From a virus (taxonomy: Duplodnaviria > Caudoviricetes), in the IMG/VR virus record IMGVR_UViG_3300043391_000853, positions 32,001-96,000 of that record: a DNA stretch of 64,000 nt, one strand, 5' to 3'. Positions within the stretch are counted from its first letter, which is position 1. Each line of letters opens with the position of its first letter. The notes under the pieces were generated by a model, which made no database searches, was not told the origin of the DNA, and saw nothing but the letters and a program-made list of their open reading frames with translations. This document shows, piece by piece, positions 1 through 64,000 of the stretch. The position numbers and the translations under genes were made by a program.

Positions 1-81
1 ACCAGCTCTCCAGTTTTGTAGGAGGGAGTCTTTAGCTTTCCCTTTTCGGTCACTGTACGTAGGAAATATTCTTTGTTCATA

Positions 82-279
82 TTAGTGAATTTCTTCGCCT
101 CCTCCGTCTTCTGTTTCTTCATACGTCTCTATCACACAATTTTTATCTGAAGGAAAACCAGCTGCATATTTTTTTGCAGCTTCTTCTGTAAAGAACACAT
201 CTCGAAATTGATGATCTGAATAGTTGGTATCTGCGAAAACAATATAAACTCTTCGCTTGGTTTCTTGTTTTAAACGCAT
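82..279 (-). CDS. small hypothetical protein
   Basis: ORF in co-oriented overlapping minus-strand array; VYIV...F.TEEAA pattern common in small phage proteins. Confidence 0.55.
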   Translation of the reverse strand: MRLKQETKRRVYIVFADTNYSDHQFRDVFFTEEAAKKYAAGFPSDKNCVIETYEETEDGGGEEIH

Positions 280-464
280 AAGGACTTTCTTAGGTCAGCT
301 AACGCATGAGTAAGATCCATAGACTTTCTTTTTGCTGTTGCTGTATTACGACCAGTCTCGACGTATTTTTTGCCGCTTACATATTGTTTAATCTCTACTT
401 GCTTTGCTGCTTTTAAAAACACCTCAGCTGCTTGAATTGCTTCTTTGAGTTTTGTGGGATTCAT
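270..464 (-). CDS. hypothetical protein
   Basis: ORF overlapping both neighbours. Confidence 0.6.
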   Translation of the reverse strand: MNPTKLKEAIQAAEVFLKAAKQVEIKQYVSGKKYVETGRNTATAKRKSMDLTHALADLRKSLCV

Positions 465-697
465 TTTACTAAATGTTTGAGTGTGTGCTGCAATAAAAGC
501 TCAGCATTGTAAGCTCCGCTTCTATACTGTCTTAGTATCTCAGGAACGCCGTACACTTTTTCAATATGCGCTAGCTCCCTTTTGATTTCTTTTTTATTTG
601 CTAGCTCTTGGCTTAATCTCAATAATATCTCATCTCCCCATTCTAGAGGCCAGGGTTCTCCTGGGGCGTCAGTCCGCTTTTCAGTTAGTATCTTCAT
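461..697 (-). CDS. hypothetical protein (start MKILTEK)
   Basis: ATG at 697 preceded by GAGG; shorter than ORF-track call. Confidence 0.6.
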   Translation of the reverse strand: MKILTEKRTDAPGEPWPLEWGDEILLRLSQELANKKEIKRELAHIEKVYGVPEILRQYRSGAYNAELLLQHTLKHLVK

Positions 698-941
698 CTT
701 GCACCTCCCATTTACCCAGCGTCCGCAGAAACGCCTTTGCGCGTTGACGGGCTGCCGCCAGGGTGGCCTCATAGCATGAGTCAAAAAGCAAAGCGACGTA
801 GTCTAAGAGTTGTGCAGATGTAAGCGTTTTCTCAGCATCGTGCATGGCGTTGAGGTCGTTGCAGTAGTCCTTCTGAATCATCCAGTGCTCGTCAGCGTTC
901 AGCGCCTCAGCAATCGCCGCGTTGATTTGTTCGTCAGTCAT
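681..941 (-). CDS. small phage protein (DYCNDLNAMH motif, possibly ABA-sandwich-like)
   Basis: MTDEQINAAIAE...DYCNDLNAMHDAEKTL...ARQRAKAFLRTLGKW; GAGG-N6-ATG start. Confidence 0.65.
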   Translation of the reverse strand: MTDEQINAAIAEALNADEHWMIQKDYCNDLNAMHDAEKTLTSAQLLDYVALLFDSCYEATLAAARQRAKAFLRTLGKWEVQDEDTN

Positions 942-951
942 CTTGCACCTC
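694..951. repeat. 14-bp direct repeat TCATCTTGCACCTC (694-707 and 938-951)
   Basis: Identical 14-mers flanking one gene; the reverse complement GAGGTGCAAGATGA is an RBS plus start codon. Confidence 0.85.
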
Positions 952-1440
952 TTTGAATTCGTCCAGTTCAACATAATCAATCACTATTTCTGTCACATCA
1001 CCAATACGATCCCAGCTTGCACTGAGACTATACACCATGATGCACGGATAGATAAGATTGATACCAAGTTCAGGCTCTTCATCTCTATCACAGTACTCGT
1101 CATACTCTTCCTGAGTTTCGAAATCGCTTTCAACTTTTCTTTCAAAGCCGAAAGCATTCAAGAGGTGTCCTTCTTCTATTCTATTGACTACATCTAGTCT
1201 CTCTCTTGCCTCTATACCGCTTTCACGTACTTTATCGTAGTGTGCGAAAGCCTCTCTTACATCAGGAGGCATGAATCCTGGAACACCTTTATTCTTTGCA
1301 TGCCAGTCGAAGAAAGGCTGCATGATCTTTCTGTCCTCTTCACTCCATGGAGAGCGATCGAAGTTCCCAAAGTGCTTGAAGTAGTTTTCATAGCACCACT
1401 GCCAATGCTCTGCTTTATTTTTAAACAGTATGTGTTTCAT
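934..1440 (-). CDS. hypothetical protein
   Basis: 168-aa ORF in array. Confidence 0.7.
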   Translation of the reverse strand: MKHILFKNKAEHWQWCYENYFKHFGNFDRSPWSEEDRKIMQPFFDWHAKNKGVPGFMPPDVREAFAHYDKVRESGIEARERLDVVNRIEEGHLLNAFGFERKVESDFETQEEYDEYCDRDEEPELGINLIYPCIMVYSLSASWDRIGDVTEIVIDYVELDEFKEVQDD

Positions 1441-1443
1441 TCT

Positions 1444-1671
1444 TTAGTTTTCTTGTGCTGTATACCACACTTTTTCGTTCTTTAGTTTTCTTGTACTGTA
1501 CGTGACACTGACATCTGCTGTAAGCTCATAACCTTTATCGCAGTGCTCGCAATCATATTCCATAGGTGCTCCGTTAAGGTCGCACATCTGGAGGTTATCT
1601 CCCTCAAAGGTGCCTCCGCAATGAGGGCAGATTATTCTATCTGCAGCTATTGTATTGAAGTCTTCGCTCAT
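1444..1671 (-). CDS. zinc-ribbon protein
   Basis: CPHCG...CEHCD. Confidence 0.7.
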   Translation of the reverse strand: MSEDFNTIAADRIICPHCGGTFEGDNLQMCDLNGAPMEYDCEHCDKGYELTADVSVTYSTRKLKNEKVWYTAQEN

Positions 1672-2056
1672 GTTTCTCTAGGGTGTTTGTGTTTAGTTTT
1701 TCTACCTCTGCTAGCTGCTTCAGATTAGTTAACCAGCGATCCGGCTCGTAATTGTCGTGTACGCTCTGTAGCCTTATAAGTAAACTTTCATGCTCTCCGT
1801 CGAAATCTATATCTAAATCTTTAGCGATATTCGGCCGTATAATCGACCAAGCCTTGCCCTCCCACTCTTTTAAATATTCATCGTCTGCGATAAGACAGCC
1901 CACAGCACACTTCAACCCTCCTGGGGCTCTATACACACATATATCATTATACTTATCAGGATCCAAACTTTGCTTGTTTTGGTTTAGTAGATGCTCAGCA
2001 ACTTGGTCGAACACCTCCTGCTTGGTTGCGTATTTTAATGTTTTAAGTGTGATCAT
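1637..2056 (-). CDS. conserved phage hypothetical protein
   Basis: QEVFDQVAEHLL...CVYR...GLKCAVGCLI...LQSVHD pattern. Confidence 0.75.
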   Translation of the reverse strand: MITLKTLKYATKQEVFDQVAEHLLNQNKQSLDPDKYNDICVYRAPGGLKCAVGCLIADDEYLKEWEGKAWSIIRPNIAKDLDIDFDGEHESLLIRLQSVHDNYEPDRWLTNLKQLAEVEKLNTNTLEKHERRLQYNSCR

Positions 2057-2057
2057 A

Positions 2058-2249
2058 TTATTTTGTACTAAGTCTGTAGATAATGGTTATGAACAGAACT
2101 AGACAAATTGTGTCAAGTGTAGACAGGTTATCTGTTAGTCCTAGCAGATCAATTATCAAGTATACGAACGCTAGCTTGACCAGCGTGACTAGCGAGACCA
2201 CCCCGACCACGATTAGTGTCGGTATGAGCAATAGGATAAAGAGATTCAT
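2058..2249 (-). CDS. small membrane protein
   Basis: Two hydrophobic segments. Confidence 0.6.
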   Translation of the reverse strand: MNLFILLLIPTLIVVGVVSLVTLVKLAFVYLIIDLLGLTDNLSTLDTICLVLFITIIYRLSTK

Positions 2250-2253
2250 TTAT

Positions 2254-2358
2254 TTAGTCCATGTAGTATTTTGTCCAAATGTACCAGCACAAGATTATCA
2301 CGCCAGCTATGAAGCCTAGCACGAAGCCTCCAGCTCCGATTAAAATATACGTTATCAT
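2254..2358 (-). CDS. 34-aa single-TM peptide (not in ORF track)
   Basis: MITYILIGAGGFVLGFIAGVIILCWYIWTKYYMD; fills the gap and overlaps the upstream stop (ATGA). Confidence 0.6.
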   Translation of the reverse strand: MITYILIGAGGFVLGFIAGVIILCWYIWTKYYMD

Positions 2359-2555
2359 AGTACTTCGTCGATAAAGCTATGCTTTCTTTTGATGAGTTGA
2401 AAATCCCTGTTTGGTTTATTTTTTCTTGACTCTGCTAGATGCTTTTCTGCGTCCTCTCGATATCTAAACTCTCCAATGGAAGAGATATCCCCAAAGTCTA
2501 TCCAATAGTCCTGTACTCGTACTTGTACGATATATTCAATGCTTGATCCGTGCAT
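2355..2555 (-). CDS. small hypothetical protein
   Basis: YIVQ...W...F...EDAEKHL pattern. Confidence 0.6.
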   Translation of the reverse strand: MHGSSIEYIVQVRVQDYWIDFGDISSIGEFRYREDAEKHLAESRKNKPNRDFQLIKRKHSFIDEVL

Positions 2556-2596
2556 ATTAAAAATGTGCGTGAAAGATGCGCACCCCCTTTGATTAA

Positions 2597-2815
2597 CTAA
2601 TCCTCGATTTCCATACTTACCCTCACCACAACAAGCCTACCGCTCCAGTCAGGGTTCCCTACATCTTCACTCTTCAGATGCTTCTCAGCCTCCTCTTTTG
2701 TTTTGAACTGTATGTTATCCCACGGATAGTATCTGTTCTCTATATTGGCTGCTTTGGCATATACCAGGTATCCAACATTCGCTTGATTCGCTACGAAATC
2801 TACCGCTGTGTTCAT
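2597..2815 (-). CDS. small hypothetical protein
   Basis: FKTKEEAEKHL pattern; coupled to ligase stop. Confidence 0.6.
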   Translation of the reverse strand: MNTAVDFVANQANVGYLVYAKAANIENRYYPWDNIQFKTKEEAEKHLKSEDVGNPDWSGRLVVVRVSMEIED

Positions 2816-3954
2816 ATGACTATTTCCTCAAGATTTCTTGTTCTAATTTTTATTGTGTTGTTGAACCGAGGGATTCCGTCGCTGCTGAGATTCTGATACT
2901 TGACAGTCGCCTGCATTCCCAGAATATCTTCTCGACGAGCCCACAGTCTTTGCTGATATGCGATACCGCCTACAGGCACAGAGTCGAACTCTTTACCGTC
3001 AGGCATACCCAAGCGCAGGATGATGCATCCTTCACGACTACCTTTACCTTCTTTGAACCCCATGATTTCATACTCACCTTCGTGAAAGTCCTTTCGCTTC
3101 AATAGATCTTTAGTGCGCTTATGCTGATATATGCTGTTGTGGGCACGAATCATTTGACCTTCATAACCTTCAGACATGTAAATACGATAAATATGATCAA
3201 GTTCTTCCTGATTGGAAATAGGCAGAGTCTCCACATATCTAATAGGCGTATTCTCTTCGTTCAGCATAATCAACCAATCTAGCATTCTCAGCACTTTATG
3301 CTCTCTGTGTGCGAAAACAGTGTTTCCTTTCGTGACGATATCGTAAACATGGTACTCCACACTCTGCTTACACTTTTCAATGTCTGCAGCACTGGCTTTC
3401 GGCTGTTTAACAATACTCACAATTTCTTCGAATTTGTCTTTAAGTTCGTGTGAGTACATCTCACCATCGAAGGCAATCACTTCAGGATGTTTATCAAACA
3501 AAGACTGCAGCGCATCTCTGATATGTTGCAGTGTGGCGAAAGGTTTCCACTGTCTACTGAACGCGCCTTGCCTTGTAACAATACACCGCAAGCCGTCTAG
3601 CTTGGGTTGACTATACACCGGGAACTCTAGCTTGTCTTTGTAATCATTATAATCTTTAGCAAGCATAGGATCGTAACGAAGAGGCATAGCCCCATCAAGA
3701 GCATCCACATCGTCGATATAGCCCTCGTCACGTTTCTTTTGCCACTTGGCGCGGGCTTCAAGCTCTGCTTGTTGATCAGCAGTAGTTTCATTCTTCTTAC
3801 CGACATTCTTGCCCTTGCATCTAGTAGGCGTGTTAGTAATCTTCTTACCATCTGTTTGTCCGCTTACAGTATAGTATTCTCCGTTCTCAAAGAATATCTG
3901 CCACTCTTGAGTAGCTCCTGTTGCCGTCTTTTTGAATAGTTTTGGTAATGTCAT
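2812..3954 (-). CDS. ATP-dependent DNA ligase with WGR-like N-terminal domain
   Basis: PMLAK, motif I QPKLDGLRC, FDGEMY, YEGQMIR, LLKRK, OB domain GIPRF. Confidence 0.93.
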   Translation of the reverse strand: MTLPKLFKKTATGATQEWQIFFENGEYYTVSGQTDGKKITNTPTRCKGKNVGKKNETTADQQAELEARAKWQKKRDEGYIDDVDALDGAMPLRYDPMLAKDYNDYKDKLEFPVYSQPKLDGLRCIVTRQGAFSRQWKPFATLQHIRDALQSLFDKHPEVIAFDGEMYSHELKDKFEEIVSIVKQPKASAADIEKCKQSVEYHVYDIVTKGNTVFAHREHKVLRMLDWLIMLNEENTPIRYVETLPISNQEELDHIYRIYMSEGYEGQMIRAHNSIYQHKRTKDLLKRKDFHEGEYEIMGFKEGKGSREGCIILRLGMPDGKEFDSVPVGGIAYQQRLWARREDILGMQATVKYQNLSSDGIPRFNNTIKIRTRNLEEIVI

Positions 3955-4388
3955 ACCGGCTCTCCTGGTTGTGGGAAGTATTGAATGAATTGAAGTGCTG
4001 CTTCTTTAAGAAGGGCGATTGCTGCTTGTCGTGAACCCCAAATCATTTCAGAGTCATCGAATATATTGTTATCTGTCGCTTTAACATGACTATGCATACC
4101 TACATGTCCATGTGTCCCCACTACGGCATTCATGATGCATCCTCCAGCCATATGCTCTCCATCATTGTTCCAATTTGGGCGATAGACTATTTCAGCAGTG
4201 TGATATATGGCGATATGTGCCTCGAAGTAACTATGATTGATCAGCTTTGGATCAACATACGCCACAAGCCCAGGTTCGCTAAAAATTTCTCTGGGTACCC
4301 GATGAAACATAGGACCTGTAACAGGAAATAAATTAGGGCACCCATGTTTCCGTGTGTGCCCTTTGTTTGCAAAATATATTCTGTTCAT
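3951..4388 (-). CDS. hypothetical protein
   Basis: 145-aa ORF coupled to ligase. Confidence 0.65.
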   Translation of the reverse strand: MNRIYFANKGHTRKHGCPNLFPVTGPMFHRVPREIFSEPGLVAYVDPKLINHSYFEAHIAIYHTAEIVYRPNWNNDGEHMAGGCIMNAVVGTHGHVGMHSHVKATDNNIFDDSEMIWGSRQAAIALLKEAALQFIQYFPQPGEPV

Positions 4389-4487
4389 TTACTTTCGCTT
4401 TACTGTTTTTGTGATTGTTACAGTTTTACGCAAGGTTACGTTTCCTCGCTTTACAGTTTTGACTCGCTGACTTGTTACTTTACTCAT
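4389..4487 (-). CDS. 32-aa highly basic peptide (not in ORF track)
   Basis: MSKVTSQRVKTVKRGNVTLRKTVTITKTVKRK; ATGA overlap upstream and TAAATG junction downstream. Confidence 0.6.
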   Translation of the reverse strand: MSKVTSQRVKTVKRGNVTLRKTVTITKTVKRK

Positions 4488-4642
4488 GATTTTTTTAATA
4501 GTTGTTCATTAGACTTTATTTCTCGTTCCATACCTCTGAGGTCGGCTACGATCTTGAATATTGTTTCGCTAGCATACAGATCTATGCGAAACAGCTTCCT
4601 TAGTCTGATCTCTAGTCTTGCGGCGAATTCTTCGTCACTCAT
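4484..4642 (-). CDS. 52-aa hypothetical protein (not in ORF track)
   Basis: MSDEEFAARLEIRLRKLF...NEQLLKKS; fills the gap exactly. Confidence 0.6.
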   Translation of the reverse strand: MSDEEFAARLEIRLRKLFRIDLYASETIFKIVADLRGMEREIKSNEQLLKKS

Positions 4643-4643
4643 T

Positions 4644-5459
4644 TTAATCGAATAATACTGATGATTTGTGAACTAGTAGTTCGTTGTTCTCTATCGTGAT
4701 ATAGTTCTCAAGATGCGTATCAATATTGATATTGTATGATTTACCAGGTTTAAGTATGTACCTATCAAGCGAAGGCAGTGTCTCGTCTGGGAATACTCTT
4801 GTAAACAGTTCATCGATTATCTGAGGATGACTTACAGGACTATGTCCCACAATCTGGCTTATGCTTGCAACAGGCTGAAACTCTCTGTGCCAATCAAGCC
4901 ATGTGATGCCCCCAACACTCTCTCTGCCTCCTCTGGCGGGTCCGGCGCACAGTACAGGATCCTGGAACAATAATTTAAGGTTCCTGAAAGCCTGCTCACA
5001 TCTGTCGAGCACAGCCTGTGAGGTCACACTGTCAACGAAGGGCGTAGCAAAATGCTCTTCACTGACGCCCGCATGACTCAATACAATGTCCAAGCAGCCC
5101 TCAACTTTGATCACATGAGCTAGCTCTGCTTTATAACCTAGAGGCATCGAAGATCCTCCGAACACCTCTTGAATAGCGCGCACTTTTTCTCGTGTATTAC
5201 CACTACACGCATAGTAGTCGTACATGTTTGGGAACAGATATGGAATATCGTGATTGCCCAGCAACCACGTGAAATTCTCACCATGTTTACTGTATAGATC
5301 TATGATATATTCAGCAGTCTTTCTCGCCTGAATTGAAGTATCGTAGAAATCGTCAAACCAATCACCGAGAGAGACCAGCCTGTCAAACGTGTTGTTTTCT
5401 AGGATTTTCTCTACCTTACCCAGCTTCTGATGTACATCAGGAATTATTAGTGTTCTCAT
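4644..5459 (-). CDS. calcineurin-like metallophosphoesterase
   Basis: PDVH, LGDWFD, LGNHD, SHAG, VGHS motifs. Confidence 0.9.
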   Translation of the reverse strand: MRTLIIPDVHQKLGKVEKILENNTFDRLVSLGDWFDDFYDTSIQARKTAEYIIDLYSKHGENFTWLLGNHDIPYLFPNMYDYYACSGNTREKVRAIQEVFGGSSMPLGYKAELAHVIKVEGCLDIVLSHAGVSEEHFATPFVDSVTSQAVLDRCEQAFRNLKLLFQDPVLCAGPARGGRESVGGITWLDWHREFQPVASISQIVGHSPVSHPQIIDELFTRVFPDETLPSLDRYILKPGKSYNINIDTHLENYITIENNELLVHKSSVLFD

Positions 5460-6057
5460 CTGAACTGTTATTTTTAGGTTTTACGCAATCTTCGCACAAT
5501 ACTTTCCACCAACCTTTGGTGCTCAATACGCCAGGTTTACCGTCCTTCTCGCAGGTATGTTCGCTAAGCTCTTCAGCAAAACTCAGCACCCCATTCACAT
5601 AGCCTGCATAGCGCTCATATTCATTCCTCAGGGTTTCTTGAGACACATCCTCAACCTCTTTAGGAGTATATAGGTTGTACACATCATGATATATTCGAAG
5701 TGTGCCGAACTTTTCTTTGACTTGTGTAAACTTTACACCAAAGCCTTTAAACTGCTTAAATTTATCGTAGCGTGCCTGATAGAGTGTACCGTGAGGAATA
5801 GCCAACAAACGCTCTATCTTTCTACATTTGTTATGAAACCATACCTCCAGCTTGTCTTGATAGGGATAAGCGTCTTTCTTTCTTATTGCTCCTGAGCGTT
5901 TCCTGCTCAAGATCTCGCACGCTTGTCTTATAATAGGCTCCCAGCCGTCACCGCACTCTAGTCCCCAGCTCATACAGGACTGGTACATATCTAGGCTGTG
6001 CTCCTGAAACAAATCAGGAAAATCAGCGTACAGTTTTTTCTCTAGTTCTTCGCGCAT
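5437..6057 (-). CDS. conserved phage hypothetical protein
   Basis: ECGDGW...QVKEKFGTLRIY...TCEKDGKPG...GWWKVLCEDC. Confidence 0.8.
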   Translation of the reverse strand: MREELEKKLYADFPDLFQEHSLDMYQSCMSWGLECGDGWEPIIRQACEILSRKRSGAIRKKDAYPYQDKLEVWFHNKCRKIERLLAIPHGTLYQARYDKFKQFKGFGVKFTQVKEKFGTLRIYHDVYNLYTPKEVEDVSQETLRNEYERYAGYVNGVLSFAEELSEHTCEKDGKPGVLSTKGWWKVLCEDCVKPKNNSSDENTNNS

Positions 6058-6211
6058 AGTGCTTCTGTAGGGTTTCCTTTAGTAGGCTTAGTTGCAGCTG
6101 CATAGCTGCTGCACCACAAACTGATTCCACTTGTTCACCAATAACTGAACGTATTTTCTCAACCAAGGCGTCACCTTGTTCAATAATGTTAGATATTTTT
6201 GTGTTGCTCAT
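6023..6211 (-). CDS. hypothetical protein
   Basis: ORF coupled to thyX stop. Confidence 0.5.
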   Translation of the reverse strand: MSNTKISNIIEQGDALVEKIRSVIGEQVESVCGAAAMQLQLSLLKETLQKHYARRTREKTVR

Positions 6212-6888
6212 AAACCAAACGCTGTAATTGTGTGTTTAAACGGATCATCAACAATAGACTTAACCAATGTGAGCATTTGCGTAGCTAATGCAGCTATTTC
6301 TTTTTGTGCGTGCTCGCTGCAACGTAAATTTAAAAAATGTGCAAAGCTTCGCCAGTTAAACATCATATCGCTGGTTATTTGACTATTGTACATTTTAAAG
6401 AATCTTGCACTTTCTTTAGCTCTTTTGCGTCCGTGCTGTTTTTGCACATCCGCCAAACAAGCGTGATACAGCGCATTGCTGTGTAAAGATTGATCGTATA
6501 GTACTTCTCCCCAGTTATTATAACCCTGCAACCAAGACCTGTTCGATGGATCTATAGGCACATCGAGGAAAACCTCAGGGATATAAAACTTATCTTCTTT
6601 CAATTCTTTGTATCTAGCAGACTCTGCATTCACAGAAACACCTACCCTGTGCTTTATCATCTGGATATGTGTCGCAATATCACAGTTCACCAAGAAGTGC
6701 AGTCCGCTTTTTTCAAAAGGTGTATGGTGACCTTCTTTAGCTAGCTGCTCTAGCAGCTTCGGAATTCTTTTACGTTTATCATCTGATAATTCCCTGCTCG
6801 TACTTGTCCACGCAGACAGTGCGTGCTCAATATCTCCTCCGTAATGTCCAAGCAACTCCACACTATTCTGATTTTCGTGAGCGTCCAT
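6208..6888 (-). CDS. thyX: flavin-dependent thymidylate synthase
   Basis: GHHTPFE, KHR-x8-SARY ThyX motif, NWRSFAHFLNLR...HAQKEI. Confidence 0.92.
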   Translation of the reverse strand: MDAHENQNSVELLGHYGGDIEHALSAWTSTSRELSDDKRKRIPKLLEQLAKEGHHTPFEKSGLHFLVNCDIATHIQMIKHRVGVSVNAESARYKELKEDKFYIPEVFLDVPIDPSNRSWLQGYNNWGEVLYDQSLHSNALYHACLADVQKQHGRKRAKESARFFKMYNSQITSDMMFNWRSFAHFLNLRCSEHAQKEIAALATQMLTLVKSIVDDPFKHTITAFGL

Positions 6889-7354
6889 TCTTTTTGTCCT
6901 CAATTATTTCAAGATCCCCCCAATCATCAATACACTCCAACAGTATTTGATCTTCTTCTCTAGGTGTATTACTGTCGTCTACGTCGTATAGTTTGACAGT
7001 TATAGACCCTTCCTCTCCGACGTCATAGAAATCCAGTAGGACCCCTGATACTTTCAGAGGTCTATCTAATGAAGGATGCTTCACTGTACAACCATTTAAA
7101 TGGAAAAGTACCCAATCCTCAATCTCGTCTTGCAGCTCTTCAAAGCGCTCATTGAATTCTGCAAATTCATCGATATTGATTTTTGGCTTTTCGAATTCCT
7201 CGATCGCAAAAACCATATCAGGATGAGTCATAGCCATTCCTCTAGACCACATCACTGCATCGTCATAGTATTCGTAAGCATGCAGCGACTCTTGTGCATC
7301 TGCAGCGGTTTCTCCTTTTCTCCAGTATTTAATTTTGTATAATGATTTAGACAT
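6863..7354 (-). CDS. hypothetical acidic protein
   Basis: 163-aa ORF in array. Confidence 0.65.
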   Translation of the reverse strand: MSKSLYKIKYWRKGETAADAQESLHAYEYYDDAVMWSRGMAMTHPDMVFAIEEFEKPKINIDEFAEFNERFEELQDEIEDWVLFHLNGCTVKHPSLDRPLKVSGVLLDFYDVGEEGSITVKLYDVDDSNTPREEDQILLECIDDWGDLEIIEDKKNGRSRKSE

Positions 7355-7357
7355 ACT

Positions 7358-8401
7358 CTAACCTTTCTTCATATCGTAGGGCTGATTCATGACTTTGAGA
7401 CTCCACCAGCTTTTCACCAGAGCTATGGAGTGTATAGGTTGCACTGGACGAACCACGATACCTTCAGCATTAGATCTTTCGTAGTCGTACTTAGCGTTGT
7501 TTGCCATTTCCTGAAGCTTTTCACTTGAAGGAAAAGCTGTAGAATTGAAGCGATGCAGGACAGGTACCGCAGGAATTTTGTGTAACTCACAAAACATCCT
7601 AGTATAATCCCAATCTTTCCAATGATGTGTTCTAACATCTTTCAGTAGGAAGGCGAAGAGTGTGAGCTCTTCTAGCTTCATAGGGTTACCTTGAACACCA
7701 GGACCGCATACTTCTCCTTGAAGGGCCAGCTCTGCTCCTCCGAAAGACAAGGCATCTTTCAGATTATACTTCCTAGCCATCTGCCAGAATAGATTGCCGG
7801 CAGTTTCTTTTAGCTCGAAATTTCTAGAGCATACTCGAAACTCTCCATCCTTGTATATGAATGTCCCACTACTGCCATCGCACTTGAGAGAGGCTATGAA
7901 ATCTTGATTTAAGAACCTGGAATCCTCAGTGACTTCCTGCAGGGCTAGAGGCTCACTTCTAAAGTTATATTCGTCTGTCTTGCTAATGATAGCTGTGGGA
8001 AAGTTTCCCTTGGTATCGCCTGCAAGAGACATACCTACAGGAGCAACCCACTTCTCAATCCCTAGGGTTACGCTAACCTCATCACCATCTTCGAATACAA
8101 CATTGTCTGGCAGACCTGCATATTCACGAAGAGCGCTGATGGGTATAAGCAATCCTGCACTATACTGCCCCTTTAGCTTTACAGTCTTTAATCGAATCTT
8201 TTCATCTCCAGTGTAGGTTTCGTCGACGTATTTTTTAGGTATCAGTGAGTCTGGGAAGATTATCACTGTTTGATCTCCCACCTGATACTGACCTTTTCTA
8301 GTTACAACCTGCCAACCTAGTACAGTTGCACGTTCTATTCTGTCTGCTCCCTCGATAGGTTCGAGAGAAAGTACTCTTGATACTACTGCTAGTTTTTCCA
8401 T
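7358..8401 (-). CDS. RNA ligase (Rnl2/DRB0094-like with N-terminal OB domain)
   Basis: IEGADRIE...GWQVV; KTDE; motif I KCDGSS; QGEVCGPGVQGN; AEGIVVR; final K motif. Confidence 0.9.
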   Translation of the reverse strand: MEKLAVVSRVLSLEPIEGADRIERATVLGWQVVTRKGQYQVGDQTVIIFPDSLIPKKYVDETYTGDEKIRLKTVKLKGQYSAGLLIPISALREYAGLPDNVVFEDGDEVSVTLGIEKWVAPVGMSLAGDTKGNFPTAIISKTDEYNFRSEPLALQEVTEDSRFLNQDFIASLKCDGSSGTFIYKDGEFRVCSRNFELKETAGNLFWQMARKYNLKDALSFGGAELALQGEVCGPGVQGNPMKLEELTLFAFLLKDVRTHHWKDWDYTRMFCELHKIPAVPVLHRFNSTAFPSSEKLQEMANNAKYDYERSNAEGIVVRPVQPIHSIALVKSWWSLKVMNQPYDMKKG

Positions 8402-8407
8402 ATATAG

Positions 8408-8809
8408 TTATTCGTTTTCACTCCAGCAAAATATGACATTGCTGTGTTTTCCGAGTTCAGTTGTCAGATTCGGCTTAATTATCAATTCCCAAATATAATA
8501 TTTGTTAGCTTTCCCTGCACCTAACTTACTAATGTAGAAAGTGCGTGCAGGATTTTTGCCTACATGTTCCTCAAGTTGCTTCAAGCTACCGAAAAACTGA
8601 CTGATGTATTCATGAGGCTTAAATGTGCAGCCTGAGACGCCTTGTGGGGCTTTTCTTGTAACGAAACCTATAGATCTTGGGTGTCCTCTCAATATTGACG
8701 AGCCGCTATTTCCCTGCCTCTGAAGATTGTCTCCATAGACAAAGAAAGCGTTAGGATCTGCATTCAGATATTCTTCAGTAATTTTAATCTTGTTGTATTT
8801 GGCGGCCAT
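8408..8809 (-). CDS. hypothetical protein, possibly macrodomain-like
   Basis: FVYGDNLQRQG and ISKLGAGKAN resemble phage macro-like proteins. Confidence 0.55.
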   Translation of the reverse strand: MAAKYNKIKITEEYLNADPNAFFVYGDNLQRQGNSGSSILRGHPRSIGFVTRKAPQGVSGCTFKPHEYISQFFGSLKQLEEHVGKNPARTFYISKLGAGKANKYYIWELIIKPNLTTELGKHSNVIFCWSENE

Positions 8810-8841
8810 ACTATTTGCTGCGTTATGTTTTAGATTATGCT

Positions 8842-9126
8842 CTATTCCAAGTAGCGTTCAGCTCGCTCTAATTCAGTCACAAGCTTATCAACTATAACCG
8901 GCCCGGTCAGGGGACGGTGGCTACGCAACCAGTCATGTGAAAGCACTCGGCGTGCAGCTGCAAGCATCTTGGACTGCTCATCAGTACAATTTGCTGCAGC
9001 TGCCTGCACAGCTTTCTGTAGCCGTATATATTCCATACTTAATTTAATATAGCTGCCCTCATACTCAGAATCTGGCGGGAGCTGGTTATATATGTCAGCC
9101 ATACGGTTTTTCCATTCACGACTCAT
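8842..9126 (-). CDS. hypothetical protein
   Basis: 94-aa ORF. Confidence 0.6.
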   Translation of the reverse strand: MSREWKNRMADIYNQLPPDSEYEGSYIKLSMEYIRLQKAVQAAAANCTDEQSKMLAAARRVLSHDWLRSHRPLTGPVIVDKLVTELERAERYLE

Positions 9127-9464
9127 GGAGATGTATAATGTCTCGATCCAGAATATTGCGGACTACAAAATACACAGTATTCTTCTGCAGGCACATAATG
9201 CACACAGACGTCCCTAGACTGCGTTGTATCTGCAGCCTCTACAGCTACAACGCCGTTGTCTGTCTGGATATTACTTAACTCACGATTCAGGTACCATATA
9301 GCTTTTTTTAAATCCTGCTCTTTGTTACCTTTCTCCTCGCAGCGCCAAATATATTTAAGTGCATTACCCAGACAAAAGCCGAACTTTAATTGATTAATGA
9401 TGTCGATGCATTCGACACCGTTAATCTGATTATAATGATTTGGATGGTTAACTGCTTCTTTCAT
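9123..9464 (-). CDS. DUF3310 family protein
   Basis: VNHPNHY...ECIDII...GNALKYIWR...QDLKKAIWYL. Confidence 0.88.
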   Translation of the reverse strand: MKEAVNHPNHYNQINGVECIDIINQLKFGFCLGNALKYIWRCEEKGNKEQDLKKAIWYLNRELSNIQTDNGVVAVEAADTTQSRDVCVHYVPAEEYCVFCSPQYSGSRHYTSP

Positions 9465-9473
9465 TGTGTGTAT

Positions 9474-9695
9474 TTATTTTTCAATGTCTTTCAACTCAGG
9501 GGCTATAAAAACACTCGCACATATGTAGCGAGTCTCCTTCAAAGGATCTCTGCTAGGCTCTGAACATTCAAGCAATTCTTTAGCCATTAGCTTCAATAGA
9601 TCCATCTTTTTCTTTAGTGCTTCCACCTCATAGCGCAGTTGTAGATTGTTCTCAATCAGTTTTTCGACAGGTTCGTCTAGTGTGTTGTTTTCCAT
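9474..9695 (-). CDS. small coiled-coil protein
   Basis: Start MENNT; heptad-like pattern. Confidence 0.55.
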   Translation of the reverse strand: MENNTLDEPVEKLIENNLQLRYEVEALKKKMDLLKLMAKELLECSEPSRDPLKETRYICASVFIAPELKDIEK

Positions 9696-9712
9696 AGTTC
9701 GCATATAAATAT

Positions 9713-9735
9713 AAAAAGCACCCATATAGGGTGCT
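9713..9735 (-). terminator. intrinsic terminator after tRNA-Val
   Basis: AGCACCC-TATAT-GGGTGCT followed by T tract on minus strand. Confidence 0.65.
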
Positions 9736-9743
9736 GTATTGGA

Positions 9744-9818
9744 TGGTGGGCAGTGAGGGATTCGAACCCCCGACCAACTCGATGTAAACGAGCCGCTCTA
9801 CCGCTGAGCTAACTGCCC
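9744..9818 (-). tRNA. tRNA-Val(TAC)
   Basis: Cloverleaf GGGCAGT/ACTGCCC, loop TT-TAC-AT, TTCGAAT T-loop, encoded CCA. Confidence 0.95.
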
Positions 9819-9833
9819 TTGATTATGTATGGT

Positions 9834-9907
9834 TGGTTGGCTGCCCAGGACTCGAACCTGGAATAAGAGATTCAAAATCTCCTGTGTTACCATTACACCA
9901 ACAGCCA
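9834..9907 (-). tRNA. tRNA-Gln(TTG)
   Basis: TGGCTGT/GCAGCCA acceptor, loop TT-TTG-AA, encoded CCA. Confidence 0.93.
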
Positions 9908-9910
9908 GTG

Positions 9911-10138
9911 TTACGGCTTCAGTGCATCTAGCAGGATTTCACTCGAGTAGTAAACTTGTGAAACCATGTTTCCTTTTTTATCTGGGTGTATAAACTCGTA
10001 CAGCGGACGAGCCAGGGGTCTACCTCCTTCATCTCTGTTGTGGATATCTACACATTTGGCTACACCGATGAACGAACTGTCTGGAGCCTCTAGGTCCTCG
10101 TAGTCTATATAATAGTAGTTATTGAGTTTAGGAATCAT
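9911..10138 (-). CDS. hypothetical protein (start MIPKLN)
   Basis: ATG at 10138; the upstream GTG falls inside an RNA motif. Confidence 0.6.
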   Translation of the reverse strand: MIPKLNNYYYIDYEDLEAPDSSFIGVAKCVDIHNRDEGGRPLARPLYEFIHPDKKGNMVSQVYYSSEILLDALKP

Positions 10139-10160
10139 ACATCTTACTCTAAGAAAAGCT

Positions 10161-10420
10161 CTAGTCTCTCCTAGCGTCACACCACTTATACACTGGCAGG
10201 TGTCGCCTCTATAGATGTCTCTCCATTAGTCACACCACTGACCCAACCAGCGTAAGCATCAGGTGCTATGCCAATCAAGCCTAGCGGCATGGAGCCACTA
10301 GCAGGTGTCGCACCCCAATTGGGGGAATCTTCTACCGTCTCTCCGATATGTCACACAACTTTTATCGACCGAGTACGCCCGGTCCGTTCTTTTCCGAAAT
10401 CCAGAAAAGGCATGTGTCGC
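10161..10420 (-). ncRNA. three tandem copies of an unidentified structured RNA motif
   Basis: GCGACAC(C/A)TGC...AGT(G/T)GTGTGAC-stem-GAGAGA-stem at 10333-10420, 10212-10311 and 10161-10206, with compensatory changes. Confidence 0.75.
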
Positions 10421-10422
10421 AA

Positions 10423-10552
10423 TTCTCAGCAGGATTTACAGGCTGCTACATTCCAATTACAGCCTCACCTAATACCAGGGGGGTCGTGGTTACTGAGAAA
10501 AGACGCCTTGAGGCCTCTCAGCCGCAAGCAGCAGAGGAAGGGATCTCAAGGC
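10423..10552 (-). ncRNA. two long stem-loop domains downstream of tRNA-Met
   Basis: GCCTTGAG/CTCAAGGC (10505-10552); TTCTCAGTA/TGCTGAGAA enclosing AGGCTG/CAGCCT (10423-10499). Confidence 0.5.
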
Positions 10553-10558
10553 AATAAA

Positions 10559-10632
10559 TGGTTGCGGGACCAGGAATCGAACCTGGGACTTCAGCTTATG
10601 AGACTGATGTTTTGCCACTTCACTATCCCGCG
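10559..10632 (-). tRNA. tRNA-Met(CAT), initiator-like acceptor stem
   Basis: CGCGGGA/TCCCGCA with C1-A72 mismatch, loop CT-CAT-AA, encoded CCA. Confidence 0.92.
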
Positions 10633-10645
10633 ATTTAAATGTTAA

Positions 10646-10690
10646 AGAGCAGCCGGCCCCACCCAACCGGATGAGGCCGTTACTGTTTCT
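10646..10690 (-). other. GC-rich hairpin between tRNA genes
   Basis: CGGCCTCATCC-GGTT-GGGTGGGGCCG; the G-U pairs form on the minus strand. Confidence 0.5.
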
Positions 10691-10747
10691 ACACTTGGTA
10701 GATCAGCTTTATAAAGTATCTCATTTTTATACTAGAACGCAACAAAA

Positions 10748-10846
10748 AAACTCTGGTTGGGATCGAACCAACGGCATGTGCATTATTCCCGGCGTTTTGG
10801 TCCTTAACCATGAGGGTGCACCGCTCTACCGCTGAGCTACAAAGTT
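10748..10846 (-). tRNA. tRNA-like RNA with 34-nt expanded anticodon loop, no encoded CCA
   Basis: AACTTTG/CAGAGTT acceptor, D-arm TAGCTCAGCGGTAGAGC, GTGCA/TGCAC stem, T-arm GTTGG-TTCGATC-CCAAC. Confidence 0.8.
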
Positions 10847-10856
10847 TCTATCCAAT

Positions 10857-10932
10857 TGGTCGTGACGGAGAGACTCGAACTCTCGATAACTTGCTCCCAA
10901 GGCAAGTGCCATAGCCACTAGGCGACGTCACG
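10857..10932 (-). tRNA. tRNA-Pro(TGG)
   Basis: CGTGACG/CGTCACG acceptor, loop CT-TGG-GA, encoded CCA. Confidence 0.93.
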
Positions 10933-11163
10933 TTATTTTATCTTTACACCTACCCAAGTCCCCGCAAATGAACCCAACATGACGGGGAGCAGCATACTGT
11001 TATCTCCTATAACACTAATCACTGCAGCACCTGCAGTCAATGTTATTAAAGCAGCCCAGAAACCTGCCAACCAGGCGTTATCTTGTCGCACGGTTTGAAT
11101 GTAGCAAGTGCAAAACACACTAGCTGCAAAAACCGCAAGAAATGAAGCTATCCATATAATCAT
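10933..11163 (-). CDS. small multi-pass membrane protein
   Basis: Three hydrophobic segments; GSFAGTWVG C-terminus. Confidence 0.7.
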   Translation of the reverse strand: MIIWIASFLAVFAASVFCTCYIQTVRQDNAWLAGFWAALITLTAGAAVISVIGDNSMLLPVMLGSFAGTWVGVKIK

Positions 11164-11177
11164 ATAAATTACTTGAG

Positions 11178-11252
11178 TGGAGCCGACACTCGGATTCGAA
11201 CCGAGGACCTACGGTTTACAAAACCGGTGCTCTACCGCTGAGCTATGCCGGC
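11178..11252 (-). tRNA. tRNA-Thr(TGT)
   Basis: GCCGGCA/TGTCGGC acceptor, loop TT-TGT-AA, encoded CCA. Confidence 0.95.
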
Positions 11253-11261
11253 ACAGTAATT

Positions 11262-11498
11262 TTAATGACCGCTGAATTTACTAAACTTATATGCAGACTC
11301 TACGATCTGCTCTTCAGTAGGATACTTGTTAGTGTACAACTCCAACACAACCTCTCCCTCTTCTTCAGGGGGAACGGCCGCTCTGGCTACTGCCAATAGC
11401 TGTTGAAACTTATCCGTGTGATAATGCCAGGCCAACATAAGTAGCTGGCTCAGTTTTTCTGCATTTACTTCTTCGCTATTCGCTGTATCGCTGCTCAT
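11262..11498 (-). CDS. hypothetical protein
   Basis: YPTEEQIVESA motif. Confidence 0.6.
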   Translation of the reverse strand: MSSDTANSEEVNAEKLSQLLMLAWHYHTDKFQQLLAVARAAVPPEEEGEVVLELYTNKYPTEEQIVESAYKFSKFSGH

Positions 11499-11749
11499 AA
11501 TGGTCCTTCCTCTTTAAGTTTTTTGTATTGCTGCTGAGCTAACACCAAGCCTTCAGGTGTATAGGTGTACACACCTGGAGAGCTGGTCTTTTCTATAAAA
11601 CCTTCCATAACCAGATACTCCATAGATTTCTTGGCACGTCTTTCTATCTCCGAGAATAGCTTCTGGATCTCTACCTGCTTCTTATTATATCTCTCTGGTT
11701 CGCTCGAGTCTTCCTCGGCACCAAAGTAATCTTCTTCGTTTTCATCCAT
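11495..11749 (-). CDS. small winged-helix-like protein
   Basis: MEYLVMEGFIEK...YTYTPEG resembles a wHTH wing. Confidence 0.55.
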   Translation of the reverse strand: MDENEEDYFGAEEDSSEPERYNKKQVEIQKLFSEIERRAKKSMEYLVMEGFIEKTSSPGVYTYTPEGLVLAQQQYKKLKEEGPL

Positions 11750-11774
11750 AACAAAATTATTTGATAGCTAGGCC

Positions 11775-11987
11775 TTAAAGTAAAGGCTTTTTTAAATTGT
11801 GTGTCGAAAACCTTCTGGATGTACGTGTACGCAAAAAGTACTTGTGTTCTTTTGCGGCGGGAATGGAGGGCTTGCTGGCGGTTAGAGTATAATGATCTTC
11901 TCCTTCGATAGCTTTTTTTTGCAGCTCTCCAGAGCTCACCATTTCCTCTAAGATACGTATGACTTGTTCTTCAAATGTTTCTTCCAT
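11775..11987 (-). CDS. small protein, winged-helix-like
   Basis: ILEEMVSSGELQK...YTL. Confidence 0.5.
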   Translation of the reverse strand: MEETFEEQVIRILEEMVSSGELQKKAIEGEDHYTLTASKPSIPAAKEHKYFLRTRTSRRFSTHNLKKPLL

Positions 11988-11988
11988 A

Positions 11989-12747
11989 TTATTCAAATAC
12001 ATTGCTCCAATATCTGCTGTCCGTGTGGCCCTGTTTTTTATCCCAGTAAATACACCTCGCTATATAAGGAGATATATTCCACATGCTACACATATCGACC
12101 CAGTGATCTTCTAGCCTTTCATACTGTTGAGCGTGCTTGGTTTGGTCTAGCTTGTAAGCTTGAAACATGTGTGTATCCAGGCACGTAATCTTCGCCTCGT
12201 TAGGATAGCATAACTCCAAAGCAAAGCTTGTCTTAGCTGGACCTAGACCCATAGTGACCTCTTTAAGTCTATTTCTGAACGCGCTCCAGGCTTCTCCGTT
12301 TTTCTTTTTATAGTTTGACGGATTTTCCCAAAACTTGTAAGCGAACTCAGAGATAAACTTGACTCTTAGATTATGCATACCTACACCGCTGTTTTGTATC
12401 TTCTCTAATAACTCTGACCATTTATTAATCCACTTCCACCAATCTTTGATGTTGTTGTATCCTGCTACATTCATCTTCCATGAGGTATGTACACTCATGA
12501 ACGCGAATAGCCATCGCTTAAATATCTCACTATCGTCCTGGGGAGTTATAGATTTCCAGTAATCTCTATATGTGGAGACTTTCGTGTAATCCATACCCAA
12601 GAAAAACATTTCAATCTCGCTATACTCGGGAGCAGCTTTCGTGACTTTTGTCGGCTTAAATGCAGTGTCCCATAAAACCATCTGACTATCTGCAGATTCT
12701 TTATCGGAGAGGTGTTGGTAGCCTGATAGGAAATCTAGCTGTATCAT
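11989..12747 (-). CDS. HhH-GPD superfamily DNA glycosylase-like protein
   Basis: HhH motif MGLGPAKTSFAL, then CLDTHM with catalytic Asp. Confidence 0.75.
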   Translation of the reverse strand: MIQLDFLSGYQHLSDKESADSQMVLWDTAFKPTKVTKAAPEYSEIEMFFLGMDYTKVSTYRDYWKSITPQDDSEIFKRWLFAFMSVHTSWKMNVAGYNNIKDWWKWINKWSELLEKIQNSGVGMHNLRVKFISEFAYKFWENPSNYKKKNGEAWSAFRNRLKEVTMGLGPAKTSFALELCYPNEAKITCLDTHMFQAYKLDQTKHAQQYERLEDHWVDMCSMWNISPYIARCIYWDKKQGHTDSRYWSNVFE

Positions 12748-13247
12748 GCTTGTTTATTCTGTTTTCTGCGCAAGTGCTCAGCAATCAATAAACCGTCAGC
12801 GTCACGCTTTATATTCAAGTCAGGGAATAAACGCTTCCCTACATCTAGACTAGCTCTTTTAAGTTCGTCACTTCCCTTCAGCCCTTTAGGTAGCAGCTCT
12901 TTTTGCCACTCCTTGCTATCAATGTACTCATAGGGCCAACTATGTTCCTCTAATGCTATCAATGTGGCTTCCAGTGCCCTGATGGCGCTAAGAGACGCGT
13001 TAAACCTTGTGCTGTTGACCATAGGTCTTTCGAGTCCAACCTTCAATATACCTCGACCGAAATCTTTCAAGATATCCCCCATGACTAGAACCAGATTGCT
13101 ATAGTCGATTCTAGTGATGTGCCTGGCTTCCTTTGTGTAGCTCAGTTCTTTTTTGATAGGTAACGTATATAGTTTAGCGCGGCCTTCAGAGTCAATCACT
13201 CCTATACCGTTGTTGGTTACCCCATTGTCGAATCCGATAAATAACAT
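12744..13247 (-). CDS. RuvC-like Holliday junction resolvase
   Basis: IGFDNG, GLERP, KEWQK, DADGLLIAEH. Confidence 0.8.
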   Translation of the reverse strand: MLFIGFDNGVTNNGIGVIDSEGRAKLYTLPIKKELSYTKEARHITRIDYSNLVLVMGDILKDFGRGILKVGLERPMVNSTRFNASLSAIRALEATLIALEEHSWPYEYIDSKEWQKELLPKGLKGSDELKRASLDVGKRLFPDLNIKRDADGLLIAEHLRRKQNKQA

Positions 13248-13261
13248 GTTTTTATAAAGTA

Positions 13262-13288
13262 GGGTGAGGGGAGCAGCTCCCCTCACCC
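13262..13288. terminator. perfect GC-rich inverted repeat (terminator-like)
   Basis: GGGTGAGGGGAGC-A-GCTCCCCTCACCC; weak T tail on minus strand. Confidence 0.55.
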
Positions 13289-13305
13289 AGTTGCAGTCGA
13301 CTAAC

Positions 13306-13503
13306 TTAAACTACAGTCTCGAGTATTTCCATAACACGAGTGTAGTTCTTATGCTCTGCGTTTTTTACACGCAGATTGTTCTTTAGCCAGCGAGCGTCAT
13401 CGTTGTGCTTGACCTCTTTCCTGTAGTTAGGAAGATCCATCTTGCTGATGAGCTTCTGTATTTCTGCGAGTTTTGCTAGATAATCGCTAGTCATACTAAA
13501 CAA
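13306..13503 (-). CDS. hypothetical protein
   Basis: MDLPNYRK...RWLKNNLRVKNAEHKNY. Confidence 0.6.
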   Translation of the reverse strand: MFSMTSDYLAKLAEIQKLISKMDLPNYRKEVKHNDDARWLKNNLRVKNAEHKNYTRVMEILETVV

Positions 13504-13978
13504 CTAAACCTAGAAGTCTCAACTCAGTGACTGTCAACCTTTCGAGGGCTTTCACTACACCCAACTGATAGCAGAAAGGGTCTTCCTCTGCACACTCACT
13601 ACTGACGCAGATATACCCTAGGGTAGTCTTAATCGATATGTGTGTGTATCCTCCTTTTGGTAGAAGGGTATACATAGGATCTTTTCTGAATATCGCTGGA
13701 ACTACGATGGGTCGCAGTGTATGGCGCTGATGGTTACTAAGCCTCTCATTATGTCCTAAATAAAGCGCCCATCTGAAGTGCTTGACTCTTACGTTGTGTC
13801 CTGCTTCTTCAAGAATCTTCAGGGTAACGTTATTTTTAGCCGTGAACATAGGCTTTACTTTTGGAGGTCTAACGAACCAGGACCACTTGATCCCTGTCGC
13901 TACCTCAGTACGTACACACAAACCGCTAGGTGTTACTTCAGTGGTGTACTTCTCTTGACTGTTGTCTGCTTTATTCAT
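13496..13978 (-). CDS. hypothetical protein
   Basis: PKGGYT...SECAEEDPFCYQLG, a phage-type small domain. Confidence 0.7.
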   Translation of the reverse strand: MNKADNSQEKYTTEVTPSGLCVRTEVATGIKWSWFVRPPKVKPMFTAKNNVTLKILEEAGHNVRVKHFRWALYLGHNERLSNHQRHTLRPIVVPAIFRKDPMYTLLPKGGYTHISIKTTLGYICVSSECAEEDPFCYQLGVVKALERLTVTELRLLGLVV

Positions 13979-15191
13979 CTGCTGTATGGTTGGATTGTGA
14001 CGATTCTTCTGTGTCTAGTTCTAGATCGCTTTTGCGTTTTCTTTTTGTTTTATTAGTATTTTCGATCGCTTGCTCAATCTCAGGTGGAGGCATGTCCGGA
14101 ATACCGAAGGCTGTCCGTATAAGCTCCTTTGCCTGTAGGCTGTTCTTGATCAGGAAGCCTAGATCTGATTCTCGGAATTTTTTGCTGGTATCTATAATTC
14201 CTGCTGTCTGCTGTCCTTCGACATCGATCAAGAACTCTTGACCAGGAGTATCCCAGGTGTACCATCCGCCTGTCTTGGATACAAGCGAGGGATACTCTTC
14301 CCCGAGCTTCCTGACTAACGGGCTGTACCAATCAATGCCTCCATTGATATGGATGTCGAATTCTATCTTTTGGCTGTTACCTTCTCGACCAAGCTTGTTG
14401 CGCTTGACCACGAGATTGTGCGTTGAACCGCTCTTGCGTTTCACGCCCATGTGATCTTCTTCTAGGTTATCTTTTATCCTAGCTACCTTGAATTGGTATG
14501 TGCTGTTGAACCTTTGCGCCTCGCCACCTAGCAAGGCTTCTGGCTTCTCGGCACCGAAACCCTGCATTCCACCAATCTGCTCACGCAATTGGTTTGTAGC
14601 TACAAACACAATATTCTCACACTCTAGGTATGGAATAATATGCCTGTAAAAAGCAGCCATCAGCTTAGCGTGCTCTCCTGGCTTGGCCTGACCTATAACA
14701 TCCTGGTCTCTTTCGTAGTCTGTGGCTCCGCCAGCGATAGAGTCCAGCGCTATCATTATCGGTGTTTTGCCATCGGTGTACTTGGCATAATTCTCGATTG
14801 TAATCTTACACAGAGTCAACGCCTCTTCAATCCCTTTAGGATTGTGATAGATGACTTGCTTAGGATCTACTCCTTGCAGCTCCATGTATCTAAAGTCTGG
14901 AGCGTTCTCGGTCTCGATCCAGAAGAATTTTCCCCCAGCCCTCTGGAAGACTTTGGCTAGATCGAACAATAGTGTGGTTTTAGAGCATCCCTTTTTACCG
15001 TAGACCAAGTAGCACCGACCGTACGCCATAAAGCGTCGGTCGAATGCATACTCCATCAAAGGATTATCCAAAACAATACCTGTAGGCGGCAACTCTTTAT
15101 CTACAGTATTCAACTCCAGGTTTACCGCCTCAGTTTTGAATGTTTTACCAAAACTTTTTTTAATTGAGTTTATGTATCCTTCGAAATCCAT
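13971..15191 (-). CDS. recA: RecA/UvsX-like recombinase
   Basis: Walker A variant GKKGCSKTT, IETENA, ALDSIAG, TNQLRE, GGEAQRF, GIDWY. Confidence 0.88.
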   Translation of the reverse strand: MDFEGYINSIKKSFGKTFKTEAVNLELNTVDKELPPTGIVLDNPLMEYAFDRRFMAYGRCYLVYGKKGCSKTTLLFDLAKVFQRAGGKFFWIETENAPDFRYMELQGVDPKQVIYHNPKGIEEALTLCKITIENYAKYTDGKTPIMIALDSIAGGATDYERDQDVIGQAKPGEHAKLMAAFYRHIIPYLECENIVFVATNQLREQIGGMQGFGAEKPEALLGGEAQRFNSTYQFKVARIKDNLEEDHMGVKRKSGSTHNLVVKRNKLGREGNSQKIEFDIHINGGIDWYSPLVRKLGEEYPSLVSKTGGWYTWDTPGQEFLIDVEGQQTAGIIDTSKKFRESDLGFLIKNSLQAKELIRTAFGIPDMPPPEIEQAIENTNKTKRKRKSDLELDTEESSQSNHTADE

Positions 15192-15199
15192 AATTTATA

Positions 15200-16291
15200 C
15201 TAGTCTTGTGCAATGAACCGCAGTGCGTCTTCTCTAGACAGTCTACCTGAGGCCATAGGGTTAGGAGGCAATTGACCGATGTCTGCTACACCAGGAGCAT
15301 TTACCGGCTGTCTATCGACGTACGCCGGGGGAGCTGTATCGTAGCTGGGTGCACTGTTCTTGATGTTTGTCGTAGCCATCGACGGGCGAGCAACCTCGAA
15401 TAATGGGCGAGCAATCTCCATCGACGGACGAGCAATCTCAATCGACGGAGCAGCTACAGGCTGAACCACAGGCTGGGCTACAGGAGCGGCGCTGGGTAAT
15501 CTTGCGCCCTGCACAGCCCTCTTTGTGAGTCCTGCGTAACCATCCATACAGTCTTCAAACACATCTGATGAATACATTTCACGCAGCTTGGCAATAATCT
15601 CCTCCTTGGACCTGTGTACAAGGATCTCGTCTAGGTTGTACAGATAATCGTTGTCAGCCAGCTGATTAGGAAGTTGTACAGGAGCATTACCGTCTACCTG
15701 CAGTACCCAAGGATTTGCACTGTTCTCCTTCAACTTAACGAAGACTGCTACACAGCGGTCAGGATCGTTAATGGGAGGCCTTTCGTTACCCATAAGATCC
15801 TTACCATCAATCCAGCTTTGTAGAATATCTGCACCATTACGGAGAGGCAGGTCAAGCACATGTGCGCCCGCTGCAAGGTTTTGAGCGAACGCAACGTTGT
15901 ACAACACACGGTCGGTTACACGACCATAGACTGGATACTTCTTGAACTTTTTCCCATTGACTTCAGCGTCCGTGACCTTGGCTTCTTCAGGGTATAGCGT
16001 CCTGAAGTGGCCTGCGAAATACTCAGCAGGATCTTCAGCCCTGTTGGGTACATAGTACTTTTCTTTAAAGTTTACACCAAAATTATCACGCACGCTAACT
16101 TTTTTGTACCAGACACCATTACCTGAACTGTCTGTTTTGTAGGCTGGAAGAAAATACAGATACGCACCGTCCTGGTTCGTATTCTTGTTGAAAGACGCCT
16201 TTCTTACTCCTTCTCTGATATAAGGTGTGGCAGATACGGTGAGATTTAGCTCTGAACCTTCGAATTTATTTGAGGGACGAATAATTGCCAT
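15200..16291 (-). CDS. probable single-stranded DNA-binding protein with Pro-rich tail
   Basis: Position next to recA; YFLPA...LYNV core resembles phage SSBs; Pro/Ala-rich C-terminus. Confidence 0.55.
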   Translation of the reverse strand: MAIIRPSNKFEGSELNLTVSATPYIREGVRKASFNKNTNQDGAYLYFLPAYKTDSSGNGVWYKKVSVRDNFGVNFKEKYYVPNRAEDPAEYFAGHFRTLYPEEAKVTDAEVNGKKFKKYPVYGRVTDRVLYNVAFAQNLAAGAHVLDLPLRNGADILQSWIDGKDLMGNERPPINDPDRCVAVFVKLKENSANPWVLQVDGNAPVQLPNQLADNDYLYNLDEILVHRSKEEIIAKLREMYSSDVFEDCMDGYAGLTKRAVQGARLPSAAPVAQPVVQPVAAPSIEIARPSMEIARPLFEVARPSMATTNIKNSAPSYDTAPPAYVDRQPVNAPGVADIGQLPPNPMASGRLSREDALRFIAQD

Positions 16292-16399
16292 ATTGTTTAT
16301 TAATGTGTATGTTACTAGAATTTTTGTAATCTTTACTTTTTTAAAAGATCTTGGTTATCTTTGACTGTCTTCAATGACTATCTCAGGGACGAGAGATAA

Positions 16400-16996
16400 T
16401 TAGACCATGAAGATCATTTTAGAGGTACGTTGTCCTCGTAGCTTGTTCAGAAAAGCCTGAACCATCATAGAGGCCATCACTGTCGGTAGCGTGTGGCTTA
16501 TGTTCTGCTCCTTCTCGTAGGCGAGTAGGCAGCCGCCTTCTTCCTGTGTATCGTCGATGTACTGTTTGAGCACTTCTTTCGGAAGCTCCGAATTAAACAA
16601 CGCACCCTGGCGACTCGTGCAACGCCCATCAATCCAAAAGAGCTTTTCTTTTCCTTTTTCCCATCCGTATTCATACAGTGTTTTACGGAAGGCCATACTA
16701 TCGACACAACTGAAGATGATGTCATAGTTTTTGAACTCCTTTTCCGTCATCCTCTTCTTTATACCGTTCACTACATATTTATCTTCAAGAACACTTACCT
16801 TGTACTTGCCGATATCATCAAGCTTGAAGTTCTGATGTAGCAGATTCTTAACATCGACTGTGTCGTCGTCGTAGATATCCAATTCAATCGCACTATAGTC
16901 AAACTGCTTCCTATTGAAGCCGTAGTCAAATAGTACTGCAAGCAGATTTGATCCGATCCCGCCGGCCCCGGCAATTGCAACTTTGTTAATGTTCAT
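16400..16996 (-). CDS. ThiF/E1-like ubiquitin-activating enzyme
   Basis: GAGGIGS, DDDTVDVKNLLHQ, GKYKV, SCVDSMAFR, WIDGR; candidate catalytic Cys156 (EGGCL). Confidence 0.9.
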   Translation of the reverse strand: MNINKVAIAGAGGIGSNLLAVLFDYGFNRKQFDYSAIELDIYDDDTVDVKNLLHQNFKLDDIGKYKVSVLEDKYVVNGIKKRMTEKEFKNYDIIFSCVDSMAFRKTLYEYGWEKGKEKLFWIDGRCTSRQGALFNSELPKEVLKQYIDDTQEEGGCLLAYEKEQNISHTLPTVMASMMVQAFLNKLRGQRTSKMIFMV

Positions 16997-17430
16997 TTTA
17001 ATAGTTCTAATAGTGTTGTTTTAGGTACGTAGTATGGATATGATGTGTCTCCCAGCCAAGTATTTAAGCTGTATATTTGACCTATGGGAGAATATATGAA
17101 GTTGTATACAAAACCTACAAATAAGCTATTTAAATCTAAGCTGCTTGGACTAGGACTGAAGGAGGGGTGGGTATGAAAACTAGCGTACATCTTCCACCCC
17201 TCCGATAGCTTTGAAAAGACCTTATCTTTCAGTTCAGTCAAGTCGGTCTCGTACAGACCCACAGCCTGCACTGTTCCTTTGTGTTTGTTCTTGATCTTAA
17301 TGAACAAGCGCTCCTCATCTTTGGATAGAATCAGACCGCCCTCTTCTTCCTGGGTGTGGGAACACTCTTCAGAAGCTTGCACCAGGGCAAGCACCAAGGA
17401 CTTGTTGTTTATTTGAATAATCTTATTCAT
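16993..17430 (-). CDS. JAB/JAMM (MPN+) metalloprotease
   Basis: EEEGGLIL plus complete H-x-H-x7-S-x2-D motif (HTHPSFSPSPSSLD). Confidence 0.9.
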   Translation of the reverse strand: MNKIIQINNKSLVLALVQASEECSHTQEEEGGLILSKDEERLFIKIKNKHKGTVQAVGLYETDLTELKDKVFSKLSEGWKMYASFHTHPSFSPSPSSLDLNSLFVGFVYNFIYSPIGQIYSLNTWLGDTSYPYYVPKTTLLELLK

Positions 17431-18065
17431 GCCAGCTTTGTGAATACCTGCATCAGCGTGTCTAGGGTGAGGTTGAGGTGATCCTCTACCTCTGCCAGTC
17501 TCTCCTCTGTTAGTAGCTTGTGGCAGGGGACCACAGACTGTGTCAGAGGAATATCTAGAACGTCAGTAATCTCTTTGATAGTTTCCGGATGGCTTATAGC
17601 TCCGCAAGCCCACATTTTCGCTAGATCTGTATGGGTTTCATCCTCAAGTATAGCTGTACGGTACTTATAGAACACATTGGTGAAAAAGTTCATATCGCCA
17701 TAGATTGCTGCCCTACGAGCAATAAATGGATATATAAACTTGGTACCTCTAAACGTTATGGTGCTTGCGTAAGGTTTCGTGAGTCTCTCATACAACTTAC
17801 GAAGCATGCCTTCTTCTGACAGATGGAATGAGTGCGTTAACTCTCTTTCTCCTGTAGCGGTATCTAGTAGTGCTGTAGCACACACAAAGCCTGTAGCCTC
17901 GTTGTACGCAGCATCTTCAAAATATTTATTCTTTTTTCTCTCTATATCTTCCGTAATCTTTGTAGCGTCTTTTAGATTGCTTGCAGCCTTGAAGCTGGGA
18001 GCCTTGATTATCAAATCCGCCATAGGTAGCGGAGCGGTCTCAATGTGAAGAATGAACTCTTTCAT
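17427..18065 (-). CDS. PolB/DnaQ-type 3'-5' exonuclease fold, apparently inactive
   Basis: ILHIETAP (DIET), EEGML, FRGTKFIYPFIARRA (NG..FD.PF), HTDLAKMW; catalytic Asp residues replaced. Confidence 0.65.
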   Translation of the reverse strand: MKEFILHIETAPLPMADLIIKAPSFKAASNLKDATKITEDIERKKNKYFEDAAYNEATGFVCATALLDTATGERELTHSFHLSEEGMLRKLYERLTKPYASTITFRGTKFIYPFIARRAAIYGDMNFFTNVFYKYRTAILEDETHTDLAKMWACGAISHPETIKEITDVLDIPLTQSVVPCHKLLTEERLAEVEDHLNLTLDTLMQVFTKLA

Positions 18066-18066
18066 A

Positions 18067-20142
18067 CTATTCTTTAAACTTCGTTGCAACTAAGGAGGCC
18101 ACTTTATCTTCCACAGATCTCTCGGGGGTATAGTTGTGAGCGTTCTCGGCGAAAGGCTGAGCACTACCGCTCAGTGTACGGATCTGCTCCTGCATCATAC
18201 TGTCGTTTTTGAGTGCTAGTAACCTAGCAGCAATATCGTCATAGCCTGCACCTGCATAGTGCTGGTCGTTTACGATGCAGCGATATTGCTTGGTATCGTA
18301 GTCATACACCTTTGCGTTTTCAATCACTACCGCATATGTGCGCAATGATCCCTGAACTTTGTAAGCATTCCTGCCCATGAATTCCACAATTTCTGCCTTA
18401 GTTAGACTTACAGCAGATTCAAGGAATTTTCTGGAACGTTCAAGGGCCAACCTTTTACCCTCTTGTGCAATACTTAGAAGACTGACGATATCTTCTTTGG
18501 TGATGAGCGTGGTCTCGACTTCTTTAACCGTTTTGTCTTCCTGTACAACTTTTGACTTAAAGGTACAACAATCGATAAGTATATCTACCAGCTGTTCAGC
18601 ACACCACTCCGCGTTTCTGCGACCCCAGCGCCCATAATGACCGGGACCAGGACGGGTGTGAAAACTTCTATCATCAGTCTTTTTATTCGCTGTATCAATT
18701 CGACGAATTAGTCTACCTAGCGCCACTTTTACAGCGCGCGTTTCTGAAACCTTGATCTTTACGCACCCCTCCTGCTTATCAATGAGGAATTTAATGGCTG
18801 GAGCTTTAGGGCTAGGTGTACCAGAGCTGTACTCGTCTCTCGACATGGGAGAATGAATCTTCACTTGAATACCGTTGGCAATAACATCATGCCATTTGAT
18901 ACTCATTTTAGATATACTCTTTAAAAACAACTTATACTCAGCAGCATTGTGATGGCAGCTTGCTCTATGTATCGCTTGAGCAATCTCGCCTTTATTGATG
19001 CGGACATTGTTGATGTATCTTTGCCTTGTTGTCGATATAGCTGCAGTAATGTCTATGCCGTTGATTTTAAAGGTAGGCAACTCTGACTTTGTCGCTGCAG
19101 CCTCATCTTCCTCGTTCACATTATTAACTGCCTCATCTGCAGGCTGGGCTTCTTCTTTATCTGAAGGAATCAACTTTCTTTCAATATGTGCAGCATAGGT
19201 CTCGGAGATTGTATAGATATCAAACTCCCCATTAAAGTTTAGCTTAGAGTACAGTACGTCTAGAAGATCGTCTGCCTCGATCGAAATTCTTTCGTATGTC
19301 GCTGTCGTTTTTGTCAGCGTTATATTATTAATCGTAGTCTTTTCGACGTCGCCAGCCATTAACTTACCTACAACCAACATGGTTGTATTTTTTCTGTAGT
19401 CGCTTTCAATGGCTGCAGCAGTTCTTGTGTATGTTTCCTTTACAGAGGGTGCAAGCTTTTTGAACATTCTCAGCCTGAGCATCTCAGCGTCATTACTATT
19501 AATGAAGCAGCCATTCTGCAGCATCTCTGTAAGCTTTGGTTGCAGCTTGCACATTAAAAACACATAGGCTGTGTTAATGTCGTACATGTTGCTGACAATC
19601 CACTGAGGATCTGTCTTCGCTTCTTTTAGACACATTGCATAGAAGCCTTTATCCAGATAATCGTAGATGGCTTCGTCGTTTCGAGCTACGATACATACTG
19701 CCTGAGACTTCAAGCCTTCCGTATCGACACCGGTAGCTATCCGATATGTATAGTTACCCTCCACAATCTCTGCAGGACTGTGACGAATAATCTTTGGACG
19801 GTAGTCGGTAGCAATATCTTCTGGTATCAGTTTGAGTGTTTTAAACTCTTTCGTGTAATGTGTGTCAATATCTCGTAGAGTGAGCTGCTCGATGTCAGTA
19901 GTGAGTACTACTTGTGAGTTTGCAGGTAGTCTCAATCTTCTAAGATCTGCAGGCTTAGATTTAACGAAGCTGTGCAATTTATGTGCTTTGTCGAACGCAA
20001 GACTGCTGTACTCGACAGTGTAAATTACATTATACCTCACGTCGTAATTTGTTTTGATGATTATCTCACCACCTGATGGATACTTTGCCAGACGACCAAA
20101 GTCTTTAACGATGTTTTTAAATGTGGCTATAGATACGTTCAT
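18067..20142 (-). CDS. 691-aa protein of the Ubl operon with Cys-containing C-terminal domain
   Basis: Long ORF; C-terminal VQGSLRTY...QYRCIV...DDIAARLLALKND. Confidence 0.8.
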   Translation of the reverse strand: MNVSIATFKNIVKDFGRLAKYPSGGEIIIKTNYDVRYNVIYTVEYSSLAFDKAHKLHSFVKSKPADLRRLRLPANSQVVLTTDIEQLTLRDIDTHYTKEFKTLKLIPEDIATDYRPKIIRHSPAEIVEGNYTYRIATGVDTEGLKSQAVCIVARNDEAIYDYLDKGFYAMCLKEAKTDPQWIVSNMYDINTAYVFLMCKLQPKLTEMLQNGCFINSNDAEMLRLRMFKKLAPSVKETYTRTAAAIESDYRKNTTMLVVGKLMAGDVEKTTINNITLTKTTATYERISIEADDLLDVLYSKLNFNGEFDIYTISETYAAHIERKLIPSDKEEAQPADEAVNNVNEEDEAAATKSELPTFKINGIDITAAISTTRQRYINNVRINKGEIAQAIHRASCHHNAAEYKLFLKSISKMSIKWHDVIANGIQVKIHSPMSRDEYSSGTPSPKAPAIKFLIDKQEGCVKIKVSETRAVKVALGRLIRRIDTANKKTDDRSFHTRPGPGHYGRWGRRNAEWCAEQLVDILIDCCTFKSKVVQEDKTVKEVETTLITKEDIVSLLSIAQEGKRLALERSRKFLESAVSLTKAEIVEFMGRNAYKVQGSLRTYAVVIENAKVYDYDTKQYRCIVNDQHYAGAGYDDIAARLLALKNDSMMQEQIRTLSGSAQPFAENAHNYTPERSVEDKVASLVATKFKE

Positions 20143-20175
20143 AGTATTAGATAATATAGATATAGATGTTTAATG

Positions 20176-20215
20176 AAAAAGGGCCCCTGATGTAATACAC
20201 ACCAGGGGCCCTTTT
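20176..20215. terminator. bidirectional intrinsic terminator downstream of the Ubl gene
   Basis: AAAAA-GGGCCCCTG-13nt-CAGGGGCCC-TTTT. Confidence 0.85.
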
Positions 20216-20235
20216 ATTTACCGCTGAGGGTACGG

Positions 20236-20556
20236 CTAGATTTCGCCGCCAACCAACACACCGGTAAGCAGCACTGCAGGATCCTGGAAGGCTTCAAGCT
20301 TGCCCTTCAGCTTCTGCACGTTTGCCTCTGTACGGAACTTGCCTCCGTCAAATTCAAACTTCTCACCATTGATAAATACCCAACGGGCATTGTTCTCGGC
20401 GTTTTCAATGATGCTGTCCACGGCCTGGTTGATGTCCAGGTCGGCCAGTGTAGTGTGCCCTGTGCGATCAGCGATGTCGATCTTGTATGTGTTGTTCATG
20501 GCGGTGTTGTTGCTGTTGATGACTTCGTTGTTAACTGCAGTGATTTCGGTGTTCAT
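20236..20556 (-). CDS. ubiquitin-like (beta-grasp) protein, pro-form ending GG-EI
   Basis: Strand YKIDIADRTG, helix, WVFING, final strand AVLLTGVLVGG plus EI; linked to E1 and JAB genes. Confidence 0.8.
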   Translation of the reverse strand: MNTEITAVNNEVINSNNTAMNNTYKIDIADRTGHTTLADLDINQAVDSIIENAENNARWVFINGEKFEFDGGKFRTEANVQKLKGKLEAFQDPAVLLTGVLVGGEI

Positions 20557-20651
20557 GATGATTTATTAGTTTTATACTTCTTACTATTGTATCTTATTTT
20601 AGTGCTGATAGTCGAGCTTGTTCTGGGGGGAACAGATCGACAATAAATCGT

Positions 20652-21515
20652 TTACTTAGATGAGGTAAACAGCTTTTTTGCTACGTTGGCCAGGAGTGCC
20701 AGGTACCCTGACTCCTGGATTCTATCCAAATACTTCACACCTCCCTTAGTCCTGTAAGTAAGACCAAGTTTGTATTCCTTGAGTTCGTAGGTATTGCACC
20801 CCAAGTTAGAGGCAAGCGTACGATCGAACTCTTGGTAGAGTGTGCGATAGAGATCCATGCGAACTTGATTCTGATCTTGACGTGAAGCGGTGTCTCCACC
20901 CTTTTTCTTTGCATGCTTGTCTACAAGCATGTTGATCTGTGAGCGTAGCATTTCTGAAGTAGCGCTTTCCAGATCTTTAACAGGCTCCAGAGCATCTTCA
21001 TTCTCAGTTCCGCTTGCGTTAGCCTTTGTGCGCTCATTGGCTACAGGTTGGCGCTTCACTGGAGGCGTCCAACAAGCACGCTCTTCAAGAATGAAATCGC
21101 TGGCGATCTTTGGCTGAACAATCTTCGTAACTGCTGGAGCATCTTCCTGCGTATTGCTAGGTTTCTCTTGATCTAAGAGCGCAGCCATGGTCATCTGCGT
21201 GGTTTTTGGCGCTGTAATCTTCTTTGAAGTAACCTTCCTTGAGGTCTTCTTCGAGTGCCTCCGCTCATTAAGAACAATCTTGAGGGCATTATTAAAGTCC
21301 GTGGCAGTTACGAGCCTACGCTGTTGACTGTTTGAGCCGTCGGAAACCCTCTTTATTACGCAGGGTGTCGCCAGCTTGGACAGGAATGAGGAGCCGTATA
21401 CATCGGTCAGATCTCCCACGAAATAATATTTTCTTTTAGCTATAAGAACAGAGCGAACAATGCAGCCCTCGACGATTTTGTGTGTGATTGTAGGGTTTTT
21501 AATGATGGTGGTCAT
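20652..21515 (-). CDS. putative DNA-binding/antirepressor-like protein
   Basis: Bro-N-like YYFVGDLTDVYG; basic linker; C-terminal LYRTLYQEF...YLDRIQESG. Confidence 0.5.
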   Translation of the reverse strand: MTTIIKNPTITHKIVEGCIVRSVLIAKRKYYFVGDLTDVYGSSFLSKLATPCVIKRVSDGSNSQQRRLVTATDFNNALKIVLNERRHSKKTSRKVTSKKITAPKTTQMTMAALLDQEKPSNTQEDAPAVTKIVQPKIASDFILEERACWTPPVKRQPVANERTKANASGTENEDALEPVKDLESATSEMLRSQINMLVDKHAKKKGGDTASRQDQNQVRMDLYRTLYQEFDRTLASNLGCNTYELKEYKLGLTYRTKGGVKYLDRIQESGYLALLANVAKKLFTSSK

Positions 21516-21544
21516 GTGATGTTATTATTTTTTAGTTTTCTAGC

Positions 21545-22276
21545 TTATCTGTGAATCGGGAATTGGATGTGTCTTATTTTCCCGCTCTTGAGAGGACGAT
21601 CGATGCATGCTCTACAACGAGCACATGCACCCTTATCTTCATTTTTTTTCATCTTTCCTGTAACCTCAGGACATATCAATCTAGCTCTATCTTCAGGTAA
21701 ATCACTGGGAGGTGTATTACCCATCCAAGCTATCGCCACATTGGCATAATCTTTATACTTCTCGTATACCGCCAGTACCTTATCTTTATTGATCGGATCG
21801 CAGCTCAACATCAGTGTGAGGTTACGAAGATCCGCCAACAATGGGACAGCAAAAAGAGACCTGGTGTAGGCCCAGAAGCGCACTTCAGGTCTCTTTTTGA
21901 TGGCCGTGGCCCAGGCTGTAGTATAGCTCTCGTCAAAGAACTCTCCTCCGGTATGTATCCTAAAGTATGGTTCGGTGTGTCCTCCGTTAAGAAGCCACTT
22001 ATCTACGCTGTTTTCTATCACCTGCAGGTGCTCTTCAAATGACTTACCCCACACCAAGGACGTGTTATAGTCCTCAGATTCGGAGTATTTCTTATACAGC
22101 TTCCTAAGGTTTACGTCGTAGCACTTACCTACACAGCCTCCCTCTCCTACAGTAGCGTTAACACAAGTACCTCCATCCTCTGGACGGCCTGAGGCGAGAC
22201 TGAATGTATTATCGTGATTCTTACGAAATCTTACCTTGCTGTTGTTGGTTAACTTAAAACTTACGTACTTATTCAT
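21545..22276 (-). CDS. Gp88-like (radical-SAM-related Fe-S) protein
   Basis: TFSL...TC-x8-C-x3-CY, FRIHTGGEF, FWAYTR, ICP...CARCRAC. Confidence 0.8.
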   Translation of the reverse strand: MNKYVSFKLTNNSKVRFRKNHDNTFSLASGRPEDGGTCVNATVGEGGCVGKCYDVNLRKLYKKYSESEDYNTSLVWGKSFEEHLQVIENSVDKWLLNGGHTEPYFRIHTGGEFFDESYTTAWATAIKKRPEVRFWAYTRSLFAVPLLADLRNLTLMLSCDPINKDKVLAVYEKYKDYANVAIAWMGNTPPSDLPEDRARLICPEVTGKMKKNEDKGACARCRACIDRPLKSGKIRHIQFPIHR

Positions 22277-22277
22277 A

Positions 22278-24986
22278 CTACTCTTTCCATTCCCAAATAT
22301 TCTTTTCAAAGTTCCAAGCAGTCTCTTTCTCGAATATCTTTTCTTTACCTTTCCATCTATCCATGATCATAAGCTCGCAACCTACATTATCTCCAGTGGC
22401 TAGCTTTGTCTCATGACAGAACACATGCTTCAACAGCTCTTGAATATAGTTACCCTTCACAAGGTCTTTGTGAACTGCCCAGTAGCCTGCATCATGTACA
22501 GTATTGACTGGATATATGTAGCGCATCCATAGGTTATCTTTCTTGAGTAGATCTTTTAGCTTCACAGATGCTTCCCACATGAACCATGCAAGCTCACTGG
22601 CTACAGGGAACGCCAGGCTTTCGTTCATCCAGCCTGCCAAGATACCGAAGTTTTCCGTATCTTCGTAGTTTAACACCAATCCTCTAGCGTTGGTTATGCG
22701 GCGATGCTTTTCCACTTCCTGTGTACATTTGTCTCTATACTGCATGTACTTTTCATATCGTGTCCAAGTATCGAGAGCATACTCGAGCGTACCTAGTCCT
22801 ACATGCAAACCATTCTCTGCATAGATATCTGCTTGAATAGGTACAGCTGCAAACTTTAATCCTGCTGTATACGACACACGGAAAGTAATACTTTTCGCGA
22901 TAACATATTTACTTACATCTTTTTTAGTGAGTGTAGGGTCATTAAAATACTCACGCATTTTTGTTTGGTGAAAATTACCTGACCGAATATCGTGGATGAA
23001 TCCTTGATCCTGACTAAGAAAGGCCATAATCGCTAGATCGGCCCCTGCAACATCAAGCTCTGTCCAGTAGTAATCTTTGTGGCCTGGGCAAAATATGTTC
23101 CTGATGTTTTTGGGTAGCAGATGACTCACATTTTTCTGCTCATCGCTATTGAAGTTATTGTAGCCTGGTACAAATATATCAGGAATGTACGCCAAAACCT
23201 TAGATGCAGGGTTCTGTACATTGGGACTGCTACTCGCCCTGAAGTTTTTCAAGCACTCGAAGAAACTTGCATGCACACGACCATCATTGCATATCGCTGC
23301 CCAGTAGCTTTGCTTCAAGGGCTCCTCGTCATCATCTTCGTGCTCGATTTCGTCCGCAGAGTGTATACCTTTCTTGCTCAGAAATTTTGTAGCGAATACC
23401 CCAATCCTACTAACACTAAGCAGTAGTGTAATAGCTTTGTGTGTGGCCTCAAGCTTCTCAAAATTATCCGTATCAGATCTATCGAACTTGGCGATTAGCT
23501 CTTCGATCTGAAATTTTATAGTACTAAGACTTTTGCCGTTAGTACTAGGCTCATACATCTTTTGAGTTTGAAACTTTTGCTTATCGTACCAAACCTTACT
23601 CTTGGGAGACTTACCGCTCTTTGTGTAGTAGGCCGGAGTCACATTCAAGACGTCAAACAAAAGACTCTTTTTTTGCGGCGCACTGTTGGGATTAAAATCA
23701 TCGACCCCAAAACGCTCCTTCAAAAAGGTGACAAGCTCTAATCTGAGTTCGTCGTATTTCTTGCTATACTTTTCAGTGATATCCTCTAGTACGTCCTTAT
23801 CTATACCTATACCTGTCAACTCCATGTCAGTGAAGTAGTGGGTTAATGGTAAATATATATTATAGTAGGCATCCTTTAAATGCTCTGGAAAAGAGGCCAT
23901 CATGCGTAGGCATGCCTCCCTATGACTGACTGCATCTCCAGCACAATATTTATAATATATATCAGGCTCAAGAAACTTCATCTTTGCAAGCTCCGCTTTA
24001 CCGAGCTTGTGTTCTTTCATCTTTCTATTTAGTGCAGTATAGTACGGTTCATAGTTTGTGAAAGACTTTATACCTGTCTCCAGCCCTTTACTCATTCTCG
24101 AATCGAAGAACGCCACAGCCTTCATACCGTCAAAGGCAAGTGTTTCATCAGGGAGGTTAAAGCCTCTGTGTCTAAGACGCAGATCGTCCGCCCGCACATT
24201 CCAACCTAATCTCTTGGCTTCAGGGTGCTCCAGTAGAGGCTTCATCGTATCTAGAAGCTCTCTATTTTCAGTTATACCATCTTTGCTAATGTTGAGAACT
24301 ATAGCCACGTCAGGCTGACAACTGTATTGGAACTCATACATCACCTCGTCATCAGTGAATTTTGAGCCGAACCACTCAGCGTCATAGCCTACAGTCAGCA
24401 TCCCTTTGCTTATGTATTTTTCTATATAAATACGGTTCTCTTCAGGATCATCTACTACAAAATAATTGTAGTGTTTATATTTGAGTGTTCCGTCCAATAC
24501 TTTTTTAGCTAGTAGAAACGTCTCCCTGAACTCTGGTCTCTTTGTAGGATCCATGACCACAATCATGCCTGGAGCATAGTTTGCCAGCACTTTGCCGTAG
24601 CTGCTGTCAATCAGTTCTCCAATATAATCACCCATCTTGGTGTTTGCTCGCATCACCCTTTTGAAGACCTCTGCCCCCATAGGCATAATCAGTTTAGGTT
24701 TGAGTTCTGCGATCTCAGCATCTAGCGCAGCACTCCATTCCTCAATATCTTCAGCGGAGGGTTTTGGTTTGCTGCCAATGCCGCACTTCACCATACCTGT
24801 GAAATGTACACGCGAAAGGGGAATATCTGCCGCGCTAAGGGCCGAAAGTACCTCCGCAGCCATATCTCCCTTTGTGCCGAAGGCTCTGGCCTCCAAGTCG
24901 TCTTTATTTGGATGACTGAACACAATCAGTAGCTCAGGTTGCGCCCCCTTTTTTAAGACGTTTTCTACTTTGACTTTATCGGACAT
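22278..24986 (-). CDS. polA: family A DNA polymerase with N-terminal UDG-like and 3'-5' exonuclease domains
   Basis: UDG-like N-terminus (VKC...EIAELKPKLIMPMG); exo GYDAE, YCAGDA; ME.TGI; PNVQN; motifs A/B/C ELDVAGAD, AKSITF..SY, VHDA. Confidence 0.88.
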   Translation of the reverse strand: MSDKVKVENVLKKGAQPELLIVFSHPNKDDLEARAFGTKGDMAAEVLSALSAADIPLSRVHFTGMVKCGIGSKPKPSAEDIEEWSAALDAEIAELKPKLIMPMGAEVFKRVMRANTKMGDYIGELIDSSYGKVLANYAPGMIVVMDPTKRPEFRETFLLAKKVLDGTLKYKHYNYFVVDDPEENRIYIEKYISKGMLTVGYDAEWFGSKFTDDEVMYEFQYSCQPDVAIVLNISKDGITENRELLDTMKPLLEHPEAKRLGWNVRADDLRLRHRGFNLPDETLAFDGMKAVAFFDSRMSKGLETGIKSFTNYEPYYTALNRKMKEHKLGKAELAKMKFLEPDIYYKYCAGDAVSHREACLRMMASFPEHLKDAYYNIYLPLTHYFTDMELTGIGIDKDVLEDITEKYSKKYDELRLELVTFLKERFGVDDFNPNSAPQKKSLLFDVLNVTPAYYTKSGKSPKSKVWYDKQKFQTQKMYEPSTNGKSLSTIKFQIEELIAKFDRSDTDNFEKLEATHKAITLLLSVSRIGVFATKFLSKKGIHSADEIEHEDDDEEPLKQSYWAAICNDGRVHASFFECLKNFRASSSPNVQNPASKVLAYIPDIFVPGYNNFNSDEQKNVSHLLPKNIRNIFCPGHKDYYWTELDVAGADLAIMAFLSQDQGFIHDIRSGNFHQTKMREYFNDPTLTKKDVSKYVIAKSITFRVSYTAGLKFAAVPIQADIYAENGLHVGLGTLEYALDTWTRYEKYMQYRDKCTQEVEKHRRITNARGLVLNYEDTENFGILAGWMNESLAFPVASELAWFMWEASVKLKDLLKKDNLWMRYIYPVNTVHDAGYWAVHKDLVKGNYIQELLKHVFCHETKLATGDNVGCELMIMDRWKGKEKIFEKETAWNFEKNIWEWKE

Positions 24987-25513
24987 TTTGTGTTTTTGAT
25001 TGATTTGTGCAGAAGCCTTCTCAGCCCCCTAAGAGTTGTACATAGGATGAATCCTACATTACCTACAGATATTTGTAACTTTTCGGATATTTCTTGATAG
25101 CTGCAGTTATCAAAGAATCTTAATTTTATGATTGCGAGCGTCCTGGGTTTCATCTTAGTCAGGGCAGTGTGTAGTGTGGCGTAGTCGCTATCTGTTTTCT
25201 CAATGCTCTGTAGCAACTCAAGAGGATTTAGTTCGGGCGAAACCTCCTCCTCTATATTTTCTGTCGGCTGGAGGCTGTACCTCTTGGATTTGGCTAATGT
25301 TTTGAGTGCGGTGTTTCTTGTAACTGTAAACAGCCACGGGTCGATATGGTCTTTTATCTTGTCGTAGTCTTGTTTTAGCAGTTTCAAAAATACGGTCTGT
25401 ACCACATCCAAAGACTCACTATGGTCTTTTAGCAACTTGTGAGCAAAGCTTAAGAGAGGCTTATGCTTATCTAGGTATATCTCATTAAATACTTCTGAGG
25501 TGATTGTGTTCAT
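24965..25513 (-). CDS. ECF-type sigma-70 factor
   Basis: DVVQTVFLKL, PWLFTVTRN, region 4 SYQEISEKLQISVGNV. Confidence 0.9.
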   Translation of the reverse strand: MNTITSEVFNEIYLDKHKPLLSFAHKLLKDHSESLDVVQTVFLKLLKQDYDKIKDHIDPWLFTVTRNTALKTLAKSKRYSLQPTENIEEEVSPELNPLELLQSIEKTDSDYATLHTALTKMKPRTLAIIKLRFFDNCSYQEISEKLQISVGNVGFILCTTLRGLRRLLHKSIKNTKCPIKSK

Positions 25514-26916
25514 ACAGGCGAATTAAAACCTGAGTTTGCTGAAGGCAACAGGTCGTTTCTGGGTACATTGGTGAAGTTGCTTTTTGATCTTTCTTTGATG
25601 TCACTTTTTTCTGTTTCGGCCCTGCTCCTGTCTCCTGCACCCTTCTGCTCAAAATTCATATACTCAAGCTCTGCAAAGTGCTCGCATTGGAAATTTTTAG
25701 CATGTCTTGATTTTAGCGAGAATATATTAACTATATCGCTCTGCGCTGAATCTCTACCTATAGCTAGGGCCATATCCACAGGCTTTAATATACCTTTAAA
25801 CCCTGATATCTCAGCGTTAGTGAACTGCTTGGTCATCTTGCCTCCCGCCTGATGTAGTAACCATATACTGAAAGGATGCGTGCCTCCTATCAGGTGATTA
25901 CTTAGATCATCCACCTCGAAAGCTACCTTGTTATACTTCTGCCACTCTGCGTCGTATTTTGCATTTGTGGACAAATAATCCATCTGATCTATGTATACTA
26001 AGTCTGGGTGGTAGCCCTCGTCTTCGTATTTTTTATCCAGGAAATTTTGGATATACTGAGCAGTCAGCGGTGTGACATCCCGCATGTCTAAAATCTTAAG
26101 ATTACTACAGGCCAGCTTATCTACAGCAGACATGTTCTTGAATGCCTCGGTAAGCTCCTGCTTGGCGAAGGGGCAACCTTTGTGTAGATCTGTATACGGT
26201 ATTCTAAACATATTACTGTACACCCTGTTACAGATATTCTCTGCAGGTTCCTCTAGACTCAGGTATAGTACCTTTCTGTATCGTTTAGCGTTTTGGAGTG
26301 CTGAGTATATAGCCATCGCTGTTTTGCCGCTGCCTGAATGTCCAAGAATTAGTCCGAATTCCTGGTAGTTCAGTCCTCGAGCCTTGCTATCTATTGCGAC
26401 AAACCCTGTACCCAAACTTTCTTTTTGTTCTACAGTAATCAGATCTTGAAACGGGACAAACTCACGTATACCATCAGTACCGTCCTTCAAGTCAATTGAC
26501 CCGATGAGTTTATTTGCGTCCTGTACCAGCTCCTCAGGTGAGCGGGACTTGTCTATTTTAAGCGTCTGAAATCTTCTGAACTTTATAAATTCGGCAAGAT
26601 GACTACGAATATGCTCTGTATTTAACGCATCTCCAGCGTAGATATAGTCCCAGAACGCTAGCGTCGTATCCGCGTCTAGGTGTGTTATGTTGTACTTTTT
26701 TTGTAGTGTTTTCAACGTAGCCAAGCACAGGTTAGCGTCGATAGGTCCCTGCTTTATAGTTAGCGCAGTATCAACAAAAACGTTGTATATGTTGATTGTT
26801 CCAAAATCGTTGGGAGTTATCTGTAAGTCTAGCGCTTTTTGCAGTGTCTGCTTGTCTCTAAACAAACACTTGATGGTCAGTTCTATGTAGTCAGAGTCGT
26901 TATATTTATCACTCAT
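25510..26916 (-). CDS. DnaB-like replicative helicase
   Basis: GHSGSGKT, YLSLEE, VYIDQMDYL, LHQ, KSRH. Confidence 0.88.
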   Translation of the reverse strand: MSDKYNDSDYIELTIKCLFRDKQTLQKALDLQITPNDFGTINIYNVFVDTALTIKQGPIDANLCLATLKTLQKKYNITHLDADTTLAFWDYIYAGDALNTEHIRSHLAEFIKFRRFQTLKIDKSRSPEELVQDANKLIGSIDLKDGTDGIREFVPFQDLITVEQKESLGTGFVAIDSKARGLNYQEFGLILGHSGSGKTAMAIYSALQNAKRYRKVLYLSLEEPAENICNRVYSNMFRIPYTDLHKGCPFAKQELTEAFKNMSAVDKLACSNLKILDMRDVTPLTAQYIQNFLDKKYEDEGYHPDLVYIDQMDYLSTNAKYDAEWQKYNKVAFEVDDLSNHLIGGTHPFSIWLLHQAGGKMTKQFTNAEISGFKGILKPVDMALAIGRDSAQSDIVNIFSLKSRHAKNFQCEHFAELEYMNFEQKGAGDRSRAETEKSDIKERSKSNFTNVPRNDLLPSANSGFNSPV

Positions 26917-27527
26917 TTTGCGCCAATTATTCTGTTAATGTCTAGCTTTCTAAGCTTTATGAATTCTCGTAGCTTGGAAGACATTTCCTCTCTAGCGATG
27001 TGCTGGTACTTATCGAGTACTGCTTGAATCCTTTTTTCGCTGTAAAGTAACCTGAACCATGCGTAAAGCTTTATACCAGAGTCAATCAACACATCCTCGA
27101 TAGGAATACCTCGGCTGGTGTATATCCCGCATATACGTACCTGTTCGTCCCATAAGTCTACAGGCTCTATACTGAAATTAGAATCGTATCCTGCCTCACC
27201 ACTGTTCGAGACTTTATCCTTAATAAACATGCGCGCCTCTACACCCTGTAGACATGCAGGTCTGAAGAACTCTGTGCGAGCCATTCTGGAGTACATTAAA
27301 TCTACATATACTCCAGGGTCCACCTCATAGAGCTTGCATATCTCTGCAGCTTTCTCGAAAAACTCATCATCCTTGGACGTGGATCGGTAGACGTATCCTC
27401 GCTTGGTTAATCGTTTCTTTTCAATAAAGAATCCGGTCAGCTGGTCTATAAGCTTAAGGTTTTGCTGCTTTTTAAGTAATCGCTGCTCGAGTGTTTCCTG
27501 TCTGTCCTGCTCCTCTGGTATGCTCAT
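26913..27527 (-). CDS. hypothetical protein between primase and helicase
   Basis: 204-aa ORF overlapping both neighbours. Confidence 0.7.
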   Translation of the reverse strand: MSIPEEQDRQETLEQRLLKKQQNLKLIDQLTGFFIEKKRLTKRGYVYRSTSKDDEFFEKAAEICKLYEVDPGVYVDLMYSRMARTEFFRPACLQGVEARMFIKDKVSNSGEAGYDSNFSIEPVDLWDEQVRICGIYTSRGIPIEDVLIDSGIKLYAWFRLLYSEKRIQAVLDKYQHIAREEMSSKLREFIKLRKLDINRIIGAK

Positions 27528-28419
27528 ACTGAATTATTTTTTGTAATTGTTCTGTCGTGGTATCGTCAGGAGATTCGAACCCATACTCTCGTAAATCTAT
27601 GTTAATGCATTTACGCCCGTTAGCTTTAAACTCTCCCTGTATTTCTCTCGCCAGCTCTTGTGTGCTGTCTTCTCCGTCAAGTATGAGTGTGATAGTCTTC
27701 CACTCCTGTATCAATTGTTTCTGAGTAGAGGATATCCCCTTGCCTAGGGTGGCTACAGCGTTTGCGAGTTTCAAGGCTTTTTTGATACCTTCCACCACAA
27801 CCACGTCTTTGTACCCTTTTGCGAAGTGGTAGTTGAATATATGCTCTCCTTTTGGAAACAGGTGCATATACCGCATAAACTGAAATCTGTCACCGTTCCA
27901 TGTGCCTGGGATAAATCTAATCTGCCAGCCTACATAAGATTTATCTTTTCCGAACACAGGAAAAAACAGGCTGCCGCTTGTGTTGACGGTGAAGCCGCTA
28001 TCGAACCGTATATTTATACCTCCTCCTTCAGGAATATACCTGATACCTAGGGAGTCATAATACGCCATATTTTCTAAGTGATCTTTTTTTAGAAAATCCA
28101 CAACAGGCTGGGTGTTGTCAAGACCGCTCAAGCTGACGCAATCTTGATATGGTGCGATCGTAGCGTAAGGATACTCCACTTCCTCAATATCGCCTGCAGC
28201 TCTTTCAAATTCTTCGGTGCTTCCCAACAGCTCATGTAGGTCTATTGTCTGTTCACAAATGAAGCATCTGCTTACTGCCCAGCCTGGGCAGATATAGCGC
28301 TTCATTTTTTTACTATGGATAGGGTCACAGGTCGGGCAGGGAATTCTGTAACTCCCGCCCGACACTGACTTGACCTTACCGAATTTACTCTTCAGTAGAT
28401 CTCGAACCTTTTGATTCAT
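27472..28419 (-). CDS. DNA primase (Zn finger plus TOPRIM)
   Basis: CPTC...CFIC; GWQIR; VVEGIKKA; ATLG; LDGED; SPDD. Confidence 0.85.
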   Translation of the reverse strand: MNQKVRDLLKSKFGKVKSVSGGSYRIPCPTCDPIHSKKMKRYICPGWAVSRCFICEQTIDLHELLGSTEEFERAAGDIEEVEYPYATIAPYQDCVSLSGLDNTQPVVDFLKKDHLENMAYYDSLGIRYIPEGGGINIRFDSGFTVNTSGSLFFPVFGKDKSYVGWQIRFIPGTWNGDRFQFMRYMHLFPKGEHIFNYHFAKGYKDVVVVEGIKKALKLANAVATLGKGISSTQKQLIQEWKTITLILDGEDSTQELAREIQGEFKANGRKCINIDLREYGFESPDDTTTEQLQKIIQYEHTRGAGQTGNTRAAIT

Positions 28420-28660
28420 TTTGTTCTAGCAGCTCCAAACTCTCCAAAAATTTGGCATCTGTAAAATAATACACATCATTTATATCTGGCTCAGGATTAC
28501 TTTTGTAATCAGGATGTATCCGCCACGCGTTACTGACTATTTGAGCCAGCCTTAGATGAGGGCGAGAATACCAGTACACGTTTAGTTTATCTAAAAGTGT
28601 GGCAATATATTCTGCACGATTAAATTTTTCGTCCATGGGATTATTCGATGTACAGATCAT
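28385..28660 (-). CDS. hypothetical protein (DUF1040-like)
   Basis: W...PHLRLAQIV...YYFTD. Confidence 0.6.
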   Translation of the reverse strand: MICTSNNPMDEKFNRAEYIATLLDKLNVYWYSRPHLRLAQIVSNAWRIHPDYKSNPEPDINDVYYFTDAKFLESLELLEQNESKGSRSTEE

Positions 28661-29027
28661 TCTCTATAAGAATCATATTTTTTAAGTTTACTAAGCGGTT
28701 CTCTATCTCTTGCACTATAAGCATCTCATATGCGCAGGCTTCTTGAAAAGCAAAGTATTCTTCGTCTACGTTTGCAGGCACAATTTTCAGCATCCAACTA
28801 TCGTCTTCGTTTTGATCCAAGCGTATAGGATTCCGTTTACCTACAGCGTGTAAATAGCTAGGTTCTTCAGATAGTGTCGGGTCTATGTAGCGTAAGGATT
28901 CCCATTTCAATTTTTTATCTTTCTGTACTGTGACACATGCGGTGACTTCTACTATGACATAGCTGTAATAAGGATGCGCAAAACTAAACTGTACAACGGT
29001 ACGTTCACCTGGCTTAATTTTTAGCAT
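28641..29027 (-). CDS. hypothetical protein
   Basis: 128-aa ORF. Confidence 0.6.
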   Translation of the reverse strand: MLKIKPGERTVVQFSFAHPYYSYVIVEVTACVTVQKDKKLKWESLRYIDPTLSEEPSYLHAVGKRNPIRLDQNEDDSWMLKIVPANVDEEYFAFQEACAYEMLIVQEIENRLVNLKNMILIENDLYIE

Positions 29028-30477
29028 ATTTAGTCCAATCTATTTGAGAAGGAGAGTCGACTATCTTTACCGTCCATCCTTGCTCCTCGTAGTATTTCAT
29101 TCGCTTCTTGGCCATAGACTCAAGAGCAGTGTCATGGTTGTCCATAAAATCTACAAGCACAAAATGTGTCTTGGGAGGCAGATTGTACTTGGTCATATAC
29201 TCTGGAGTCAAAATTCTGCTACCTCTGTAAGCTTCTTGCAGAACCTCAACCTTGCTGCTGCCTCCACTTGCCTGGACTACTACCCTACAGTTTGGAATAT
29301 CTACACCTGCTCTAAAGGCGTCGGAAGCTATCAATATCTGGAACTCGTTATTGCCGAACTCTGCAATTGTAGCATTCTGCTGCTTAGGACTCAGTGCAAA
29401 TGCTCCTACATTTTTCTTACTACTCTCCCTGTGTAGGTATTTAGTATCTTTTGGCATGTACTTGTACATAGGTATCAAATGGTCTTTGACATGGTCTATG
29501 AATACAATTGTTTGCCAGTCTGCTGGAATCTTTTCGCAAACCTTACCTATCAACTCGTTGCGTTTTTCGCAACGCTTTACACCGTACTTTAGCTTGCTAT
29601 CGAAGCTGCTATAGTTCTCTATGAATAGGTCGTCAGGCATTCTAACCATGTAGACCATACCTGGAACAACCGCACCTGCAGCCTCGGCATCCTCATACGG
29701 GAAATATATCAAGTCTTCACCAAAGAGTCCTTTTAATAACTTATCTGTGTTATTGAAAATGCCTTCTGTGGTGGCGCTGTAGCCGAACATCCTTATCGGA
29801 CGCATCTGCTTTAATGCATTTTGAAATGTATCCTGTCCTGCTGACTGCATCTCATCGACAAGTAGCAGCTGACATTTCTCTAATGAGCAGTTCTGTAGCG
29901 ACCTGAATGTGGTTATGGTGATGTCTTCACTAATATCATTATTCCCATCACCCACCAATCCTATATGTTTGTGAGGAAACAGCTCTTGGAACTTTTTGTG
30001 TGTCTGTAGGACAACCTGCTTTAACGGTATGGCCAGGATCGTGTTTAGTTTATGCCAGGCTGCGTATGTGATAGCCTGAATAAACGTCTTACCGAACCCT
30101 CCTGTGGCGTTGATGACGCCGCTGTCCTCCTGCCCTTTGAACAGTAGGTCTATGACAGGTTGATGTTGATACTCTCGAAGCTTAATCTTTTTAATCTCTT
30201 CCCAATTAGGTTCAGGCATAGGAGTGCGGAGGTCATGCACCTCCGCAACATCCAAATGCTTATTCATTAACGCCATTACAGCGTGATAGAACCCAGGTAA
30301 GGTGTAAATTGAGCCGTCTGCATCTGCAGCATACAGCAGTCTTTCTGAAAAGACACACTCTCGTCTATAGTTGACCATCTTCATCTCTCGATGATGATAT
30401 CTTAGAAATTTAGACAAGTAGGCAGGACATGGGTTTATCTTGAGTCCTCCATCAAACCTGGTGAGCTGTATCTTCAT
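29014..30477 (-). CDS. superfamily 2 helicase (UvsW/XPB-like)
   Basis: LREYQ, ATGGFGKT, VDEMQ, SAT, GVDIP, Q..RGSR. Confidence 0.88.
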   Translation of the reverse strand: MKIQLTRFDGGLKINPCPAYLSKFLRYHHREMKMVNYRRECVFSERLLYAADADGSIYTLPGFYHAVMALMNKHLDVAEVHDLRTPMPEPNWEEIKKIKLREYQHQPVIDLLFKGQEDSGVINATGGFGKTFIQAITYAAWHKLNTILAIPLKQVVLQTHKKFQELFPHKHIGLVGDGNNDISEDITITTFRSLQNCSLEKCQLLLVDEMQSAGQDTFQNALKQMRPIRMFGYSATTEGIFNNTDKLLKGLFGEDLIYFPYEDAEAAGAVVPGMVYMVRMPDDLFIENYSSFDSKLKYGVKRCEKRNELIGKVCEKIPADWQTIVFIDHVKDHLIPMYKYMPKDTKYLHRESSKKNVGAFALSPKQQNATIAEFGNNEFQILIASDAFRAGVDIPNCRVVVQASGGSSKVEVLQEAYRGSRILTPEYMTKYNLPPKTHFVLVDFMDNHDTALESMAKKRMKYYEEQGWTVKIVDSPSQIDWTKYAKN

Positions 30478-30659
30478 TTTTTCTTTCTTTGTGCAGGCTT
30501 ACGGGGTTGTGCAGGCTTACGTGGCTGGGAGGTTTTCCTACTTTTCGCTACCTGTTGATCTACTGCAGCCACCAAAGCTTCCTTGGCGAAGTCTTTTACG
30601 TAAGAGGCTACACCGGACATCAGTTTGCCCATCAATGTAGCTGATTTAAGATTGTCCAT
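30474..30659 (-). CDS. small basic protein with QPRKPA repeats
   Basis: SQPRKPAQPRKPAQRKKK tail. Confidence 0.6.
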   Translation of the reverse strand: MDNLKSATLMGKLMSGVASYVKDFAKEALVAAVDQQVAKSRKTSQPRKPAQPRKPAQRKKK

Positions 30660-30676
30660 ATTAATGACTGTCTTTT

Positions 30677-30904
30677 TTAGTTTTTTGGTTTTGTCTTCAG
30701 TATCTTTGTTTGAGAGGTGGTTTTATTTTTCTTTTTAACTCTCAAAGCTTCCGCCTGCAGCTCATGCATTTCTTTTTCAAGGGTCAATGCAAGCTTCAGG
30801 TCCTCTTCAGGGACTTCGTCTTTTCGTGCGATGATGTCTGCTGCGTAGCTATCGTACCAGCGAAGAAGCATGTAGATTCTCTTCAGCTTCTGCGTGCCAG
30901 TCAT
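30677..30904 (-). CDS. hypothetical protein
   Basis: Coupled to sbcC stop. Confidence 0.55.
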   Translation of the reverse strand: MTGTQKLKRIYMLLRWYDSYAADIIARKDEVPEEDLKLALTLEKEMHELQAEALRVKKKNKTTSQTKILKTKPKN

Positions 30905-32943
30905 AAGCTGATTGTATTATCCACATACTCACTCAGTTCGCTGTGATGATCGATTACAATAACCTGCTTGAATTTGCTACTCTTACCTAACGTCTTGATA
31001 ATCTCGAAGTATTTCTTCGCATTATCACTATTAAGTCCGTAGCTACCTTCATCAATAATCATAAACGGGAACGCTCCTACAAACATGTTGTGTAGGGCTA
31101 GACGTAAGCTAAAGCCGACCATAACCTGTTGACCGCCTGATATAGCAGGTAACTGTAACCCTTCTTCGTTGAATACATCAATCCCAAAGGTTTCATTTAC
31201 TTTCGCAGTGTACGGGAAATCGAAGCTTGCTAATACTTCATTCATGTACTCTGTTACTGTGCTGCTATAGGTCTGTATCAGCGCCCTAGGGAACCTGCCT
31301 GTGTGAAACAGATCATAGACACCCTTCAGTACGCCAACATATTCTTTACGTTTGTTGTTTTTATCTACATACGCATTGTTGTCTTGCAGGTCCTGGTTGA
31401 GAGACTTTAGCTCTCTCTTGTTGGTAGCTACCTCAACCTCTAGCTTCTTTGCAGCTTCCCTGGATTTCTGCATATCATCTATCTTGGCTGAGACAGCTAT
31501 CTCTTCCGATGTAAACTCTACAGGATCCCTGTCGTAGGTTACTAGACCTGCGATTTGTAATCTCTTGCTCTGTGTAGCGCTTTCAGCCTCGCGATAGTCT
31601 GCAGTAAGAATACTGAGTCTGGTTTCCCATTCCGAGTATTTGGCTACAACACTTTCACACAAGGTATATTCTTCCTGATCGAATGATACGTTGTTATAGG
31701 CCGCCAAGGCGCTGTCGATGGTCTGTAGCTCTCTTTCATAGCTTTCCCACACATCTAGCTGCTCCTGACTCTTACGCAGCTCTTCAGTGACTTCCAGCAG
31801 CCTGGCTTTCTGTTCCTTGCCTGCCTCAATCAAGGGTTCGCGTTCTTTCTCGATGTGCTCAATCAGCTTTTTAACATTGTCTACCTGTGTACCGCAGGTT
31901 GGACACGTCCCTGAGGCGAGTCCTGACTTTCCGTACTCTTCCATCTTACGATTCAGCGCAATTACCGCATTCCTCTTGGCTGTCAATTCAGTGGCCCACT
32001 CAGTCTCTTGCTTCCTCAGTGCGGCTACATGGACTTTGTCTATCTGTACACTAGGCACACTCAGGTTTTTCTTCCTGCTCTCCCACAACTGCTTCGTGTC
32101 GTACAGCGTCTTGGCAGCTTTCTGCTCCGCCAAGCCTGCACGATAATCCTGAACGTTGATCAGCTGCATCTTGCTACGCAAAGTACTAGCTGTCACATCA
32201 AGTGAAGCGCTCCTGGATAAACAATCCTCTAGCTCCGCGGCTAGCAGCTTGTGGCTGTCCCTAGAGGCCTTCACTTTTGAGAGGAAAGACTTTCTCGCTA
32301 CTAGTGTGTCATAGTCGCCTTCGTTAACCGAGATCTGCTCTAGCTCTTCTGAGCCCAACTCTATAAGCTTCTCAAGACACTGGATATCACTGGTAAGCTT
32401 CACCATATCTTTAACAGGGTACTCAGGAGGAGCATCCTTGATATAGTTATTCCAGATAACATCACGAATCTTTGTGGTATTGGGCACCATAAAGATCTTT
32501 TGAAACAGTTTCTCTCGGGTAGCGTTATCTCCATTGAAGAGAAGGGCTATCTCTCCTTGATTGGAGACAATGACGTTCTGTACAATGTTTTTATCTATCT
32601 GAAACAAGCTGTCCCAAATCTCGTTAACCTCACTGCTCTTCTTGTACGTTTTTCCCTCGTACATGAAGTTTACTTTAGCTGTATCTATATGTCTTTCTAG
32701 TACAGCCTCTTTCCCATTCACTACTAGATGACCTATCACATACCCACTTGTCTGTCCTACAGTGAGCATATCGGATTTTGTTTTTCCGTAACCTTCCCCT
32801 GTAAGGAGAAAGATAACAGCTTCAACAATACTGCTTTTTCCGCTGCCGTTGCCCCCGATGATGCCTGTGACGCCTGCGTTGAACTCGAATTGTGAACTTC
32901 TGTGAGAGCGGAAGTTTTTGAGAATCAGTCTAGTTATTTCCAT
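30901..32943 (-). CDS. sbcC: SbcC/Rad50-like ATPase
   Basis: NFRSH, GGNGSGKSS, zinc hook CPTCG, signature ISGGQ, IIDEG, IDH. Confidence 0.92.
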   Translation of the reverse strand: MEITRLILKNFRSHRSSQFEFNAGVTGIIGGNGSGKSSIVEAVIFLLTGEGYGKTKSDMLTVGQTSGYVIGHLVVNGKEAVLERHIDTAKVNFMYEGKTYKKSSEVNEIWDSLFQIDKNIVQNVIVSNQGEIALLFNGDNATREKLFQKIFMVPNTTKIRDVIWNNYIKDAPPEYPVKDMVKLTSDIQCLEKLIELGSEELEQISVNEGDYDTLVARKSFLSKVKASRDSHKLLAAELEDCLSRSASLDVTASTLRSKMQLINVQDYRAGLAEQKAAKTLYDTKQLWESRKKNLSVPSVQIDKVHVAALRKQETEWATELTAKRNAVIALNRKMEEYGKSGLASGTCPTCGTQVDNVKKLIEHIEKEREPLIEAGKEQKARLLEVTEELRKSQEQLDVWESYERELQTIDSALAAYNNVSFDQEEYTLCESVVAKYSEWETRLSILTADYREAESATQSKRLQIAGLVTYDRDPVEFTSEEIAVSAKIDDMQKSREAAKKLEVEVATNKRELKSLNQDLQDNNAYVDKNNKRKEYVGVLKGVYDLFHTGRFPRALIQTYSSTVTEYMNEVLASFDFPYTAKVNETFGIDVFNEEGLQLPAISGGQQVMVGFSLRLALHNMFVGAFPFMIIDEGSYGLNSDNAKKYFEIIKTLGKSSKFKQVIVIDHHSELSEYVDNTISL

Positions 32944-32944
32944 A

Positions 32945-33547
32945 CTACAACATGTGTCTAAGAATTGCGTACTCTAACTTATTCAACATCCTTGCCACGT
33001 AAGCGCATAGCTTGGATGCTTTGGACCAAAACAGCCTCCAGCCGTAAGGTTTGACTTGTTGTTTAAACCTGTACCATAATTTACTTTCTTCCTCTTTTCG
33101 TTTAATATCCCATTTTTCGTTATGCAGTCTCTGGGACATAATCTTCTCGTTCCGTACCAAGGAGATTTTATCTAGTTTTCCGTAAATGAAGTAAGCTGTA
33201 AACTCCAACCAACAGTCTTCAGCATCTGTGGATGCAAAGCTACTGTAAAAGGTTACTTCACCATGATGCTCGATCTTTTTACTATAGCTATTTTTTACTA
33301 TTACGTCTTTCCAGACTGACCAAGGCTTTGGCTTTATTTCAGCCCGCTCTGCGTCTGTATAAGGCACATATTCACGCTCTACAATTTCCTCAAACAGGAA
33401 ACCTTCTTCTGAGATCGTGTAAGAGCTTAGTAAGTTATCCAAATCTTTAGTCTGGAATGCTTCGATGCTCCAGTCTGGAGACAAGGCCTGCAGCTCTTCA
33501 GGTAGCGGTAAGGAATACTTGCACTGAATATTGTCAAACATACCCAT
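32945..33547 (-). CDS. conserved phage hypothetical protein
   Basis: MGMFDNI.C...FQTKDLD...Y.I...G.L. Confidence 0.75.
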   Translation of the reverse strand: MGMFDNIQCKYSLPLPEELQALSPDWSIEAFQTKDLDNLLSSYTISEEGFLFEEIVEREYVPYTDAERAEIKPKPWSVWKDVIVKNSYSKKIEHHGEVTFYSSFASTDAEDCWLEFTAYFIYGKLDKISLVRNEKIMSQRLHNEKWDIKRKEEESKLWYRFKQQVKPYGWRLFWSKASKLCAYVARMLNKLEYAILRHML

Positions 33548-33548
33548 A

Positions 33549-33818
33549 TTAAATAAGTTCTTTGATTGTTTTGTTAATTAGATCGCTAGGTTTCTTAGCT
33601 GCAGAATACTTGTCGTAGGGCAGACATTGTGCGTCCCAACCTTCTGGTAGTTCTCCCTCGTTGCAGATAGGCTCAACCACAAAATTACTGGGATCTTCAC
33701 GAAAGATATAGTCAGCGTTCACAAATACGATATCTTTCACAGAATTCTCTGCATCCTCTTGAGACTCTGCAGAGATTACAAGCGTGTACTCTACTGTGAG
33801 TTTGTATAATTTAGTCAT
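33549..33818 (-). CDS. hypothetical protein (paralog of next gene)
   Basis: KLYKLTV...AESQEDA...ELPEGW. Confidence 0.65.
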   Translation of the reverse strand: MTKLYKLTVEYTLVISAESQEDAENSVKDIVFVNADYIFREDPSNFVVEPICNEGELPEGWDAQCLPYDKYSAAKKPSDLINKTIKELI

Positions 33819-33825
33819 TGGGTTG

Positions 33826-34194
33826 TTATTTTGATAGAGCTGACTTAATCATGTTTTCTAACGACTCTATTTTGTCGTACAACTTCTTTATCTGTGCTGT
33901 TTCTATGTTAGTGAGCGGTGTTGCTTGCTTCTGTTTTTTAAGGATTCCCTCAATACAGTCATCCGCCCACGGCCCCTTCGATATACATACCTCCTTGTCG
34001 GCGTCTACAGGACAGTTTCGTGGCCACCAACCCAAAGGTATGTTATCAAGACAATCAATTTCTTCGACAGATGTATGACTTGAGTCTATGTTGAATAAGT
34101 TATGTGTATCGTATGCAAGTAGGCACTCCAAGGCCTGTTGTTCGTCTTTTGCGTAAACTACGCTACAAGCTGTTACGCTATATAATTTTTTCAT
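33826..34194 (-). CDS. hypothetical protein (paralog of previous gene)
   Basis: KLYSVTA...AKDEQQA...NIPLGW. Confidence 0.65.
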   Translation of the reverse strand: MKKLYSVTACSVVYAKDEQQALECLLAYDTHNLFNIDSSHTSVEEIDCLDNIPLGWWPRNCPVDADKEVCISKGPWADDCIEGILKKQKQATPLTNIETAQIKKLYDKIESLENMIKSALSK

Positions 34195-34433
34195 AATTCT
34201 TCATGTAGTTTAATTTCCCTAACTTTCAATATCTGGTACTCGGCGGACCTACTCAATTCTGCGTCTGCTTTTTGTAGTTTAGTTATCTTATTCCTTAAGA
34301 CCTTCAGCACACCTTCCTCATCCTTGTTAGAGGATACGAATGTTGCCCTGTTTTTGGGTAGTCTGCGCCAGATATCCCAGTCTGGTGTACGTATTCTTAT
34401 GCGATAGCTTATGAGCTCGTATATCAATTTCAT
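34191..34433 (-). CDS. small hypothetical protein
   Basis: Coupled ORF. Confidence 0.6.
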   Translation of the reverse strand: MKLIYELISYRIRIRTPDWDIWRRLPKNRATFVSSNKDEEGVLKVLRNKITKLQKADAELSRSAEYQILKVREIKLHEEL

Positions 34434-35338
34434 ACATTTTGGAAGGATTTTTCTTTCATCTTGAATTCGAAATCCAGGTCAATTGTTGTGTTGTATGTGT
34501 GAGGCAGCTTTGAGGCATAATCTGCGTGTTTTCTAGGATTCTTGTTATCTGGAATGCTCTCACTATAATGAAAAAGAGGCGTGTAGCCTTGCCATGACTG
34601 CACAGCCATAGCGAAAGACTCTTCTTCAGGTGTTCCAAGGTTATGACATTTATGATGCAGATAATCGAAGGTTATCGGCGTATCTCCATCGTGATAGAAA
34701 TAATCGTATAGTGCTTTAACTGTCCAGCCAGCTGACTTGTCGTCGTTCTCCAAAACAAGGCGTTTCTTGACGTTGTCTGACAACCTATGGAAATTCTTGT
34801 AGAACAGATCTCGAACAATGAAGTGATTTCCTCCTCCAAGACTTCTGTTTACATGAATGTTTATAGGTGAACCGTAATCCAGAGGACAGCCTATCCGTGT
34901 CATGAACCAGCCTTGAAAGTCTAGCTCACTAATTGTTCGCGCTATTGCATCATCGTTATCACTGGCCAGTACATTGAATTGATCAGGATGGCTGCTTAGT
35001 CTGACGTTGTATCTCTCTCGAGCACGCTTTACTTTATCGAAGCCTTCCACAATCTCATCAATTTGAGGAAAGTCTTCGAATATGATACGCGCTTTGTTGT
35101 AGGTCATCAGCGGAAATATATTGCTGCTTAACCTGTAGTTGTGTCTATGGACGCCGCAGTATTCGATAGCTTTCTCTGTAACTAGGAGATTGTTTAAAAC
35201 GACTTCTCCTAGTTTGACCAACGCTTCAGCCCTGTCCAAAGAGCTGAAGCGCTTAAAGGTCATTGTTCTGAACTTGAGTGGCGGGTCATTTTCCTCCAAC
35301 CCAAGTACAATACAGCATACACCTTTGTTTCGGATCAT
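34430..35338 (-). CDS. uvsE: UV damage endonuclease
   Basis: YRLSS.IFP, RLSSHPDQFNVLAS, NIHV, RLVLENDD, TFDYLHH, FHYSES, HADY, EFKMKE. Confidence 0.93.
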   Translation of the reverse strand: MIRNKGVCCIVLGLEENDPPLKFRTMTFKRFSSLDRAEALVKLGEVVLNNLLVTEKAIEYCGVHRHNYRLSSNIFPLMTYNKARIIFEDFPQIDEIVEGFDKVKRARERYNVRLSSHPDQFNVLASDNDDAIARTISELDFQGWFMTRIGCPLDYGSPINIHVNRSLGGGNHFIVRDLFYKNFHRLSDNVKKRLVLENDDKSAGWTVKALYDYFYHDGDTPITFDYLHHKCHNLGTPEEESFAMAVQSWQGYTPLFHYSESIPDNKNPRKHADYASKLPHTYNTTIDLDFEFKMKEKSFQNV

Positions 35339-35340
35339 TT

Positions 35341-35613
35341 TCAGCGACCGTTACAATTGTAAGGTATACCTAACATATTTGCATGTATGTTTACGTCGTC
35401 TTCATCTATGTCCAGTGGTTGTTCGATCACATACCTACTGATTAGCCGTACAGCATAATTAAGCCATTCAGGATCTCTGCCGTGATATATCTGATCCATG
35501 AGCTGTACAGCTTCCATACTATCGCGACACACTATACGGTCTTGCCACTTACGAGCTTTTGGCTTTTTCCGTTGTATGATTAAAGACGCTTTTGTGGATT
35601 TTTCCGTCTGCAT
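35341..35613 (-). CDS. small hypothetical protein
   Basis: Start MQTEK; LIIQRK...W. Confidence 0.55.
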   Translation of the reverse strand: MQTEKSTKASLIIQRKKPKARKWQDRIVCRDSMEAVQLMDQIYHGRDPEWLNYAVRLISRYVIEQPLDIDEDDVNIHANMLGIPYNCNGR

Positions 35614-35614
35614 G

Positions 35615-35806
35615 TTATTCTTCGTGACTAGGTTCTTCGCCCTCTTCAAGCTGTCTACAGGTGTAATTCTTTTTAAGCTTCTTCACATAGTCTGTCCAGG
35701 GTTTTGGTCCTAGTGCATCGAGCCATGCGTCTGCTTCTGTCACACCAGATCCAATGGTGCATCGTTTGAACCTATTTACTCCCGATTGTCCTTCGATTAC
35801 GTACAT
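35615..35806 (-). CDS. small hypothetical protein
   Basis: IGSG.TEADAW.DA. Confidence 0.55.
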   Translation of the reverse strand: MYVIEGQSGVNRFKRCTIGSGVTEADAWLDALGPKPWTDYVKKLKKNYTCRQLEEGEEPSHEE

Positions 35807-35819
35807 AGTTTTTTATTTT

Positions 35820-36212
35820 TTATCGCGGCCAGCCAACAATTCTATAAAAGTCGGCGTGCATGTCTCGTTCGTCTTGTTCTGCCTCCAGGTTGAAAGCCTC
35901 AAGCTCTCGAGAGTATTCAAACCTTAATAGGTCGTATACCTCGAAGAATCTCTTGGTGACCTCGTCATAAGCTGTGGAGTTTTGTGGATCCTCGTTCGGT
36001 AGCCAGCCAGCTGGCAGCACTAGTGTGTTGTCGTCTATCTCTTGAGGTATAGGAAGGCTGAAGTCCTCAAGTACGTGCAACAACATTTCTTTATGTGACG
36101 CAAGCTCGTCAGGATCGTCCACCTGCTTGTCCCATTGATGCGCTTTGACTCGATTTTCGACCTCGTCCAGAATTTTAAGGCATTCCTCTTTTGTTTTCAT
36201 GTGTTTTGTCAC
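35820..36212 (-). CDS. hypothetical protein
   Basis: 130-aa ORF. Confidence 0.65.
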   Translation of the reverse strand: MTKHMKTKEECLKILDEVENRVKAHQWDKQVDDPDELASHKEMLLHVLEDFSLPIPQEIDDNTLVLPAGWLPNEDPQNSTAYDEVTKRFFEVYDLLRFEYSRELEAFNLEAEQDERDMHADFYRIVGWPR

Positions 36213-36460
36213 TCAACCACAGTTTCAGTTACCCTGGTTTCTCTTATAACTACACGCCAGTCTCTCTCCTGCATATATGGAGAATCATCGAAGACCCCTC
36301 CAGGGAGCCGTCTAGATACATCATGCAAGGCGTAAGCTAGATGTGAGCGCTTGTTATTCTCTGGATCTGTATCGCAGTATAACCGCTGATGGTCTACCCA
36401 TTTTGATTTTAGTTTTAGCTTTTTCTGTATGACTATAATTGTCCTGACAGGTTTTGTCAT
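36209..36460 (-). CDS. small hypothetical protein
   Basis: IVIQKK...W...WRVVIRE. Confidence 0.6.
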   Translation of the reverse strand: MTKPVRTIIVIQKKLKLKSKWVDHQRLYCDTDPENNKRSHLAYALHDVSRRLPGGVFDDSPYMQERDWRVVIRETRVTETVVE

Positions 36461-36729
36461 TTTGTCTTCCTCAGTTCGTTCACCAAGTCTTCCTGTGTCT
36501 TCTTTGAGATGATGGGTTCAAAGTCTGCGTTTTCTTCATATTTGAACCCTGCAATCGCGCAGGCTTTTTCTACGTTAACCTGACATAGACAACTTTCGGG
36601 TATTAGCTGGTTGTAGTTGTTATCTACAGGTAAGGCGTTTGTCGGTACTTGGAGCATGTAGGCGAGCTCGTGAGGCGTACCTGCAAACTCGTTAGTGTCT
36701 TTGTTGAATACACGAGTACACATAATCAA
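36457..36729 (-). CDS. hypothetical protein
   Basis: SCLCQVN motif; coupled ORF. Confidence 0.6.
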   Translation of the reverse strand: MIMCTRVFNKDTNEFAGTPHELAYMLQVPTNALPVDNNYNQLIPESCLCQVNVEKACAIAGFKYEENADFEPIISKKTQEDLVNELRKTK

Positions 36730-36917
36730 TCTTGGTCTTCTGCATCATCCTGGCAGCATTCGCAGCGAAACACGGAAGCTGTTGGGTTTTCCTTGTCGCG
36801 TTTAACAATATAAAGATATTCACCATCCAGTACTGCCTGTCCGTTTGTTACATCTTTACAATCCACGCACACAAACTCCATCTCAGGAGTCACTCCTTGC
36901 TTACCTAGAATAGGCAT
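36726..36917 (-). CDS. small Zn-finger protein
   Basis: CVDC...RCECC. Confidence 0.6.
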   Translation of the reverse strand: MPILGKQGVTPEMEFVCVDCKDVTNGQAVLDGEYLYIVKRDKENPTASVFRCECCQDDAEDQD

Positions 36918-36922
36918 AATTA

Positions 36923-37177
36923 TTACCGTTGTTCTGGATCTGGTTTTTCGCAGGCTGAGCAACGCTTGACACCGTCTTCTCGCAGGGCATACATACCTGC
37001 ACTACAATCAACACAGTGTCTGCCGAACGATGCTGTAGTTTGCGGAGCTGTGTCAGGAATTTCGAAGGTTACTTCGAAATGCGCGACGTATTCTTTGGGT
37101 TTTTTAGCTGCTCCTAGTTTTGCCGCTAGGGGCAGTCCACACAGGATGAGTCCAATTGAGATTGCTGTCGACTTCAT
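36923..37177 (-). CDS. small Zn-ribbon protein with hydrophobic N-terminus
   Basis: CVDC...CSAC. Confidence 0.55.
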   Translation of the reverse strand: MKSTAISIGLILCGLPLAAKLGAAKKPKEYVAHFEVTFEIPDTAPQTTASFGRHCVDCSAGMYALREDGVKRCSACEKPDPEQR

Positions 37178-37644
37178 GGTTTGTTGTCTTCTAGTTCTTT
37201 TTCAGTTTGTTTTGGTTCGTACTCGAAAAAAGACAATGAAAACACCGCGTTTCCAGTCTCTTCGAGAAGCACACTACACCAGCTTGAATTAACCGTTACC
37301 CTGGATAGGGTATATTCTTCACCAAGCTTCAAGAGGTTTTCTGCATTTTCAGCAAGGTCTTTAAACCAAGTGACTGATACTCCCTTGTATTTTACTTTGT
37401 CTCCAACTTTGGGCCATATTTTCATAGTGTCGTCTGGCAGGTAATATCTGCATTGAAATGAGAACGTGCTCTTTTCATGTGTTTTAATTTCTCCCTTCTC
37501 TTCCCACTCATAGCCAATCCATCCTGGTTCGCTAATATCTTTGTACACTGTTCTGACCTTGTGACCAGCTCCGTCGCAAGAATACCATATTGCACCTAAC
37601 GGTATTTGCTCTAATTTTAAGAATGTTCGCTCAGGCATATACAC
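37174..37644 (-). CDS. hypothetical protein (two SH3-like modules)
   Basis: FQCRY; PKVGDKVKY...LKLGEEYT...FSLSFFE. Confidence 0.6.
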   Translation of the reverse strand: MYMPERTFLKLEQIPLGAIWYSCDGAGHKVRTVYKDISEPGWIGYEWEEKGEIKTHEKSTFSFQCRYYLPDDTMKIWPKVGDKVKYKGVSVTWFKDLAENAENLLKLGEEYTLSRVTVNSSWCSVLLEETGNAVFSLSFFEYEPKQTEKELEDNKP

Positions 37645-38719
37645 TTAATTTTAACTCATCTAGCACGGCTTTAGGTTCACTTGCGGTAAGTAGCTTGTAG
37701 GCCACATCAAACACCTTGTCGCCGTACTCTGCGCTGCAAGTCAGTTCACGAAGAACATTACCTATACGATCGGCGGTCTTTAGCTCGGAACGGATGTTGA
37801 CCATCTCCTCTGTACCGTCTTTATCTTTCTTTACTTTGGTAGTTTTTACAAATCCAATATCGTGCAGGAAGTTTAATCTGTTTCCTACGTCTACACAGTC
37901 GTGCAGCTTTACAAGAAACACTGGCCTCTTATTACCCAGCTGGTACGTATTGTATTTAACTGTGTTCAATGTCTCCTCTAGATTGTCGGGCGTAACATTG
38001 ATGGTTATGTACTGCCTAGGTAGACTGTATGGCAGTGTGCTCAATTTCTCACCGTCAAAGAAATACAAGCCCTCCTTCTCAGTCTCGTTGGCTGCAGTAA
38101 CTCCCAAGCTTCCGCAGTATCCCATGAATAATTCTTTTTCGCAGACTGGATTATGGAATCTTGCCTGTCTACGAATGTGAATATCTCCGAGAAAAATTCC
38201 ACGCATGCTGGCGCATTGATTAGTGAAATCTAGATCTTTGAAACTCACCTTTTTCTTGTCTTCGCAGAACGGCCACAGCTCTGGGATCTGTTGGTGCATA
38301 AAAACACACAAAACAGAGTTTGTTTCTTTTTTGTTCAATTCGTGATTAATTAATTCAATCACATCAGCAGGATTATCGCTATAATCAACTCCCACAAACT
38401 CGGGAACGCTATTGACAGATTTAAACCCACAGACCGTCTCCCAAGTGGCTCCGTTTACGGGCTTACTGTGATCTCCGGCTATAGCTACGGGAGTAACTTT
38501 GCCCTCCAATCTTTTCAGCTGAGCTGTTACGAACTTAATGGTATCGCTGCTAGGCTTATTGTTGTCGAATAAATCACCGACACTAACAAGGTAATCAACT
38601 TTGTGTTCAATTGCCTTGTTTATAACCATAGAGAACAGGTCTCGATTGTCCTGCTCTAGCTCTGGAATGTTGTACAACTTACTTTCAAGGTGCTGGTCAC
38701 TGAATGCTATGAACTTCAT
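37631..38719 (-). CDS. sbcD: SbcD/Mre11-like nuclease
   Basis: FSDQHL, VGDLFD, AGDHS, MHQ, LGDIH, YCGS. Confidence 0.88.
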   Translation of the reverse strand: MKFIAFSDQHLESKLYNIPELEQDNRDLFSMVINKAIEHKVDYLVSVGDLFDNNKPSSDTIKFVTAQLKRLEGKVTPVAIAGDHSKPVNGATWETVCGFKSVNSVPEFVGVDYSDNPADVIELINHELNKKETNSVLCVFMHQQIPELWPFCEDKKKVSFKDLDFTNQCASMRGIFLGDIHIRRQARFHNPVCEKELFMGYCGSLGVTAANETEKEGLYFFDGEKLSTLPYSLPRQYITINVTPDNLEETLNTVKYNTYQLGNKRPVFLVKLHDCVDVGNRLNFLHDIGFVKTTKVKKDKDGTEEMVNIRSELKTADRIGNVLRELTCSAEYGDKVFDVAYKLLTASEPKAVLDELKLSVYA

Positions 38720-38721
38720 AT

Positions 38722-39168
38722 TTATTTATTGGTTGTATGTTTATCAAACGAGAGCATATCTGCCATTAACCGCTCACTTATTGAAAGCAGGGCTTCATCG
38801 CTTTTTTTGTTTTTCTCCCACAAGCTCAAGAAGCGGTACATTAATGCTTTTAACGTACTGGTGTAAATATCTTCATTTTCGAGATGTGTGGTTGTGTAAT
38901 GCTGCTTAAACGCCTCATGTGTGTAAAGTTCTCCAAAAACAGTGACAGGTTCGGTTTCTTTATTTTCTGCCAACAACCATTTAGGACACACTAACGTCTT
39001 GGCGCTTATCTGAAACGCAGACCCTCTTGTCAGGTCGCGAGAACCTGCACTTACTTTCTTTACCCAACTTGGAGATTTACCTACAAGCAAACTAAATTCT
39101 TTCTCGTGGCCGTGCTTTCCTAGATAGCTTCTAAGTACAGCTATATTTGTTCTAAGTTTAGATTTCAT
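38722..39168 (-). CDS. XRE-type helix-turn-helix protein
   Basis: EFSLLVGKSPSWVKKVSAGSR...VCPKWLL. Confidence 0.7.
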   Translation of the reverse strand: MKSKLRTNIAVLRSYLGKHGHEKEFSLLVGKSPSWVKKVSAGSRDLTRGSAFQISAKTLVCPKWLLAENKETEPVTVFGELYTHEAFKQHYTTTHLENEDIYTSTLKALMYRFLSLWEKNKKSDEALLSISERLMADMLSFDKHTTNK

Positions 39169-39189
39169 GCTACTGGTACGTTATATAAG

Positions 39190-39510
39190 TTATTTGCATG
39201 CTGCAATAATTTCAGGACGAACATGGTACTGCCACCACTCACTACCATCATATTCTCCTCTCGAGAACCAGGTACCGTCCACAAGCCATATCGTACCGAA
39301 CACCTCTTGCGTACCATAACTTGCGTCATAGAAGAAGTTGAGTTTGTCTAGAAACTTTGTGAAATCTTCCTCTGTATAGTTTAGCTTGAGTGCCGCCACG
39401 ATATCATCGAACGGGGCTGTAAGGGGATTGTTAGCTTCAATATATGCACACTTTACCTGTGCACGATGTTTGACGGCATCCAAGAATTCTTCTTTTGCGT
39501 ATGTTCTCAT
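39190..39510 (-). CDS. conserved phage hypothetical protein
   Basis: YDASYGTQE.FGTIW..DGTW..RGEYDGSEWW. Confidence 0.75.
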   Translation of the reverse strand: MRTYAKEEFLDAVKHRAQVKCAYIEANNPLTAPFDDIVAALKLNYTEEDFTKFLDKLNFFYDASYGTQEVFGTIWLVDGTWFSRGEYDGSEWWQYHVRPEIIAACK

Positions 39511-40058
39511 AATTCGTGAGGTATTATTATCCCTTTTTCGCTTTCTTTGACTTTCCAGTCACTGACTGCAGTCATTATGTTTTTACCTAGTCTAGCGCTA
39601 GCCAGTTTAAGTACTCTTAAATTTGGCCAAGCTACAGGTCTAACCTTCAATATATACTGCAGAGCCTCTTCCACAGATTTACCTTGCATAACCCAGGCAA
39701 TGATTCCTACTGCCGTACTACGACTTATACCAGCATAGCAATTAATTCCAAGATGATGATGTGTATCACTGCTGACCAAAGGCTCCAGAAAGCTAATGAT
39801 GTTGTTGACGTGCCTTTCTTGTGGGCCTTCAATGTGTAGTCTGTCTTGAATGTACGTTTCAGTATCTTCATCACTCCAGTCTCTAAACAGCTGTGAAAAA
39901 TGTTTTACCCTAGCATTAACAAAGCGTGTTTTTAATTTCTTAATAGTTGCTTCGTCCTCTGGATCACTTAACGAAATCCAGGCAGTCTGCAGCAAATCTA
40001 TCTTGAATGGTACGTGCTTGGCTTCACTCAGGTTTGTGATAATGATTGAATCTATCAT
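39507..40058 (-). CDS. protein tyrosine/dual-specificity phosphatase-like
   Basis: CX5R loop NCYAGISRSTA; RPVAWPN. Confidence 0.85.
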   Translation of the reverse strand: MIDSIIITNLSEAKHVPFKIDLLQTAWISLSDPEDEATIKKLKTRFVNARVKHFSQLFRDWSDEDTETYIQDRLHIEGPQERHVNNIISFLEPLVSSDTHHHLGINCYAGISRSTAVGIIAWVMQGKSVEEALQYILKVRPVAWPNLRVLKLASARLGKNIMTAVSDWKVKESEKGIIIPHEL

Positions 40059-40423
40059 ATTGATAATTTCCTATGCTCTTTTGGTTGTGGTTGTGTGGCC
40101 TTGACCTGCTTTGGAGATTGAGGTTGATTATATTTAAGTATAATTCTCAACAGCTCTTGTCCTACAGAATCTAGACTATCTCCATTTTCAAGCATTGTGA
40201 AAGATTTATCCTTCAGCTTCTTTTTCGTGACATTATAAAAAAACTCTACAGCAGTCTCCAGATCTTCTGTAACGGAGTCTACTTTTGTTGTGAATTTCCT
40301 GCTGTTTTTTCCTCCAAAATATCTAATTATTTTGTAGGTACCGTAGCAGTCCACCAACTCAAGCAACCAAAAACGTTTGTTTGTTCCTTTGCTTTGAAAA
40401 ATTTCTAGACCTAGTCTTTCCAT
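40055..40423 (-). CDS. WGR-like domain protein
   Basis: TNKRFWLLEL...IIRYFG...KKKLKDKSF. Confidence 0.55.
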   Translation of the reverse strand: MERLGLEIFQSKGTNKRFWLLELVDCYGTYKIIRYFGGKNSRKFTTKVDSVTEDLETAVEFFYNVTKKKLKDKSFTMLENGDSLDSVGQELLRIILKYNQPQSPKQVKATQPQPKEHRKLSI

Positions 40424-40431
40424 ATTATTAT

Positions 40432-40468
40432 AAAAATAGGCCGCAAGAGGGATAGTCCTCTTGCGGCC
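40432..40468 (-). terminator. intrinsic terminator closing the AAA cluster
   Basis: GGCCGCAAGAGG/CCTCTTGCGGCC plus TATTTTT. Confidence 0.8.
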
Positions 40469-40482
40469 GTGGTGTGCTGTTA

Positions 40483-40737
40483 TTAGCGAGCGAAGCTGTT
40501 CTCTATTTTTCTATTAAAATAGTTTCTTTCCGCATCTATAACAGCGCTTCTAATTGGATTTTTTGCAATTACGCAACCATCCATATCTACAGCTACCCAA
40601 CACTCGTGAGTGTGATCGTATTCTATATTAGATACACGTTCCACATACTTCGAGCCGAGGGAATTGAGTTTGTCTAGGGTATCATCTGCTAATCCCTGCA
40701 GGTTACCCTCCAAATCAATATATATTTTGGTAGACAT
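40483..40737 (-). CDS. small protein typical of Ycf46-AAA clusters
   Basis: LG...VERVSNIEYD....W......R..AE motif. Confidence 0.65.
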   Translation of the reverse strand: MSTKIYIDLEGNLQGLADDTLDKLNSLGSKYVERVSNIEYDHTHECWVAVDMDGCVIAKNPIRSAVIDAERNYFNRKIENSFAR

Positions 40738-40738
40738 A

Positions 40739-40939
40739 CTAGTGTCTAATATGCTCAGCATTATCTACAGTCAAATCCTTATCGTACTCATGGGTCATCT
40801 TTCTAGACGACTCATCGACCATACCAAGAGCTCTCTCAAGCATCTTTGTAGCGTCCAAGCAGCCTGAGCCGTAACCCTCCAATTTATCAATGGTTACGTG
40901 GCCTTCGTTATTCACTTTAAACACTATTTGTTTAGACAT
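40739..40939 (-). CDS. DUF2997 family protein
   Basis: IVFKV...G.VTI...GY.GSGCLDATKMLERALG...T.EY. Confidence 0.8.
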   Translation of the reverse strand: MSKQIVFKVNNEGHVTIDKLEGYGSGCLDATKMLERALGMVDESSRKMTHEYDKDLTVDNAEHIRH

Positions 40940-41219
40940 AGGACATTGTGTTTCTTAGAAACCTGCCGGTGTGGTCATACTGGAACTTAATGTGTACAAC
41001 ATGCCTCTTTTCAGAGGGGCAGCGTACAACATAAATAACGGTAGCTACAGCGTACCCTGGGGAGTCTTCGTCAATATCCAGTTGATGATACGGAACTGTA
41101 ACATCAAAATCCACAGGCCTTTCTTCCTGAGGGGCAACGGCTTCTTTCGTCAGGGTCTCCTTTAGTGACCTTGCGAGTTTAGACTTGATTGACATGAATT
41201 CCTTGTGAGTATTTGACAT
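40932..41219 (-). CDS. hypothetical protein
   Basis: 95-aa ORF within cluster. Confidence 0.6.
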   Translation of the reverse strand: MSNTHKEFMSIKSKLARSLKETLTKEAVAPQEERPVDFDVTVPYHQLDIDEDSPGYAVATVIYVVRCPSEKRHVVHIKFQYDHTGRFLRNTMSYV

Positions 41220-41226
41220 ATTTCTT

Positions 41227-41616
41227 TTATTTTTCTGCTGTTACTACCAATTCTCCTGTAGCCAACTCGGTTACAGTGTAATCAAGATCTTCTTCACTCA
41301 TGAACTTCTTAAGCTCATCTAGAGCATAACCCTGCTTAATCTTTTTCATGTTTTGTCCTAGTGATCTTTCTATGCTACCTCCGAAAAAGTCGCACACAAA
41401 GTAAGCATTATTTTCACCATCAATATCGATACCTACATCATACCCTCCTTTCGCAGGATTGACCGCTACGTACCGGTGGAGTTCATCTTTGCGGGGATCG
41501 CTTGGATAGGTATTACACTTTGCATCGTATGTTATAACCCATCCTGCTTTTTCAAACTGCTTCAGCAAATTGCTGATGTTCTTGAACTGCGTCTTGATGT
41601 TTACACTGTGACTCAT
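41227..41616 (-). CDS. DUF1257 (Ycf35-like) family protein
   Basis: MSHSVNIKTQ...YDVG...CDFF...KQGYA. Confidence 0.8.
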   Translation of the reverse strand: MSHSVNIKTQFKNISNLLKQFEKAGWVITYDAKCNTYPSDPRKDELHRYVAVNPAKGGYDVGIDIDGENNAYFVCDFFGGSIERSLGQNMKKIKQGYALDELKKFMSEEDLDYTVTELATGELVVTAEK

Positions 41617-41945
41617 AGTATTTGTACTTGATTGTAACTTCCTGCCAGCTGCAGCGATAACTCGGTTATCTCTTTCACGTCAAACGTATCTTCTACAAGT
41701 TTTTTAAAACTTATAAATGTCATTGTTACCGCCTCTGAGACCTCTTTTAGAGAGGGGTAGGCTGGATCTTCGTTGGCTTGGGTCACAAGCACAACAATTT
41801 TATCTTCTTCGATCTTCTGGATATCTCCGTTCGCCACCTCACAGTAAGGTAGTGTGATGGTGTGTCCGTCTCCACGGAACTTCACTGTTAACATGTCGTA
41901 CCTGGGAGGGTCCATCATGTCCGCGTCGTCGTGATTGTCGTGCAT
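41613..41945 (-). CDS. hypothetical acidic protein
   Basis: Start MHDNH; within cluster. Confidence 0.55.
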   Translation of the reverse strand: MHDNHDDADMMDPPRYDMLTVKFRGDGHTITLPYCEVANGDIQKIEEDKIVVLVTQANEDPAYPSLKEVSEAVTMTFISFKKLVEDTFDVKEITELSLQLAGSYNQVQIL

Positions 41946-41946
41946 A

Positions 41947-43053
41947 CTAGATACTGAGCTTTCTGAAGTACTCTCCTGAGACATTGGCTACGTCCGTGAG
42001 TGCCTTAGCCTCACTAACAACCCCGTTAAGATGACGTTGCAGTATGGCAATGGCGTCTTTATCTTTTGAAAAATCCTTGTCTCCACTAATAAGATTTTCC
42101 ACTTTACTCAATTCAGCCTCGACAGCCTTATCGTCCACGAAGTTCATTTCCCTGAATTCCTGGATGTGTTTGAGTAATGTGCGAATATTGGCTTCACTCA
42201 CTACTTCCTTCTTGTTGATCTTGTTCAGTGCAACTGTACAATGCTCCACGATTTTAGTACGCAGTGTTGACGTGACTTCTCCCACGAAGTCGTTGATCTT
42301 GGCCATGTGGGTGTTTATCTGCTTTTTGTACTCCTCCTGATATCTACGGGAGGCTACCTGCTTCTCTTCGTTGTGTGTGACTTCCCTCTGGATCTCATCC
42401 TGCAGATTAAGCTCTGCAAAGGCTGCAGGAAGAGCGATCTCGAAGGACACAATATCCAAATAGAACTTCTTCTTCACAGCAGCTAGTGAGGGATAGTACG
42501 ACTCAAGATTCTGAATGTCTACAGTATCTTTGTGCTGTTGATAGAATTCAAGGGCTTCCTTCTTGTAATCTTCGTACTTCTCGAGAAATTCATCAACCAT
42601 CGCCAAATACTCGGTTCTGTACTCATTCAACCGACGGTAGACTTCCATGTACTTTGTCTTCGGTACAAAGTGTGCCTGGCTTACAAGCGGGAATTCGAAG
42701 GAATTTGTGTACAGATACTTTCTAATCTTCTGCTCAACATTCTTGAACTTATTATACACAGCAGTCTTGATAAGCATCTTCTTACCCAGCTTAATGGTGT
42801 CTGGTAGCTTGTTGTCGAGCTTGATGTCCCCTTCTTCGAGGTTGTAGCTCATTCCCCACATACCGATGTGGATGTTAACAAGTTTTCCGTCTTGGAAAAC
42901 TTTGTCATAATATTTCTGCAGTGTTTCTGTGATTTTGTACTCATTGGCTGCAGGAACAGGAATATTCATGGCAGGAGTATTGATTGTAGCGGTATTCATG
43001 GTGGTGGTAGTGGTATTCATGGTGGTGGTAGTGGTATTCATGGTAGTACTCAT
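41947..43053 (-). CDS. DUF3150-like helical protein
   Basis: LVNIHIGMWG...LGKKMLI...HFVP...YPS...KF...MNF; directly downstream of AAA gene. Confidence 0.6.
   Translation of the reverse strand: MSTTMNTTTTTMNTTTTTMNTATINTPAMNIPVPAANEYKITETLQKYYDKVFQDGKLVNIHIGMWGMSYNLEEGDIKLDNKLPDTIKLGKKMLIKTAVYNKFKNVEQKIRKYLYTNSFEFPLVSQAHFVPKTKYMEVYRRLNEYRTEYLAMVDEFLEKYEDYKKEALEFYQQHKDTVDIQNLESYYPSLAAVKKKFYLDIVSFEIALPAAFAELNLQDEIQREVTHNEEKQVASRRYQEEYKKQINTHMAKINDFVGEVTSTLRTKIVEHCTVALNKINKKEVVSEANIRTLLKHIQEFREMNFVDDKAVEAELSKVENLISGDKDFSKDKDAIAILQRHLNGVVSEAKALTDVANVSGEYFRKLSI
42991..43044. repeat. 21-bp tandem repeat (about 2.6 copies) encoding MNTTTTT
   Basis: GGTATTCATGGTGGTGGTAGT x2 plus partial copy. Confidence 0.9.
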
Positions 43054-43061
43054 AATGATGT

Positions 43062-44645
43062 TTATTCTTCGTTTCCGATTGCGATACTTAGCTTCCGCAT
43101 ATTCTTTTGTACATCTGCGATAGGGTCACCCTTTGGGGTAACCATAACAAGCTTTCCTTGTGCGTGTCTACGCATGGATTTTAGATCTTCTTCATGACTG
43201 GTAGCAAATGGGATGAACTCTGCGAGAACATCCATTACATGGTTATCACTGACCTCTTCCCCTTGGTCGAAGGCCTTGTACAACGCATCTTTAAATACTT
43301 CTTCGATTTCGGCACCTGTGAAGTTTTCTGCTCCACTTACAAGGGTCTTGATGCTGAAGTTTTTGGGGTCTCTACCGTATTTTGCAATCACTACATTGAA
43401 GATCTCTTTTCGCTCTTCAGTGGTAGGGAGGTCTACCCAGAACAGCTGATCAAAGCGACCCTTACGAATGAGCGCTGGAGGCAACAACGTGTGGTTGTTT
43501 GTAGTTGCCACAATAAATGCCGGATTCTTACGGTCATTTAACCAGCTTAGAAATGTGCCGAAGATACGGCTACTGACTCCGCTATCTCCAGCTCCACTCA
43601 CAGCGCTATTGCTGAGAGCTTTCTCGATCTCGTCAATCAATATGACGCATTTGCCGATGCTTTCCACAGTCTTGATCATCTCACGCATATTCTTCTCACT
43701 GTTACCTACAAGTGAATCGAATATGCTGCCGATATCCAAAGCAAACAAAGGACAATCGAATTCCTTTGCTATAGCTTTACAGATAAGACTTTTGCCTGTG
43801 CCAGGTACACTCGCCAAGAGCATACCTTTAGGCATCGGAAGATTGTAATCTCTGGCGCTCTTGGAGTAGGCCTTTTTACGGGTGGTCAACCAATTCTTTA
43901 GCCCTTGCATGCCGCCAACATTAGCAAAACTAATATTTGGTTCCATGTATGTGAGCAAGCCGTTCTTTTTCAGCTGGGCAATCTTCTCTTGGAATACTGC
44001 TTCCACGAAGACCTCATTAAAGCTACGTACAGCCTCCCAGGCTAGGCTGAAGGCGTTCTCGACTTCAAGATAGGTCATACCCTTAGCGGCTTCAACTGCA
44101 CCCTCGGCAACGCTCTCCGAAATATCTATTGGTGCGCGTCCTGCATCTTCACGTTCTTTGTTGATGGAGCTTCTGACAAACATCAATCTCTCCTTGATGT
44201 CTTCTCCGCTTGGGAGGTCGTAGTCTAATAGCTGGATTTCTTTGTGTAGTTCGGCAGGGACAGCGAACTTGTGACCTACAAAGACAATCATATTCCTACG
44301 ACTTTTGAGGACATTCCAAGCATTCCTGAGGAGCCGGATGTTAATTACCTTGTCGAAGTGTAGATGGAAATCTTTAAGAATGAAGATGGTGTTCGGGAAC
44401 TTATAGTTCTGAATATACTTTAGGAGGTCTGCAGTAGTCTTTGTTTCCTCAGGATGATTAATCTCATTTGCCCCTGCTTTGAATACGAGACCGTTTTGCG
44501 CATCCCATTCATGAATACTGATCGAGGGGTCTTTTTCACGAATGGTGAAGAGATCCTTTACGAATCTTCCTTCTTCGTGGGTCATGACAAACAGCCCTGG
44601 GTAGCTGGCCTTTTGATAGTTTTGTAATTTAGATATGAAGTCCAT
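43062..44645 (-). CDS. Ycf46-like AAA+ ATPase (degenerate N-terminal AAA plus active AAA)
   Basis: THEEGR, LKDFH; VGGMQGLKNW, VPGTGKS, IDEIEK, LPPALIRKGRFD, FTGAEIE. Confidence 0.9.
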   Translation of the reverse strand: MDFISKLQNYQKASYPGLFVMTHEEGRFVKDLFTIREKDPSISIHEWDAQNGLVFKAGANEINHPEETKTTADLLKYIQNYKFPNTIFILKDFHLHFDKVINIRLLRNAWNVLKSRRNMIVFVGHKFAVPAELHKEIQLLDYDLPSGEDIKERLMFVRSSINKEREDAGRAPIDISESVAEGAVEAAKGMTYLEVENAFSLAWEAVRSFNEVFVEAVFQEKIAQLKKNGLLTYMEPNISFANVGGMQGLKNWLTTRKKAYSKSARDYNLPMPKGMLLASVPGTGKSLICKAIAKEFDCPLFALDIGSIFDSLVGNSEKNMREMIKTVESIGKCVILIDEIEKALSNSAVSGAGDSGVSSRIFGTFLSWLNDRKNPAFIVATTNNHTLLPPALIRKGRFDQLFWVDLPTTEERKEIFNVVIAKYGRDPKNFSIKTLVSGAENFTGAEIEEVFKDALYKAFDQGEEVSDNHVMDVLAEFIPFATSHEEDLKSMRRHAQGKLVMVTPKGDPIADVQKNMRKLSIAIGNEE

Positions 44646-45189
44646 GTTTAATAGTTGGTATGAAGTTATTTTTTTTGTACTGCTTATTGATTTCTTCGTC
44701 TTGTACGATGAAGAAACCTAGGATATCTGAGATGATATTGTGCTGTACCGCTAAACCGTTCTTCATTGATCTGGAACGGTAGTGCTGCATCTCCGATGGA
44801 TGCATTTTTTTCTCCAACCACTTTGCTGCAACAAGCAAAGGGTGTTCCTCAACCGCTGACGCTGTCAGTGGTTTAACTTTAGCAACCTCAGGTTTATGAG
44901 GTTTAACCGACGTATCTTTTTTCTTGTTTCCTGGAGGTCTCCCTCTTTTTTTAGCTACAGCAGGAGAGGGAGAAGGCAAGGCCTCAGGTAAACTAGGTTT
45001 ATTTTTAGACCCTGGCGGTCTCCCTCTTTTCTTAGCTGGCTGTGCGAGACTATTACTTACACTTACAACGAGCTCTTTCGGCTTATTCTTTGATCCTGGA
45101 GGCCTTCCTCTTTTCTTTTGTGTATCTATGCCCGAATTAGCTGTTCTCTGGAGGTTGAGGCAGTCCTTTTTTGTGGATTTTCCGCTCAT
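44629..45189 (-). CDS. AT-hook nucleoid-associated/DNA-binding protein
   Basis: Three KKRGRPPG(SKNKP) AT-hooks. Confidence 0.8.
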   Translation of the reverse strand: MSGKSTKKDCLNLQRTANSGIDTQKKRGRPPGSKNKPKELVVSVSNSLAQPAKKRGRPPGSKNKPSLPEALPSPSPAVAKKRGRPPGNKKKDTSVKPHKPEVAKVKPLTASAVEEHPLLVAAKWLEKKMHPSEMQHYRSRSMKNGLAVQHNIISDILGFFIVQDEEINKQYKKNNFIPTIKHGLHI

Positions 45190-45298
45190 GCGATTTCGCA
45201 ACGTCAGTATAGTAACGGTCTTCGAGTTTTAACTTGTCGACTCGTTTATACAGATTTTGTCTATCTCGGAGTTGATATTTACGAATAGTCTTACCCAT
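45137..45298 (-). CDS. 53-aa basic protein (not in ORF track)
   Basis: MGKTIRKYQLRDRQ...GLPQPPENS; starts 10 nt after a TATAAT box. Confidence 0.5.
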   Translation of the reverse strand: MGKTIRKYQLRDRQNLYKRVDKLKLEDRYYTDVAKSHERKIHKKGLPQPPENS

Positions 45299-45301
45299 AA
45301 T

Positions 45302-45322
45302 ACCTATGATTATATCATAGGT
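45302..45322 (-). promoter_or_regulatory. extended -10 promoter (TGaTATAAT) within a 9-bp inverted repeat
   Basis: ACCTATGAT-TAT-ATCATAGGT; TATAAT at 45309-45314 on minus strand. Confidence 0.6.
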
Positions 45323-45495
45323 TATTTGGATTTGTAGACTCTATAATGCTTTTTTCTCTTGTGAGCGTAGTTCTTATTGAACATACTGGTTAGTGCGCTT
45401 AGAGAAGACTCGAAGAAACTGAACAGTCCTTCTGCTGTGGGTTCTATGTGCGAGTTGTTGCATGCATAGTTATTATTATTTTTTTTGCTGAATTT

Positions 45496-47226
45496 ATGAC
45501 GGCCCATGATACGATTAAAGACACTGTGGATAAACTGCTCCGCAAAAACAACGCGAAGTCAGCATTTCTTGCCCGACAATTAATGTTTTCGGTACTGCCT
45601 CCCTCGCATTTTGTCGAGAATTATCTATATGATAACGAGGGTAGGTTGCAAAAGCTGGATGCGTTCCCTATGTTGAAGCATATATATGACAATATGCCTC
45701 AAAAGCTGTTACTGAAATGTAGCCGTAAAACTTTGAAGAGTACGCTACTCAGTAATTTTGTATGTCTTAATTTAATACGTTATAACTACTACAAGATGAT
45801 GTATGTTGGGCCCCAAGAGATGACTACAAAGTATTTTTCAAGTAATTACATCCCTCCCAGGTTTGATAGCCCGAAGATTAAGAATTTGCTCGTTAAAGGG
45901 TGGTTTAAAAATGATGTATTTGAAAAGATATTGGATGATACGCATAGTAGTGTGTTATTTAGATATGTTAGTGATGATGCCACCAGAACTCGTGGTCCTG
46001 CGATAGATTGTGTTGTATATGACGAAATACAAGACATCCAGCACGACCAGATTCCGATTATTCAAGAAACAATGGCTATGAGTCCATATAAGCGAGAAAT
46101 ATTTGCAGGGACCCCTTTGGACTCCACAAATACAATTCACAGAATATGGAACACATCTAGCCAGCTTGAATGGATGATGAAGTGTAGCGGTTGTAATCAT
46201 TGGAATTCTCTGACTGAAGGTAACGACCCATTAAAAATGGTGCTGCCTCACGGTCTTAGTTGTAGCAAATGTTCAAATCGTTTGAATTCACGTACAGGTG
46301 AATGGGTTAGCATGAATCCTGGAGAATCATTACTCACAGGTTATCATTTGGCTCAGCCGTTACTGCCGCACTTTAACGAAGATCCCAAAGAATGGAAAGA
46401 GATCCATGAAAAGGTGCATAGCGGTAAGAACGAGCTCAACGTGGTGATGAACGAAACGTTCGGTATAACTTACGATATAGGATCTAAGCCTATCACCAAA
46501 GAAGAGCTTGTGAAGCTGTGTGTGCTTGGTCCTCAGTTTGATGATGCCGAGGGCAAGAACATGACTATTCTTAATAAGCACAGGCATCTTTACTCGTTAT
46601 ACACCATGGGAATCGATTGGGGTGTTAGTATGGCTCAGTCTAGGACGGTAGCCACGCTCGGAGGAATGCGTCGGGATGGTATCTTTGAAATCATCATGGC
46701 TAAGATATATCGTGGATATGACCATGAGGCGCACATTAGAGATATAGCTGACAAGGCTAATACTGTGCATGCTTATTGTGTATCTGACTCTGGTCCTGAT
46801 CCAATACGAGGCATAAAACTTTGCGAACTCACAAGTCCGCAAAGATCTCAGTTAGCTGCCTATAGAAGAACCAAGATGATTCAGCATTTTGAGCCTGGTG
46901 TATATGACTGGAGACAGAACAGATGGGTACTGCATCGTTCCGACGTAATATCTCTAGTAATCAGGCAGCTTAAGGCCGGTAAAATCCTGTTCCCTCAGTG
47001 GGGTGATGTATCTGAGTATATGCAAGACCTTATGAACGTGTTTCTTGAGGTTCGTGACGGATTGTATGGGCAGGAGCTGATATATAGCCATCACCCAAAG
47101 CAACCGGACGATGCAATGCATAGTCTTGTGTTTTGCGTCTGTGCAGCCTATATGGCTACTGGCGATGCAGGGCTTATAGGACCTAGTTCATCGTACAAGG
47201 ATGACTTTGTGGCTGACGTTAGTTAA
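45496..47226 (+). CDS. terL: terminase large subunit (GpA-like, with Zn ribbon)
   Basis: RKTLKST Walker A variant, RG...YDEIQD, GTP, CSGC...CSKC, NETFG, GIDWG nuclease, PDDAMHS. Confidence 0.85.
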   Translation: MTAHDTIKDTVDKLLRKNNAKSAFLARQLMFSVLPPSHFVENYLYDNEGRLQKLDAFPMLKHIYDNMPQKLLLKCSRKTLKSTLLSNFVCLNLIRYNYYKMMYVGPQEMTTKYFSSNYIPPRFDSPKIKNLLVKGWFKNDVFEKILDDTHSSVLFRYVSDDATRTRGPAIDCVVYDEIQDIQHDQIPIIQETMAMSPYKREIFAGTPLDSTNTIHRIWNTSSQLEWMMKCSGCNHWNSLTEGNDPLKMVLPHGLSCSKCSNRLNSRTGEWVSMNPGESLLTGYHLAQPLLPHFNEDPKEWKEIHEKVHSGKNELNVVMNETFGITYDIGSKPITKEELVKLCVLGPQFDDAEGKNMTILNKHRHLYSLYTMGIDWGVSMAQSRTVATLGGMRRDGIFEIIMAKIYRGYDHEAHIRDIADKANTVHAYCVSDSGPDPIRGIKLCELTSPQRSQLAAYRRTKMIQHFEPGVYDWRQNRWVLHRSDVISLVIRQLKAGKILFPQWGDVSEYMQDLMNVFLEVRDGLYGQELIYSHHPKQPDDAMHSLVFCVCAAYMATGDAGLIGPSSSYKDDFVADVS

Positions 47227-48370
47227 AGCCTACTCTACGCTGCTCTGGGGGCTTGTAGCCCGTCTCGCTCGTGTAGTTGTATATTTCAGCTAGAGTCATC
47301 TCCTCGTTAATCTCAGACGCCTCTATACCTAGTTTTTCTGCGATTTTCCTGCAGTTGCTTACACTCAGTTTTTTGAACTCGTGTATCATCCTGAGTCTGC
47401 CTTTTCTAAGTAGCGCTTCGTCGATCTTATCTTTTTCTGTATTGAAGGTAGCGATGATAGTTATATTCAAAGCCTGACCAATAAAGCCGTCAGTAAGATT
47501 GAGTATGGTAGAGACAATCGTTGCGTTATCGGATACCTCTCTAGATAGTAAGGCCTTTTCGGCATCTTCAAGAACTAGGACGATATCCTTGTTCTCCATC
47601 AATAAAGGCATCATATCCGGATGTGTGAGTCTATCTATTAGACTTACTGGAATGTATGCAATCTTACGGGTTATCTCGCCAGTAAGTAGATGCTTGATGT
47701 AAGAGGATTTGCCTGTGCCGGGTTTACCGTAAAACAAGTATAAGCCTGAGGTCTTCTCATTAACGCTTTTAACAAGGGTACTATGAAAATCCTTGAACTC
47801 TTCGCCATAGTTTAACGCGAGGTCCATGTTCATCTCAGGTATAGGCATGCCTGCGAACGTGAGATCTCCGTAACTGCTGGAGAGCATGTACATTTTACTT
47901 TTACGTTCAAGCTTATGCTTATCCATGAGATTGAACACTATTTGAGCTTTGCTGCGATCACGGCAGGCTGCCCTGACACCTACATAAAGGTTCTCCATAA
48001 GCTGTTGCTTTTCTCTTAAGCTCTGCGAGGAGAATATTATGCCGTGCAGGTCGTAAGGCATGTCGTCTTGCCCTCCAGCTTTATATGTTACACTTAAAAA
48101 GATGCCTGCATAATCTGTTTCGGCCTTGCCTACCCAAACTCCTTCCTCAATTACACGATCACCGACTTTGTTAATGTCGGCACACAGAAGCTCAAAATAT
48201 TTCTGAATATCTTCCAAGCAGGTGGTTTCAAACTCATCAGAGAAACTCACTGTGGTAGGGAGTACACCGTAAAGCTTATTAAAAATGTACTCTAACCTTT
48301 TGGCGCTAGACGCCTGGGGCTGTAGGTAGAAATCGAACCCTATCAAGTTACTCGTGTTTAATTCATGCAT
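47219..48370 (-). CDS. AAA+ ATPase
   Basis: YGKPGTGKS, VLEDAE, ILNLTDG, TFN...IDEALLRKGRL, terminal RRVGF. Confidence 0.88.
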   Translation of the reverse strand: MHELNTSNLIGFDFYLQPQASSAKRLEYIFNKLYGVLPTTVSFSDEFETTCLEDIQKYFELLCADINKVGDRVIEEGVWVGKAETDYAGIFLSVTYKAGGQDDMPYDLHGIIFSSQSLREKQQLMENLYVGVRAACRDRSKAQIVFNLMDKHKLERKSKMYMLSSSYGDLTFAGMPIPEMNMDLALNYGEEFKDFHSTLVKSVNEKTSGLYLFYGKPGTGKSSYIKHLLTGEITRKIAYIPVSLIDRLTHPDMMPLLMENKDIVLVLEDAEKALLSREVSDNATIVSTILNLTDGFIGQALNITIIATFNTEKDKIDEALLRKGRLRMIHEFKKLSVSNCRKIAEKLGIEASEINEEMTLAEIYNYTSETGYKPPEQRRVGFN

Positions 48371-48906
48371 TCGTCTAAATATTTTTTAGTTGTTCTAATC
48401 TTATCTTGAAAGATCTCGTATAAGGCCTCGTTCTTGTTGTCATCATTTCCATCTTTCTCAAGCATCAAAGCCTTAGGGAAAAGCGCGGGAGGCTTATGGA
48501 ATCCGTAGTCGTAGAAAATTTTACCTGCGTACACTCTCACCTCTGGAGAAAAATGGAACTCGTCTCCACGGATAAGGTAGGCCTCAGTCATTCCACAGAT
48601 CAACTCTTCTGCCTCTAGAGGGTTGATCTCGTCTAAATTATCTGGTTGGTGGATGAATAGATAGTTCAGTGTCTCAAACACCGTTATTTTGTGCTCGTAC
48701 ACATCTGTAGTCAATACTGTGATCGCTGCTTGCAACTTGTCCGACTGCAGATCGGATATACTACAGGCGTAGTCTTCCTGGAGTTCAGCCCTCAATACCT
48801 CAGGCTCCCAAGGGTAACATTCGCTGCCGTATTTTTTAGTTACTAGCCACAGCAGTACAGTAGCCGGAGCTTTATCGTCTTCCAATATTTCTTTAGGGGT
48901 CTTCAT
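48358..48906 (-). CDS. hypothetical protein
   Basis: Start MKTPKE; WEPEVL...DKLQAAI...FSPEVRVY. Confidence 0.7.
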   Translation of the reverse strand: MKTPKEILEDDKAPATVLLWLVTKKYGSECYPWEPEVLRAELQEDYACSISDLQSDKLQAAITVLTTDVYEHKITVFETLNYLFIHQPDNLDEINPLEAEELICGMTEAYLIRGDEFHFSPEVRVYAGKIFYDYGFHKPPALFPKALMLEKDGNDDNKNEALYEIFQDKIRTTKKYLDECMN

Positions 48907-48933
48907 GGTTGTATGTTCTAGTACTGTAAACAT

Positions 48934-48964
48934 AAAAAGCCCGGAGGGTTAGTCCGGGCTTTTT
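48934..48964. terminator. bidirectional intrinsic terminator
   Basis: AAAAA-GCCCGGA-7nt-TCCGGGC-TTTTT. Confidence 0.85.
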
Positions 48965-48981
48965 AGCTGCTTGAGTGTAGC

Positions 48982-50049
48982 TTAGACAGGTCGGAGCCCT
49001 GTAATCTCTTCTAGGAGCTTCATGTCGCTCCTAGGCATTGTGGGAAGAATTTCCGCGATCTTTTCAGGATACGCGGGATCAATGCCGCTATCACCAAAGG
49101 CTTCTTCGTACTTATCTTTACTGATCTTGGAAAGATCATCTAGCTTGTATTTGTCGCCGTGTACTTCTACGTAGCTAAGGTCACTGGCAACTTTTGTTAT
49201 TTGCTCTGTAAGCAACATATCTACAGGATCTCCGAGAAGCTGAGCTGTCTTGGTGTTGTCGTAAAGACCTTCTGAATTTTCGATGTGGAACATTGTTTCC
49301 GCCACCTTCATGACTTCACCGAGGTTTGTCATGTTGGAGAGATCATCTATAATGGCGCTGTAAATTGCCTTATTGGCTTCACTCGCGAGCTTGGTGCTTC
49401 TACGCCAAACTTCCTGCCTCATTCCTGTGGGTCCGAGATCCGGGAAATACATACCGGCATACTTACATATGAGATCAGGCAGCTCATCTACACCAAGCTC
49501 TTCCGCAGCTTTCACAAAATTTTCAGCAGACTTAATTCTTGTTTGGAAGGGGAACTTGCTGATGTTTTTAACAAAAGCTTCAGCAGAATCGGTAAGGTCG
49601 CTCGCAGTCTTTACAGGATACAGCTGCATTACTATAGGAAAACCTCCGATATCCATCTGGTCATCCACCATGTACTGCGAGCCGTAATCACTGGCGAGTT
49701 TAACGTTAAGACTACTATTATAGTCCTGTAGGTCTTGAGAGATATCTAGAATCTCTGCAGCTTTCTCAATTTCTTTTTGTATTTGACTGGCGTAGTCTTC
49801 ACCGTATAGTTTAACTATATCAGCGCGCTTGTTTATGAAATGTGCGTTGGATACGTAAACCCTAGCCGCATTATTAATTGGATAAATCATCCTTTCAGGA
49901 TCAGCGAAAGCCGCTTTCGGAAGTTTCCGAAGGTCGTGCATATCGTCCACTTCAGCTGTTTTCACATACTCAGGTAGATCTACTCCAGCCACCATGTTGT
50001 ACAGTTCCTTGCCCGAATAGTCTGTCTGTTGGTCAAATGCGATTTTCAT
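48982..50049 (-). CDS. probable virion/head-associated protein rich in K-x-A motifs
   Basis: 355 aa; own promoter and terminator; many KTAS/KLAS/KVAS motifs. Confidence 0.7.
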   Translation of the reverse strand: MKIAFDQQTDYSGKELYNMVAGVDLPEYVKTAEVDDMHDLRKLPKAAFADPERMIYPINNAARVYVSNAHFINKRADIVKLYGEDYASQIQKEIEKAAEILDISQDLQDYNSSLNVKLASDYGSQYMVDDQMDIGGFPIVMQLYPVKTASDLTDSAEAFVKNISKFPFQTRIKSAENFVKAAEELGVDELPDLICKYAGMYFPDLGPTGMRQEVWRRSTKLASEANKAIYSAIIDDLSNMTNLGEVMKVAETMFHIENSEGLYDNTKTAQLLGDPVDMLLTEQITKVASDLSYVEVHGDKYKLDDLSKISKDKYEEAFGDSGIDPAYPEKIAEILPTMPRSDMKLLEEITGLRPV

Positions 50050-50059
50050 ATTTACTCTA

Positions 50060-50067
50060 ATTATACT
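50060..50067 (-). promoter_or_regulatory. -10 box (AGTATAAT) for the 355-aa gene
   Basis: TATAAT at 50060-50065, 10 nt upstream of ATG. Confidence 0.5.
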
Positions 50068-51351
50068 ATGTTATTAAACTCATTCAACTCGAAAATAAAC
50101 CTACCTAGCGTGGTCTCTAAATTGGGGCTAAGTACGTCGGAGTTCGAGTTTATGCGTGTGCCTTTGTTTGGTTGGTATGCTAAGTCTAAAACTGGCGGCT
50201 TTGTAGGCAATATATTTGATTTTTTCCCTATCGCTGATTGGCGACGACTTTACGGAATAATTTGTCGAGACTTCAGTGATTGCTTTGACTTTAGCCTACC
50301 ATACAGTGAATACGCAGAAAAGAACCTTTTTAAGGATCAGACTAGAATAATGCAGTATCAGTCGATGTGGCTTTTAAGCGTGGAAGAGGCTTACAACTCA
50401 CGGACGAGGCATAACGGAAAAATAATATATTTTAGAGACTTGTTGAATGAGTTGGGGCTGCCAGAGCTATTGAATAACAGATTTGGCTATCTTACAGACA
50501 AGGTCTTGAAGACTTTTCCGAAACTGGAGCTGGAAACAAAACATAAGTATAAAAAAACTTTGGTGATTCCTTCGTTCAGTTCACCTAAGCACATATGCTC
50601 TCTAGAGCTTTCAAGGCTTGGGGATCTAAATCAGCGTGAAAATATCTTTATAAATGGTGAATATGGTTGGTATGGTCGCCAGGGTGTGGAGATTGTGAAG
50701 GACCTTAACGAATTAAAGGTCAAGACAGGTAATACCTGGAACTATAAGAACGCGTATTGGAACACTTCGCCTGTGGGTGTTTCTGATATGCTGGGTGTCG
50801 GACAATTGATCAAGCTGTGGAGCGAGGCAGGCTCCTCAAAATTCAATAGCGACATTATTGAATTAATCACAGGAAAACAAGGCAACGACGATTTGGTGCA
50901 TCACGTCGGTACACTCAATTATAGTCAAGTTATTGAGCTAGAAAAAAATAGCGGACAAGAACTGATGTCCCACTGGATGAAGTCAAGGGAACAGCAGTTC
51001 AACGTTCACGGTAAAACCTACGTGAAAAGGGATAGAGCCTATTTCCTGGTAAAAAAGAATGAAGAGGAACAATTAACGAATTTCACTTTAGACATTAAGG
51101 AAATACGTAAAAAAAATGAAGATGAGTTTGTATGGTGCGGCATGGTATACTTTGAAGATCATGCGATCCCATTTGAAATGGAGGACAAGTACTTCATGTC
51201 GTGCCATCTCTTCACAAAAGGTATCCGCAAAATGTTTCTTAGCCTGGGTCTAGGTATACCTTTTATTAATGAAAAATATGTCAGGCAGTTGATCACAATG
51301 ATCCAGCTGACATGCTACGGTGTGCAGATAGTTACAACGCAGAATAGCTAA
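50068..51351 (+). CDS. hypothetical protein, possibly primase-derived
   Basis: Long ORF head-to-head with 355-aa gene; GWY...GNIFDF resembles a Cys-less primase Zn-binding domain. Confidence 0.7.
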   Translation: MLLNSFNSKINLPSVVSKLGLSTSEFEFMRVPLFGWYAKSKTGGFVGNIFDFFPIADWRRLYGIICRDFSDCFDFSLPYSEYAEKNLFKDQTRIMQYQSMWLLSVEEAYNSRTRHNGKIIYFRDLLNELGLPELLNNRFGYLTDKVLKTFPKLELETKHKYKKTLVIPSFSSPKHICSLELSRLGDLNQRENIFINGEYGWYGRQGVEIVKDLNELKVKTGNTWNYKNAYWNTSPVGVSDMLGVGQLIKLWSEAGSSKFNSDIIELITGKQGNDDLVHHVGTLNYSQVIELEKNSGQELMSHWMKSREQQFNVHGKTYVKRDRAYFLVKKNEEEQLTNFTLDIKEIRKKNEDEFVWCGMVYFEDHAIPFEMEDKYFMSCHLFTKGIRKMFLSLGLGIPFINEKYVRQLITMIQLTCYGVQIVTTQNS

Positions 51352-51367
51352 AGATAAATTTAGTTGG

Positions 51368-51407
51368 AAAAACTCTCCTGCCGGACCACATGGTCGCGGC
51401 AGGAGAG
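51368..51407 (-). terminator. intrinsic terminator
   Basis: CTCTCCTGCCG...CGGCAGGAGAG plus TTTTT. Confidence 0.8.
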
Positions 51408-51448
51408 AACCCTTATCCACAACTAAATTATAATATTGTTGAAATATT

Positions 51449-51541
51449 GCCTCCGCCGTGGTTAGGCCGAATGCTGGAGGCGCGCATTCAATGAAGTGGG
51501 AAACAATACCAATAAAACCCACGGACCAATACACTCACGGC
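51449..51541 (-). ncRNA. candidate pseudoknotted ncRNA
   Basis: GCCGTG/CACGGC, GTGGG/CCCAC and GAATGC/GCATTC stems; loop GCCTCC complementary to 3' GGAGGC. Confidence 0.55.
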
Positions 51542-51576
51542 TGATATCTTACCACCTTTTCGGTAGTAAAGCTTTG

Positions 51577-51789
51577 TCAAGCGACAGCAATCAACGAATT
51601 CGGATTACTACTCAACAAGATACCGTGACTGTTATACAAGGTTACAGAAGGCAGTGGCTGCACATTCTCTTGTACGGTACCCTCTGTTTCAGTAGGGAGA
51701 CCAGTCTTTGGTAATTTGTCTGTGCTCTGCTTCATAGAAGATAGCAGAGGAGTAAGATTGAACGTTTCGTTGATTGGTTGAATTGACAT
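51577..51789 (-). CDS. small hypothetical protein (start MSIQP)
   Basis: ATG 3 nt downstream of the tmRNA CCA end. Confidence 0.5.
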   Translation of the reverse strand: MSIQPINETFNLTPLLSSMKQSTDKLPKTGLPTETEGTVQENVQPLPSVTLYNSHGILLSSNPNSLIAVA

Positions 51790-51792
51790 AAA

Positions 51793-52274
51793 TGGTGGAG
51801 GTGAGGGGATTCGAACCCCTGTCCTTAGTGTTTCAGCATATAGACTTTCTACAGCTTTTCTGATTATTCCTATAAGTGCCCCGGACGTCAACCAGAAAAA
51901 ACCGACTTGCTGCGCTAATGCTCAACAAATCTTCTCCCCTGCAGGCATATTCTCAAACTTTTTACGAGGTCTGATCATGACTCGATCTAACGCAAAGGAT
52001 CTTGTGGTGTTTCGCAACCACTAGGTTACCCTCATCCTAGGTCATATTACCTGCGAGCAACGCTCGCTGCGGTTAAGCAGCAAGCAAAGCTTCAGAATCA
52101 ACGAATCCAAAGGACTCGAGGATTGCCTCAGCTTCTGCAACACTAGGCGCAAACGAATTGTCGTTAGCATTTATTTTTTTGTCCAGAGGATTTCCTGCCT
52201 AAGCAGCGAGGCCAACCAGACTTCCTCGGCTGAATCTACATACGTTAACACTAAGTCGAAACCAGTACACCCCC
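51793..52274 (-). ncRNA. ssrA: tmRNA (482 nt); tag ANDNSFAPSVAEAEAILESFGFVDSEALLAA at 52073-52168
   Basis: 5' GGGGGTGTACTGGTTTCGAC; 3' GACAGGGGTTCGAATCCCCTCACCTCCACCA; G3-U70; ATAAAT-GCT resume context; tag ends LAA. Confidence 0.93.
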
Positions 52275-52313
52275 AAAAACTAAAAACTACAAATAGACTT
52301 TTCTATTCAAAAT

Positions 52314-52322
52314 ATTATACCA
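52314..52322 (-). promoter_or_regulatory. extended -10 promoter of tmRNA
   Basis: TGGTATAAT about 40 nt upstream of mature 5' end; 14-mer identical to 52741-52754. Confidence 0.65.
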
Positions 52323-52343
52323 ATTTTATGCAGTAAACAACAG

Positions 52344-52685
52344 TTATATTTTTTCTACAGTTACCTTTGCGGTACCGCTTTCAAGCATACCTAGTTGTCT
52401 AGCTGCACAAAAATTCAAATCAATTATTCTCTGTTTGTGGAAAGGTCCACGATCCTCTATCAAAACAATGACAGACTTTTTAGTTCTATAAGAAGTCACT
52501 CTGACTAGACAACCTATGGGGAGCGTTTTGTGTGCGGCTGCAGGCAGCGATCTATTGAGTTTTTTGCCCGTGGAGGAGATCTTGTTTTCTTTCCCGTACC
52601 AGGAGGCTATTCCTGTTTCTTTGGCTTCACAATACGTACAATGTGAAAGCAGCATGTATATCAGTAGGGCGATCAGTTTAAACAT
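52344..52685 (-). CDS. rlpA: RlpA-like double-psi beta-barrel lytic transglycosylase with signal peptide
   Basis: GIASWYG, AAHKTLPIG, IEDRGPF, RIIDL...AARQLG. Confidence 0.9.
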   Translation of the reverse strand: MFKLIALLIYMLLSHCTYCEAKETGIASWYGKENKISSTGKKLNRSLPAAAHKTLPIGCLVRVTSYRTKKSVIVLIEDRGPFHKQRIIDLNFCAARQLGMLESGTAKVTVEKI

Positions 52686-52743
52686 AAATATTTATAATTG
52701 GTGAGTAATGTTGCATTTGAAAGAATACTTTCCTATGCATAAT

Positions 52744-52752
52744 ATTATACCA
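52744..52752 (-). promoter_or_regulatory. extended -10 promoter upstream of rlpA
   Basis: TGGTATAAT. Confidence 0.55.
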
Positions 52753-52762
52753 ATAAAAACGC

Positions 52763-53437
52763 CTATGTAGGATCTATGTAATAGTTGCTTTCTATATTCC
52801 TGCGTGAGCCTACAGTGCTTGGTGCATTTGGCCATGTAGCCTCTACTCCTGCTCTAGATGTGCTGCCTCTACCTTCAGGGTTAGGAGAAAAGTTCGTGTA
52901 GTCTATATTAAAGTGGCTTTTCAGGAGAACATACTTACGGTCAAAGCGTCCTTTGCCTGAACCGAAGCGTTCTTGTATCATTATGTCAACGTAGTATGTC
53001 CCGGCATACAGGTTCTCTGTTGCTGCCGAAGGTATCCATAACTCGAAATAGCCTGGCTCGCTTCTTGTGGGATATATACCTGCCTCCAGTTTACCGGACC
53101 ATATTGTTCCCTTTGCTCTCGGGCTTGTTTTGACCGAGGCTAGAATATCGTAATCCTCTTTAGCTACCGGTAAACCTGCATGGAAAAGGTAAATATCGTA
53201 TATAATATCCTCTCCTTGCGAGAAGACGTCCGGGTTTGATATGCCTGCCTCAAACGGAATACCAGGTATTCCGTCTATAGCTAAAGAGGACTGTGGCTCT
53301 GCAGCGTCTTGACTGCTTCTGGCTCTGATCTGTGAAGACTCCAGTTCCTCCATACCGTCTACCATGACCTTGCGTACACCTATGCTCTGGTTCTGTACAT
53401 CAGGCGTAAAAAACTGGGGAATTGCGTCTTCGTTCAT
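52763..53437 (-). CDS. putative virion structural protein
   Basis: Beta-rich; T.NLYAGTYYVDI motif seen in baseplate-type Ig folds. Confidence 0.55.
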   Translation of the reverse strand: MNEDAIPQFFTPDVQNQSIGVRKVMVDGMEELESSQIRARSSQDAAEPQSSLAIDGIPGIPFEAGISNPDVFSQGEDIIYDIYLFHAGLPVAKEDYDILASVKTSPRAKGTIWSGKLEAGIYPTRSEPGYFELWIPSAATENLYAGTYYVDIMIQERFGSGKGRFDRKYVLLKSHFNIDYTNFSPNPEGRGSTSRAGVEATWPNAPSTVGSRRNIESNYYIDPT

Positions 53438-53443
53438 AAGCTA

Positions 53444-53770
53444 TTATACACACACCTGCTCTAATGTGTTAGATGATGCGTTTCTTCTATAATAACATAA
53501 TTGAGATAAACCTAAAACACTTTTAACGCTATTAAAATCTGTTGGACCTAGGGAGGATAGCAGGTTTTCTGTTACTTGTTTGTTTACGTCTGGTGTAGTG
53601 ATGTTTCTCTTACCTCCGCAATTGCAGCTTTTTTTAGGAGCTGTACTTAATTCCATCTGACTGATTTGGGCGAGCTTGGGTACAGCTGCGGCTAGAGCTG
53701 GGTTATTTTTCGCAAGCGTAATAAGCTGATTTACGCTTGTGAGTATTAATTTTTTTTCTTGATTCGACAT
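53444..53770 (-). CDS. hypothetical protein with CNCGG motif
   Basis: 108-aa ORF in structural cluster. Confidence 0.65.
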   Translation of the reverse strand: MSNQEKKLILTSVNQLITLAKNNPALAAAVPKLAQISQMELSTAPKKSCNCGGKRNITTPDVNKQVTENLLSSLGPTDFNSVKSVLGLSQLCYYRRNASSNTLEQVCV

Positions 53771-53773
53771 ATT

Positions 53774-54709
53774 CTATAGTAGAGAAGGTGTTATGTTTAG
53801 TGGACCGCATATATCTGACGAACCGAATGTTAATCCAACAAATAGCGTGTTGTCGTTAGCTTTCTCATCGTAAGCATCATCAAAATTGTTTAAATTTGTA
53901 CCTTTTGTTATACTCATGTTCGCTCCTGCCTTTATGGAGAAGTTGCCTGACGAGTCGGGCGGTACTCCGTTAATGTACGAGACGATATCTTCACAATCAA
54001 TATACACTGGATCTAGAAATGGTGTCGAGCAATCAAATCTTAATCCCATACCGTAGCTAATTTCAAGATCGATTAATTCATTTGAAATGTTTACTCTAAA
54101 ATTATAACCGGCTATGAAAGTGACGTCTCCGGTTAGAGAGGTTAGGGAGTTCTCTAATACGACTTCAAGAGGCAGTATAGGTTTATAGCCATAAGATTCT
54201 GTTTTTTTCTCTGGTGTAGTTTTTATAGAGTTTACACCTAGCCACTCATCACTAAATTGACTGTATGTTGAGGGCTCTACAGGCAGTAGGCCTGCGAACT
54301 GTTGGTTTATTTGAGCTACGTTTAAAAAAGTATCTAATCCCTGACCTAACGTAACCAGGCCTTCATTTGTCCTGAAATATAGGGGATACCCGGCTCCTGG
54401 ATAAGTCTCCAGCTCGAAAGACGCTATCGTGCTGCTAGTTGTACCTACTTCTATCACAGCTTTGTATGTAGCTGTTTTAGTTATCTTTTTTAAGTATACT
54501 GGTGAGCTTATCTTAACAGTTTGTCCACTCTGCAATACCTTGTCTTGTTCTAATGAATGCGAGAAACATACTAGTTGGAAGTCTAGTAAAAAGTTGTCTG
54601 GTACACTCCAAGAGTCCTGATTGTTTGCTAGTAGCGTCTTATCGCTATATTCTAGCAAAGGGAACGCCCTTAACTCGTTTTCATTTAGCCAATCTAAAAC
54701 CTGTTCCAT
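53774..54709 (-). CDS. putative tail/baseplate protein (paralog 1)
   Basis: WLNENELRAFPL; INGVPPDSSGNF. Confidence 0.65.
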   Translation of the reverse strand: MEQVLDWLNENELRAFPLLEYSDKTLLANNQDSWSVPDNFLLDFQLVCFSHSLEQDKVLQSGQTVKISSPVYLKKITKTATYKAVIEVGTTSSTIASFELETYPGAGYPLYFRTNEGLVTLGQGLDTFLNVAQINQQFAGLLPVEPSTYSQFSDEWLGVNSIKTTPEKKTESYGYKPILPLEVVLENSLTSLTGDVTFIAGYNFRVNISNELIDLEISYGMGLRFDCSTPFLDPVYIDCEDIVSYINGVPPDSSGNFSIKAGANMSITKGTNLNNFDDAYDEKANDNTLFVGLTFGSSDICGPLNITPSLL

Positions 54710-54713
54710 ATTT

Positions 54714-55454
54714 TTAAGTGGTAAGTGAAGGTATCGAGAAAGATGAGCTTAAGGTACCAGAAACCAAATCCATTGAAATACCTGCACCGTACACTGAAGA
54801 TATTTTAATCACATCGTTTGAAGCCAGATTGATGTTGTTTTTAACTGGTTTAACTAAATTTATTTGTTTGAGCGCATTAGGTCTGCTAGCGCTTTCAGGT
54901 ACGGCGTGTCCAGTAACAGCATTAAAGGTTACGGTGTTTGGTTTGTCTGGAGACGCTAGTGTTTTTTTGGCTGTATTATAAAATATAGTTGTATCGTCCT
55001 GAGCTCTAGAAAGAGTAACGTCGCCATAGCTTCCATCAAGCAAATAGACAGCGTCTTTAGATGGTATACTTCTGGTTGTGGATGACAGAAAGGGTGTGTT
55101 GAATTCTAGAAATCTTCCTGCATACATCTCCCACAAAAAAAGTGCCCCTTGTCCAAAAGTCACTTGTCCCAAATATCTTGTTTTTGGTTTATTATAGATT
55201 CTTAAGCTTCTATACTCCTCGCCTAAGATATACGCTTCTTTGTAAAAAACTGCCGTAATCGCTCCGTAGTCAAAAAGAAAAGATAGCTCCAGTCTATCGG
55301 ATTCGACAAGCACGCTGTTTAGTGTGGGTATAAAAGCATCAAACTGTGTAAACTTAGCATCAACTATAAGATCCATGGGCTCTATATCTAGCGTGAAAGG
55401 ATAGCTAGATAGCGCGTTCTCGTTCTGCCAACCTAGAGTATTATATATAGCCAT
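54714..55454 (-). CDS. putative tail/baseplate protein (paralog 2)
   Basis: WQNENALSSYPF; KQINLVKP. Confidence 0.65.
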   Translation of the reverse strand: MAIYNTLGWQNENALSSYPFTLDIEPMDLIVDAKFTQFDAFIPTLNSVLVESDRLELSFLFDYGAITAVFYKEAYILGEEYRSLRIYNKPKTRYLGQVTFGQGALFLWEMYAGRFLEFNTPFLSSTTRSIPSKDAVYLLDGSYGDVTLSRAQDDTTIFYNTAKKTLASPDKPNTVTFNAVTGHAVPESASRPNALKQINLVKPVKNNINLASNDVIKISSVYGAGISMDLVSGTLSSSFSIPSLTT

Positions 55455-55459
55455 AACTG

Positions 55460-56677
55460 TTAGGGTTTAGTCCAATATCTTATATCCTGATAATACTCTT
55501 CTTTCGCAAACTGAGGCCAGAAATAATATTCAGGAATTTCAGTGTTGTAGAAGCTGCCTGCGAGTCTTGCGGGTCTAGCTATAGGGTAATTAGGATTGAG
55601 CGGGTCAGGATTGCTGGGTTTGTATGGGTCATACGAAGGTATGGCAGGCTTGCTGTAATACAGGTCTTTAAACATTGGTAGGTTTAAAGAAAACCCAGAC
55701 ACATCTACCGGAGGAAGCAGCTTACTCTTCTGTGCACACAAACCCTCCATGGTTACTCCTTCTGTCGACACGGCCAATGTGCCTGCACCTGACACAGGTT
55801 CCCAGCGAGTTGAATTGCCTGGGTTTTGATTTTGCTCAGCTATCGTCGGTATTTTACAGATGTAGGGTATTTTTTCGTAGGTGACCGCGTCATTCACAGC
55901 GTAGGCTATATCTTTCCATACACCTCTCCAATTCATTTGGTTTCCTTGAGTCTTGTAAAATATGACTGGTCGTATGCCTGCGATATAAATGTTGCCGTCG
56001 TTCTCGTGATGTGGGTTTATATCCGCATCTTGCGATATAGAGGACGGTCTAACCCCGTTAATATTTTTAATTAGTGGTGTAGAGCAATTTTGCAGTAGTG
56101 AGGACTTGTCAGCTAGATTAAACACACTGAGAGGGTTTAAGGCTCTGAGTTTTGTTGTCTTGGCTTGAGGGTCAGAGGTTTTAGTTAAGCCTGTAAGTAT
56201 ACCATAATTTACTACTCCTCTAAGCTCGCTATTTTTAGCGTCTCGTATGCTGGTTACTTTTGGAGGAGTGTAACAATAAATTACAGACTCCTCAAACTCA
56301 GAAGCGTCCGGTTCAAAATTTAATATGTTAGGTAAAGAATTCAGTGCTTCTAATGAGCCTATCGTGAGTGTGCCTGATAAGAATCTTTCAAACGGATTAA
56401 AATATAACGTTGTATAGTCTGAAGAAACCGAGCCTTCAAACGTCCCTAAAGTAACATCGTCGAGTATGGATGTTATCGTTATTTTAATCGTACTGTCTAT
56501 CCTGTGTATTTGTTTAATATAAATTCTATGCTTATTAAGCACAGATGTGATACTTGCGTTAACGAGCAAACCGTCAGGCAGAGTAAATCCATCTAAAGCT
56601 TTAAGCGATGCGCTTTGTTTCAGAGGATATTTTCTGAACTGGTTTTTGTTTTCAAAAGATAATGAAATTATTGCCAT
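55460..56677 (-). CDS. putative tail/baseplate protein (paralog 3) with CBM-like insert
   Basis: FENKNQFRKYPL; INGVRP...GNIYI; WRGVW...YAVNDAVTY...P...W. Confidence 0.65.
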   Translation of the reverse strand: MAIISLSFENKNQFRKYPLKQSASLKALDGFTLPDGLLVNASITSVLNKHRIYIKQIHRIDSTIKITITSILDDVTLGTFEGSVSSDYTTLYFNPFERFLSGTLTIGSLEALNSLPNILNFEPDASEFEESVIYCYTPPKVTSIRDAKNSELRGVVNYGILTGLTKTSDPQAKTTKLRALNPLSVFNLADKSSLLQNCSTPLIKNINGVRPSSISQDADINPHHENDGNIYIAGIRPVIFYKTQGNQMNWRGVWKDIAYAVNDAVTYEKIPYICKIPTIAEQNQNPGNSTRWEPVSGAGTLAVSTEGVTMEGLCAQKSKLLPPVDVSGFSLNLPMFKDLYYSKPAIPSYDPYKPSNPDPLNPNYPIARPARLAGSFYNTEIPEYYFWPQFAKEEYYQDIRYWTKP

Positions 56678-56688
56678 ATGACTCTAGG

Positions 56689-59600
56689 TTATGGTTGTAC
56701 TTGTGCCTGCACTACATCACTGTAAGGCCCCATCCCGAGGCTATTAATTGCAGCGACTTTTACATATATATGAGAGTTGTAACCTAGCTCCACACCTGAG
56801 GCTATAATTTCCGCATCATGTAGTGACGCAGGTACAGGCACACCTTCAATTTTCGTTGTTCCTAATTTAGGTACTGTTACGTTCGGTTTTGGTGGGGCTG
56901 GAACTGGTGGGTCGAATGTACCCCACTGATCCGCTGCAGGCCAACCGGCGTATCCTACGAATCCTGCTTCGCTAGGTATTTGAGGGAATTTAAATACTTT
57001 AGGGACAACGGAGAGTGCTATAGCGTCATCAAGGAAATTTTTTATGGTCGTGCCGGCATTATAACTTAGTGTTGGATATCCTGGTATCCTGTCTCCGGAA
57101 ATAAACATATTTGGAATGTAGCCGTAATCCGCGGCAGGGTCGGACGCAACATAAAGATCCAAGCTCTGCAAAGATGAAAATACAAAGAAACCAGAAAAGT
57201 TTACACCGTCGGTCGAGTAGTTTACGCTATATCCAGTGACGGGTAGATTATCCCTACGTTTCAAGTTGGTGTAAGCGTTAGGAAGCAATACACCAAAACG
57301 CATACCCTGTTTGATAGTGTAAACAGCTATACTAAACTTCCTTGGAAGTGCCGGAGGTAAAACAACATTGAAAGGTCTTGAGGCCTCTCCTGGTGCTAGA
57401 ATTGTAGAGGCACGCATTCTCACGATAAGAGGGTAAGCGTGGTCTCTCAGGCTTAGTGTGGTAGCAGTTGAGAGTATACCTCCCACAAAAGGACCATCAT
57501 TTAAGCTGAGTTCATAACCTGTGACACCTACCGTGCCTGCAGGTACCGGTAAAAAGCTAATAACTGTGGTGGGAATATTGTCGCTATCGAAAGTCGTATT
57601 GCTTTCTAATATTGTTGGGGGAGAGGCACCGTAAGGTAATGTTTTAACTATAATATCATCTGTGGCGACACCTCGCGAATAGTTCAACTTCTCTCCGTCG
57701 GGTTTAGCTAGATCTTGTAGATATTGTACGTAAGCAGCAACCCTGAGTCTTACAGTGTACGTCGATCCTGCTGCCAGTCCTTTAGCTATAATTAAAGGAG
57801 TACCGTCAAAACGTAATTCTGTTTGGTTGTAACTGACTCCTCCATTTAAAGAATATTCTAACCGATAATCGCTATAAACACCAATAGCGTCCTGACTAAA
57901 AGTGTACGGTATACTTATATAGTTAACTCCAGATGTGATAGCACTAACATTAACAGTTGGGGCCTGTGCTATAGTAGAATATTCGTAATTCTTTGTTTGT
58001 GTTAATGGTGTATTAAGCCCGTCCCCAAAGCCCACAGCTACGCCAGGGAATTTCACTTTATCGTAGGTGGTATATGCATATTTACCGGTTACAGGATTTA
58101 TGGTATCTCTGTATAGGTTAACAAATCCTAGACCTTCTTCTATTTCTGCGAGGTGTTTGTTTGATGGACCCATCATACCATAGGAATTCACCGCCCTTAT
58201 AGAAATAACAAAAGTTATGAGGGCCTCCTGTAAGGTAATTCGGGCAGTCAGTTTGTCGCTATCTATGGAGTCTTCGCTAATATCTGTATAGCCTGCCTCG
58301 TAGAGTAACCCAACTGATTCTGCGTCATAACCCAGAAGCACCCTATTTTGGCCTGCGGGAGGGTTACTATAGATGGGCTGCATATTTATAGCTGTGATTG
58401 CATACTGATATCTAACTGAAGGAGCCCCTTTGATAATAGGTGCATTAAAAAACACTGTAGCTAATTTGCCTGCGCGTAAAATTTTAATAACTTCCACTTC
58501 CGATGGAGGTGTCGGAGGTTCTGTATATTTTTTAGATGTGTAGCCGATGTTGCCGTTTGCATTTATTGCCCTAATCCTGATGTCGTAATTTACCGTAACT
58601 CCAGAGTCTACAGGATCCACCACTGCAGGAATGTACGCGGTGAGTGGTGAGTCTAAGTCAGTAGCATAGCTTATCTCCGTTGCGCTGTTGGTTTCCAAAT
58701 AACGCTTTTCATCCGCTGTGGCTTTTTTGAATGTTTCTCCGCCATCAAAAGAGTATTCGTATGAAGCTATGGCGCTGCCTCCATCAAAATCACAAGGAAT
58801 GAAATAAATTTGCAGATACCTTTTATTTCCTATATCGTCAATATACGTAGCGTCTCCGTACGCAGCGTCTCCGGTGATACTATTACCACTACTGCTCGGA
58901 TAAGTTTGATAATTAAGGTCTTTGCTTACCCTATAAACGGGCACGTATACTAATTCTAACCTGTAAACTGTTGGTGCGCTGGGTGAACCTTGATTCAAAA
59001 TAAATACATCCGATGGCAAGCCTGCACCTACCGAGTTTATAGCTCGTACCTGTAGGTTATAGCTCACCTTTTCTTTTAAGTCAGTTATGGCCAGAGGTAT
59101 ATCTGTTCCTGTCTGTACAGTTTTCCAGGGTAAATTGGCACCTAAGCGGTACTCGTAATTTTGAACTGGTGTAAGCCAATGAGCATTAGGTGCTTTAAAG
59201 TATGCGTTAGCTATAGTTAGCGATGTGGTAGTACATTCTAATTCTGTAGGTTCCTCAGGTGTACCCCATTTTTTAGTTATTACTCCGGATTCTGCTCCTT
59301 TACCTAAAGTTGAGAACGCACGTATCTTAAAATAATACTCGGTTCCTACGGTTAAAGAAGCGCTGGGTACGTTTAGTGGTTGCGCTGTTGAATTGACTGT
59401 GGTCCAAGTTAAGCCATTATTTAGACTATAGTCGTAACCCGTGATGCTATTTGTGCCACTATCGGGTACAGTAAAAGTTATGTGCCCTCCAGGAAGGCTG
59501 TAAGTATTTATCTTGACGTTTGTCGGCGCTGCAGGAGTTATACCAGGCATAGTTGTATTTTGTGGGTTGGAGGATAGCTCGCCTGTCCCTGCTAAGTTTA

Positions 59601-62600
59601 CAGCAGCTATTCTAACATAATATGGGCTGCCGTTACGTAATGACGATATAGTTAAGGGAGAACTATTTTGGTTTAATGTAAAAAGTGGACCATTATTTAA
59701 GCTACATTTATAATCGATTATAGGTGACCCTCCTGTTGAGGGTGCTGTAAAACTAACTATTAATTTACCGTCGCCGCTAGCAACATTGATATTTGTGGGA
59801 ATTCCTGGGACAAGTGCAGGGTAGGCCGATACTAAGTCTGATTGTTCTCCGTTGCTGGTTGGTCTTTTTGCACGTAAAGCTATACTGTAAAGCTGACCAT
59901 TATTTAGTCCCGTAATCGATGTTTTTAAAGTATTCGGAACAGTGCCTAATGTTACCGCTGCGGTGCTCCACGTTAACCCGCCATTAATTGAATATTGGTA
60001 ACTGACACCCAACCCGAATGGTGCATTAGAGGGTGCCGTAAATGTTACATCCAGTCCTTGATCTTTAGATATTATCGGCGTGATTATAGTGGGCGGGGAG
60101 TATATCAAATACATTGTTATACTGATCGCTACACTTGCCAGGCCGTTGCCTGCGGAGTTTACAGCCTTTAACACAACGTTATATGTACTACCTAACGTTA
60201 GTCCGGTTACAATAATTGCGTTTTCTCTAGTTGTTACTTTTGAGCTGTAGGAAACCCCGTTATTGGTGCTATATATATAGCCTGAAATATCTCCGCCGCC
60301 ATTACTCACAGGAGCTTGAAAATTAATACGAAAACTAGTCGACGTTAATTGATTGAGGCTGTTGATGTATGGAGCCGTAGGTACCCCTATAGGTGTAAAC
60401 CTGACCGCTGTTGAAGACGGGCTAACGCTTCCGGCGGCGTTAACCGCACGTAATCTTAAAGGGTAGTTGATTCCGTTCGATAGGTTGGCTATTTGAATTC
60501 GGCCTGTTCCTCCTGCCTGCGGAGCAAGTATTGTGGCCACTAACCATGACTCATTTACAGTTAAACTATATTCGTATCGACTTATAGCTGCTCCCCCGGT
60601 GCTTGTAGGTGCGTTAAAATCGAACCGTACACCGCCATTGTAGGTCTCGACAGGAGTGACGATGCTTGGAGGAGAGGGAGGCTCTACAGGACTTTTTACT
60701 ATAGGTGTAGATATGGCTCCAACGCCTAGGGAGTTAACGGCTCTAATTCTTATAGAGTAAGACTGTCCGTTATTTAAGTTAGTTATAACAATCAATGATT
60801 CTGTAGAATTTGTTGATACAAATGCTCCACCATCTACCGAGTATTGATAACCTGTGATATCATAACCTCCTGTGTTTGCAGGGGGACCAAAAGATATTAA
60901 CAGTCTCTTACTACCGGCTCCGACTGATATATTGGTCGGTACTTCGGGTGTTTTGCCGGGTTTAACCAGCAATGAAGTTCCCGTCACAGGCAGTTCTCCA
61001 TCAATCGTAATAGCTCCTATATATAACGGATATACTTGACCATTAACCAGGTCTTCGTTTAATGCGTTTTTTGTTATTGTGAAAGAACTTACTGCTCCTG
61101 TGGCAGGAGTAATGGTCGTAAAATTAGCTCCGTTATCGACGCTATATCTGTAATTTAATATAGCTACTCCTCCTGTGTTGACTGGTGGAGTAAAACTAAT
61201 GGTGACGCTTTTATCTCCTGGAACATAAGTTACACCTGTAGGAGCCCCTGCAACCTCTGTAGTGATAGTGGTGTCACTTACAGGTGTACCTGAAACGGCT
61301 GCAGACGAAGCGCCTATGCCTTTGATGTTAGATGCACGGACAACTATAGAGTAAGCTACAGCATTTAACAGCGCAGACGAATCAGACGACTGTTTGTTGA
61401 TGTTTATCGGACTAGATGCTACCCCTGATGAAATGAACGTGGTTCCTCCATCTGTGGAATATTCTAAGTCTGTGGTGGGGGTACCGGCATAAACAGCATT
61501 TTCAGTTATGCGTACAAGTAATTGTTTGTCATAGCCTGCTATAGGAGAAACTATGGTTGGTGCGCCTGGTACCGTGTAGGGTACAGCTGTATATGTCAGG
61601 GACGTGACACCTGCTCCTGTAGCGTTGACTGCCCTAAGTCTTATTGAATAGGTTGTGCCGTTGGTGAGTCCTGTTATATTGACAGGTGAGACAGCTGTTT
61701 CTCCTGAAACAAAAGAGGCTCCATCAAGCGAGTACTCGTAGCGAACAATAGCAGATCCCCCATCACTGACGGGAGCTGTAAACCCCACACTTAGACTTCC
61801 GTCATTAGAAGTTATTTGAATGCTTGTAGGCTCTGTGGGAATTGATGCTGGTGCTGCTGTAAAATTTATACTGCCCAGATTCGCTGCGCCTGCGGAAACA
61901 CTGTATGTGCTTGGAGAAAAAGCGAAAAATGCTGAGGATGGGGTGATTACCACACTCTCGTCGTACTCTACATATACAACATAACTTCCATCTGTGTTTG
62001 AAGTTGGTGTATTAATGCCTCCACTCATGGCGGCTCCCTCGATAGGAATACCTGAAGATGTGGTTATGCTACCGCTAATTGTTCTTGCTGGTCCTGTGGC
62101 TGTGAAGTTGACTCCGGTGACATTTGAGCTACCTATTGTAACATTACCTATTGCAGCTATATAATAATTATCTTTCGTGGCAATTAAACTATAGCTGCCA
62201 GGAGATAGTGTAGAGATCTGATATGTCCCGTCGCTGCCTGTTGTCGCGTACCTTGTCGAGTCTATACTCACTTTCACCCCAGCTACAGGGACGAGCGAAG
62301 CTGAGGCTACTCTACCTGTTATAGAGTAGAGTACTCTTAATACAGCTATATTTAAAAGTATTGCGCTTGTTTCGTAATCTGCGGTACTTGCCGATATTTT
62401 AACTAGATACGAGCCTGTCTGTGTCGGGGTTCCTGCCAGTGTGTTGTTGACTAGTGTTATGCCGGGTGGTAGAGACTCAGCTGTCAATGTAACCGTCGCG
62501 TTGTCGTAAGTACTGCAGGTTAAAATTTGTGCGATGTTTGCATTCGCTTGGTTTATCTGTAAGTTGTAGTTTGTTTCTGTGACAGGAGACACAATACTTA

Positions 62601-63999
62601 TAGGTACAGTAATTGTGCAGTTAACCGTGTTGTCACCATCTGCGTTTGATGCGTGCAGCTTTACACTATACTGACGAGCCACTGCAGCGTTCTGTACTGT
62701 ACCTATGATATAGCCATCCGGACTGCAGGTTAACCCTGGGGGTAGATTTTCTGCAGAAAAGCTGGCTGTACCGATGGCAGTTATTCTAAAGAGTGCTGCT
62801 TGCTTCGTGTAGGTTTTATTTTTACTTACAGTAAACCTGGAGTTTTCAGCAATGTTGTTTATTACAGGTCCGGAGGTAGCACTGAATGTCACACTCAGGT
62901 TCAAGGCAGCTCTACCTACAGGGTTTGTCACATATACTGTAAAATTGTATTTTTTACTGTAGGCGAACGGAATCTCGGTCGGTATTTCTGTGGAGCTCAG
63001 ACTACCATATACTTTTCCTGTGGTAGGTGCAATTTGAAAGCCAGGAGGTAGTCCAGCAGCAGAATAAACATTTCGTGCAGCCTCCGGCAAGTTTGCATCA
63101 TTTAAATTTGTGCCTCCTAACGCTTGTGTTGCAGCTACGGTAAATAATGGAGAACTAAGAGTTGTAGTTGAGTATAGCCCTACGTTAAAATTATAAGAAC
63201 TGACTGGATAAGAAATGGTAGGAGCAAAACCTACGGTGTAGATTATATCTATAGGTAGTAGGGATGAAGATCCGTACACATTTCTAGCGCTAGCGTACAC
63301 TGTACGAGAACCTGATGATGTTTCGGTAAGTTTTCCTATAACCTGACCTGTTGCATTATTAAAAAGCAAGCCTGTAGGCAGCTCTCCCACTAGCGAATAT
63401 TCGAATATGGGTGCGTTAGTTGCCTGTAGCGCTATAAGAGGCGCGCTAGAAGTGTACGTAACTAAATTGGTGATGGCAAAGGAGGGGCCTGGTGTTTGCG
63501 CTGAAAACGCTATAACTGGAGGGTTGTTAGATTTTACTGCTAGGTTTATAACCTGAGGATCGGCCGCTGCTCCTGCACTGTTTGAGCAGCTGAGTAGTAT
63601 AGAAAACGAGGTGTTATCGAGTACTTGGGATCCAAGACTTCCTGTAAGTACTCCTGTCTGTGTATTGAAAACGAGCGCGCCAGGTAGATCTGTAGCGCCA
63701 ATCATGGAAGCGCTGTATACAGCCTGTGTATCCGAAGTCATGTTGGAAGCTATGACCTGTAATAATGGTTCTTCGGCTGTGTATATTGTGTCGCTGGATA
63801 TGTTTAAAGGAAAACTTGATGTGTATGACTTGGCGAGAGGAGATAGAATTACCGGCAGTGGTTTATAATTTAGCGTGATTCTATATACAATGCTTCCTAC
63901 CGTCGTTAGCGCGAACTTCAAAAAGAAGATGAAGGTTTTGGTTGATGTTTGCGTAGGCCTGCTGGTGATGTTTAGTGTAACAGCGCCTGCACCTACGCC
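56689..63999 (-). CDS. giant Ig/FN3-repeat virion surface or tail-fibre protein (5' end outside window)
   Basis: Many FN3 repeats (P.AP...V.FTAP...GG..I..Y.YS.DGG...LRAVN..G.G) and LPPGL-type Ig repeats; frame stays open to the window edge. Confidence 0.88.
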   Translation of the reverse strand, partial: GVGAGAVTLNITSRPTQTSTKTFIFFLKFALTTVGSIVYRITLNYKPLPVILSPLAKSYTSSFPLNISSDTIYTAEEPLLQVIASNMTSDTQAVYSASMIGATDLPGALVFNTQTGVLTGSLGSQVLDNTSFSILLSCSNSAGAAADPQVINLAVKSNNPPVIAFSAQTPGPSFAITNLVTYTSSAPLIALQATNAPIFEYSLVGELPTGLLFNNATGQVIGKLTETSSGSRTVYASARNVYGSSSLLPIDIIYTVGFAPTISYPVSSYNFNVGLYSTTTLSSPLFTVAATQALGGTNLNDANLPEAARNVYSAAGLPPGFQIAPTTGKVYGSLSSTEIPTEIPFAYSKKYNFTVYVTNPVGRAALNLSVTFSATSGPVINNIAENSRFTVSKNKTYTKQAALFRITAIGTASFSAENLPPGLTCSPDGYIIGTVQNAAVARQYSVKLHASNADGDNTVNCTITVPISIVSPVTETNYNLQINQANANIAQILTCSTYDNATVTLTAESLPPGITLVNNTLAGTPTQTGSYLVKISASTADYETSAILLNIAVLRVLYSITGRVASASLVPVAGVKVSIDSTRYATTGSDGTYQISTLSPGSYSLIATKDNYYIAAIGNVTIGSSNVTGVNFTATGPARTISGSITTSSGIPIEGAAMSGGINTPTSNTDGSYVVYVEYDESVVITPSSAFFAFSPSTYSVSAGAANLGSINFTAAPASIPTEPTSIQITSNDGSLSVGFTAPVSDGGSAIVRYEYSLDGASFVSGETAVSPVNITGLTNGTTYSIRLRAVNATGAGVTSLTYTAVPYTVPGAPTIVSPIAGYDKQLLVRITENAVYAGTPTTDLEYSTDGGTTFISSGVASSPININKQSSDSSALLNAVAYSIVVRASNIKGIGASSAAVSGTPVSDTTITTEVAGAPTGVTYVPGDKSVTISFTPPVNTGGVAILNYRYSVDNGANFTTITPATGAVSSFTITKNALNEDLVNGQVYPLYIGAITIDGELPVTGTSLLVKPGKTPEVPTNISVGAGSKRLLISFGPPANTGGYDITGYQYSVDGGAFVSTNSTESLIVITNLNNGQSYSIRIRAVNSLGVGAISTPIVKSPVEPPSPPSIVTPVETYNGGVRFDFNAPTSTGGAAISRYEYSLTVNESWLVATILAPQAGGTGRIQIANLSNGINYPLRLRAVNAAGSVSPSSTAVRFTPIGVPTAPYINSLNQLTSTSFRINFQAPVSNGGGDISGYIYSTNNGVSYSSKVTTRENAIIVTGLTLGSTYNVVLKAVNSAGNGLASVAISITMYLIYSPPTIITPIISKDQGLDVTFTAPSNAPFGLGVSYQYSINGGLTWSTAAVTLGTVPNTLKTSITGLNNGQLYSIALRAKRPTSNGEQSDLVSAYPALVPGIPTNINVASGDGKLIVSFTAPSTGGSPIIDYKCSLNNGPLFTLNQNSSPLTISSLRNGSPYYVRIAAVNLAGTGELSSNPQNTTMPGITPAAPTNVKINTYSLPGGHITFTVPDSGTNSITGYDYSLNNGLTWTTVNSTAQPLNVPSASLTVGTEYYFKIRAFSTLGKGAESGVITKKWGTPEEPTELECTTTSLTIANAYFKAPNAHWLTPVQNYEYRLGANLPWKTVQTGTDIPLAITDLKEKVSYNLQVRAINSVGAGLPSDVFILNQGSPSAPTVYRLELVYVPVYRVSKDLNYQTYPSSSGNSITGDAAYGDATYIDDIGNKRYLQIYFIPCDFDGGSAIASYEYSFDGGETFKKATADEKRYLETNSATEISYATDLDSPLTAYIPAVVDPVDSGVTVNYDIRIRAINANGNIGYTSKKYTEPPTPPSEVEVIKILRAGKLATVFFNAPIIKGAPSVRYQYAITAINMQPIYSNPPAGQNRVLLGYDAESVGLLYEAGYTDISEDSIDSDKLTARITLQEALITFVISIRAVNSYGMMGPSNKHLAEIEEGLGFVNLYRDTINPVTGKYAYTTYDKVKFPGVAVGFGDGLNTPLTQTKNYEYSTIAQAPTVNVSAITSGVNYISIPYTFSQDAIGVYSDYRLEYSLNGGVSYNQTELRFDGTPLIIAKGLAAGSTYTVRLRVAAYVQYLQDLAKPDGEKLNYSRGVATDDIIVKTLPYGASPPTILESNTTFDSDNIPTTVISFLPVPAGTVGVTGYELSLNDGPFVGGILSTATTLSLRDHAYPLIVRMRASTILAPGEASRPFNVVLPPALPRKFSIAVYTIKQGMRFGVLLPNAYTNLKRRDNLPVTGYSVNYSTDGVNFSGFFVFSSLQSLDLYVASDPAADYGYIPNMFISGDRIPGYPTLSYNAGTTIKNFLDDAIALSVVPKVFKFPQIPSEAGFVGYAGWPAADQWGTFDPPVPAPPKPNVTVPKLGTTKIEGVPVPASLHDAEIIASGVELGYNSHIYVKVAAINSLGMGPYSDVVQAQVQP

Positions 64000-64000
64000 A

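Follow-up and report, generated by a model that had tools for sequence, protein, structure and literature searches.

A small two-hairpin RNA element, repeated in a phage tRNA cluster, represents a conserved and widespread family missing from Rfam

The tRNA cluster of a phage carries three tandem repeats that, judged by comparison of sequences, are true copies of a small folded RNA element, and this element represents a real RNA family that is strongly conserved, widely distributed, and described neither in Rfam 15 nor in the searchable literature. With little change it recurs across hundreds of phages, prophages, and mobile elements from many bacterial phyla. The repeats lie in a stretch of 64,000 nucleotides (positions 32,001 to 96,000 of the IMG/VR record IMGVR_UViG_3300043391_000853, a freshwater phage), which is called the window in the following. 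The members of the family can be viewed as small autonomous RNA modules on the transcripts of phages, prophages, and other integrative elements. The favoured proposal, to which a probability of only about 0.3 is assigned, is that the module acts co-transcriptionally and in cis on RNA polymerase, by analogy with the put RNA of phage HK022.

The first part of the element is an irregular helix P1 (GCG-ACACC ... GU bulge ... GGUGU-GAC), the tip of which bears an insert that varies; a short linker then leads to hairpin P2, which closes an invariant G-GAGAGA-C. A preliminary description had placed three head-to-tail copies on the minus strand between 10161 and 10420, and direct reading of the sequence confirms the copies and their positions (Table 1). 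All three follow the formula GCGACAC(A/C)UGC, an insert of 10 to 69 nt, AGU(U/G)GUGUGAC, one or two nt, a stem of 3-5 bp, GAGAGA, and the return strand, and they have a core of 43 nt in common. Between the strands of stem 2, GGAGAGAC is found in each of them, and the pattern GTGTGACN{3,8}GGAGAGAC matches three times in the window versus never in 100 shuffles; there is no further match in the rest of the 149,817-base record, which thus holds three sites in total.

Table 1. Features of the repeat array and its surroundings, in positions of the window
Feature	Position	Strand	Basis
RNA ligase (phrog_968), just downstream of the tRNA cluster	7361-8401	-	PHROG
Nucleotide-kinase-like protein (phrog_236), just downstream of the tRNA cluster	9126-9464	-	PHROG
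75-codon ORF between copy 3 and tRNA-Gln, without PHROG match	9911-10138	-	ORF
Copy 3, near-minimal form	10161-10206	-	sequence, pattern match, model R1
Copy 2, long form	10212-10311	-	sequence, pattern match, fold, model R1
Spacer hairpin CCCCCAAUUGGGG between copies 1 and 2	10313-10325	-	sequence
Copy 1, long form	10333-10420	-	sequence, pattern match 10337-10356, model R1, fold
Leader X, conserved non-coding, from tRNA-Met to copy 1	10421-10504	-	alignment A4
tRNA-Met (CAU), upstream neighbour of the array	10559-10632	-	Aragorn, Rfam

In copy 1, P1 is formed by 10413-10417 and 10353-10357, GAC follows at 10350-10352, and G-GAGAGA-C occupies 10337-10344. Its insert forms two hairpins, UUUUCUGG..CGGAAAAG and GGACCGGG-CGUA-CUCGGUC. 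Copy 2, with GGAGAGAC at 10217-10224 and AUG/CAU flanking its GAGAGA, has an insert with the hairpin CUAGUGGC-UCCAU-GCCGCUAG and a second domain (GCUUACGCU..GGGU), and copy 3 reads GCG-ACACC-UGCCAGUGUAUAA-GU-GGUGU-GAC-G-CUAG-GAGAGA-CUAG, followed by AGC-UUUUCUU. Stem 1 indeed covaries, as had been claimed, with ACACA/UGUGU in copy 1 versus ACACC/GGUGU in copies 2 and 3, and stem 2 pairs in spite of its three different sequences (UAUCG/CGGUA, AUG/CAU, and CUAG/CUAG in copies 1, 2, and 3). Fold computation agrees that the long inserts form hairpins of their own. The flanks 'UGC...AGU' of the insert, noted earlier as conserved, keep that status with a refined structure, as in copies with longer inserts U9 pairs with the A of 'AGU' and the GU is a two-base bulge, and the G-C of 'UGC...AGU' opens the insert helix where there is one (seen in copies with inserts as UGC...GCA-GU). 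The inserts are of recurrent types, one with the GGCUCCAUGCC hairpin, which is the type of copy 2 and occurs in many family members, and one with a GGACCGGG-loop-CUCGGUC hairpin; the insert type of copy 1 is found together with the ACACA/UGUGU variant also in the loci L004, L014, L039, and L107. Copies 1 and 2 each represent one insert type, and their order is kept in the relatives L014, L039, and L044. The palindromic spacer hairpin CCCCCAAUUGGGG also lies between copies in L014 and L085, and in L042 it occurs as CUCCAAUUGGAG.

The motif had initially been left without a match to known ribozymes, and this stands: no described ribozyme or other Rfam family matches (Rfam 15, E up to 10). At gathering thresholds, Rfam 15 finds only six matches to the tRNA model and one tmRNA in the whole window. 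A cmscan of 9900-10900 against all 4227 families of Rfam 15 at E up to 10 gave only tRNAs and chance matches, none of them on the copies, and 34 related loci yielded tRNAs and one fragment of LSU rRNA, with no ribozyme family among the matches. In the searchable full-text literature no description of the motif was found, including work on GAGAGA hexaloops and new phage ribozymes. Neither the region nor a Xenorhabdus-type copy had a BLAST match among the GenBank phages.

The structure is supported by comparison. A covariance model (R1) of 43 positions and 10 pairs was built from a seed of nine minimal copies, copy 3 among them. R1 scores 30.3 bits on copy 1 (E 1.5e-6), 39.9 bits on copy 2 (E 4.4e-9), and 57 bits on copy 3 (E 1.3e-13), which is itself a seed sequence. 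A search with R1 found 97 copies in 62 of 100 viral sources, some of them outside the exact pattern, so that modelling and searching phage genomes produced homologues with covariation in large numbers (92 distinct members). Across the 92 distinct sequences, 96% of the cells pair, and G-U pairs are confined to the motif strand. In P2, three of the four pairs have double-sided changes (121 cells), a value reached by none of 500 shuffles, and controls with slid positions collapse; in P1, two pairs have double-sided changes, from A-U to G-C and from C-G to A-U, in five sequences each. C2/U2 faces the invariant G of GAC in 88 of the 92 sequences and G1 faces its C in 83, and these pairs could extend P1, with G3 and A then forming an internal loop. 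Among the 97 copies there is no variation in GAC, in the closing G-C pair, or in GAGAGA, an invariance that is in part ascertainment because the loci were fetched with those letters fixed. The folding energies of the single copies in the window are unremarkable (z from -1.1 to -1.6), and the support for the structure is therefore comparative and not thermodynamic. The sequence flanking the family copies is not conserved, so the unit is self-contained; its size ranges from a minimum of 43 nt to more than 100 nt with inserts. The preliminary description is thus correct in seeing here a folded RNA in which the stems covary and unpaired nucleotides are invariant.

A number of known identities were tried and rejected. 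Hammerhead, twister, twister-sister, pistol, hatchet, and hairpin ribozymes have no match in Rfam at E up to 10, and CUGANGA and GAAA are absent. For the twister-like ACACUGCC...AAAAGUG, no twister model of Rfam matches. The string GGTGTGAC-N4-GGAGAGA resembles the SP6 promoter. T7 and SP6 promoters are about 23 bp of conserved duplex DNA with the start at GGAGA and need no pairing of the RNA, and a promoter of this type is rejected on two grounds: covariation joins the four bases preceding the would-be start to bases that follow it (121 double-sided changes, G-U pairs), and the 150 kb hold no more than 3 sites. As a mimic of rRNA the motif fails with less than 5 bits for R1 on the E. coli rrn operon; GGUGUGAC is the complement of 16S 1405-1412 and recurs unchanged at 23S 1823-1830, which is at chance level because about 17 words were tried on 4.6 kb. 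An intrinsic terminator would have a G+C-rich stem with a U run right behind it, and the terminator scanner calls none at the three window copies. A REP- or MITE-like repeat does not agree with only 1-4 copies per bacterial genome, and an integron attC site does not agree with flanks that hold no convincing core sites. A CsrA/RsmA sponge RNA of the CsrB, RsmY, or RsmZ kind is rejected in view of the GAGAGA loop and the lack of an Rfam match, AGGA-type loops being present only in extra hairpins of Marinobacter copies. The consistent class of downstream gene that would mark a riboswitch is not seen, the downstream features being mixed, and a homologue of T4 rnaC/rnaD or of HK022 put is rejected with negligible R1 scores on both.

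In the window, the array is embedded in a tRNA cluster that reads, on the minus strand, tRNA-Thr, an ORF, tRNA-Pro, a tRNA-like gene, tRNA-Met, a spacer of 138 nt, copy 1, the spacer hairpin, copy 2, copy 3, the 75-codon ORF, tRNA-Gln, tRNA-Val, and a strong terminator-like hairpin. The leader X, which has no match in Rfam, contains the hairpin GGCUG-UAAUUGGAAUGUAG-CAGCC, and in alignment A4 (L004, L014, L044, and part of L039) it shows an invariant AAUUGGAA.GUAGC loop on a stem with double-sided changes. As the last approximately 80 nt of the spacer are conserved with a covarying hairpin, the non-coding unit comprises X, copy 1, the hairpin, copy 2, and copy 3. Directly 3' of tRNA-Met, a long hairpin GCCUUGAG...CUCAAGGC followed by GUCUUUUCU is found at 10505-10552 (minus strand), which is missing at the same place in the related phages of alignment A4.

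The tRNA-like gene of the cluster (10748-10846, minus strand) has an anticodon stem GUGCA/UGCAC and a loop enlarged by an insert of 33 nt; it scores 49.6 bits with the tRNA model of Rfam and is not called by Aragorn. Over-long tRNA matches also adjoin the motif in L004 (5464-5561) and L085 (9290-9390), and in the Pseudomonas phage Itty13 (L251, about 2570-2665) an over-long tRNA-like stretch lies 3' of the motif, by reading of the sequence. Elsewhere in the window, at 51793-52274 (minus strand), a phage tmRNA is matched over its full length by RF00023 of Rfam with 104 bits. A UvsX-like recombinase is encoded near the tRNA cluster, and the RNA ligase and the nucleotide-kinase-like protein encoded just downstream of it form a pairing that resembles the tRNA repair genes of T4.

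In two metatranscriptomes of one study, contigs cover 10298-10589 (run X16) and 10378-10502. The X16 contig spans the 3' part of tRNA-Met, X, and copy 1 and reaches into the start of copy 2. An RNA contig over tRNA-Met, X, and copy 1 is compatible with co-transcription, with carry-over of DNA as another possible source. These are assembled contigs of RNA libraries only, the ends of which cannot be read as RNA ends, and 9966-10148 and most of copies 2 and 3, which the contigs leave out, do not count as evidence of absence. At 10335 the contig has, in the RNA sense, A in place of G, which turns the G-U pair in P2 of copy 1 into A-U. A regulatory tie of the array to the 75-codon ORF had been considered in the preliminary description and is not supported, as the relatives L039 and L044 have tRNAs, not the ORF, after the same array, and no downstream gene is constant across the family.

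The family is found far beyond this phage. An exact-pattern scan of IMG/VR gave at least 120 loci, and most of the matches listed carry the full two-part motif, many of them with several copies. A stricter pattern likewise gave at least 120 loci in species-representative bacterial genomes, and among the matches listed there are Gammaproteobacteria (with many Marinobacter and Pseudomonadales), Acidobacteriota, Planctomycetota, Cyanobacteria, Gemmatimonadota, and Chloroflexota; the motif also occurs in cyanophages. Searches of whole bacterial genomes found 1-4 copies per genome, with single copies as the rule. The bacterial copies are in prophages, ICEs, and islands, with neighbourhoods that include variable islands with transposases and an AbiEii-like ATPase, the region 3' of a phage-type integrase, and the end of a TrbL/VirB6 conjugation operon. 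With the 43-nt core as BLAST query (E up to 10), cultured phages were reached, three of which were confirmed by R1. In Marinobacter phage PS3 the copy is downstream of an integrase, as is the copy in L194 that follows an integrase; in Pseudomonas phage Itty13 two copies adjoin a tRNA-like gene in a long non-coding gap before terS; and in Morganella phage IME1369_02 the copy lies among lysis and packaging genes, between the Rz/Rz1 spanins and the holin-terS block. Across all these loci there is no constant neighbouring gene, the downstream features being tRNAs, other copies, small ORFs of no family, terS, and genes on the opposite strand.

Two observations at individual loci may be added. The Marinobacter copies L132, L135, L142, and L238 have one or two extra hairpins 60-10 nt upstream, with AGGA or (A/C)GGAU loops that resemble CsrA/RsmA binding sites, and then a conserved tail (CCACCCGCGCUUGUCACAAUUU). 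In L134, a contig binned as Candidatus Sulfotelmatobacter, an array of 13 tRNAs that also holds the motif contains a stretch of 65 nt (6711-6775, minus strand) that matches large-subunit rRNA (positions 1174-1238 of the archaeal model, 56 bits), and this stretch may, by its sequence, be a phage-carried mimic of an rRNA fragment.

The viral copies lie on the gene strand, and all tRNAs within 1.5 kb have the same orientation as the motif. The association with tRNA clusters that was suggested by the window is only partial: 14 of the 62 viral loci have a tRNA within this distance, and 19 of the 62 have the array 3' of a major capsid gene of the SU10 type (approximately 350 codons, PF17236, phrog_1328). 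In 15 of these 19, the array begins 9-13 nt past the stop codon and occupies the gap to the next small ORF. Where tRNAs are present, the motif often ends very close to the following one, 1-8 nt before its start in L087, L027, L036, and L044 and about 2-4 nt before it in L134, and the distance from the 3' end of an upstream tRNA to the start of the motif is 22-282 nt, the window being an example with 138 nt.

Such an arrangement could be taken as the mark of RNA cleavage. The motif would then be a new class of self-cleaving ribozyme or a specific recognition site of a nuclease that cuts polycistronic phage transcripts, by which tRNAs would be released and the capsid message separated from the downstream genes. 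This appears rather unlikely, even though the small invariant core, the freely covarying P2, and an optional, expandable stem are features also of hammerhead, twister, and HDV-like ribozymes, and though intergenic tandem arrays scattered over phages and mobile elements of many phyla, together with the ends just before tRNAs, point in the same direction. The ends produced by a cut could be processed by the RNA ligase and the nucleotide kinase encoded nearby, and ribozymes that serve the maturation of phage tRNAs are known in the form of theta ribozymes (PMC10879173). Against a cleavage stand the lack of any match to an Rfam ribozyme model at E up to 10 together with the missing hammerhead core, a sequence on which the nested double pseudoknot of HDV-like ribozymes cannot be drawn, upstream tRNA 3' ends that are not within 5 nt as they are for theta ribozymes, and the lack of a conserved nucleotide beside the core at which a cut could be placed. 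That one RNA contig runs uncut through copy 1 into copy 2 also speaks against it, weakly, as contigs hide cut forms.

The location in tRNA arrays and directly 3' of the major capsid gene can also be read in terms of RNA abundance, as tRNA and capsid transcripts are the most abundant transcripts of a phage. Aboard these RNAs a decoy or sponge would reach a high copy number, and its invariant loops might bind and thereby sequester some conserved protein of the host, for example an RNase, a translational regulator, or a nuclease of a defence system. The invariance of exposed nucleotides would fit with this, as would the tandem arrays of 2-5 copies that are present in 24 of the 62 viral loci and the upstream hairpins of Marinobacter with their (A)AGGAU and AGGA loops, which are similar to CsrA/RsmA sites. 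In P2, however, the GGA begins at the closing base pair and is not presented in an A(N)GGAN loop, CsrA leaves the rest of GAGAGAC unexplained, and the models of CsrB, RsmY, and RsmZ do not match. No candidate protein co-occurs with the module, most bacterial genomes have a single copy, and since the family is present in cyanobacterial genomes and cyanophages, a partner that is limited to a few phyla would not be sufficient. A decoy function is thus considered improbable.

What all copies have in common is that unpaired and even helical nucleotides are kept across phyla with no constant neighbouring gene, and the partner of the module should therefore be a universal host machine, a universal small molecule, or the RNA itself. 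RNA polymerase is the partner favoured here. The module would fold on leaving the polymerase, often at a U-rich, pause-like tract a few nt past P2, and once folded it would act in cis on the elongating polymerase in the manner of put RNAs, which bind the zinc-binding domain of the beta' subunit and suppress pausing as well as termination. Transcription might in this way be kept going through long untranslated and hairpin-rich stretches such as the tRNA cluster of the window, where X, copy 1, the hairpin, copy 2, and copy 3 would constitute a non-coding multi-module RNA of about 0.4 kb that is co-transcribed with tRNA-Met. The copies are always on the transcribed strand, and the gaps that hold them are untranslated parts of transcription units that are long or used heavily. 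A U-rich and G-poor tract (at least 4 T in 6 nt) at +5 to +7 after P2 is present in 35-48% of the copies versus 8-11% in control flanks; among 63 viral copies 30 have it, versus 5 of their 5' flanks, and among 72 bacterial copies 25 have it, versus 8 of their 5' flanks. Where the tract is present, it starts 3-5 nt past a stem of 4-6 bp, which would put P2 approximately 10 nt behind the end of the tract, and this corresponds to the geometry of hairpin-dependent pauses like those of his and trp. Several points speak against the proposal. A put-like element would require neither arrays of as many as five copies nor subtypes in a fixed order, and the nearly invariant sequence of the P1 helix fits a binding site for a protein or a ligand equally well. 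An element of the put kind lies between a promoter and downstream terminators that it overrides, whereas a terminator scan with a crude predictor found no excess downstream of the arrays (24 of 50 loci versus 21 of 50 upstream; 52 in sense versus 51 in antisense orientation), and a consensus scanner, likewise crude, called no promoter or terminator beside the copies in the window, in Itty13, and in the Morganella phage.

The U-rich tract also allows for a reading of the module as a small aptamer, akin to a riboswitch, that binds a metabolite or ion present in all cells; P2 and the tract, found after it in 35-48% of the copies, would here be a weak terminator or pause that modulates read-through. 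A core that is identical across phyla, an expandable peripheral stem, and tandem units are typical aptamer traits, and in some copies at capsid genes (L027, L045, L065, L068) a tail ACAC(C) could compete with P1 for the GGUGU strand. This competing ACAC tail is found in 7 of 135 copies and hence is not general, the downstream genes have no consistent class with many copies preceding tRNAs or further copies, and no terminator was detected at the copies, all of which makes an aptamer of this kind quite improbable.

The 43-nt core is kept with hardly a changed letter among phages of such groups as cyanobacteria, proteobacteria, and acidobacteria, and it is likely that it touches something fundamental, be it RNA polymerase, the ribosome, a universal nuclease, a common metabolite, or its own backbone. 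With its placement by tRNAs, behind the capsid message, and at the ends of integrative elements, the module is probably a general tool for the management of phage transcripts. A new class of catalytic or polymerase-binding RNA that needs no dedicated protein and works in many phyla, be it a self-cleaving ribozyme of about 45 nt or a universal RNA-only antiterminator, is a tentative prospect. The minimal copy has less than 50 nt and is short enough for synthesis, which makes these functions directly testable, and cultured carriers are available with Pseudomonas phage Itty13, Marinobacter phage PS3, and Morganella phage IME1369_02. The family merits an entry in Rfam, which would also permit a better annotation of the seemingly empty gaps in phage tRNA clusters.

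Among the known systems, GOLLD and ROOL are also non-coding RNAs of phages and prophages that are often encoded beside tRNA genes, but they are single folds of 400-800 nt with Rfam models, whereas the motif has a core of 43 nt and also occurs singly. The hammerhead and twister ribozymes of prophages are alike in being scattered over intergenic regions, in occurring in tandem, and in combining variable optional stems with an invariant core; their conserved cores, however, are missing from the motif, in which the sequence of the P1 helix itself is nearly invariant. The T4 species 1 and species 2 RNAs (rnaC and rnaD, annotated in AF158101) are two tandem small RNAs directly downstream of a tRNA, as in the window, yet R1 with filters off reaches at best 2.3 bits in T4 68000-76000, and rnaC resembles, in the sequence of its 3' part, a tRNA T-arm, which has no counterpart in the motif.

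Theta ribozymes are minimal HDV-like RNAs in phage tRNA clusters that are abundant in metagenomic phages and thought to function in the handling of tRNA transcripts (PMC10879173). Like the motif, they are small structured RNAs inside such clusters, but they have the nested double pseudoknot of HDV and cut where the tRNA before them ends, whereas the motif has two consecutive hairpins. The theta site is within about 5 nt of the tRNA 3' end, while the motif often abuts the 5' end of the next tRNA and starts 22-282 nt after the preceding one. With 8 nt separating the two strands of P1, minimal copies have no room for P2, P3, and L3, and an HDV-like double pseudoknot (P1, P1.1, P2, P3, and P4, with a catalytic C in J4/2) cannot be drawn; the HDV families of Rfam have no match at E up to 10.

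A further likeness is to the put RNAs of HK022, which are approximately 70 nt long, consist of two irregular stem-loops, function without a dedicated phage protein, and have a pause after the second stem; they occur more than once per genome (putL and putR) and act in cis in transcript leaders (PMC9378689). The motif shares two stem-loops with bulges, as its P1 has the GU bulge and a G/GA internal loop, and it shares the lack of a protein partner in that it has no constant neighbouring gene. The likeness is one of architecture only, since R1 stays below 4 bits on the putL and putR regions: with filters off, its best score in HK022 24000-31000, which contains both put sites, is 3.6 bits and not at these sites, and the put sequences contain neither GUGUGAC nor GGAGAGAC. 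A local likeness of the copy 1 insert (GAACGGACCGGG..CUCGGUCG) to putR (GAACGGCCCGG..GGUCGGG) was dismissed, as it is not common to other family members. The tandem arrays, the expandable tip of P1, and the invariant GAGAGA loop set the motif apart from put, and while put is confined to HK022-like phages, the motif family spans many phyla.

Follow-up and report, generated by a model that had tools for sequence, protein, structure and literature searches.

To our knowledge, research on kits composed of a ubiquitin-like protein (Ubl), an E1, a protease, and a transfer enzyme has been confined to cells, and mostly to kits that act in anti-phage defence. The archaeal SAMP/UbaA/HvJAMM1 and Thermus TtuB/TtuC systems operate without an E2, and UBE2O and BIRC6 are large E2/E3 hybrid enzymes of eukaryotes. 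The bacterial relatives characterised to date function in phage-host conflict, and among them Type II BilA ends in a few unconserved residues past a conserved Gly and is pre-processed by BilC (PMC10557695). The one long-published phage Ubl-JAB pairing is that of the lambda/T1 tail-assembly Ubl (TAPI), of which the terminal Gly is conserved, with the JAB-NlpC/P60 protein TAPK (Iyer et al. 2006, PMC1779556). The phage analyzed here carries its own tag, activating enzyme, trimming protease, and probable transfer enzyme amid DNA-replication genes.

A conserved cassette between PolA and RecA

The window, namely the whole stretch of 64,000 nucleotides analyzed in this study, derives from an uncultured phage with a genome of approximately 200 kb (IMG/VR record; 149,817 bp in length with a completeness of 76%). 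Five genes of the same orientation were found on the minus strand and span positions 16400-20556, as the earlier note had described. The last four of them overlap successively by 23, 4, and 4 nt, and 93 nt lie between the Ubl gene and the following gene for a large protein. The same note had placed the cassette in a replication module with polymerase, SSB, and RecA genes. PolA and RecA were confirmed, and the 363-aa neighbour designated SSB has no match in either Pfam or PHROG.

The synteny that the earlier note had wished to see examined in related phages was recovered. The gene order of Ubl, large protein, JAB, and E1 is kept in five related viral contigs (L003-L007), and the same core order was found in L012, of which the large protein is 32% identical. 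In the partial locus L013 (large protein 21% identical), GP88, Ubl, and the large protein are encoded before the contig ends. The core set sits between GP88/PolA and RecA, even at approximately 32% identity of the large protein, and the gene for the latter always lies between the Ubl gene and the JAB/E1 genes in the full loci compared. A further distant context comprises the large protein, a 72-aa gene, and JAB. As the order recurs in five related contigs and two far more distant ones, we regard it as not being due to chance. Two conserved patterns of the cassette had no relative among 185,579 species genomes, and we found no paper describing such a phage cassette.

The Ubl precursor and the terminator hairpin

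The Ubl gene (20236..20556, minus strand) encodes a protein of 106 aa in which a variable N-terminus rich in Asn precedes the beta-grasp core (residues ~24-98); its end reads VLLTGVLVGG-EI, leaving a tail of two residues (EI) past the Gly-Gly. The beta-grasp pattern proposed for this protein from the sequence agrees with both the AlphaFold2 model (pLDDT of 74.6), of which the topology is b-b-a-b-b-a-b, and its structural neighbours. The latter are ubiquitin, ISG15, SUMO, and PB1, and neither ThiS nor MoaD is among the neighbours listed. The conservation of the GG, on which the earlier note had made its reading depend, is complete: the C-terminal GG is invariant in 46 Ubl homologues, which share the invariant end LLTGvLVGG (LLTGVLVGG in the cassette), while the residues past it are unconserved and vary from 0 to 32 in number, with two members stopping exactly at GG. 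The invariant GG together with the unconserved tail is, at the sequence level, the signature of a Ubl precursor.

Directly 3' of the Ubl stop codon, we detected an intrinsic-terminator-like element (20170..20215, minus strand), in which a hairpin predicted by RNA folding (20215..20177; -31.2 kcal/mol with a z-score of -7.6) is followed by UUUUUC. A GC hairpin and a U-run occupy the same gap between the Ubl and large-protein genes in L003-L007, L012, and L013 albeit with different stem sequences. Thus, all eight loci examined, namely the window and seven others, possess a strong terminator hairpin 3' of the Ubl gene. This hairpin is a new finding of the present analysis, and its probable effect is that Ubl is made at a high ratio to the enzymes.

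The JAB peptidase and the minimal E1

The 145-aa product of the JAB/JAMM metallopeptidase gene (16993..17430, minus strand) matched Pfam Prok-JAB with 30.2 bits (cut-off of 25; E = 4.4e-7) and the JAB models of PADLOC with E-values down to 9e-6, and its best match in PDB was AfJAMM. In the alignment, E28/E29, H86, H88, S96, and D99 are invariant and correspond exactly to HxHx7Sx2D preceded by the catalytic Glu, so that the complete JAB motif reported earlier, including the zinc-site residues, is retained throughout. From these features, the JAB is predicted to act both in removing the Ubl tail and in undoing conjugation.

The E1 gene (16400..16996, minus strand) encodes a single adenylation domain of 198 aa that matched Pfam ThiF with 70 bits (cut-off of 28.1; E = 2.2e-19), with the Rossmann motif GAGGIG and, in the alignment, an invariant Asp99 corresponding to the conserved Asp for Mg-ATP. 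His54 occupies the position of the ATP-contacting Arg in the NLxRQ motif. No Zn site, rhodanese domain, separate Cys domain, or UFD domain was found in these 198 aa, and the protein has only three Cys residues (97, 126, and 156) and hence no CxxC pair. UBA5, ThiF, and MoeB-type E1s possess a crossover-loop Cys that is able to take an acyl group. Cys156 (codon 16529-16531), in the crossover loop, is invariant in seven E1 sequences, including a 31%-identical homologue from a Flavobacterium phage, and is a candidate for taking the acyl group. Altogether, the earlier description of this enzyme, with GAGGIG, Cys156 as a candidate thioester site, and no CxxC, was reproduced in full. The profile search of PDB with the E1 retrieved UBA3 (6.7e-9) and UBA2 (9e-6), then MccB, UBA5, and Cap2, and neither MoeB nor ThiF was found at E <= 1e-3. 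By this measure, the E1 resembles the NEDD8 and SUMO E1s more closely than MoeB or ThiF. The best NCBIfam match was PRTRC_ThiF (E = 1.8e-13), which is below the family cut-off.

The 691-aa protein as a candidate E2

The gene for the large protein (18067..20142, minus strand) belongs to a family of 493 representative clusters at E <= 1e-3. In the AF2 model of the 691-aa protein (pLDDT of 85.2) and the family alignment, the N-terminal ~250 aa are variable, while the middle module, with the invariant Cys396 (codon 18955-18957), is conserved. The distant members retain only the regions ~260-440 and ~540-655. R134, D164, C396, G424, L574, Y603, C622, D647, and T656 are invariant among 30 members, the most distant of which is 18% identical. 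The invariance of Cys622 and Cys396 over such a deep divergence is more suggestive of catalysis than of a Lys acceptor.

In E2 enzymes, the loop that follows strand 4 of the alpha-beta4-alpha UBC fold bears the catalytic Cys. The C-terminal domain of the 691-aa protein (aa ~549-690; 18073..18498, minus strand) repeatedly matched the UBC/UEV/RWD fold, although the structural scores are weak, and its candidate catalytic Cys622 (codon 18277-18279) is modelled in the loop after the fourth strand, 8 residues past the strand 612-614. Neither Pfam UQ_con nor Prok-E2_A-E matched the isolated domain even at E <= 10, and no HPN precedes Cys622 in the family alignment. The only sequence-profile match was Pfam DUF7737 (PF24879), with an E-value of 4e-4 for the isolated domain and 3.4e-5 in the genome search, albeit at 18-21 bits, under the curated cut-off of 27. 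A DUF4132 domain was absent from the large phage protein in the profile search. Separately, the searches with DUF7737 and DUF4132 matched overlapping control genomes. Based on the model and the alignment, the 691-aa protein is probably an E2 or E2/E3 hybrid, an identification that is new here.

The accessory exonuclease-like gene

The gene between those for the large protein and the JAB (17427..18089, minus strand) encodes 220 aa with weak matches to Pfam RNase_H_2 (E = 0.045), the exonuclease region of PolB in NCBIfam (E = 0.0013), and the ExoII region of Pol epsilon in PDB (E = 0.07). The carboxylate set of DEDD/PolB exonucleases (ExoI DxE, ExoII Nx2-3(F/Y)D, and ExoIII Yx3D) is not found in this protein: ExoI reads H-I-E instead of D-x-E, and, in the alignment with Pol epsilon, Arg and Ile/Tyr replace Asn and Asp of ExoII. 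We regard an inactivated DEDD/PolB-type exonuclease fold as probable. The earlier note had counted a dead exonuclease among the members of the operon; the loss of ExoI and ExoII agrees with this while the fold matches are weak, but the gene does not belong to the core. Among the six close loci, it occurs in three (the window, L006, and L007) and is missing from L003, L004, and L005, i.e., three of the five close relatives. One distant locus has a different gene elsewhere in the operon. Thus, the exonuclease-like gene is accessory.

A proposed virus-owned conjugation pathway and its alternatives

We consider it reasonably probable that the cassette encodes a viral pathway for the conjugation of a Ubl to proteins, which works like Bil but is built from other families. 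The Ubl precursor would be produced in excess owing to its own terminator, and the JAB peptidase would cut off the unconserved tail past the invariant Gly-Gly. The minimal E1 would then adenylate the exposed Gly, probably holding the Ubl on Cys156, and hand it to Cys622 in the UBC-like C-terminal domain of the 691-aa protein, acting as an E2 or E2/E3 hybrid. The middle module with Cys396 may provide another relay or catalytic site, the fast-evolving N-terminal third would select the substrate, and the JAB would also remove the tag. We infer each of these chemical steps, as well as the existence of conjugates, from the gene set, motifs, folds, conservation, and synteny. Phage-owned tagging, as proposed in the earlier note, gains support from the GG, the beta-grasp fold, the JAB and E1, and the UBC-like Cys domain, while the replication proteins or defence factors named there as targets are speculation. 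As the set is fixed in the replication/recombination module over deep divergence, we favour a role in phage replication, recombination, or developmental control rather than in dispensable counter-defence.

Against conjugation, the Cys, UFD, and inactive-adenylation domains that canonical and Bil E1s possess are missing from the E1, which also has His54 instead of the ATP-contacting Arg, and a set of only Ubl, E1, and JAMM is just as typical of sulfur carriers. The residues after the GG had been taken to imply tagging; the invariant GG and the variable tail were borne out, but this argument is not decisive, since in the sulfur-carrier systems QbsE/QbsD and CysO/Mec, too, tails are trimmed by a JAMM protease. 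In a sulfur carrier, the trimmed and adenylated Ubl would become a thiocarboxylate passing sulfur to a small molecule, tRNA, or phage DNA, with the 691-aa protein as the acceptor or inserting enzyme. Host sulfur enzymes could be used in such a pathway, and the phage record is only 76% complete. However, the absence of sulfur-transfer genes, claimed earlier for the window, extends to the 149,817-bp record, in which no rhodanese (PF00581), cysteine desulfurase/Aminotran_5 (PF00266), MoaE (PF02391), or PP-loop protein (PF01171) was found. The lack of a rhodanese domain or Zn site in the E1, the retrieval of UBA3 and UBA2 instead of MoeB or ThiF, the modifiers (not ThiS or MoaD) neighbouring the Ubl model, and the UBC/RWD-like appearance of the Cys622 domain also make a sulfur carrier unlikely in our assessment. 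Somewhat less likely still is tagging of the SAMP/TtuB/Urm1 type, in which Ubl, E1, and JAB constitute the whole machine and the 691-aa protein is a dedicated substrate, scaffold, or effector; attachment of the Ubl could, for example, activate or inactivate it as a protein of the replication module. The SAMP/UbaA/HvJAMM1 and TtuB/TtuC precedents, the lack of a sequence-level E2 signature, the low fold scores, and a sub-threshold match to a domain of unknown function, DUF7737, all suit such a machine, yet the two deeply invariant Cys residues point to catalysis, Cys622 sits in the strand-4 loop as in E2 enzymes, and the large-protein gene never leaves its place between the Ubl and JAB/E1 genes.

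Genes for counter-defence usually have a patchy distribution and are mobile. The set analyzed here is fixed and syntenic in the PolA-RecA module while the large protein diverges to ~20% identity, and a simple deconjugase would need neither the Ubl nor the putative E2 that the set contains; moreover, no host system is known for the source phage. Interference with host Ubl immunity (CBASS Cap2/Cap3, Bil, or Bub), by stripping conjugates or tagging defence proteins, is therefore the least probable of the readings weighed here, even though the JAB has matches to the JAB models of PADLOC and a weak one to that of CBASS Cap3, the E1 matches the PADLOC E1-E2 (Cap2) models at 3e-5, and the bacterial relatives work in phage-host conflict (PMC10557695).

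Comparison with known systems

Like Bil (BilABCD, Type I/II; Chambers et al., PMC10557695; Hor et al., bioRxiv 10.1101/2023.09.04.556158), the conjugation pathway proposed above is organized around four components, namely a Ubl, an E2, a JAB deubiquitinase, and an E1. In both, the C-terminal Gly of the Ubl is universally conserved, the unconserved tail is removed by the JAB of the same operon (as predicted for the cassette), and the Ubl and E1 are closer to eukaryotic modifiers and E1s than to ThiS and ThiF. In contrast to the cassette, the Bil E1 combines inactive and active adenylation domains with a helical Cys-domain insertion, and the Bil E2 is a stand-alone protein of ~150 aa. Bil is a host-encoded anti-phage defence, whereas the cassette lies between PolA and RecA on a phage record.

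Haloferax SAMP/UbaA/HvJAMM1 and Thermus TtuB/TtuC likewise comprise a small GG-ended beta-grasp protein, a single-domain E1 of the MoeB/ThiF type, and a JAMM peptidase, and a dual role as sulfur carrier and modifier is possible. The cassette differs from them in adding a conserved protein with a UBC/RWD-like Cys domain and in encoding no sulfur-relay partners, and only a negligible match to the UbaA model was obtained (E = 0.011; cut-off of 450 bits). PRTRC of plasmids and ICEs (NCBIfam TIGR03734-03742) also resides on mobile elements beside DNA-maintenance genes and provides the best NCBIfam match of the E1, but this match reaches 50.4 bits against a cut-off of 144.75 (TIGR03736), the other four proteins have no PRTRC match, and no ParB is nearby.

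In architecture only, the 691-aa protein resembles UBE2O and BIRC6, both of which are large and composed of several domains, with regions that bind substrates preceding a UBC-type Cys domain close to the C-terminus; no HPN motif is present in the phage domain, and no sequence relationship was detected. Finally, TAPI/TAPK and the cassette are alike in that a phage-encoded Ubl adjoins a JAB peptidase. The former belongs to the tail module, with the Ubl fused to another domain and neither E1 nor E2, whereas the cassette unites its Ubl and JAB with an E1 and an E2-like protein in the replication module.

Gene Arrangement and Conservation of the Cassette

The five-gene arrangement proposed in the earlier note was borne out, as all five open reading frames (ORFs) were found on the minus strand, namely the ubiquitin-like protein (Ubl) candidate (20556..20236; 106 aa), the large protein (20142..18067; 691 aa), the exonuclease-like gene (18089..17427; 220 aa), JAB (17430..16993; 145 aa), and E1 (16996..16400; 198 aa). 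The latter four ORFs overlap successively by 23, 4, and 4 nt, and a gap of 93 nt separates the Ubl gene from the large-protein gene. The window itself corresponds to bases 32001-96000 of an IMG/VR virus record 149,817 bp in length. No significant Pfam or PHROG family was assigned to the Ubl candidate, the large protein, or the exonuclease-like protein.

The upstream flank of the cassette comprises a family-A DNA polymerase (PolA; 22278-24986, minus strand), a GP88-family gene for a Cys-rich protein (PF17338; 21545-22309, minus strand) located two genes upstream of Ubl, and a gene for a 287-aa protein with no family assignment in Pfam or PHROG. A domain of the UDG superfamily is fused to the N-terminus of the polymerase (residues ~16-157). 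The GP88-family gene was found at the same position even in L012 and L013, the two most distant viral loci, and this retained position points to a possible functional link with the cassette. In the downstream flank, a 363-aa gene (15200-16291, minus strand) lies between E1 and the gene for a RecA/UvsX recombinase. The 363-aa protein, labeled previously as SSB, possesses a Pro/Ala-rich repetitive segment and an acidic C-terminus; neither Pfam nor PHROG gave a match, and the label is backed by no model.

The gene order of PolA, GP88, (287-aa gene), Ubl, large protein, (exonuclease-like gene), JAB, E1, 363-aa gene, and RecA is common to five related contigs, of which the large proteins are 42-52% identical to that of the window. 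Identity among the close relatives is ~75-89% for E1, PolA, and RecA and ~41-73% for Ubl, JAB, and the large protein. In the locus L012 (large protein 32% identical), GP88 and a 221-aa gene precede Ubl (88 aa, ending in ILTGKLQGG-AQ); the large protein and JAB come next, then a DUF8296 gene (L012:7652-8083) placed between JAB and E1, the ThiF-family E1, two small genes, and RecA. In L013 (large protein 21% identical), GP88, a 203-aa gene, Ubl (101 aa, ending in GTLAGG-CRR), and the large protein are followed by the contig end, and another distant member of the large-protein family is followed downstream by a 72-aa gene and then JAB. Altogether, the gene order in the close and distant loci demonstrates that the core of the cassette consists of Ubl, the large protein, JAB, and E1, with accessory genes apparently accommodated in one or two variable slots of the operon. 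As the synteny is conserved and the motifs described below are invariant, we rule out that the cassette is a product of chance or an artefact.

The exonuclease-like gene is one such accessory gene. It was found in the window and only two of the five close contigs, and this patchy presence led us to reject its proposed place in the core. Three weak matches of its product, in agreement with one another, fall on the ExoII region of the exonucleases of B-family polymerases. The three orthologues carry H-I-E at ExoI, and their Asn and Asp of ExoII are substituted. Thus, an inactivated fold, as in the earlier designation "dead exonuclease," is plausible from the replaced motifs and is founded on weak matches.

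The Ubl Precursor and the Hairpin Behind Its Gene

A word-seeded search retrieved 44 homologues of the Ubl candidate. In their alignment, the N-terminus is Asn-rich and variable and the core is well conserved, with every aligned sequence ending the core in LLTG-x-L-x-GG (G103 and G104 invariant). The residues after the GG are unconserved across 46 sequences including two distant ones; the tail is absent in two of the 46, is of two residues in 22, and is of up to 32 residues in the remainder. The AlphaFold2 model (pLDDT 74.6) presents a strand-strand-helix-strand-strand-helix-strand order with a flexible GG tail, and the lists of structural matches, modest in score, are uniform and span residues ~18-104. 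We conclude that the 106-aa protein is a Ubl precursor. Nothing for this protein was found in the Pfam, PHROG, PADLOC, or NCBIfam libraries, and a search for fused Ubl forms, itself weak evidence, found none.

Directly past the stop codon of the Ubl gene, there is a hairpin with a perfect 18-bp GC-rich stem followed by UUUUUC (20215..20177, minus strand; -31.2 kcal/mol, z of -7.6). The consensus scan did not pick up this hairpin. A hairpin plus a U-run occupies the same gap in all seven of the other loci, with stems of different sequences. The element resembles a terminator or attenuator that has been conserved. Such an element would make Ubl far more abundant than the enzymes, which suits a tag consumed stoichiometrically.

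JAB and E1

JAB matched Pfam Prok-JAB with 30.2 bits (cut-off of 25) and bears the complete E...HxHx7Sx2D motif, of which E28/E29, H86, H88, S96, and D99 are kept in six orthologues. Its nearest solved sequence is AfJAMM of Archaeoglobus.

E1 matched Pfam ThiF with 70 bits (cut-off of 28.1) and is a bare adenylation domain that carries GAGGIG and D99, the latter invariant, and lacks a rhodanese domain, a UFD, and a separate Cys domain. The protein has only three cysteines (97, 126, and 156) and therefore no CxxC zinc site. Cys156 is invariant, including in the 31%-identical homologue of a Flavobacterium phage, and presumably sits past the adenylation core and before the last helices, in the crossover-loop region, as in the MoeB/ThiF layout. 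The reactive Cys of UBA5, ThiF, and MoeB sits in this region. In the NLxRQ motif, His54 replaces Arg, and this deviation is kept in six close orthologues. The E1 profile searched against PDB hit the NEDD8 E1 subunit UBA3 best (6.7e-9) and the SUMO E1 subunit UBA2 second (9e-6), followed by MccB, TcdA, UBA5, and Cap2; MoeB and ThiF did not reach 1e-3 in this search. The best PADLOC models were those of CBASS E1-E2, and the best NCBIfam models, PRTRC_ThiF and ThiF, were both far under their cut-offs.

The Large Protein as an E2 Candidate

The large-protein family comprises 493 representative clusters (E<=1e-3) among 1.8 billion representatives. Its distant members (600-790 aa) keep two modules, residues ~260-440 and ~540-655, and nine residues (R134, D164, C396, G424, L574, Y603, C622, D647, and T656) are invariant over 30 members, identity among which falls to 18%. 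AlphaFold2 modeled the protein with confidence (pLDDT 85.2). In this model, residues 549-690 are predicted to form a long helix, four strands, a loop with Cys622 placed eight residues past strand 4, and helices, matching the order in a UBC domain. For a UBC-like fold, the scores are low, in part because the model compared was that of all 691 residues, and neither an HPN motif nor a Pfam E2 match was found. We regard residues 549-690 as a UBC/RWD-like Cys domain that probably acts as an E2 and is a candidate member of the E2 superfamily.

Among Pfam, PHROG, PADLOC, and NCBIfam, the only profile match of the large protein was DUF7737 below the threshold. The control genomes matched by DUF7737 and by DUF4132 overlap, in agreement with DUF7737 being the C-terminal domain of bacterial DUF4132 proteins. 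Such proteins are often encoded near MoxR-type AAA, VWA, and WGR genes. A Foldseek search of the large-protein model gave no match in PDB; in BFVD, it retrieved A0A516LSW3, A0A516M0H5, and A0A516MG04 (E of 2-4e-6, probability of 1.0), viral proteins of 416-452 aa that are shorter structural relatives. Neither the Ubl nor the large-protein profile found anything meaningful among PDB sequences, the matches to ankyrin and chymopapain being taken as chance, and ESM Atlas was uninformative for both proteins.

Distribution of Related Loci

Among 50,697 deposited phage genomes, no relative of the region or the 691-aa protein was detected at either the DNA or the protein level, and two conserved patterns of the large protein had no match in 185,579 species-representative genomes of bacteria and archaea. 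In the deposited phage genomes, only distant E1 homologues were detected. These adjoin JAB-domain proteins in crAss-like phages and in FpV4-like phages of Flavobacterium, where they lie within the replication module and have primase and uracil-DNA glycosylase nearby. In the crAss-like phage cr111_1 (L010:3637-5642) and Flavobacterium phage FpV4 (L001:4686-6618), the gene directly upstream of the ThiF-family E1 encodes a protein of 415-423 aa that matches Prok-JAB weakly, and no Ubl or large-protein homologue was identified in the two loci. The public records annotate these E1s as "thiamine biosynthesis protein." We do not claim that the large protein is shared with these systems, as hhalign found no similarity between the large-protein profiles and the ~420-aa proteins upstream of JAB-ThiF. 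A further E1-like match, gp246c of Salmonella phage Arash (L009:3499-4539; 346 aa, annotated as "structural protein"), aligns at 37% identity with only the N-terminal ~70 residues of E1, which form the Rossmann GxGxxG part, and probably shares the nucleotide-binding fold alone. Full-text literature searches, incomplete in coverage, retrieved no paper on a phage-encoded E1/E2/Ubl/JAB cassette, and found only host-side systems and the tail case of lambda/T1 TAPI-TAPK.

Interpretation and Comparison with Known Systems

The earlier reading of the cassette as phage-encoded Ubl conjugation holds in its gene set; as an interpretation it gains partial support and is sharpened here, with the exonuclease-like gene removed from the core and the SSB label left unsupported. 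We favor that the cassette is a conjugation pathway owned by the phage and working like Bil, a reading we regard as fairly probable, in which the chemical steps and the targets are what we infer. Two observations speak against a sulfur-carrier system. A rhodanese domain and a Zn site are both missing from E1, and across the whole record of 149,817 bp no gene was found for a rhodanese, a class-V aminotransferase/desulfurase, MoaE, or a PP-loop ATPase. The record is incomplete (76% by the CheckV estimate) and host enzymes could serve, so that this rival is only weakened; we judge it unlikely. Tagging without any E2, in which the large protein would be a substrate, appears to us quite unlikely. 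A primary role in counter-defence, which overlaps the favored mechanism, is given the lowest credence and seems improbable.

Beyond phage-owned conjugation itself, we propose more tentatively that a large clade of uncultured phages of ~150-290 kb may possess a complete ubiquitylation-like cascade of their own as a core of the replication/recombination module. Its components would be a pro-Ubl, JAB as maturase and deconjugase, an E1 smaller than any seen so far, and a new type of E2/E3-hybrid that relays through two cysteines, from Cys622 to Cys396; its targets would be replication proteins of the phage or factors of the host. If this is true, the same ancient viral system would have left remnants or variants in the JAB-E1 pairs of crAss-like and Flavobacterium phages, and viruses would be a major overlooked reservoir of Ub-type signaling.

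To our knowledge, prokaryotic Ubl conjugation has been characterized only as host-side immunity (CBASS Cap2/Cap3, Bil, and Bub) or sulfur chemistry. A deeply conserved cascade owned by viruses and located in the replication module would imply that phages tag proteins in the service of their own life cycle. Mechanistic study would also gain a very small E1 and a new DUF7737-related Cys-domain family, and with them a way into the function of bacterial DUF4132/DUF7737 proteins, which are unexplained. The question bears on the origin of E1-E2-DUB systems and their movement between viruses and cells. The Ubl tail follows the same pattern as that of Type II BilA, an invariant Gly and then a few unconserved residues, which BilC, the JAB of that operon, was experimentally found to remove (PMC10557695). 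By the architectural tests of membership, the cassette falls outside Bil, and it is built from undescribed Ubl and E2-like families and a minimal E1.
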